Shown in pieces: positions 1-64,000 of a stretch of 64,000 bases of DNA. A program made the translations under genes and the position numbers. This DNA is from Hemiscyllium ocellatum (taxonomy: Eukaryota): contig NC_083415.1 in the NCBI RefSeq assembly GCF_020745735.1, positions 9,999,731-10,063,730 on the forward strand, read 5' to 3'. Position 1 is the stretch's first letter. Each line of letters opens with the position of its first letter. The notes beneath the pieces are model-generated. The model was not told the origin of the DNA. It saw only the letters and a list, made by a program, of their open reading frames with translations, and searched no databases.

Positions 1-640
1 TTCAAGTTGTTAATGTAGATCGTAAATGGATGGGGCCCAAAGATCGAAGCCTGTAGTATCCCACTAGTTACTTCTTGCCATCCAGAAAATAAAAGACATT
101 TATCCTGACTGTCTTCTGTCCATCAACCAGTCACTGGTCCAAGCTCATAAATTACCCCTAATCCTATATGATCCAATACTGTGAATTTGTGTGGCACCTT
201 ATCAAATGCCTTCCAGAAGACCAGATATACTAAATCTCAGGATCCGCATTATCCACTTTGCTTGTTACATCTTCGAAGAATTCTAGCAAATTAGTCAAAC
301 ATGATTTGCCCTTCATAAAACCATGTTGACTGATGGATAGCGTTTTGATTTTCCAAATGTCCTGATATTCCTATCTTGATAGTTCATTCTAACAATTTCC
401 TAACAGATGTTAAACTAACTGGTCTGTAATTTCCCACTTGTTGTCTCCCTCCCTCTTTGAATAAGGGTGTTGCATTAACATTTTCCAATCCACTGGAACT
501 TTTCTCGTGTCCACAGAATTTCGGAATATTGTAACCAATGGATCAACTACCTCTGCTGCCACTTCCTTTAATACCCAAGGATGAAGGTCATTAGGCCCGG
601 GCGACTTGTCTGCTCTCAATTCCAGTAGTTTGCCAAGCAC
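1..640 (-). mobile_element. CR1-type LINE ORF2 fragment (RT region), degenerate
   Basis: Minus-strand peptide ADKSPGPNDLHPWVLKEVAAEVVDPLVTIFRNSVDTRKVPVDWK parallels the CR1 ORF2 at 18001-19977 (DKSPGPDSIYPRIL..VPEDWR). Confidence 0.8.
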
Positions 641-692
641 ATTTTCTGAAAAGATTTCAATTAAATCAGGAAATGAAAACACACTAAAGTAA

Positions 693-870
693 AACAGAGA
701 CCTGAAGATGCTGGAAAACTGCAAAAAAGAACTGAAATTGCTTGAGAAACTCAGCAGATCTGGCAGCAACTCTGAAGAGAAAGTAGAGTTATCATTTCAA
801 GTCCAAATGACCCTTCTTCAAAACACCACAAATGCTGCTAGGCTGAGTTTCTCCAGTAATTTAGGTTTCT
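693..870. mobile_element. Short Penelope-derived fold-back element (degenerate)
   Basis: gaaattgcttgagaaactcagcagatctggcagc ... gctgctaggctgagtttctccagtaattt inverted arms; same family as 29330-29612. Confidence 0.6.
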
Positions 871-1204
871 GTAATGGAAACACACTCGCAGAAGTCTAAA
901 GGGTTACACTAAGTGCTCAATCGTCGTTTTCAGCTCTGGTGAGAAGCTGGACAACATAATCTGTAAATAATGTGTGGCTCAGAGATGTAATGTGCAAATA
1001 ACTACTAACTATATTTGAAATGAAAATTAAGGCTTAGCATGAAGGAATCCATTTATAACCCCTGAAATCAAAGCTTTATTGAAGAAACATTTATCAGGTT
1101 TTTCTCCTAAAATATAACTCGAATTAAATGTTTTTGCAATTTTTTTAGATTATCTATAGTCTCCATTGTGTTTACATAACAACAAATATTAATATAATAC
1201 CTTC

Positions 1205-2095
1205 ACGGTCATAAGATGTCCCAAATCGCACCAGAGGCATTATGAAACAAATGTCACATTGGAAGATATTAGGGAAAATGACCAGATGTTTGAGAAGATT
1301 TAAAAAGAGGAAAATAAGGTAGAGAGGCATAGGAGGAAACTGAAAGCATAAATGACCAAAGTGGAACTATTAAAATTTAGAATGCTCAAGAGGTCAGAAT
1401 GAGAACAATGCAGATATCTCATAGGATTGTATGGCTGGAAAAGATTCAACGTTAAGGAGGAGTGAGGCCATAGAAGGATTTATAATCAAGGATGGATTTC
1501 TTTTTGTAAAAAAAAAAGAGGAAATGCTTAACAAAGAAGCAATGCTGGTCGGTAAGCTCAGGGATGATGGGTGAATAGTGACAGTTAGATATCTACAATG
1601 GAATTTTCCGTGACCTCAAGTTTACCAGAATATGGGAGGCTGACCAGGATGAGGGTTTCAACAGCAGATGAGCTAAGATAGGAATGAAATTATTGAGATG
1701 GAAATAGACAGCCCTAATGATGAAATAGGTGTGTGGTTGAATAGTCATACCATGGCCAAATCAATTAAACAGTCCTGTTCATTTGAAGGTAACAGGGACA
1801 GCTATAGGTATCACATCAAAGGAGCAGTTTATGGAAAGAACCAAAACCAATTATTTCAGTCTTTGCAGTATTTAATTGGGAAAAAATTTCAAGCAAGCAT
1901 TCTGATAATTTAGCTGCAGCGGAAGCTTGAAAGAGATTGAAATGAAGGAAAGATTGACAATATATGTACATGTGAAAGCAGATGTGTTTTTGGATGATGT
2001 CATGAGGCCAAGTATGTAAATGAATAATAGGAAAAACTTAAGGACAGATAAGCAGATTTGTCTTGGTGATGACAGATTTGAAAGACTGGACGTCA
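1205..2095 (-). mobile_element. Old L2-type LINE 3' fragment
   Basis: Minus strand encodes a decayed LLFIY..DIIQKH.CFHMY RT segment and ends in an L2-like tail (gcgatttgggacatcttatgac). Confidence 0.5.
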
Positions 2096-2569
2096 AGAGA
2101 GAAAACTGTAAACAATCTTAGCTAACATGGGTAAGGAAAAAGGTGCAACACGTCAGTTGGAATTGTTCAAGAAGAAGTTAGTCTCATGGACAAGTTGAGC
2201 TTGGAGAGGCCATGATGGGAGACAGGAGGAAAACTGGGAAGGAAGCAAATTCAGGGCTTGAGAATAGGCTGCATATGTCACAGTTTTTCCCAAAAGAGAA
2301 AAAACTGCAGAGGCAGGTAATCAAATAATCTCAATCTTAATGTTGAAAAATCCATAAATTTGTCACAGTCATTGCAGTTGAAAGCTAAGGAAACAGTTTA
2401 CAGTAGAGAAAAGTAACTGAGGTGGGGGGGGTTATCTATTAGCTCCAACATTACACTGGAGTAAGCACTTTTCAGAAGACAGAAGAATGAGATATCTGGT
2501 CCAGCTCTCCAGCTCAATCTAGTGGTAAATGACTCAACAAGGTTTCTGCCATAGTACTCATGCCTCAGA

Positions 2570-3135
2570 CCATAAGGTGCAGCAACCTACTGAGTCTGGT
2601 CCACCATTTGATCATGACTGATACGTTTCTCAACCCAATCTCCTGCTTTCTCTCTATAACTCTTGATCCCCTTACCAATCAAGAACTAATCTGTCTTAAA
2701 TACACTCTGTGATTTGGCCATCACAGCTTTTTGCAGAAATGAATTCCACAGATTAATAAACCTTGGCTGCAGAAATTCCTCCTCATTTCTGTTATAAAGG
2801 GTTGTCCCTTCAATCTGAGATTGTGGCCTCAAATTGTAGTCTGTTCTTACTAGTGGAAACATCTTCTCCACATACACTCTATCCAGACTTCTCAGCATCC
2901 TCTAAGTTTCAGTGAGTTCCACCCTTCATCTTTCTAAACTCCATCAAGTTCAGAGCAGTGTCCTCAACCACACCTCATAATAACAAGCCCTTCATCCCTG
3001 GGATCACTCTCAGAAACTTCCTCTGGACACCTCCGATGTCAGCACATGCTTCCTCAGATAAGCGGCCCAAAACTGTTCACAATATTGCAAATATGGTCCG
3101 ACTATGGCCTTATACAGCCTCAACAATGCATCTCT
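2570..3135 (-). mobile_element. CR1 LINE 3' end fragment
   Basis: Peptide MLRSLDRVYVEKMFPLV..LWNSFLQKAV matches the CR1 ORF2 C-terminus. Confidence 0.75.
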
Positions 3136-3986
3136 GCTCTTCTGGAAGTAGACAGACTTGCAACTACAATCATGAGTCCCTCATTTAGGGAAGAGTAGAA
3201 ATTAATCAAGGCTCTTCCTGTTATCAAATGCATTACGCTTTTCTGGTGAGAAATATTTCTCAAAGTCCAGTTAATGGCCCTTTTATGCTGATACCTCCAT
3301 TAGTGTAATAATCTAGAGACACGGTGCATCTTTGATTTGTCTTAATTATTTCTTTTGTGTATTTTTTATTGTTTTTTTTTTAAATTTGAAATTAAAATTG
3401 CATCAGAGTATGGCAAATTAAACACTTTTCACTATTTCCCTAAATACAAGTAATAATAAATTAGTATACACTATACTAAATGCTAGCATTGCATTAGCCT
3501 TCCTAACTGCAAACTGAACCTGTAAGACAGAGACATCCCAGCCCAGCCTGAACATCCAATTTCCTGCAGGTCAGCAGAGCAAATTGACCCTTTGATACAT
3601 CATTAGGCTAGATAGAACAGCAAAGGTATTTCGACACACATTATGACAGCTGGCTTTTGAAGTAATGAATAAAAAGTGGTTCGTAGAGTTTACAGCACAA
3701 GCCACCACTCGGTCCATTACTCCAATAACTCCCAAGGCAGTTGGTGCTGAATACAGCAATGTCACGCTGGTGCAAGTCGAAGCTGCTGTCTGGAATTTGA
3801 AGACAACGATGCTGGGAGATTTCTGACCCTGGTCTATATCTATCCTGGGGAGGCTGACATTGAACACAAACACATTTGGAGATGGCCCTGTGCCCAGTAG
3901 GGACACTTGGTCCAGCACTATAGACATGGGCATCAAGGGCCTAGGATCCAAATCAGCCTAACCCGAAACGCAATCCAGCAGTGTAC

Positions 3987-4070
3987 CTGCTGTTTATCGG
4001 CCAACAAACTCTCCGCCAGCTCTTCCACCTCAGTCAGGTAATTCATCAACAGCTCCGGCTTCCGCGCCAT
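3987..4070 (-). CDS. PDRG1: p53 and DNA damage-regulated protein 1 (prefoldin-like), coding exon 1 only
   Basis: MARKPELLMNYLTEVEELAESLLADKQQ closely resembles the PDRG1 N-terminus (YLVEVEELAEEVLADKRQ); phase-0 donor CAG|GTACAC at 3986; downstream exons not recognised in the window. Confidence 0.85.
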
Positions 4071-4135
4071 CTTCAGCCTGAACCAACTTCCAACCGTCTC
4101 CGCCTGGGCTGTCAATCAACATCCCTCCTCCTGTT

Positions 4136-4260
4136 TCATTGGCCTGTTTTGCCCGAATATCCCAGTAGTGATTGGCGAATATGTTGCCAATCAACGGTAT
4201 CCCCGCCTGCAGTTGTGACGATAACTCAACCGCGTAGCATCCTGGGAGTTGTAGTCCTTT
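4136..4260 (-). promoter_or_regulatory. PDRG1 promoter: ACTACAnnTCCCA (ZNF143/THAP11-type) motif plus three CCAAT boxes
   Basis: TGGGAGTTGTAGT at 4243-4255 (ACTACAACTCCCA on minus); ATTGG at 4138 and 4171, CCAAT at 4187; CpG-rich. Confidence 0.7.
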
Positions 4261-4559
4261 CTGAGCAGATGCCCTGACCATTCCTCCCAAATGATCCAGT
4301 CCAGCATTTATGTTCCAAAGGAGCCGTCCTGCCTGTACTTTTCTTTCTTTCTACCTTATGTGTTTCTCTGCCTTCACCTTCGTCAAGGTTATAGGCGGAG
4401 GTGTGGGAAGTGGAGAACTTCAACTACAATATATGGTGGCACGTTCCTCGTTTTTGTCACTCAATGGATGAAAGAGTTACTCCTGAAATCTTTGTTTTAT
4501 TTAAACACGAGAATACTGAAAACACTGATTATCTCCGGAGATGGAAAGCGTTAACGCTT

Positions 4560-5025
4560 CAAGTCCGGTACTGGAGGGTTTGAATTATAAGGAGAGGATG
4601 GATATGCTGGGAATTTTTTTACCCGTGGCGTATAAGAGGCTGAGGGGTGACCTTATAGAGGTTAATAAAATTGTGAGAGGCATAGGTTAGGTGAATAGCT
4701 AAGGTTTTTTCATCAAGGTAGGGGAGTCCAAAACTAGAGATGTGGAACGGTTAAAGGTGAGAGGCAAAAGATTTAAAAAGGACCTGAGGAATAACTTTTC
4801 CTCACAGAAAATAGTGCATTTATGGAAACAGCTGCCAGAGAAAGTGGTAGAGGTATGCAGAATTACAAAATTCAAAAATTATTTGGATGGTACATAGATA
4901 ATAAAGTTTCTTTCAGGGGAATATGGACCAAACGCATGCAAATTGGACTATTTCAGTTTAGGAAATCTGGTCAACATGGACGAACTCGGCCAGAGGATCT
5001 GCTTCTGTGCTGTACGACTACTCTT
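4560..5025 (+). mobile_element. CR1 LINE 3' end fragment
   Basis: ggagggtttgaattataaggagagg..aggctgaggggtgaccttatagag..ctgtgctgtacgactactct, a typical CR1 3' end. Confidence 0.75.
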
Positions 5026-5364
5026 ATTCGATTATTTACATGCTGCTGCATAACATCCGAAAAGGTGTTATCTTATACTTATCAAGGTTCAGTATGCTTT
5101 TCAAACTATACCTCTTGAAATAAAGCCTGATGTTTGAATTTCTTATTTTATTGCCTTGCTGACCTATGGCACAACTTTAGCAATTTGTGTATTTGTACCT
5201 TGAGTAACCTACCCAGACTGGCGCCTTCAAAGTCATAACTGATCTCCCAATTCATCCTACCAAGCATTGGTAGGAGTGCATCCGGATTACGTGTGACGTT
5301 TTGATTGCACTTAAGAAAAGTTATCATTATACTAGAAGCAATTCTGATAAAGTCCACTCGACTC

Positions 5365-6400
5365 AGACCTGGAATGAGGCTGTTATCATATGAGGAGAAG
5401 TTGAGCTGTGTAGGCAGCATCCATTGGACTTTAGAAGAATGGGAGGTAATAATATAGATATGTAAGATCCTAAGGGAATTTGACAGGGTGGATTCTGAAA
5501 ATGCATTTCTGCTTGTCGAAGAGAACTAGGGGATGTAGTTTCAAAACTAAAATAGAGGTAAATAGGACTATTTTTTAAACTCTTGAGCATTGTTGGTATG
5601 TGAAAGTATGGGTAGAGGCTGGATCATTTGAACATTTTTAACGGTAAGGTGGAAACATCCTTCAGTAACAAAAGGGTCAAACAATTTTGGGAAGCAAACA
5701 GGTAAGTGGAATTAGGGCAACAATCAGATCAGCCATAATCTTATAAAATATCAAACAGAGTTAAGGCCTTGTTCTTGACTAATTTGTATGTTCTTATTTA
5801 TGTTAATATTGTATCACCTCACATTTATCTGTGAGGACCCTCATTTGCCAATTACATATTCATTCTGCAAGTTTATATATTTCACTGCAGTCCCCCTTTA
5901 TTTTAACTGCACTGCCTAATTTGGTGTAAATTGCAAATGTAAGGTATTATTCTTTGCCCTTTCATTCTGCAGTGTAAAGAGACCACACCTTGAGTGCTTT
6001 GAGGAGAGAGTGATTTGGTACATATTGCTTGTAATTTAGAAGAATGAGAAGTGATCTATTGAACATAATCCTAAAACTCAATTGAAATGCTAGTTGCTGG
6101 AATGATTTTACCCTGACTGGGTGAGTCTAGAGTAGTTTTAGGATAAGAGGTGGGAAATTTAAGACCGAGATTAGGAGAAGTGTATTCCTTCAATGGATTG
6201 TTAATCCTTGAAATCTTCATCTTAACAGGGCGCATGCTCAGTCCACGAAGAATCAAATCTGAGATCCATTGATTATTGAATAGTCAAGAGATATTTGGAG
6301 AGCGTCGGGAGATGGAACGTGGGCAAATAGTTCATCCATTTGATCGTAGTCAATGGCACAGTAGATTCGTGAAGCTGATTTAATCCAGGTTTAGTTCATG
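5365..6400 (+). mobile_element. Two degenerate CR1 3' fragments (about 5365-5800 and 5995-6400)
   Basis: tttagaagaatg(g/a)gag..gatct..tgacagggtgga motifs repeated. Confidence 0.55.
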
Positions 6401-6413
6401 ATACTGCGAGGCA

Positions 6414-6455
6414 ACTACATCTCCCAGAGTGCACAGGGTTGGACACTTTATAAAA
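6414..6455 (+). promoter_or_regulatory. beta-tubulin core promoter: ACTACAnnTCCCA motif and TATA box
   Basis: ACTACATCTCCCAGAGTGCA at 6414-6433; TATAAAA at 6449-6455; ATG about 270 nt downstream. Confidence 0.65.
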
Positions 6456-6727
6456 GCGGTGGCCGAAGGAGGCGCTTCCCTAATGTGAGCCGGGAGCTGT
6501 AGAGCTGTGTCTTAGCAGTAGTTGCAGAGCTCCATCCTAACGGCGAGCCCTCCGCAATATTGACACCCTTCTGCAGCAAACAAAAAAAGCGAACTTTACA
6601 GCTGTCCACAAGCGCACCATTCCCCGCAGCATATGTTAAGCGATCAAACATCTGAGTTTTTCTTGTAATTGATCGTGGGATATCTACCAAAAGAAACAAG
6701 AGTCCCCTAAAAAGAGCAAGAGCAACA

Positions 6728-21590
<14,863 letters not shown>

Positions 21591-21898
21591 GTATGGTGGG
21601 ATCATCAAGAAGCCTCTCTGTTGGAGAGAAAGTTGTTTTGAGTCAACTATTGAATTCTGCTGATTCTTCCAGCCATTTAATTAAGAAGACATTGTGATGC
21701 TCATGGAAATGGAATTCCTTTTGAAGGTTTGTGTGTGTGGTTTAATATGATCTGTAGTTTTAAAACAATAGTGCCCACAGTAGGCTATGTTCTGAAATTC
21801 AACTTTATGAACTGGCCTGAAAAGTCTTATCCTGCAGCTGCTGAACCTGTCTGAGTAGCTTGTTTCAGTTTGTTAGATTGGTAATTTGTGTGCTTCTA

Positions 21899-21904
21899 AA
21901 TAAA
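21899..21904 (+). terminator. Polyadenylation signal of beta-tubulin
   Basis: AATAAA about 310 nt after the stop, followed by GT/T-rich sequence. Confidence 0.6.
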
Positions 21905-23806
21905 GATACCTTGTCAGTTCTGGTGTTGACATACAGCCTTTTAAACTCCTTTACTGATTGTTTTACAGGCTTTCAGGCAGTAAAACAATCTCTAAAATGG
22001 GAAGCAGATTGGCAACTGCAACAAGGAGGGCAGGATGAGATTTGCCCTTCATTCTTTAAAGTACTAGTATGATCCCTTTTGACTTGCAGACTATTTTGTT
22101 TATTTTCTCTCTTCAGCTGAGAAAGTAAGAATACTTCTTAAAACTATTAAATGTAACAATCGGGCACTATAGCTTTAGATGTAGTCAGTTGTTTTAAAAA
22201 GGAAATGTAATTAATAACGAAACCTTCCCTAGAAGAGTAGCATAAAGCACTGTTCAGTAATAAGTGTTGAGATCTGATAGTGTTACGTTGATTTGAGATG
22301 CAGAGGTAGACCTTGGAACAGTGGTTTTCAACTCCATGAACTGCCAAAGAGCCCTCAACAGGTTCATACAGCTCTTTCTGGATCGGTGATTGTTCTCTAT
22401 ATTGCATGCATATCTAAGTTTGTCTTTCTGCGATGTTTGTACTGTGAAAATCAAATCATTCAAATAAATCAATACAACTTCTTTTCTTTGTTTTTTTTTC
22501 TTCTTCTCCAGCTGATTAAAGAGTACTTACTGTAGCTACATTTGCTTGCTTTTACCAAAATTGAGTCAGAGTGGAGAAACATGGGGAATGGCAAAAGGTT
22601 CAATCAAATCAAAACCATGATTCCTTTCTGCTGATTAAAAATCTGGATTTATACAGCACCTTGATACTGATCCAGAAATGAAATAAAAGGCCTTTTTTGA
22701 AAAGTTATTTTGAGGTGCAATTCTGTAGATAAATGCAGCAGCCATTTTGTATGCATTGAAATACAGAGAATGACAATGAATTGAATGTCTGATTTATCTC
22801 CTTTTAGACATGGGTTCATCAATCAAATCTTGCATACTCAGGAGTCCATTTGGGCCTTTGTGTCTGTGCTGGCTGTTTCAAAGAACTGTAATTTATTCAC
22901 ATGTCCCAATCTTTTCTCCATTTTTGTATAAATTGAGAATGTTCTTCAAGTACATGTTCAATCATCTTTTGAAAGATGGTATGAAATCTTGTTCCATCAT
23001 TCTTCTAGCCAATTATTTATCATTTATGACCTCTGGTTACCAAGTCTTTTATCGCAGATGCAATGCCTGATACTCCAACAGAGGCCTAAATAGATTTATA
23101 AAGGTTTAGCATGACTTTTCTAAAAACATAGAACAGTGGAACACAGGTCTTTTGTATTCAGTGACACAAAAGTCAAGTCCCTGTGGACTTTCCTGAACAC
23201 TTTATTATCTTGCTCTGCCACTGTCAAAGATTCTTCTGCTCATAAATTGCTCATGTCTTGCCATCTTGTTTTTTTCCATATACTTGCCACTGAACTGTAT
23301 TAAAATGCATGGCTAAAGAGGGAAGTTGCTCTAAACACCATTAGAATCTCCTGTTCCAAAAAGTAGGCAGAATATTGGTAATTTTATGCTCAATGCACAA
23401 GAGCATTATTCATGTTAGATTATTCTGTTCATGTTGCAAAACAGGACAAACCAACAAAAACTGCATGAACACTGTAATGACCCATGCTTTTATATGTATA
23501 CAGGTATCTAAGAGAAGAGACCCCTGAAAAACTAGGGTCGACTTGTTCACAAGGTACATGAAAAATAGCAGAATTTTTGGCCAAAAATAAGGGGTTTACT
23601 TATGTGAGATTGACCTACTCATGAATATATATGATAGTCTGTTTTAGAAATTGCTAAACAAAACACAAAGTAGACAGGTGACAACTAAGATGTTAAGGAT
23701 GACATTTTCTTCTTTGGTCCAACCATTGAGATTTAGCTTAATGTTGTTACATTATTCATTAGACTTCAGAGATTCTGTAGTCTTATCTAGAACATTGATA
23801 TTGATA

Positions 23807-24121
23807 GGGCAGCACGGTGGCTCAGTGGTTAGCAATGCTGTCTCACAGCACCTGGAACCCAGATTCAATTCCAGCCTTGAGCAACTGTCTGGGTGGAATT
23901 TGCACATTCTCTGTCTTCCTACATGGGTTTCCTCCCACAATCCAAAAATGTGCAGGTTCGGTGAATTGGCCATACTAAATTGCTCAGTGTTCAGGGATGT
24001 GTAGGTTAGGTGTATTAGTCGGGGGTAAACGTAGGGGAATGGATCTGGGTGGATTACTCTTCGGAGGTGTTGGGCCAAAGGGCCTGTTTCCATACTGTAG
24101 GGATTGTATGATTCTATGATA
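23807..24121 (+). mobile_element. HE1-type tRNA-derived SINE, full length
   Basis: A box tggctcagtgg, B-box-like gattcaattcc, central tggaatttgcacattctc, CR1-like tail gggccaaagggcctgtttcc..gattctatgat. Confidence 0.85.
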
Positions 24122-24519
24122 TCAGAAATACCTAATTGGAATTCATACCTAGAGCCAAAATCTAACTTGCTTCTTTGCTCCCTAACATAATGGTTACTTG
24201 GGTACCTACACATTTCAGTTAGAGCAGGAGGATCCGGGTTCAAACCCATTTCTGTTATCTAATCAATTACAGTGGCAATTGATCAGACATTAGAGAGGAG
24301 GAAAGTTACCACCTCGTAGAAACTGTGGATGTTGGGGATGAGGATTGTAGCAGATTGTAATCTGACCTGCCCCCATTATTTTTGATACACTTTATAAGCT
24401 CATTTATGAAAAATGGTCAGTTGGGCAAAGAACAAAGACAGTAGCTCTAACCTAATATGTCTAATCCTTCAAGAAATGCAAAATAAAGTTAATTCAAAAA
24501 CTAATTTAAAGCTTGCATT

Positions 24520-24650
24520 AAAGTTCTGATGAAAGGTCATTGACCTGGAACACATTTTTTTCTGTCTCCACAGGTGCTGCTGGACCTGCAGAGTATTTCC
24601 AGCATTGTGTGTTTCTATTTGATTTCCAGGATCTGCAATTTCTTGCTTTT
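24520..24650 (+). mobile_element. Penelope pLTR remnant with hammerhead-like core
   Basis: gttCTGATGAa-aggtcattgacct-GGAA followed by ctccacaggtgctgctggacctgc. Confidence 0.6.
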
Positions 24651-25669
24651 GAATGGAAGAATTCATAATGGTCTTGGTGTTAAATTGCATTTCTTTATTG
24701 GAAGGCAATTCACATACTATAAAGTCATCAAGTAATTCTACTGAGTCTGTGATTATAAGTGAATTGCTGGTTTCATGCAGAAACTATTAGTTTCAATTTC
24801 AAAATGAAAACTTCTTTGTGGAGCTGATCTCCTTTATTGATACAGTTTGAAAGTATTTACATTGCAGTGGCTTTTCAATATTGCAATTTCCTGTTCCTGT
24901 TATTGATCCCTTCGCTGCTCACTTCCCATGGGAATGGATGAGAATAAACACCAGCTCTCCCGATCTGTCTAATTTCCTTAGATTCACCCAGCAGAAATTG
25001 GACTTATTTCATTGAATGTGCAGTGATTGTTAGTGTTAGGACTGTCAGGATGTGTATTTATTGATATATACAGTGTACACATATATAAGTACAAAGGGAG
25101 TGCAGTTTGCACAGCTAAATGGCTCTTTCAGAGTCACTATAGGTTTTATGCACCTCCTGTGGTGTGACAATTCTGATTCAATTTTATGTTGTAGTGCATC
25201 ACCACCATGCCTCTGATTTTGATTTGATTATACATTAATTTGTTCTCACCTTCACAAAATGGAGCTGCAGAATTTCATTGTTCACAATTTAAATTTGTTT
25301 GTGAATGGGACAGATAGGAAAAGCTATTAATCCAGTCAGTATAGCTATATCAAATTTCAACAGGCTTAAACCAGTAATAATAGAACTTGAGAAGTAAACT
25401 GAGATTTTGAATTGTGACAGCTGTTACCCCAGCTGCCAAGTCAGTTACTGCAGTGTATAGATTTCCCAAATTATGGAAATGTCAGAAAAACATTCGACAC
25501 CTCTCTACACCAATTGTAGCAACCAAAATACTGCACTTGCTAAGACTGGCCAATGGACAAGGGATGGAACCTGGACTGATCTGTAGTTTCATGGACAGCT
25601 GGCTGTTTCCACTAGCTCCAATGTTAATAGTTAGGAAACTCTCATAATTCGGAAATGTCTAATGTACTT

Positions 25670-25790
25670 CAGGTAAGGAAAACTGTCATTTTTACCTGCT
25701 CTGGTCTACATTTGACACCAGACCCACCCGAAATCTGTTGACTCATAATTGTTCTGTGAAATGACCTAACAAGCTATTCAATTGTGTCAA
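25670..25790 (+). mobile_element. SINE remnant (MetaSINE-like central domain)
   Basis: aggaaaactgtcatttttacctgctctggtctacatttgacaccagaccc; related minus-strand copy at 36440-36690. Confidence 0.4.
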
Positions 25791-26009
25791 CTGCTAAAAT
25801 GTCTCAAAAAAAGGAATGAAACTGGACGGGCTACCTGATACTGACCAAGGTACTGAAAATGACACTAGCAGACTCCTGCCTGCGAAGTCTTGCTTACTAA
25901 CCTGTGGGGTCCAGTACCAAAATTGAAATAACTACTTCATAGGTGAGTCACACAACATTCTGGCACAGTCATACTCACCATGTCATAATTCTCCCAAAAG
26001 GGGACAAAA

Positions 26010-27430
26010 CCTTTTTTCATCTACCCTGTCAAGTCCTATGATGATCTTGTATTTTTCAATAAGGTCATCTCAGATTCTTCTATATTCCAACAAGTACAGC
26101 CCAAACTATTCAATCTCTCCTCAGAAGACAGTTCCTGGTATCAGCCTAGTGAACCTCTTCTGGGCTTGCTGCAATGCTAGCATATCTTTTCTTAAATAAG
26201 AAGCCCAAAACAGTTCACAGTATTCCAGCTGTGGTCAGACTACTACCTTTGAGCAAAACTTCTCTATCTTTGTACTTCATTCCCTTTGAAATAAAGGGCA
26301 ACATTTCATTTGCCTTTCCTAATAGCCACTGAATTTTGATGTTCTCTTTTCGTGATTCATGGACAAGAACTCCCAAATCCCTCTCCTCAGTATTCAGCTT
26401 CTCTGTTCCTCCAACCAAACTGCATAATTTCACATTACTCCACATTATATTCCATTTGCAAAGCTTTTGCCCACTCAATTAACCTGTCTATAGCCCTCTG
26501 TAGACTGTGGTGGCATCCTCACTGTTTGTCTTCCCACCTATTTTTATGTCACCCGCAAACTTGATTTAGTTCATTCATTTTCTTCATCCAAGTCATTAAC
26601 ACATATTGTATATAATTGTGGCTCCAGCACTGATCCCTGTGGCCCACCACTAATTACAGATTGCCATCCTGAAAATGCCCCATATCCCAACTGTCCTCTC
26701 AGTTCATCAATTCTCTACACTTACTAAATAGAGTACTTATTAAATAGACTAATGTACAGAACCAGATCAAATGCCTTCTGAATATAGAATCCACTGATTC
26801 CCCTATATCTATCCTATGTGTTAACTCCTCAAAGAATTCTATGAATTTGTAAGGCACTATTTCCCCTTCATGAAGCCATACTAACAGTGCTTCATCATAC
26901 TATGTATTTAAGTGTTCTGCAATTACATTCTTTATAATAGATTGTAACATTTTCCCAACAATAGATATTTACTCGTCTGTGCTGACCAGATATTCTAAAT
27001 TAATCAGTCCAATTTGCCTGCATTTGGCCCATACTGGTTTAATCCCCTACTCTTCATATACCCCATCCAGATATCCTTTTAAATGTCATAATTGTACCAG
27101 CCTCCACCACTTCCTCTGGTAGCCCACTCTGTACATAAACCACCCTCTGCGTGAAAAAATTGCCTCTTAGGTCACTTTTAAATCTTTCCCCTCTCACCTC
27201 ATAACTATGCCCTCTTGTTTTGGACTCCCCTTCCCTGGGAAGATGACTTTGGCAATTCACCCTATCCACGTCCCTCATGATTTTATAAACCTCTAAGGTC
27301 ATCCCTCAACCTTTGACGCTCCAGGGAAAATAGCCCTAGCTTATTCAGTCTCTCCATATAACTCAAATGCTTCACATACTTGTAAATCTTTTCTGCACCC
27401 TTTCAAGTTTAACAACATCTTTCCTATTTA
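26010..27430 (-). mobile_element. Nested CR1 fragments
   Basis: Peptides EERDLGVLVHES and EVYKIMRDVDRV..KTRGHSY..FFTQRVV. Confidence 0.8.
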
Positions 27431-28397
27431 AATACAGGTGTTATGTTCTAGGTTTTCCAATCCTATGGCAGTTTTCTAGAATGTAAGATTACTATCAGTG
27501 CATCTACTATCTCTGGAGCTACTTACATCAAATATTCATTGATTTTTAGCCCCATGAAATTTCCTAGAATGTTTTAGCTATTGATAGTTATTATATTTAT
27601 TTCCTCTCCACCTTTTTGCCCTAGAATATTTAATAATTTTGGAATGCTAATTGTGTCTTCTGCGTGAAGACTGAGCAAAATATTTGTTCAACCCTTCTGT
27701 AGTGTTCAGTCTAATTTTCCAAAACCGTAAGTCAATCCTGTGATCAGCATGCTGTTCTGTGTGGAACTTTGGAGCAGCTGCACGTGTACGCAACTTAGAG
27801 GGAACTTTGTTCACCATTATTACTTCCCTAGCCTTATTCTCGAAAGGGCCCACATTCACTTCGACTTCTCTCTTCCTTCTTTACATAAGTTCTTGGTAAC
27901 CTTAACTTCCCTAGTTAACCATGATTGGCTGTCTGCTTCCTGGAACCTTCTTCCTGACTGGAATAGGTCTTTGTTGTGGCCATGCACTATTTTCTACCAC
28001 TGTTCCTCAACCAACTTTTTGCTGTTTAACTCCTTTCCCAGTCCACTGTAGTCAGCTTGTAACCATGTCACTGTAATGCCTGTAAGATCATACCTGTTAA
28101 CCTATATTTGTGTGGTTAATTTATTCTAAGTTTTACATGTGTTCAAGCTCCATTAATTTTGCTTTCTTGCCATTTTCCCTTTGACCCTATTTACTGCTGT
28201 TTTTGTGTTTGTATCTTCTGTCCCTTCCTGTCCTATTCTGTGTATCATTTGTTCCTTGCTCCAGTCTTACTTTTGTTGGCTACCTCATCTTTTATTCCAG
28301 TACATTTATGATTTTATCGGTGCTATTTCACATACTAATCTTAAACTGAAGACTTCATACTCTTTCTTCCAATTTCCATCCTTCTCTCGCCTTTATG

Positions 28398-28665
28398 ATT
28401 AGATTAGATTACCTACAGCATGGAAACAGGCCCATCAGCCCAACAAGTCCACATTGACCCTCTGACGAGCAACCCACCCAGACCCATTCCCCTGAGTAAT
28501 GCACCTAACACTAGGGGCAATTCAGCATGGCCAATTCACCTAACCTGCACATCTTTGGACTGCGGGAGGAAACCAGAGCACCCGGAGGAAACCTATGCAG
28601 ACATGGAAAGAATGTGCAAACTCCACGCTGACAATTGTCTGAGGTGGGAATTGAACCTGGGATAT
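28398..28665 (-). mobile_element. HE1-type SINE (5'-truncated)
   Basis: Reverse complement of the 23807 SINE body; gatta tail repeats. Confidence 0.8.
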
Positions 28666-28736
28666 TGTCCATCACTGACCCTTCCTTTCATAGAGGCAGA
28701 GTCATACAGTTCAGAAACTGGTCCAACCAGTACATG

Positions 28737-28815
28737 AGTTGCCCGAAACGTCGAATTTCCTGTTCCTTGGATGCTGCCTGACCTGCTGCGCTTTAACCAG
28801 CAACACATTTTCAGC
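28737..28815 (+). mobile_element. 79-bp Penelope pLTR insertion with 15-bp TSD inside a CR1 3' end
   Basis: TSD tccaaccagtacatg at 28722-28736 and 28816-28830; contains gcccGAAAcgTCgaat. Confidence 0.8.
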
Positions 28816-29329
28816 TCCAACCAGTACATGCTGACCATAATCCCAAACTAAACTAGTCCCACCTTCCTGTGCTTGGCCCGTATCCCTCCAAACATTTATT
28901 ATTCATGTACCTACATCGTTGTCTTTTAAGCATTGTAACTACCCACATCTACCACATCATCTGGAGCTTCATTCCACATATGAACCAGTCTGTGCAAAAT
29001 AAAAAAAAAATACCCCTCCTGTCTTATTTAAACCTTTAGCCACTCACTTAAAAATATGGCCCCTTGTTTTGAAATCCCTTCCTCAACTTCTCTATTTTCA
29101 TTTTTGGAAATGGATTATCAAAATATTCATTGCAAGTCCACTGGTACTAGCAACTATTTTGAATATACTTCCTCTTACCATAACCAGTGCTTGATATGTC
29201 TTTCATTATTCTTAATCAAGGTATTATCTCTCCCCACCAAAGTTGACAGGATCCTTAGCCATGTTCAATCTATTTCTTGCACTTTCAACTTTCCCTTTCC
29301 TTCCAAGAACTGATAGGAATCCCCAGTCA

Positions 29330-30100
29330 AAATCGAAAGAACTGCAGATGCTGTAAATTAGAGACAAAAATAGAAATTGCTGGAAAAGCTCAGCAGATCT
29401 GGTAGCATCTGTGGAGAGAATCAAGAGTTAATATCTTGGGTCAAGTGACCCTTCCTCAGAACTGAATAAGCTCTGGCAGCATTTGTGTAGAGAAATCAGA
29501 ATTTATTCAATTCTAAGGAAGGGCCACTCGATCCAAAACGTTAACTCTTGATTCTCTCCACAGATGCTGCCAGAGCTGCTGAGCATTTCTAGCAATTTCT
29601 ATTTTTTGTCTCGGAATCAGCTTTCACCCACTAGTCTCTGCAATCAATGCATCATCCTTCATTTCCATTACCTCTATCGTAATGTCACCGCCAAACACAA
29701 AATGCACTCACTCCCCTTTCAACATTACAAAGGCACTGTTCCCTCTGCTGCCCTATAGTCCATTCTTCAAACAGCTCCAAAACATGACATTTTCATGCAG
29801 TACTGTTCCATGCAATTGTAGATTTAATACTTGCTCTTTTGCCTTCCACCTTTCACTATTGTAAAATCTCTCTTCAGTTATTACTGTACTGAATGCTCAC
29901 AATGTGGTTTGCTCTACAATCAAACAGACTAAGTGATTGCTTCAAGGAACACTTCTATTTGTCTACCATTTTAATTTTCCACCTTGTTCTTACTCTAACG
30001 TGCAACAGTGTAGTGAATTAATGCAAGTGTGAAGAACAGCATCAAATTTTTAAATAGCACTTTACTATGTTGGACTCAACTTCAAGTTTAATAATTCTAG
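29330..30100. mobile_element. Penelope-derived fold-back repeat (29330-29612) plus decayed Penelope body
   Basis: Inverted gaaattgctggaaaagctcagcagatctgg / ccagagctgctgagcatttctagcaatttc; hammerhead-like cores on both strands. Confidence 0.65.
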
Positions 30101-30246
30101 ACAAAAAGCTCTGGCCTTTTTAATTCATTTCATTTGTATATTTTGTTTTTAATCTTCTTTCCACTTTTGGACGATAGGATGGCAGAAAGATGAACAAACT
30201 ATCTCCTCTAGTCACTGCTTCTGCTTTTATGGTTCACCCATTATCA

Positions 30247-30428
30247 GAGCTGAAAATGTGTTGCTGGAAAAATGCAGCAGGTCAGGCAGCATCCAAAGAG
30301 CAGGAGAATAGGTGTTTCGGGCATGAGCCCTCCTCCTACTCTTTGGATGCTGCCTGACCTGCTGCGCTTTTCCAGCAACACATTTTCAGTTCTAATCTCC
30401 AGCATCTGCAGTCCTCACTTTCTCCTTG
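30247..30428 (+). mobile_element. Mini Penelope-derived fold-back insertion with 11-bp TSD
   Basis: TSD acccattatca at 30236-30246 and 30429-30439; about 50-bp inverted arms. Confidence 0.85.
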
Positions 30429-31119
30429 ACCCATTATCATTCAGAGTATTCACTCTGCCCCACCATCTCTTTTGTCGTTTAATGTGCCCTGCCATCCATT
30501 CTATTACAGGGATTCCCTATTGTACTTTTACCATATCCCAATTTTTTTTTGTTTCATATCTAGTATGGTTCTAACTTCCCACAGCTGAAAGCCCTAGCTG
30601 TTTTACTACAAATGCTGCCTGAATTTTCTCTGGGAGATTACAGTGCACAACTGGCTACTGCGTCTTCCACATTACCGCAGTTCAGAAAGTATTTCATTGT
30701 AATGCACAGAAATTGATACTGAGATTGTGAACAGCGTAAATTAAATTCTATTTTTGGATACGGTTATGCCATTGATAATAATTAAGATTTTGGATAATCG
30801 GATATTTTGGGTGTATATTGGGGAGGACAATTGGAATTGTGGGTTATTTCAGATCCCATAGATTAGAAACAAGTCATCCTACAGAAGGGACTGACTCAGA
30901 CCAATGATTAAGATTGAGGCTTAGGTTTAGAGACGTAGTCAAAACCCCACTTTTAAAGTGATTGATAACAAACAATTAAACAAAGTGAAACATCAAAGAT
31001 ATGTAGCATTCCCCCAAACATCACAAAACATTTTCATCCTCCCTGAAGGTGACTGAACCTGCAATCCTCCGAAGTTCTTCATCCTTGAATGCGAGGTAAC
31101 AGACTAAACGTTGGAAAAG

Positions 31120-31504
31120 TGAACATGCGCCAGTCAGCACAAGCGCAGATGATGATTTTTGGAGCGTGCATGCGCAGACGGTGATATTGGAGCGCGCGGT
31201 TGGCTTGGCGCAAGCGCAGACGATGAGATTGGTGCGCGCGGGTGGCTTGGCGCAAGCGCAGACGGTGAGATTGGTGCGCGCGGGTGGCTTGGCGCAAACG
31301 CAGACGGTGATATTGGTGCGCGCGGGTGGCCTGGCGCAAGCGCAGACGGTGAGATTGGTGCGCGCGGGTGAGTTGGCGCAAGCGCAGACGGTGATATTGG
31401 TGCGCGCGGGTGGCTTGGCGCAAGTGCAGACGGTGAGATTGGTGCGCGCGGGTGAGTTGGCGCAAGCGCAGACTGTGGAAAAGGCGAGGTGCGGGCAGGT
31501 GAGA
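31120..31504 (+). promoter_or_regulatory. Putative CpG-island promoter and non-coding first exon of the NUDT19-like gene
   Basis: NRF1-like GCGCANGCGC, ATTGG (CCAAT) and a GC-box-like motif in every unit; strong donor CAG|GTGAGA at 31499; free acceptor at 39726 just before the NUDT19 ATG. Confidence 0.6.
31166..31473 (+). repeat. 42-bp CpG-rich minisatellite, 7 full copies plus a partial one
   Basis: Unit gcgcaagcgcagacggtga(g/t)attggtgcgcgcgggtggcttg starting at 31166, 31208, 31250, 31292, 31334, 31376, 31418 and (partial) 31460. Confidence 0.97.
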
Positions 31505-31542
31505 GACGATAGTTGTAGATATGAGTTGATGCTTTTAGCAGA

Positions 31543-32200
31543 TAGGAACATAAGAACTAGGAGCAGGACTAGGAGTACGCCACCTGGTCCCTTGAGCCTG
31601 CCTCGCCATTTAATAAAGTCATGGTTGATCTTTTTGTGGACTCGGCTCCATTTACCTGGCTCTCACCATATCTCTTAATTCCTTTATTCAAAAAAATCTA
31701 TCTTAGCTTTAAAAACGTCAACTTCTTCACTGAGCAGGGAATTCCATAGGGAAGTTCCTTCTCAATTTAGTCTAAATCTGCTCCCTTTAATCTTGAGGCT
31801 ATGCCCTCTTGTCTGAGTTTCACCTGCCAGTGAAAACATTCTATTTTTATCTTATCTATTCCCTTCATAATATTATATGTTTCTATAAGATCATCCTTCA
31901 TTCTTCTGAATTCCAATGAATATAACTCCAGTCCACTCAGCGTCTCCTTAAAAGCCAACCCCCTCAACCCTGGAATCAACATAGTGAACCTTCTCTAGTG
32001 CTAGTACATCCTTTCTCAAATAAGGAGATCCCAAACTGCATACAGTACTCCAAATGTGGCCTCACCAGCATCTTGTACAGCTGCAACATAATCTCCCTGC
32101 TTTTAAACTCAATCCATTTAGCAATGAAGGACAAAATTCCATTTGCCCTACTAATTACTTGTAGTACCTGTAGACTAACTCTCTGTGATTCTTTATGAAA
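31543..32200 (-). mobile_element. CR1 3' fragment
   Basis: Peptide MLIPGLRGLAFKETLSGLELYSLEFRRMKDDLIETYNIMKG. Confidence 0.8.
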
Positions 32201-32799
32201 TATGGTCTAAATAAACTGGTTTCGTCATGCCAAGCATAATTAATTTGTTTTTTTTAAACCTATTCCAGCATTTTTGTCATATGCTGCACCCATCAGTATT
32301 TGCTATATCAAATTCTTGAAGCGCCCACTACTGAAAACCTTCCAGTTAAATACTTGTTTGACAACAAATACCTATACTGTGTGTCTAGAAATTTCTCTAA
32401 TTAAAAATTGGGATAACTAAAGCTATTGTTTTTGGCCCCTGCCACAAAATCCGTTCCCAGGCAACTAACCCCCACTCCCTCTCCCTGAAAATTCTGAGGC
32501 TCATCCAAGCCATTTTAGATTTAGTATTTTTACCTCAAATTGTTGTTGGAAGCTGAAAGGTTTATTTGGCCATTGGAAGAGTGAACCTGGTTCTGTGGTC
32601 CATTCCGAGAAGGTAGGCAAGTTTAGCTCAGATATCCATGTGTGATAAAGAACAAAGAAAATTTACAGCCCAGGAATAGGCCCTTCGGTCCTCCAAGCTT
32701 GAGCCTGTGATGTTATGGAGAAAACAGAGGCTTAACTCTTAGGTATGGGGCTGATTAATACATATTCTTAGATGCAGAGGATTTAGAAAAAAAACGAGG

Positions 32800-33850
32800 A
32801 AGGGAAAAAAAGAGAGGGGAAGGTAGTGGTAATAAGAAAACTGTTAGAATGCTGGAGAGAGAGGATATGCCTGAGAACCCCAAGACAAATTTATTTGGGT
32901 AGAGCTAAGAAATAGATATACCCTAATATTTTTCAATGTATTCTATAAGCTGCCAACTGTGGAAAAGATGTAGATGAACAGATATGCAAGAATATTACAG
33001 AGAAGTGCAAGATTTAGTCAGTCATTAAAATAGGGGATTTTAATTATCCTAAAGTAGACTGGATAGTAATAATGTAAGGATAGGAATGAACAAGAGATTA
33101 TAGTGCCTGATCAGGAGAATTTTCTACATCTGTATGTTTGCAACTTAAGAATAAAGTAAGCAATCCTCGACTGTTCCTTGGAAATGAGGTACACCAATTA
33201 GATAAAGTGTCACAAGGAGATAATTTAGGAGACAGTGATCATTGTATCATGAGGCTGCAGAAAAGGACAAGGAGCAATCCAGAGTAAGAATAAATGGGGA
33301 AGGTCAGTATGGGAGGGGATGGATTTGGCCTAGATAAGATTTACAGTCAAAGTAATAACTCTATTTTTAAAAAAAGACCATTCAGATATAGTAAAGGTAT
33401 ATTCCCAAAAGGGGAGAAGGAAGAAAAAACAAACCCAAAGCTCAGTGAATGATGAAAGAGAAAGTAAGATGAAACAAAAAGAGGCTCTAATACACTAGAT
33501 GGCAGTTGGATAATATATTGAGATTCAAGTTTGATATATATGGTTCAGAGGGAAATTTAAAAACAAGAGCAGCAAAGAGAGTGTATGAAGAGATTGGCAG
33601 CTAACATAACACAGAATCCAAACTCGTCTGTAGACATATAAATTGTAAAAGGGTGGTAAAAATGGGAGTAGGGCTGATTATGAACTAAGAGGATTTATGC
33701 ATCAATACAGAGAGCTTAGCTGAAGTACTTAGTGAGTACTTTGCAAATATTTTTATCAAAAAAGATGTGTCTTAAGTTATGGTGAAACAGGAAATAGTAG
33801 GGAGACTTGATGAATTCAAAATTGATGAAGAGGAGATGATAGTAAGGCTG
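32800..33850 (+). mobile_element. Highly decayed CR1 ORF2 (endonuclease to linker)
   Basis: gggtagagctaagaaa, ggggattttaattatcc, gacagtgatcat motifs collinear with 17490-18400. Confidence 0.65.
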
Positions 33851-35389
33851 TGCAAACCGAACCAAGGAAAAACTTTCCCAAGAGATTTGATTTCAGTTCT
33901 GGTGTGCAGTTTCCCAGGAGGCTAGCCAAATGATCCTGGAACAAGAGAGAAGAAGCTGCCATTGCAGATGCTTCCACGCAGTACACTGTGTGGTTGATTA
34001 ATAAAATAAATTAATAAAACAACACCAAAATGAGGTTTCAATGCCTATCATTCTCTGTCGATCCCAAATACATTGTCTCTTCCTCCTCATGGTAATCCAT
34101 AACCCTGTGCATCTCATTTTATCCTTCTACGCCTCCCTATGCCAACTTATTCCCTCAATGTCACCTTGTGTTCCTGTACCCTCCCTCATAGCCCAACAAA
34201 TCCTTCAGGTCACTGAATGCTCTGTACTTAACCCCCACAACATTACTGCCAACTTATGCCCCTGTACCCACCCCATGCTAACATATGCACCTTTACCATC
34301 CCCGCATTCTTCCATTTCGTAGATGCCAACCAATCTGTCCATTCATCCCCATAGCACTTTATTTTCCTTATCACAGCTTAGTGCTAACATGCCAACCCAT
34401 TTGTACCACTCTCTATGGCCAAACATTAGGAACTATGCTGACATAAAATAAAATTGTGCCTGTAGATAACATCACTGTTTGAAATCAAAACTCTTGTTGA
34501 GTAAAAAAAACTCAATACATTGAAATTTCTTCAATAAATCTTTCATGAAAATAAATGTTTCACTCTTACTAAATTACTTAAGAAACAAACATTTGTATTT
34601 TACAACCACTTGTCAATCAGACTATTCACTTAATGAACATCCAACTGTGAAATTAGTCATGAAGCACTAATCCTATACTTGCAACTGTTGGGCTATGTCA
34701 TCAGATAAAGGGAAAGCATCAATTTTTTAAAAAAACTATAGACTTTTCATTAACTGTAAAGCTCAGGAGTTAAATAACTTGACAGTTCTTTTGGGATTAT
34801 GCACCCTTAGGCATATTCATCTACAATTTTAACAGTCCCAAAAGGGTACCTGCTCCACTCTGATCTGTGCAGTACCCAAAAGATACCTGACCCCTCTCGA
34901 AAGTACCTGCTATTCCTTGACCCTAACAGTATTTGCGACCATATCCAAAGGTGCATCCTGGTTATTCAAACAAATCCACAAACTTCAGAGCAACTCTTTA
35001 ACAGATGTGAACATACCAAATTCCATGCTACTGGAATATCAAAACTCCATTTCAGTAGAGATAGCCGATGATTTAAATGGCCAGTGTCTCCTTAAAATTT
35101 GCCATACGTCAAATCAGATTTGACCCAAGTTGGATCCTGCAAAAATGGGAGTGCAGTGTTTGGTGATGGGACTTGCAATTGCAGGCCATCTCTGCTGTTT
35201 ATTGTGGTGAAAATCTTGCCCTGATTCTTCATAATTTAAGATCTCACAGAATTACTAATTCACCTTGTGCTTGCTGTTTCCTACCTTCAGCTCACCTCTC
35301 CCAATTCATTGCCTCCTCTGACATTTTGCCAATTCTCCCACATGCCATTTCCCTTTATATAGTTTGTGCGCAGAAATGATTAAAGAGGA

Positions 35390-35910
35390 TGGGGCAGTTT
35401 GGCCTCAGCTGGAGTATTCTGTCCAGTCTGGATCTCACACTTTCGAAAGAAAGTGAAGGCATTAGTTTGCAGAAAAATATCATGGAATTGTTCTAACTTC
35501 AATTATGTAGCTAGATTGGAGAAGCTGTGATTATTCTTGGAGAAGAGAAAATTGAGAGGAGATTGAATGGAGATGTTCAAGATGAAAAGTGGTTTGGACA
35601 AGTAGATATGGAGAAATTGTTCCCATTGGATGGATGGAGAAACAGTGATTGGCAAAAAAAAGGAACAACAATGTGATGAATATCTTTACAGTGAATCATT
35701 CGGATCTGGAATGCACCTGAGATTGTGATGAGGACCGATTCAATTGTGGCCTTCCAAAGAAATTAGGATCATTATCTGAAAAGGGAAAATTTGCAGGACT
35801 AAAGGAAACAGATCAGGCGAATTGCAATAGGTGCATTATTCTTCCAGAGAACTGGTGCAAATCCAGCCAGCCTAATGGCATCCTGTAACAATTCAATTAG
35901 TCTATGAATT
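35390..35910 (+). mobile_element. Decayed CR1 3' fragment
   Basis: cctcagctggagtattctgtccag..gagaagagaaaattgagaggagat. Confidence 0.6.
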
Positions 35911-36439
35911 CTGCATAGACCCTGCATCAATTCATCTACTCCAGAAACCTGCACTTGAGTCTTTGTTACCTTCGGCCTTGGCTCTTTTCCCACATTCCTG
36001 TCCTCCGTATCCTCCCCACTGTAAATTAGAAATAATCCAAAAATCTGCTGCTTGAGTCCTAACTCCTGCCAAATCCCATTCACCCACAGAGCTGTGCTGC
36101 TCATGTATAATGGCTCCAGGTGAAGTAAATCTTAAGTTTAAAGTTCTCATCCTTGTTTTCAAATTTTTTCATAGCTTCATGTCTCCCTGTTTTTGTAATT
36201 TTATTTTGACATATCTAATTCTGACCACTTGAACACCCCCTTAACTCCATCATTTCTGGCTGTACTTTTAGTTTCCTGGGAGATCTGGAAATCTCTTCCT
36301 TCCATGAAGCTCCACTTAACTTCTTTTCAGTTAGCTACCTCTTTGATCAAGCTTTGAGCGATCTGACCTATTGACTTGGTGTCTCATTTTGCTTTATAAT
36401 GCTCATGTGAGATAACTTAGGGTATTTGTTTTCATTTAT

Positions 36440-36690
36440 TCTTTCATAGGATCTGGCAAATCCAGCATTTGTTGCCCTTTCCTAATTGCCCTTGAAGTGA
36501 GTGCCTGGCTATTCCAGAAAGCAGTTGACTGGAGTCACAAGTTGGCCAGACAAGGTAGGTCAATGGATTTCCTTCTCCATAGAGAAGCAGTGAACTAGAT
36601 GGGATTTTTTTCAATAATTTCATGGTGACCACTATAGGGACTAGCTTTTGAAGTCCAGATAAGATTGATTGAATTTAAATTTCATCAGCA
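36440..36690 (-). mobile_element. SINE remnant (MetaSINE-like)
   Basis: cagcatttgttgcccttcctaattgcccttg..ctggagtcac..ggatttccttc..agtgaactagatggg. Confidence 0.45.
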
Positions 36691-37590
36691 TTAGCTACTG
36701 TATGTTACTGAACAATTTGTTATTATAACCTTGTCATCAATTTAATTATACTGGCATTAGTTCAATGTCCTCAGTTCATGGCAGACTCTGCTGTCCACAT
36801 CCAGTCCCAATAGAAATCCTGTGCATGCAGCTTTGCTAACCTACATTGGCTTCTGATGCCTCAACATCTAAAATTAAAAATTATCTTATTCAATTGCCTT
36901 GAACTCCCCTATCTCATTAACTCCTCTAATGCTACAACCTGCACCACACTATTGTACACCTTTACCAATCCCATCACCTGTGATTAATGGTTGTGTTTTC
37001 AGCCGTGGGATTGATTCTGCTGCTTGAGGAATCTAAAACACAGGGACACAGCCTAAGGGTAAGGAAGTGTTGATTATTTAAGATAGCGATGATGCGAAAA
37101 TACTTCACTCACAATTCTCTACTCCAGAGGATTGTGGATTCGTAATTTTTTATTAGATTTAAGGCTGGAACAGGCAGATTGTTTTCTCTCAGGGAGGCAT
37201 TGGAGTTAGAAAGTAGTTTGAGAAAGTTGAGAACAAGTCCAAAGTCATCAATGATCATACTGAATGGCAGCACAGACTTGATGGGTCATATTTGTCTGCT
37301 CCAGCTCCTGTTTATTGTATTTTTGGATGAATTTTGAAGCAGACATTGAACCCAGATTCCTGGTATCTTATCAGGCAAGATTTATTTGCAGATGTTCTGC
37401 CAAAGCTCCATCCCATCAGGTAAAGAAAATACTGGAAATAATATTTAGGAAGAGAGAAACAGGGTTGATATGTATCCTGATGACATGTCATCAGAAAGTT
37501 TTATATATATGAAATTTTAACTCAAATTGCTCACAGACAGCAACTGGAAAGTAGTGGTAGTGCAACTGAGTACCTCTGAAAAGGTTCTTG

Positions 37591-37992
37591 TTAGCTGAAA
37601 ATGTGTTGCTGGAAAAGTGCAGCAGGTCAGGCAGCATCCAAGGAGCAGGGGAATCGACATTTCGAGCATGAGGCCTTCTTCAGGAATGAGGAAATTGTGT
37701 CCAGCAGGCTAAGATAAAAGGTAGGGGGGAGGGGCGTTGGAAATGTGATAGATGGAAGGAGGAAGGAGGTACCTCCTTCCACCTATAGCACTTCCAACGC
37801 CCCTCCTCCAAGTCCCTCCTCCCTACCTTTTATCTTAGCCTGCTGGACACACTGTCCTCATTCCTGAAGAAGGCCTCATGTCCAAAACGTCGATTCTCTT
37901 GCTCCTTGGATGCTGCCTGATCTGCTGCGCTTTTCCAGCAACACATTTTCAGTTCTGATCTCCAGCATCTGCAGTCCTCATTTTCTCCTCAG
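37591..37992. mobile_element. Penelope-derived palindrome with about 180-bp arms and two opposed hammerhead-like motifs
   Basis: Centre ggaaggaggt|acctccttcc at 37770/37771; TSD aggttcttg at 37582-37590 and 37993-38001. Confidence 0.9.
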
Positions 37993-39731
37993 AGGTTCTT
38001 GATAGGCAGGGATGGGTAACTAAACCAAGTCTAGGGCAAGGAAGACCAAGGCTCCATCCTGAGACCATTTGCATTTTCTTTTCTGTTTTTTTTTAAATTA
38101 AAGACAAAGAGCTCAGTTTTCCAAGATTAAAATTCTCTACACTTTAACTGATAGTTTCACAGCTTGTGAGCAACAATTGTCAGTTTTTGATCGCTTAGAG
38201 ATATAGACACCAGATCAGGAAGCATAACAAAAGCTGACAGATTTAAAAAGCTATGGCAATAAGACCTGTAAATGCTGCCCTCTTCAGCCCACAACTAAAC
38301 CAATATTAATTATTTATAAACTTACCTGACTAGGTTTCTACTTTTTAACAGATTAATCCTCAGCAAAACTCGGTTACTCAGACTACTGACTAATACTGCA
38401 TCAAAAAATGAGACAAGATATGGTCATGGAGAAAATGAAGCAGGATTGTACAAACTATTTTACTACACTTGTTTTAACTGCTGCATTGCCTGGTTTCACT
38501 AATCGGAGTTAACACATGAGCGACAAAAGATTCATGGCACGTAAACATGTCATCTCTAGGTTGGGATTGTACATAGGTGAGATATTGGAACTCTTGATGA
38601 TTTTTCATTTTTTAAAATTGTTTTTGATTTGGAACAATGAGTTGACAGCTGAAGGTGACCTTTGCACTGTGAGCATCAGCATTGTATTTTAAAAACAAAT
38701 AAACTTATATTAGTTTATAAACCCAAACCTAAAAGTTATTTGCAGGTTGTTACTTGTTCAAAGAATAGTCTAGACATTTCATTCCAGAGATGCATTCTGC
38801 CCAAACAGATATTGAATGTTAACTGCAGAGAGGGCTAACCAATCTAACAAAGGGAAACCAAAGCTTGAATTGTTCTTGAATTGTGTGTTTCAGAGGATTG
38901 TGTTAGCCAAACATATGGGAGAGAGTTTGCTTGCTCCCTGGTTATCCTTTCAATATACTGAAAGTTCAGAGAATAGTATCCCAGATATGAATATTAAGTA
39001 AATATTCCTTGGAGACCATGGGAAACTATTTGTATGCACGGGTGACTTTGTAAACTAAGCAAGATACAGTTCCATGTACCTGTTATGTTATGGATCATAC
39101 AGTCTGCTTATCCAAACTGTCCAGTTACATATTATTTAATTTTTCTTTTGATTTATCCCTTAACTGTATCTCTTTGTCTATCTTTGTGTGACTGGGGCTA
39201 GAATAAAAGAAGATTGGGTTTCAATCATAGATAATAATTAGATTATCTTGTTGTTTAACTTTCAACTGGAAAGAATGTTTAATCTTTTGTTTAGCCTGAG
39301 TGCTTCATGTCTGATATTAGCTACTCATGAAGTCTGGTTCTGGTTGTTCAAAACATCTGGTTAGGAACAATTGGTGTCAATTTTGATGGTCATTGAAGGT
39401 TTTCATTTTATTGCATTGTAAATACAGGGATAAGGAGGCTGATTTGATTTGGCTGCTGTCTTTGTGTGGAATTACTATTGCTGAAGATTAAAATGTTGAA
39501 TGAAAAACCTTTGGTAGGGCTAATGGGTTCCCACTTACAATGTCTACTCTCTATGTTTCCAAATTTGGTGTATTTGCAAGGTCTTAAGCACTAGATTGCT
39601 AGTTCAAGAAGAGGGTAAAAGGTTTACTAATTTGAGCAAGAGGACAGTGGTGTCGCTGATGAACTGTAAAAGCTCTACAGTTCCAGCAATAACTATTAAG
39701 GTAATAAATTGTCCTTTTTTTTGCAGCGAAG

Positions 39732-40919
39732 ATGAATCGAGACTTGAAGTATTGGAAGGAAGCAGCTACTGTCATCTTGGCTTCAGGTGTACGAAATTGC
39801 TTTGGGAATAAAGATTCCACCAGCACACAGGCTAGTTGGCCTCCACGTTCGGTACTTAAACAAGAGAGAAATGTAATTCACTCATGGTTGGAGAAGCCTG
39901 TCTTTGATTATGCTGTACTTATGTTACAGCGGAGTGCAAAAAGCAGTTTCTTGCCTCATGCTCAGGTATTTCCTGGAGGTACGATCAGTCCGTCTGATTT
40001 TTCCAGTGAGTGGATTCAGATGTTTCAGTCCTTTTGCAAGCCACCTAACTTTAAACTTGGTACAGTCAAACAAACCTCCAAAAGACCTCCAATTTTTGCG
40101 ACGGACAGGAGAAAGCTAGGATCTGAAATCCCTGGAGAGGTGGCTTTTCGCATTTGTGCTGTTAGAGAAACCTTTGAAGAATCAGGGATTCTACTTGTGA
40201 AGCCAAATACCCCTGAAACATGTTCGAGCAGCCAAGGAGCCATAAAACTCACACAGTACGACCAAAAGGAACTTGCAAATTGGAGGCTGCTTGTGCAGAA
40301 AAATGCAGCAAATTTTATAAAGCTTTGCAAAGAGCTGGACTGTATACCAAATATTTGGGCATTGAAGGAGTGGAGTAATTGGTTAACTCCCACTTACTTG
40401 GAGAGTAAGCGTTTTGATACTGCATTCTTCATCTGCTGTTTGCAAGAGATTCCTTTCACATTGCAAGATGGTTATGAAACTGTTTTCTACAACTGGATGT
40501 CCCCACCTGATTTTATTAAAGGCCACAATTCGGAGAAATTCTACATCCCTCCCCCGCAGTGGTATGAACTGAACAGACTCTGCCAAATACCCCATTACCA
40601 AGATCTGCAGCAGTTTAGCCAGCATCGGGCATTGGAAGGCTGTGAGCGATGGCTTCCAGTCCGTTTCCTTGCTTCTGATGGTTGTGCAATTTTGTACCCT
40701 GGGGATGAACTTTATCCAGAGGATCCTGATTACACAGGAGAAAAGAAGATGAACATCAGTTCCTCAAAAACTCTGGAACAATTGAGGTTAGAGGTTACCA
40801 AACTAAATCGCGCAGAGCTGAGAGGTCTGCATGGCATAACACTGTACGTGAATATTGAGCCCCCGTATAAACATATCAATCCACTAACTATGGGATCATG
40901 TCAAAACTGTCACCTGTAA
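39732..40919 (+). CDS. NUDT19: Acyl-CoA diphosphatase NUDT19-like (Nudix), 395 aa, single coding exon
   Basis: WKEAATVILA, FLPHAQVFPGG, Nudix box AFRICAVRETFEESGILL, WSNWLTP, RFDTAFF, PPPQWYE, PGDELY, PTS1-type CHL terminus; acceptor tttttttgcag at 39726. Confidence 0.93.
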   Translation: MNRDLKYWKEAATVILASGVRNCFGNKDSTSTQASWPPRSVLKQERNVIHSWLEKPVFDYAVLMLQRSAKSSFLPHAQVFPGGTISPSDFSSEWIQMFQSFCKPPNFKLGTVKQTSKRPPIFATDRRKLGSEIPGEVAFRICAVRETFEESGILLVKPNTPETCSSSQGAIKLTQYDQKELANWRLLVQKNAANFIKLCKELDCIPNIWALKEWSNWLTPTYLESKRFDTAFFICCLQEIPFTLQDGYETVFYNWMSPPDFIKGHNSEKFYIPPPQWYELNRLCQIPHYQDLQQFSQHRALEGCERWLPVRFLASDGCAILYPGDELYPEDPDYTGEKKMNISSSKTLEQLRLEVTKLNRAELRGLHGITLYVNIEPPYKHINPLTMGSCQNCHL

Positions 40920-40950
40920 ATTGTCTCTAATATAGAAAAAGTTATTTTGA

Positions 40951-40956
40951 AATAAA
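40951..40956 (+). terminator. Candidate polyadenylation signal of the NUDT19-like gene
   Basis: AATAAA about 30 nt after the stop, GT-rich sequence downstream. Confidence 0.5.
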
Positions 40957-41929
40957 TATTAGTGAGTATTCTTGAAAATGATCACAATTTATGTGGTGTT
41001 TTTATATAGTACCGGTGAAGGTAGTAATTTTTTTTAACAGTTCCAAAAATTTGCACCTATTAATCCTGCCAAAAGCTGGTAAACTCTGGATAGGCACGTG
41101 AAACATGGATCATCTAGTATGTGGCAGAATGAGAAAGTAAAAAACCAGTCATGAATCATAGAGGATGCTTTTCACCATTAGAATTAGTTATAGAGCATGC
41201 TTTCACAAGACATGAGCAACCCGATGATATCCAAAGGATAGCTTGTCTGTGTCGAGATTAAATGGAAAAAAATCTGACTGATAATTCTTCACAGATCACT
41301 AATCCCATGCCAGATGTTTGACTAACTTAACCCAGCAGTTTCATCAATACCCTTTATAAGAAAGCAATACTGCTTGTCCAGTTCACGTTGACCCAGAAAG
41401 CCAAGTTGCCCGAGTTGTGGGATTGGCATCTACCACTCAGTTCCTTCATCTTCTAGGGGCTGCGTCCTGCCTGTCTGTGGTGCCCAGGGCTCTGTGGCAT
41501 CATCCAGCCAGATTCCTGAACCAGGGAGGGATTTCTTTTTTTGTCCAGCTCACTTATGATCAGAAGCAGCAATTCCTGGAGATGTGTACCCGATATCCAG
41601 GAAATATTATGGCATTTACATTCTGCACAACTCTCAAGTTCCTCAAAAGTTCATTATCTTCAGAACAGGCTATTGGGTGACAAGGCATACTACAGAAGGC
41701 ATGGCTAATTACCATGGTAGAAAACCCTCAGAATTGCATCACGATAGTGCTGTTCATGCATATACTAGGCCATTATTGTACAAAAAATTTATCTTTTGAA
41801 GATGTGCTTCCATTGTCTAAACTGGTTGGGAGGACCATTGTTTGCTGCTCCCCATGCAACCCTACTCTTTGATGGGGTAAAATATTAAAGGGGGAGATGG
41901 CTGGCTGTGGGACGGTCACAGTTGTGCTT

Positions 41930-44410
41930 GGAGATGTTCTGCAAAGCGGTCACCTAGTCTGTGTTTGGTTTCTCCAGTGTAGAGTAAGCTACATTTGGTG
42001 CAGTGAATACAATACACAAGATTGAAGGAGGTACAGGTTAAATCCTGCTTCAACTGGAAAGACTGTTTAGGCCCTTGGATAGTGAGCAGGGAGAAGATGA
42101 AAGGGCAGGTGTTGCACCGTCTTCATTTATGTGGAAAGGCGTCATGGGAAAAGGGGTGGTGCTGGTAGTCATGGAATGATTTGGGGTTCAGATTACTTAC
42201 AGTGTGGAAAGGGGCCCTTCAGCCCAACAAGTCCACATCGACCCTCCAAAGAACAACCCACCCAGACCAATTCCCCTACATTAACCCCTTCACCTAACAT
42301 TACGGGCAATTTAGCATGGCCAATTCACCTATCCTGCACATTTCTAGACTCTGGAGGAAACTGGAGCACGCAGGGAGAATGTGCAAACTCCACATAGACA
42401 GTTGCCTGAGGGAAGAAATTGAACCCGGGTCTCTGGCACTGTGAGGCAGCAGTGCTAGCCAACGTGCCACCAACAAAATCTTTAGATAGGTTTACAAACA
42501 AGCGATCGGGTTGGAGGCTGGGTTTAATTCTAGCTGATGTTTTATTCAGCTATTTATACAATCCTTGTAGGGTGGAAGCAAGCTGTTCAGCTTTTACCCA
42601 TACTCACCTCATCCCAGAGAGGATGATCCATGCGAAATGCAGAAGGGGATGTGAGGAGAAGGTGTGTTTAGTGGTGGCATTCTGTTGGAATTGTCTGAAA
42701 TGGCTGAGAATGGCCCTTTGAATGTGGAGACTGGTGGGATGAAAAGTGAGGGCAAGGAGGACCTGATCACACTGTTGTGAGTGATGGAAAGGAGCAAGTC
42801 AGAAGCACAGGTGATAGATCGGATGTGGTTGAAGGCCGTGTCAATCACATTGAGTGGGAAACCATGGTCATGGAAGAAGCAAGCCATGTCAACAGCACTG
42901 TTTTGGAAGGTGTCATCATCGGAACAGATGTGACGTAGGTGAAGGAACTGGGAGAATGGGATGGAGTTCTTGCAGGACGTGGGGTGTGAGGAGCTGTAGT
43001 GAAGGTATCTGTGGGAGTCAGTGGTTTTATAGTGGATGGCAGTGGACAGTTTATTCCCTGAAACGGAGACAGAGAAATCAAGGAAAGGAAGGGGAGCGTC
43101 AAAAATGGATAATGCACAAGTTATAGAGGCGTGAAAATTTGAGGCAAAATGAACAAATTCTTCAGGGTCCTGGCGGGAGCATGAAGCATCACTGAAGCAG
43201 TCGTAGATGGAGCAAAAGAAGAGCTGTGGGAGGGGACTAGTATAGAACTGGAACAAGGAGACAGGCATAACTGGGACCCATGTGGGTGCCCAAAGCCACT
43301 CCTTTAAATTGGCAGAAGTGAGATGAGTTAAAGGAGAAATTGTTCAGTGAGAAAACAAGTTCAGCCAGGCAGAGGAGATTGGCAATAGATGGGGAGTGTC
43401 CAGGCCTCTTGTCGAAGAAGAAGCACAGACTGTCCTAGTAGGGGATGGAGTGTAAACCCTGTGGTGAACAGGAGGCAGTTAGGGCCAGGGAAATATTCAT
43501 GCAGAGGATGGTGCGTGTATGGAATTAGCTGCCAGAAGATGTGGTGGAGGTTGGTACAATTACAACATTTAAATGGTATCTGGATGGGTTTAGAAGGATA
43601 TGAGCCAAATGAGACTAGATTTATGTAGGATATCTTGTCAGCATGGATGAGGCAGACCGAAGGGTCTGTTCTGTGCTATATATCTCTATAACTCTATGAC
43701 TCTAACTGGAAATTGTCAATATGGCGGAGGACATCAGAGGAATTGCGGAACTAGGTGGGCAGGGTTTGGACAAGCGGAGAGAGGAAATGGGCTTGGTGGG
43801 GCAGGAACAGACTGTTACGATGGGCCTACGGGGGCAGTCTGGCTTGTCGATTTTAGGAAGGGGGAGAAGTGAACTGACTGGAATTGAGCGACTACAAAGT
43901 TGGAGGAAGATCTCGGAAAGTAAGGAGAGTGGTGACAGTCCTGGCAACAATGGCTTGATGTTTGGATGTGAGAAAGTATCCGAGAGTTGCCTTTAAGTCT
44001 CTGCAAAGTAAAGATCAGTGCACCAGATTACACCAGCACCATGTCTTTTGGCAGGTTTGTTAAGAAAGTTAAGGTTGGTCCTGAGAGAGAACAGTGTGGC
44101 AATTTCAGAAGGAGACAGATTAAAGTGGGTGAGAGAAGCAGAGAAATTGAGACAGCTGAGGTCATGTCAGCAGTTTGCAATGAAGATATTGAGGGCAGGT
44201 AAGAGATCAGAGAAGGGTCCCAAGTGGAGAGTAAATACTTGAGGTGGGTGAAAGGGATCAGTGGAATGCGGGTGGGGGTTGCGGGTTGGAAGGCCCCTGC
44301 CCAATAAAGTGAACACGGAGATGAAAGGGCTGGGGCAAACAGTTCAACATCATGGTGTGCTGAAAATTCATTGAGGAGGAGGTATAAAGGTGTGAAGCCT
44401 AGTTCTTTTC
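41930..44410 (-). mobile_element. Decayed Penelope-like element (RT plus GIY-YIG), interrupted by a SINE and a CR1
   Basis: LPKIDKPDCPRRPIV, LPFLDFSVS..YKTTDSHRYLHYSSSHP..SIPFSQFL..ICSD motifs. Confidence 0.85.
42188..42472 (-). mobile_element. HE1-type SINE
   Basis: Reverse complement of the 23807 SINE, including the tRNA-like head. Confidence 0.8.
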
Positions 44411-44545
44411 TGGGAATGACCTTGTGACTGTCAACAGATGTTAATACAATTGTGATCCAATTATGTCACAGAAGCATTCCACTCTTCAATGGAATGCTTG
44501 CTTTCTATCTTTAAAAAGATTAAAGTACACTGTTTTCATTATAAG

Positions 44546-44742
44546 GAGAAAGTGAGGACTGCAGGTGCTGGAGATCAGAGTCGAGAGTGTGGTGCTTGAA
44601 AAGCAGAGCAGGTCAAGCAGCATCCGAGGAGCGGGAGAATTGATGTTTCGGGCAAGAGCCCATCCTGCCGGAAACATTGATTCTCTTGCTCCTCAGATGC
44701 TGCCTGACCTACTGTGCTTTTCCAGCCTTACACTCTCGACTG
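44546..44742 (-). mobile_element. Mini Penelope-derived fold-back insertion with about 15-bp TSD
   Basis: TSD tgttttcatt(a/g)taag at 44531-44545 and 44743-44757; inverted gtcgagagtgt / acactctcgac. Confidence 0.85.
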
Positions 44743-46899
44743 TGTTTTCATTGTAAGTTAATTCATTCCCCTTGCATCAATAAATTCCTGCTCTGCATCC
44801 TGTCCACAGCATCATAATGGAGCTATGCAGGATTACGTGCAGGCTGTGCTTATATGAATCGAATTTCAATTTGCAAGGGGCATTGATCTTTTAGAGAAGT
44901 AGGACTATACTTTGTTGATTGACTCCTGAAACCTACCCAGCTTAAGTTCCTGCTTTCTAGAGGTTACGTTCTTCTCAGAGGGTGGCGAATCGGTTCAGTG
45001 CTATTTACACTGCTCCATATAATCCATACTTGACTGTGTATGGAAATCACTGCCCATCAAGGTAGTCTACAAGAAAAACATAACCAGAAGACATATACAA
45101 CTGAAAGAGACCACAGGACTATCGAACAATGTGCTATATTTGTGCCAAGTTTTAGCTTGTACAGAAGATTGACACTTGTGCATCCAAAATGCCTTTGCCT
45201 TGGTGCCACCTTCGCAGCCACACCTGAGTTTGAAGAGGTCTGCTGACTGTTTTGTTGGCTTGCCTCAGATGACTTTGGTGGGCATACACTGGTGCAGGTA
45301 TAACCTCCTTGGCCTGATCTGATAGAAGAGTCTGGGTTCCTGGCCGAGGTGAGATAGTGTAGCAGACCACCTCTGGATTATCCTGAAATGACAGTCCCTA
45401 AATGCCTGTCTTTTGCTCCTTTTACCTGCTAGAGCACAATGGCATTTTCTTGCCCTTCAAGGAGGTGGTTACCTGGAGGGAGGTCAAGATCCCTCAGCCC
45501 ACTGTTGTCTAGCCAGTGGATGAATGTATGCATAGCTCTCGCTATACTGTGAAGGTCCTTGCACATATCCATCAAATACTGATTGTTCTGCTAGACCGAT
45601 CTCTTCATGGTGGCCATCACTATTCCATGGAGGTAGCCCAAAGCCACGTAAGACAAAACCTGAGCAGGCTCCTTGGCCCTTCACTGTAGTCTGTGCATGA
45701 TTTCTATCACCGCTGCCAGATGTTCACCTCCTTGCTTATGCATATCCATCAGCTCAGTAATTGCTGAGTTCGGGGGCTCTTATTCTGTGCTGTACTCCAC
45801 TAGTTTTCTGAGTATCAGAAACCTCACCTGTCTCTTCGTCCTCAGTTTACAGGCCCATGTCAATGCTGTGCTCACCACAATGTGACTCCAAGCTTTGTTA
45901 CATAGATTACCCACTGAAGTGAATGTTTCTGCACTGGTGGAGGTTGGTGGCATCCTGTTGGAGATAGCAAAAATGACAGTGTATGATGCTTTGAATGCAG
46001 AGCCAGGTGAATGGGGGGGGGGGGCTTTCTCCCAGTTCTCTGTCCATCTCATTTGTTCTGATGATCCTATTTCTTTTACATTAGATGGGCACAATCAGAC
46101 AAATAAACTACCCTAGTGATTAAATTGATCGTATTTCAGACTTGTAATGACTTGTGGAATAGTGAGGCTTGATTTGCAGTACACTATTCCCACTAGGGTT
46201 CTACCTCTGTGCATGCATATGTAATTGCCCAATAAAATGTGACCTATCTGAGTGGAAATATGTTGCAATTTAAGCTTGACTCCACTAAAAAACTAAAGAT
46301 TCTGTTCATTGTTTCTGAACCAGCAATCTGAAAATAGAATGTTATTTTATTCAATAGGTTTTAGTAAGGCAGTTTTAGAATTACGTTTGCAGGTGACCAT
46401 TAAATCCCATGCTTCAAGAAGAGAAAGCATCAGTACTATATTAGAAAAAAGCCTTGATTATATTGGTTAGCACAGGGTTAAGGTTTGTTATAGGGTACAA
46501 ATTTATAATGAAGTAACAAATCAGCTCTATCATTATAATGCATTAACAAGGTGGAGAAAATGAACCACAAGGAACAGCTATTAATGGTAATAACATTAAG
46601 CAAACAGTTTTGAATGTTTATTTGTTAATTTTAAAGTCACATTGAAATTCTGTTTCTTTTGCTTAATAGTGAAACAGTTGTGAGCAATTTTTGACAGTCA
46701 TGCATGCAGCTTAGGAAACTTAACAAAAACTGATGGATCCAAACAGTCTTTGCAACAAATTTTGTAACAGGGGACTACAAGAGTTTGGACTCAATAAATA
46801 GCAGGGCAGTGGCTTGTCATAAATTCAGATACAAATATTATCCAGCTTGCCAATATTTTTACAACAGGGGAATAATACTTGGCTCTAATTTTTATAAGA

Positions 46900-48630
46900 A
46901 GAATTAAATCTGCAATACTGTGCAGTTTTGTTCAGTCTGAAGAAGCCTGCTTTGAAGGCAATACAGTGAAGTTTCATTAAATTGGTTCTTGGAATCTAGT
47001 TTTTTTTATGTTGAGGGAGACTAAGTAAATTGGGCCTTCTCTGAAATTCAGAAGAATGCAAGTGATCTCTACGAAACATTCAAGATTCTGATGGGACTTG
47101 AATGAGTAGAAACTGAGACATTGATTCCCCATGAAGAAGAGCCATGGCTGAGTCTGAGAGGCTTGGCAACCGTTAGTGGTTCCCGAAGGTTGGCAGAACC
47201 CAAATTGAAGAGAAAGAAGAAATATTAAGCACAGGGGACAGCATTAGGATAAGGAGCTGATCTTCTAAGGACAAATCTCAGAAATTATATCACTCAAATA
47301 ACTGTGAACCTTCGGAATTCTCAAGCCCTACAGGTCGTGGATATTCCATTACTGAGTACATTTAAGACCAGGCTAGATAGATTTTTGGTCTCTTAGGAAT
47401 GGATTGAAAATCTCAAGATTGTATTGAATGGTGAAACAGGCTCAATGGGCCATATTTCAACCATGAAAAGGTGTGAGGTGATGCTCTATGGACGTCTAAA
47501 AAATCAAGGGATTATGCATAGTTGGATTCTGGAAATATTGAAGATTGGAGGAACTTTGGTGGATATGTTCACAGATACCTAAACGTAGCAAGGTAGGTAG
47601 ACAAAGTGGTTATGAAGGCATATCTATATTAGTTAAGGCATAGACTACAGTAGCAATGAGGCCATGCTGGAACGGTGTAAACCACTGATTAGGGTACAAT
47701 TGGTATATGTAGTTCTAGTCACCACAATTTAAGAAGGATACGACTGCATAAGAGAGACTGCAGAGGAGATTTACCAGGATGCTGCTTGAGCAGGAGCAGC
47801 TGAGGAAAGTGAAAGTTTGGAAAGGATAGAACATAGAACAATACAGTGCAGAACAGACCTTTCAGCCCTCTCTGTTGCGCCAGCCTGTGAACTAATCTAA
47901 GCCCATCTCTGTACACTATCCTATCATCATCCATATGCTTATCTAAGGACTGTTTAAATGTCCCAAAGTGGCTGAGTTAAGTACATTGGCAGGCAGGGCA
48001 TTCCACGTCCTTTCCACTCTGAGTAAAGAACCTGCTTCTGACATCTGTCTTAAATCTATCACCCATCAATTTGCAACTATGCCTCCATTGTACAAGCCAA
48101 TGTCATCATCCTAGGTAAAAGACTCTCACTGTCCAGTCTGTCTAATCCTCTGATCATCTTGTATGTCATTAATAAATCCCCTCTTAGCCTTCTTCTCTCC
48201 AATGAAAACAGACCCAAAACCCTCAGCCTTTCCTCATAAGACCTTCCCTCCAGACCAACCAACATCCTGGTAAATCTCGTTTAGGTGAATAAAATTGAGG
48301 GCTACACAAAGCGTAGTTAGGGTGGCAGTTTTTTTTCTGTTGGTGGAGAGATGAATAGCATGGGCATGAATTTAAGGTAAAAGATAGAGGCTAAATGAAG
48401 AGTAGACAAGAAAATGTTTCATTGAGAGGGTGGTGGAAGTCTGGAACACACTGCCTGAAAGGGTGGTTGAGTCAGTAATATTTGAACAGTACTTAGATGT
48501 ACATTGCTTTGTTATCATTTCTAGGGCGATGGTCCAAAAGTATAAAAATGGGATTAGTGTAGCTAGATCTTTTTCACTAATCCTGAAACAATGGGCCAAA
48601 TGCAGTTGTGCTGTAAATATCTTAGAGTTC
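46900..48630. mobile_element. Cluster of CR1 3' fragments (plus strand, with a younger minus-strand copy at about 47826-48280)
   Basis: Peptide GLEGRSYEERLRVLGLFSLERRRLRGDL; atagaac tail repeats. Confidence 0.7.
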
Positions 48631-49248
48631 TTGTGAAATACTTTGACAGTTCCATAATAGTTCTACAACATGTAACTGAACTGTTTACCTTGGTATGGTT
48701 ACTAAGTCTATACAAGCTTAGCTGATCCCAATTGGTAGATTTTGGAATCTCCATTTGGTCTCAAAGCTTAGTGGTGGGCAAGAAATATTAGCCATTGTGT
48801 CCCTGCATCATTATCCTGTGACAGATTTCAGATTACACCTGTCTGTGATGTCCTGTGTAGCTGCATGGCTTTGGTATAAATTGTAGCTAAGAAGTGGTAG
48901 CTGAAAAGGGCATTCATTTAGATGTCACCTAAAAATGTTCAGCCCTGCTGGATGTGATACCCAACATCCAAGTTTAGATCAGGCCCAATGAATAAGCTCC
49001 AAAATGGCCTGGCATTAGTTTTACTTAAAGGGCTAGGCACACTTATTATAGGCATGGTAATTTTGAATAAAGTTCGCCTGTAAATTCTCATGAACTATTT
49101 CAGGAGTGATTTTGAAAGTTTAGTGTTTAGTTTTGGAAAAGATTGGTGTTACATCCTCACCAGGAGGCCACAACAGGTTTCTATGGCTTCTTGGTCTTCA
49201 ACATGGCAGGCAAATGGAGCAAGGGATATAGAGAAGCTAAGTTATGCA

Positions 49249-49629
49249 TGAAATAACTCCAGAGAGACTAGTCTCCTATCACTAACTCACCCGGTAATTA
49301 CACACACAGAGTCTTTGACACTGATTGAGCTCCCTCAGAACCAGCTCTCAGAGTGAACATGATCTCACACTCCTGTTTTTTTTTATTTTAACAAATTTTT
49401 CTAATCAACCTATTTAGAGATGTTACTCCACCCCTCTGGAGCAGGTGGGACTTGAACTCGTGCCTTTCAGTTCAGGGGTACGAATGCTACCACTGTGCCA
49501 CAAAATGGCCCCAGCATTCCTGTTCTTGACTGACAGCCAAGGCTCCTTGATTGGATCAAATTAACATCCCCAATCAAGGAGCTCATATTCTATGAGGTCC
49601 AGCTGGCTGACCTCATTGCAATCACTACA
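49249..49629 (-). repeat. Gypsy 3' LTR (interrupted by a SINE)
   Basis: Aligns with 53726-54528 (aaataactcc..cagccaaggctcct..ccccaatca..actaca). Confidence 0.8.
49381..49512 (-). mobile_element. Short tRNA-derived SINE with A-rich tail
   Basis: Minus strand tggcacagtgg (A box), gagttcaagtccc (B box), A-rich tail; TSD-like cactcctgtt / cattcctgtt. Confidence 0.7.
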
Positions 49630-50976
49630 TTCCTCCTCCTCTGAGTTCGAGGACATTGGCCTTTTTTTGTGGTTCCTCATATGGTGTTTTAGAGCCGGGT
49701 CAGCTTCCTTCAACTCTGTCTCTGATATGAGTAATGTTTAACACAGTAGCTTGCCTCTTAGGACAGGAGCATCTCAGAAAAAATTCATTCTCTTCTTCAG
49801 GCAGCAAAGCCAATGAGGCCGTGTCCAAGTCAGATTCCAATGTATCTTCAACGCTTGACGGAGAGGGAGAACTCATGGGGTTCCGGAAAAGTCGGAAAGT
49901 TTGTTAAGGAGCTGGGTGCATTTTGCTCCTGCATCGTTTGCAAGTTTGCAGCTTTTGTATGATCCACATGTGTATTCAGGACTGTCATACCTACCTGAAC
50001 TTTAAACATCACTGCACCTGACCTTGTATCAACCGTACCAGTTGCCCATGGAAGACTATACCTATGGTTCTTACACAATACTTTGTCCCCTGATGTAAGT
50101 ATCTCTGTCACTTAGTGGAGTCTTGTGTCCAGCATTGGCATTCCTGATGCTGTTTCACCCTCATCCCCAGGTTCAGGAAGATCAGATGTAACCTGGTGTG
50201 GAGTCTTCTCCCCATTAGCAATTCTGCTGGAGCTATCCCCGTAGTTGCGTGAAGGGTGGTCCTATAACTAAATATGAACTGAAACAGTTTGGTGCCTAGT
50301 GAAGCTATATCTGTTTCTTTAAGCCTGCCTTCAAAGTTTGGACTGCTCTTTCCGCTGGACAATTGGAAGGTGGATGGTATGGAGCTGTCCTTATATGTTG
50401 AATTCCATTTGACATAAGGAAATATTCAAATTTCCTGCTGGTAAACAATAGCCTGTTATCTGTGACCAACACTCCCGCAAGTCTGTGTATTGCAAAGGTA
50501 CATGCAGCTTTTCTATTTTTGTCTCTGTGTTTGATGAGTGAACTCTGTGCATATCTAGCCACTTTGACTGGATGTCCGTAACAACGTAAGAGCATTTAGC
50601 TCATGAAAGGACCTGCTAGTCAACGTGTAACTGAGTCTAGGGTTTACCCATCCATTCCATAACTGTGGGGGGAACTGCTAGTAGTACTTTTTGTCCTTTG
50701 TTGGCACTCTGGGCACTGTCCAACCAATGCAGCTTTGTCTGCATCCAATCCTGGCCACCAGACATAACTTTTCACCAATATCTTCATTTGAAACCCCTTG
50801 ATGATCCTGGTGGAGTTCAGCCAGTATCTGGTAGTGTCTTTGCTTGGGACAATCATTTTGGCTCCCTATAATAATATGCTGTCCTTTACAGTGATCTGGT
50901 CTCTCTGGGTCCAAAAAGGTTTCAATTCTGGTTGTGACAACCCCTTGGTTTCCCCTGTCACCATCAGCTATTTTAA

Positions 50977-51923
50977 AACATAGAACATTCCAGTGCAGTA
51001 CAGACCCTTTGGCCCTCAATGTTGCATTGACCTGTGGAACCAATCTGAAGCCAGCACTATTCCATTTTCATCCATATCTTTTTCCAATGTCCATTTAAAT
51101 GCCCTTAAAGTTGGCGAGTCTACTACAATTGCAGGCAGGGCGTTCCATGCCCATATTACTTTGAGTAAAGGAACTACCTCTGACATCTGTCCTATATCTA
51201 TCACCCCTCAATTTAAAGGTATGTCCCCTTCTGCGACCTATCACTATCCGAGGAAAAAGGCTCTTACTGTCCACCCTCTGATTACCTTACAAGTCTCAAT
51301 TTAATCACCTCTTAACCTTCTTCTCGCTAACTAAAATAGCCCTAAGTCCCTCAGCTTTTCCTCATAAGACCTTCCCTCCATCCTAGTAAAAAGCCTCTCA
51401 ACCCTTTCCAAAGCTTCCACATTCTTCCTTTAATGCAGCGTCCAGAACTGTATGCAATACTCCAAGTGCAGCTGCACCAGAGTTTTGTATAGCTGCAACA
51501 TGTGGCTCCAAAAGTCAATCCATCTACCAATAAGAGCTAACATACCATATGTCTTCTAAACAACCCTATCAACCTGGGTGGCAACTTTCAAGGATCTATG
51601 TACATGGACACTGAGATCTCGCTGCTCACCTATATTGCCAAGAATATTACCATTAGCCCAGTACACTTTATTCCTGTTGCTCCTTCCTCATACTTTTCCA
51701 CATTAAACTCCATTTGCCATCTTTCAGCCCAGCTCTGCAGCTTATCTATGTCCCTCTGTAACCTGCACCATCCTTTTGGCACAATTCACAACTCCACCGA
51801 CTTCAGTGTCATCTGCAAATTTATTCACCCATCCTTCTACGCCCTCATCTGGGTCATTTATAAAAAATGACAAGCAGCAATGGACCCAAAACAGAACCTT
51901 GCTGGACACCACTGGTAACTGAA
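50977..51923 (-). mobile_element. CR1 fragment nested in Gypsy pol
   Basis: Peptides EGWVNKFADDTEVGG and WNALPAIVVDSPTLRAFK; similar to the 15726 element. Confidence 0.85.
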
Positions 51924-53725
51924 CTTTTACTTTTAGTTTTGCCAGATCTTTCTGAATGCAAAGTCTGATATTGTCAGCTGTGACTAGCGTGTCCAGAAAA
52001 TTTAAAACCATTACATATTCTTTCAGAGGTGGTATCTCTGTCAGTGGGAGGTGGCTCAATGCATCCACCAGGACAGTGCTCCAACTTGTAATTATATGCA
52101 CTTTAAATTCGAGCACACTGCTGAATTCAGCCTGAAGTTATGGGTGACACTGCCTTGTCCTCTTTAAGTAGACCTATGGGTATTAATTGTAGCATACCTT
52201 TGGGATCCTCATCTAATCGCAATTACAAGTATGCATGGCTCATGTCCAAATTCGTGAAGGACGACCCCCTTGCCAGCTTTGCATACAATGCAAGGGTATT
52301 TATCCAGCTGCAATAAATGGTTTACTTCTGTTTAAAATCCCCACAAAGGAAAAGCGATCTGTTGGGCTTCACAATGTGTACAACTTGTACTGCCCATTCT
52401 GCAGGCTGGTCTGGTTTGATCATTGCTTTCCAACCTTCTGATTTCTGCCTCTACTTTTGCCCGTAAGGCAAATGGCTCTGAGCTGGCCTTGTAGAATCCT
52501 GGAATTCCTTTCTGGTCAATATGCAAGGGCGGCTTTAGCTCTGTTGGTAGTGCCTAAAGCTTCCTGAAAACCTAGACCTTCCTGAAAAACTTGAAGATAT
52601 TTAATTAGGATTTCACTTAGGGAGCCATTTTCCAATCGAAAAATGTTGAGCCAATCTAGGTGAATCTTTCTCAACCAATTTCACCCCTTTAAGTTTGGGC
52701 CCAAACCTTTTACTATAATCCATGGTAACTGCACCAATCGCTTCTCATAAGAGACCAGAACTAAGGTGGTACCCTTAATCTGTAAAGGTTCCCTGGTATA
52801 GCTCCTCAGTCTAGCCGAGGTCTTGCACAAACATAAGGGTTGGAGTCCAGAACAAAATCTGTTACTGGTTCTGCAATCACTGAAACGGCCACACCAGCAT
52901 CAATCTCCATTAGAACCAGATGACCATTTAACCAGACATTTATTTTGATTGGTTTTGATTTGGATGTTGGTAAGCAATCTAACTGTTCCAAATCAGATAT
53001 AGGTCAACTTTCCAGTGTGTGCAGTTTCCTGGATAATGCCTGAAGAAAATTTTAACTGTTTGGCTGAGGCTTGGCTTTGTTTTGGGGTTTTGCTTGGGCT
53101 GACCTAGTATCCCTTCATTTAGGATATGTCCTGAGTGAGGCTATGCACTTACATCGGAATACCCTTAAACTTATAAGCTCCACTTGCTGCATTTTCTAGT
53201 GACAAAGTCACTTGTAGTGCCTGTTGAAGTCCAGTTGGGCTTCAGCTAGTTAGTGCTTTTGTATGGTCACATCATTAATCCAAGACACAAAACGGTCTCT
53301 CAACATCTCATTAAGGACTAGACCAAGTCATATGCCTCTGCTAATTGTCTTAACCTAGTCAAAAATTCCAATATGTTTCCCCTGGTTTTTGAATTATCGA
53401 GTAATACAGAATTAAAGGAGGCTTGGGTTCTAATATTCCTTAACTAAATCCATCAATTTTTGAAAGGTTTTAGCACCTGGTGCCTCAGGCTCCTAATAAC
53501 CAAAAAAGTTGCGGGTCCACAAGCTGTAAGGAGAATAATCTGTTGCTTTTCATCTGTTCCAATGTAATTTGCCAGGAAAAAATAACTTTCCTCATACTGG
53601 ACCCAGTCTTCAACAGCAGGATCAAATGAATCAAGTTTCCCAAATAATTGCATGACGTTAGAAATGCTCAAAGAAGGCTGTTAGGAGCGAATTTCATCAG
53701 GAGCATGCTTTTCTCTTGTCACCGC

Positions 53726-54528
53726 TAAAATAACTCCACAGAGGCCGGTATCCTGTCACCAAGTCTCCCTTTATTTACACATGGAAAATCCTTGACACTC
53801 ATCCAGTTCCCTCAGAGCGAAGTCTGACACTTTTCTTTCGTTTTTTTACAGTGAAGAACAACAAGTGCATAAACCTATATTTATATCCCACCACCAGGAA
53901 GAAACACCAGAGTTGCCAATGACAACCAGTACCCTTCTTGACAAAGGGCAATGCTGCGTGATCAAAAAGTGAAGGGGAGTGCAGGGATTAAATCAAAATA
54001 GAGTTGAAGGGGGAAATAAAACACACCACTCCCCATGATGCTGACCTCTCCCTGAACAGTTCCTTCTCCAGGAACACCCAGGCTTGAATGTAACCACGGA
54101 ACAGGCAATCGGCCCTAACAAACCCCTCCATGGCCCGCTCCCTGGACCTATTTCTGGCCAGTGAGACCCAGGAGCAGACCCACAAGGAGGTCCTCTGACC
54201 TACCCTCCCCCTCCACACCGGGTGCCCAAAGATCAGGAGTGTGGAGCTGAAGTGCAACTAAAAACAGAGGAGAGGATTTTTAAGAAAATCAAAAAAGGAA
54301 GGGCAAATGCCCACATCCAATATATACATGGTCCACGGACTCAACAGCATCATAGAACAAGCAGTTGGGCTGGGAGTCCGTGAAGCACCGCAATCTGTGG
54401 TTGCGGGGGAGACACTCCATATCTGTCAGCCAAGGCTCCTTAATTGGATCAGGTTAATTGGGCTTTCCCCAATCAGAGCATTTATATTCTTTGAGATCCA
54501 CCTGGCTGATGTCATTACAAATACTACA
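53726..54528 (-). repeat. Gypsy 5' LTR (interrupted by a Tx1-like LINE)
   Basis: Aligns with 49249-49629. Confidence 0.8.
53830..54410 (-). mobile_element. Tx1-like (L1 clade) LINE 3' end
   Basis: Minus strand ESVDHVYIGC zinc-binding segment, LHFSSTLLIFGHPV..DCLFRGYIQAWVFLEKE..CFISP.NSILI stop, then 3' UTR and A-tail. Confidence 0.7.
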
Positions 54529-54771
54529 CTGCACAATGTCCACCACAAGTTGAAGCCAGACTCTTACATGCTCCTTGGCAATGACAGGAAGCTGTATGGC
54601 AGACCAGCTAATACATCCAGCAACTCAGTGGCATGCATTAGTGCTCTTCTGTGTTGAGGTCCTCACCTGCATTGTCTGCAGCAAAACCGGTTAGTGACTT
54701 CACCATCTGGTGGTTTGATACAAGAGTTATTATTTACTCCTGATATGATTGTAGCTCAATAATTAACCATT

Positions 54772-64000: not shown

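What the first reader, a model, noticed from the sequence alone, without database searches (positions are those of the whole stretch)
31120..31504. A 42-bp minisatellite that appears to be a promoter: tandem NRF1/CCAAT/GC-box cassette ending in a splice donor
Seen: 7+ copies of a 42-bp unit form a dense CpG island in AT-rich DNA. Each unit carries GCGCANGCGCA, ATTGG and GCGCGCGGGTGG. The array ends 25 nt before a consensus donor (CAG|GTGAGA, 31499), and the next gene has an orphan acceptor 5 nt before its ATG (39726). Known: NRF1, NF-Y and Sp/KLF sites typify housekeeping promoters, and methylated CpGs decay in vertebrates, so intact CpGs imply hypomethylation or recent expansion. Inference: a promoter module was amplified into a VNTR driving the NUDT19 copy, so repeat number could tune expression.
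Basis: partly seen in the sequence, partly recalled or inferred. Interest (0 to 1): 0.75.

Follow-up and report, generated by a model that had tools for sequence, protein, structure and literature searches.

The report
Expanded NRF1-like repeat in NUDT19-like promoter island
In the epaulette shark, an old three-unit repeat inside a conserved CpG island about 8 kb upstream of a NUDT19-like gene has grown to nine units; the island is probably that gene's promoter and non-coding first exon, which makes this an ordinary though well-documented promoter minisatellite.

Summary
A 42-bp array (7.4 copies by TRF, 31168-31477) forms the only strong CpG island in the 64-kb window (CpG o/e 1.38 against 0.30). 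The genome is Hemiscyllium ocellatum.

The same island sits at the same place in Chiloscyllium punctatum and whale shark, but with three units: two full units and a diverged third that holds the splice donor. The epaulette shark amplified the middle unit to seven copies. A 14-nt core, GCGCA[A/G]GCGCAGAC, is invariant in all old units while the rest of each unit has drifted. The core is NRF1-like: two GCGC half-sites with a 2-bp spacer. The CCAAT and GC-box parts are not conserved.

Three things support the reading as first exon of the NUDT19-like gene:
- The acceptor just before the ATG is conserved down to a skate.
- A public C. punctatum gene model uses the orthologous donor.
- A probable RNA run holds a quarter of the array region's sampled words.

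NCBI isoform X1 uses a different, young exon at 38.5 kb. Whether copy number tunes expression, or varies between individuals, is untested. The scan has noted similar promoter minisatellites elsewhere in this genome (s1-147312, s1-148393).

The parts
31051..31520 (+). CpG island, the only strong one in the window. GC skew turns from negative to positive at its 5' edge (about 31100).
   Evidence: orthologous islands in L001 and L002
31058..31086 (+). Block almost invariant in epaulette shark, bamboo shark and whale shark, just upstream of the first unit. It is a candidate core-promoter or TSS-proximal element; this is inference only.
31137..31165 (+). Remnant of ancestral unit 1: 29 nt, about 14 nt deleted relative to C. 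punctatum.
31166..31459 (+). Seven 42-bp units derived from ancestral unit 2. Each has the NRF1-like core (exact or one mismatch off), ATTGG and a GGGTGG/GGGTGA box. There is an 84-bp higher order (units 5-6 resemble units 7-8). Internal donor-like sites lie at 31265, 31349, 31368, 31433 and 31452.
31460..31498 (+). Ancestral unit 3, old and diverged: the 3' end of the putative non-coding exon 1.
   Evidence: 41/42 identical to C. punctatum unit 3 and 38/42 to whale shark unit 3
31499..31504 (+). 5' splice site GTGAGA after CAG.
   Evidence: It is GT in C. punctatum and is used by model GCC31796.1. It is GC in whale shark, which has a GT donor 20 nt further on.
38352..38576 (+). Alternative exon of NCBI isoform X1 (ATG at 38534, donor TACATAG|GTGAGA). 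It has a possible acceptor at 38351, so it may be a cassette exon. It is young: the donor is GC in C. punctatum and the region is inverted in whale shark.
39713..39731 (+). Pyrimidine tract, acceptor AG (39725-39726) and 5 nt of leader before the ATG.
   Evidence: conserved in L001 to L005, including both skate paralogues
39732..40919 (+). Single-exon coding sequence of the NUDT19-like acyl-CoA diphosphatase: 395 aa, NUDIX domain.

Best explanation
The array is a lineage-specific expansion inside an old, conserved CpG island. That island is most likely the TATA-less promoter plus non-coding first exon of the NUDT19-like gene.

The ancestor of carpet sharks already had three 42-bp units. Each carried an NRF1-like site: GCGC, a 2-bp spacer, GCGC, then AGAC. 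The third unit held the exon-1 splice donor. In the Hemiscyllium lineage the middle unit was copied to seven, partly as an 84-bp pair.

Inferred mechanism: an NRF1-type factor, or another factor that reads GCGC pairs, binds the phased sites (42 bp is four helical turns). Transcription starts at the 5' edge of the array or inside it. The leader is spliced from 31498 to 39727, 5 nt before the ATG, sometimes by way of a young exon at 38.4-38.6 kb.

The expansion tripled the number of sites and lengthened the island. Its effect on expression is unknown and may be small.
For: Shown here:
- Array and island.
- Orthologous, colinear loci in C. punctatum (about 93% identity) and whale shark (about 77-81%), each with an island at the same spot but only three units.
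- The 14-nt core is identical in all three whale shark units (14/14) while the other 28 positions match at 11-15/28 (Fisher p = 1.5e-3 to 8e-5).
- GCGCNNGCGC occurs nowhere else in the window or in the two orthologous loci.
- The acceptor 4-5 nt before the ATG is conserved from carpet sharks to Heptranchias and to both skate paralogues, so an upstream non-coding exon is an old feature.
- The N-terminus of C. punctatum model GCC31796.1 (P0124) is the translation of the orthologous units and ends at the orthologous donor.
- NCBI lists a 395-aa product beside the 411-aa isoform X1, so a second 5' structure exists.
- Run X2 is small, comes from the assembly's own sample and holds 70% of the coding-exon words. 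I infer from this that it is RNA. It holds 25% of the words of 30900-31540.
- GC skew is positive on the + strand, matching the gene's direction, in all three species.
- CpGs in the units are intact: 1 CpG-to-TpG change in about 35 sites.

From the literature: NRF1 binds GCGCNTGCGC as a dimer on two GCGC half-sites separated by 2 bp, and tolerates other central dinucleotides at a few-fold cost in affinity (PMC10810270).
Against: - No junction read or TSS datum was obtained.
- The only NCBI isoform whose N-terminus I could place, X1, starts coding in another exon at 38534.
- The C. punctatum model contains a 10-nt micro-exon without a pyrimidine tract, which looks like a frame-fixing artefact. 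That model may not rest on RNA.
- Whale shark has GC, not GT, at the orthologous donor.
- Zebra shark shows no homologous island within 10 kb. It has a different island 1.5 kb upstream.
- The central dinucleotide of the site is AA or AG, not the preferred AT/NT.
- X2's kind is the tool's guess, and I could not tell which part of the stretch it holds.
Confidence: 0.6

Rival explanations
1. The island is an orphan CpG island: the promoter of an unannotated non-coding transcript, or an enhancer. Under this reading the NUDT19-like gene is driven from a non-CpG promoter near 38.3-38.5 kb, and the donor at 31498 serves another RNA or none.
For: NCBI isoform X1 starts coding at 38534 in an exon much closer to the gene. 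No junction evidence was obtained. The scan has noted several 'orphan CpG promoter with donor' islands in this genome.
Against: - The 38.5-kb exon's donor is GT only in the epaulette shark: it is GC in C. punctatum, and the region is inverted in whale shark. The acceptor before the ATG, by contrast, is conserved to skates, so the conserved first exon must lie elsewhere.
- The 38.5-kb exon has its own good acceptor at 38351, which fits a cassette exon.
- The C. punctatum model links the island to the gene.
- No ORF with a Pfam hit lies between 21.6 and 39.7 kb.
Confidence: 0.22
2. The first exon is as in the best explanation, but the array matters as RNA rather than as promoter DNA. It lies downstream of the start site and lengthens a 5' leader that carries an upstream ORF. 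That ORF starts at ATG 31222, stays open because 42 bp is 14 codons, and after splicing ends at a TGA overlapping the main ATG. Copy number would then act on translation.
For: - GC skew flips at about 31100, upstream of the units, in all three species.
- One frame is open through the whole array, and the spliced product stops at ATGA.
- The homologous ATG and open frame exist in whale shark and C. punctatum, by my reading.
- The C. punctatum model treats the units as transcribed.
Against: - The start site is unknown.
- A GC-rich 42-bp unit has a fair chance of being open in one frame.
- The leader folds less stably than shuffled versions (z = +2.7), so there is no structured-leader effect.
- What is conserved is a DNA-site-like 14-mer, not the peptide.
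Confidence: 0.12
3. The array is a dispersed or transposon-borne satellite that happens to lie here and has no link to the gene.
For: A transposon-like insertion (31544-32186, absent from whale shark) begins 45 bp after the donor. I could not search the whole shark genome.
Against: - The unit and its flanks are orthologous at the same spot in three species.
- There is no other copy in the window or in about 120 kb of related loci.
- The translated array has no match above 46% identity among 1.8 billion representative proteins.
- CpGs are intact.
Confidence: 0.03

Closest known systems
Promoter-associated tandem repeats and VNTRs in humans (Quilez et al. 2016, PMC4857002). Classic single cases, from my own knowledge and not checked here: ALOX5 Sp1-site repeats, MAOA uVNTR, the TYMS 28-bp repeat, the SV40 21-bp GC-box repeats.
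   Same: A short unit carrying a transcription-factor site is multiplied head to tail inside a CpG-island promoter or 5' leader. Copy number differs between lineages.
   Different: Here polymorphism within the species and any effect on expression or methylation are untested. The conserved site is NRF1-like rather than Sp1/USF. The three-unit state is old and shared by three genera.
NRF1 target promoters (consensus GCGCNTGCGC; structure and affinities in PMC10810270)
   Same: Two GCGC half-sites with a 2-bp spacer, in a TATA-less CpG island next to a metabolic housekeeping-type gene. Sites sit near the presumed start.
   Different: The central dinucleotide is AA (hemiscylliids) or AG (whale shark) instead of AT/NT, so the affinity is probably lower. 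Binding was not tested. The conserved core extends 3' by AGAC, which is not part of the NRF1 consensus.
Other minisatellites at promoters and splice sites in this same genome, noted by this scan (s1-147312 SNAPC5 GC-box/CCAAT array; s1-148393 ARPC3; s1-146943 LSM1 splice-donor array)
   Same: GC-rich functional sequence at a gene's 5' end amplified in tandem. Here too the units carry donor-like GGTGAG(A/T) motifs, and the last unit holds the donor.
   Different: This is a different locus, unit and motif. Here the ancestral copy number and the lineage of expansion could be established from two outgroups.
Tandem promoter monomers of mouse L1 elements (own knowledge)
   Same: Promoter activity is carried by tandem units at the 5' end of a transcript.
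   Different: Those are part of a transposon present in thousands of copies. This is a single orthologous locus next to a host gene.

Membership tests
CpG island | Length at least 200 bp, GC at least 0.5, CpG observed/expected at least 0.6 | tested here: met
   385 bp, GC 0.64, o/e 1.38. The orthologous stretches have o/e 1.39 and 1.43.
CpG-island promoter with first exon | Transcription start sites inside the island | not testable with these tools
The indirect evidence is the GC-skew flip at about 31100 and a probable RNA run holding 25% of the words.
CpG-island promoter with first exon | Splice donor used and joined to the downstream gene | tested here: inconclusive
   The donor matches the MAG|GTRAGT consensus at 8 of 9 positions. 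It is GT in C. punctatum and used by model GCC31796.1, but GC in whale shark. There are no junction reads.
CpG-island promoter with first exon | The downstream gene needs an upstream exon (conserved acceptor before the ATG) | tested here: met
   YTTGCAG|CRAAG-ATG, or the equivalent, in six loci from five further species, including both skate paralogues.
NRF1 binding site | Two GCGC half-sites separated by 2 bp | tested here: met
   GCGCAAGCGC five times in the window, twice in L001; GCGCAGGCGC three times in L002; nowhere else in those sequences. Definition from PMC10810270.
NRF1 binding site | Preferred central dinucleotide AT (consensus NT), giving a TGCGC half-site on both strands | tested here: not met
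   The centre is AA or AG. In PMC10810270 a CG centre costs about 3.5-fold in affinity. I therefore call the site NRF1-like, not an NRF1 site.
NRF1 binding site | Binding by NRF1 protein | not testable with these tools
   Needs EMSA, ChIP or DAP-seq with shark NRF1.
VNTR (polymorphic minisatellite) | Copy number varies between individuals of the species | not tested
Only a between-species difference is shown: 3 units against 9.
Expression-tuning promoter repeat | Copy number correlates with transcript level or reporter activity | not testable with these tools
   No expression data by genotype.
   ATTGG is absent from the whale shark units and occurs once in C. punctatum. The GGGTGG box is variable.

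The most novel reading that the evidence does not exclude
The array is a phased homotypic cluster of weak NRF1-type sites (42 bp is four helical turns). Its copy number is polymorphic in epaulette sharks and sets the level of NUDT19-like expression. It would be one instance of a genome-wide tendency of this shark's CpG-island promoters and first-exon junctions to grow minisatellites; the scan has noted several others. That tendency might arise because recombination or replication slippage is concentrated at unmethylated islands.
Probability: 0.12. Interest if true: 0.6.

Novelty: new member of a known kind. Interest (0 to 1): 0.35.

Why it matters
Promoter minisatellites are known in humans, but their origin is rarely traceable. 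Here two outgroups fix the ancestral state at three units. They date the expansion to one lineage and show which 14 nt of the unit are under constraint. The result is a natural 3-versus-9-copy series for testing whether multiplying a weak GC-rich site changes promoter output or CpG-island size.

The work also corrects the gene picture. The NUDT19-like gene of sharks and skates has a conserved 5'-UTR intron, and the exon used by NCBI's isoform X1 is a young addition.

Tried and rejected
I therefore have no depth, junction or copy-number data.
This was an oversight. Nothing from those places is used in this report, and no later call to a search tool included them.
- The exact look-up of the 395-aa product found nothing.
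- A search with the N-terminal 130 aa for transcript fragments found nothing.
- A search of 1.8 billion representative proteins with the translated array gave only low-complexity matches of 16-46% identity.
- No DNA could be fetched for C. plagiosum, Carcharodon, Heterodontus or the epaulette shark's own record.
- I could not find the paper describing the C. punctatum gene models, so I cannot say whether that model used RNA hints.
- Rfam and tRNA scans of the window were blank.
- The leader RNA is not unusually structured (z = +2.7).

Full report
**What is there.**
Tandem Repeats Finder reports one array at 31168-31477: period 42, 7.4 copies, 91% matches. It is one of only two arrays in the 64-kb window. 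The stretch 31120-31504 has GC 0.64 and CpG observed/expected 1.38, against 0.42 and 0.30 for the window. Nothing else between about 16.7 and 43.7 kb qualifies as a CpG island.

The core GCGCANGCGCAGAC, allowing one mismatch, occurs eight times, all in the array, against none expected. The donor CAG|GTGAGA (exon end 31498) and the acceptor TTTTTTTTGCAG|CGAAG-ATG (exon start 39727) are as described. The ORF 39732-40919 encodes a 395-aa NUDIX protein. It is 100% identical to 'acyl-coenzyme A diphosphatase NUDT19-like' of Hemiscyllium ocellatum.

**The array is an expansion of an old three-unit module.**
I fetched the orthologous loci of Chiloscyllium punctatum (L001) and whale shark (L002). Both are colinear with the window, at about 93% and 77-81% identity. 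In both, the only CpG island upstream of the gene lies at the orthologous spot: o/e 1.39 and 1.43 against a background of 0.26. Each holds only three 42-bp units, two full units and a diverged third that carries the donor.

In the epaulette shark, unit 1 is a 29-nt remnant (31137-31165). Unit 2 has become seven copies (31166-31459). Unit 3 (31460-31501) is 41/42 identical to C. punctatum's third unit and 38/42 to the whale shark's. Self-matches are best at an offset of 84 bp (93.8%), and units 5-6 resemble units 7-8. Part of the growth was therefore by pairs.

Copies differ by 1-8 of 42 positions, so the expansion is not brand new. Even so, only about one of some 35 CpGs has decayed to TpG. 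Together with the conserved island in the outgroups, this points to long-standing germ-line hypomethylation rather than mere youth of the repeat.

**What is constrained.**
Across the six old units of whale shark and C. punctatum, the first 13-14 positions are almost invariant and the rest has drifted. In whale shark the three units agree at 14/14 core positions but only at 11-15 of the other 28 (Fisher p = 1.5e-3 to 8e-5).

The core has two GCGC half-sites with a 2-bp spacer. This is the geometry NRF1 reads as a dimer (GCGCNTGCGC; PMC10810270). The centre is AA or AG rather than AT, which by that paper's measurements should cost a few-fold in affinity. I therefore call the site NRF1-like.

ATTGG is missing from the whale shark units and occurs once in C. 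punctatum, and the GGGTGG box varies.

**Is it the promoter and first exon of the NUDT19-like gene?**

Evidence for:
- The acceptor 4-5 nt before the ATG is conserved in bamboo, whale and zebra sharks, in Heptranchias and in both tandem paralogues of the little skate. A non-coding upstream exon is therefore an old feature.
- The island is the only one upstream of the gene, and no ORF with a Pfam hit lies between the tubulin gene and it, or between it and the gene.
- The public C. punctatum model GCC31796.1 (P0124, 438 aa) begins inside the orthologous units and leaves them at the orthologous donor.
- NCBI has a 395-aa product beside the 411-aa isoform X1, so there are at least two 5' structures.
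- Run X2 holds 70% of the coding-exon words and 25% of the words of 30900-31540. It is a small run from the assembly's own sample, which is why I take it to be RNA.
- GC skew is positive on the gene's strand and flips at about 31100 in all three species.

Evidence against, or missing:
- Isoform X1's first 14 residues are coded at 38534-38576 with their own donor.
- The C. punctatum model includes a 10-nt micro-exon with no pyrimidine tract, whose AG is lost in the epaulette shark. It looks like a device to fuse an upstream ORF to the main ORF, so the model may be partly ab initio.
- Whale shark has GC at the orthologous donor and a GT donor 20 nt further on.
- Zebra shark shows no homologous island within 10 kb.

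The 38.5-kb exon does not displace the island as the conserved first exon. Its donor is GT only in the epaulette shark (GC in C. punctatum), and the whole 35.7-39.0 kb block is inverted in whale shark. It also has a good acceptor at 38351. The simplest reading is a young cassette exon between the island's exon and the coding exon.

**How it probably works.**
My best reading, at about 0.6: this is a TATA-less CpG-island promoter whose conserved elements are phased NRF1-like sites, 42 bp or four helical turns apart. Initiation occurs at the 5' edge of the units or inside them. The leader is spliced from 31498 to 39727.

Because the skew flips upstream of the units, much of the array may be transcribed. 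In that case an upstream ORF matters. It runs from ATG 31222, stays open through the array because 42 bp is 14 codons, and ends at a TGA overlapping the main ATG after splicing. The expansion would then also lengthen that ORF, which I list as a rival mode of action. The leader is not unusually structured.

Nothing here shows that copy number varies within the species or changes expression.

**Comparison and novelty.**
This is a new member of a known kind, the promoter or 5'-leader minisatellite carrying a factor site (human survey: PMC4857002). The scan has already noted similar arrays at other promoters of this genome (s1-147312, s1-148393).

Three things are worth keeping from this case: the fixed ancestral state, the lineage-specific tripling, and the clear footprint on a 14-nt core.

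A dispersed-satellite origin is unlikely. The flanks are orthologous, no other copies occur in about 180 kb examined, and the translated array has no close protein match. A whole-genome search was not possible.

Noticed in passing
window 35752-39016 against L002 6793-9783: This 3.3-kb block of intron 1 is inverted between the epaulette shark or bamboo shark and the whale shark. It contains the exon used by NCBI isoform X1.
   Followed up: partly
window 38352-38576: The isoform X1 exon (MARKHVISRLGLYI) looks like a young exonisation. Its donor is GT here, GC in C. punctatum, and on the other strand in whale shark.
   Followed up: partly
window 31222-31498 joined to 39727-39735: An upstream ORF is open through the array (42 bp is 14 codons). 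After splicing it stops at a TGA overlapping the main ATG (ATGA). The homologous ATG and frame exist in whale shark and C. punctatum.
   Followed up: partly
L005 3632-4819 and 10001-11173: The little skate has two tandem NUDT19-like genes followed by CSTF1. Both have single-exon coding sequences with an acceptor 4-5 nt before the ATG. The intronless coding sequence is therefore an old gene structure with a 5'-UTR intron, which weakens the 'recent retrogene' note s1-148005.
   Followed up: partly
L001 15183-15192 (window 36545-36554): A 10-nt micro-exon in C. punctatum model GCC31796.1 has AG/GT flanks but no pyrimidine tract. The AG is TG in the epaulette shark. It is probably an annotation artefact that fuses the upstream ORF to the main ORF.
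   Followed up: yes
window 31544-32186: About 640 bp present in both hemiscylliids but absent from whale shark, beginning 45 bp after the donor. It is probably a transposon insertion in intron 1.
   Followed up: no
L003 8351-8600: Zebra shark has a different CpG island 1.5 kb upstream of its NUDT19-like ATG, with one GCGCCGGCGC site and a donor-like CG|GTGAGG. It may be a relocated or replaced first exon.
   Followed up: no
window 31368 and 31452: Two units acquired a near-consensus donor (CGG|GTGAGT) through a GC-to-AG change that was then copied with the 84-bp pair. These are possible alternative donors inside the array.
   Followed up: no
window 16408-21590: A CR1-type LINE (esterase-like ORF1, endonuclease, reverse transcriptase) is directly followed by an ORF with tubulin domains at 20586-21590.
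   Followed up: no
GCA_004010195.1, 64.5-Mb contig (no locus or DNA fetched): C. plagiosum has two NUDT19-like proteins (P0002, 88% identical to the query, and P0122, in the same 90% cluster as the window's protein) on the same 64-Mb chromosome, so a paralogue exists in hemiscylliids.
   Followed up: no
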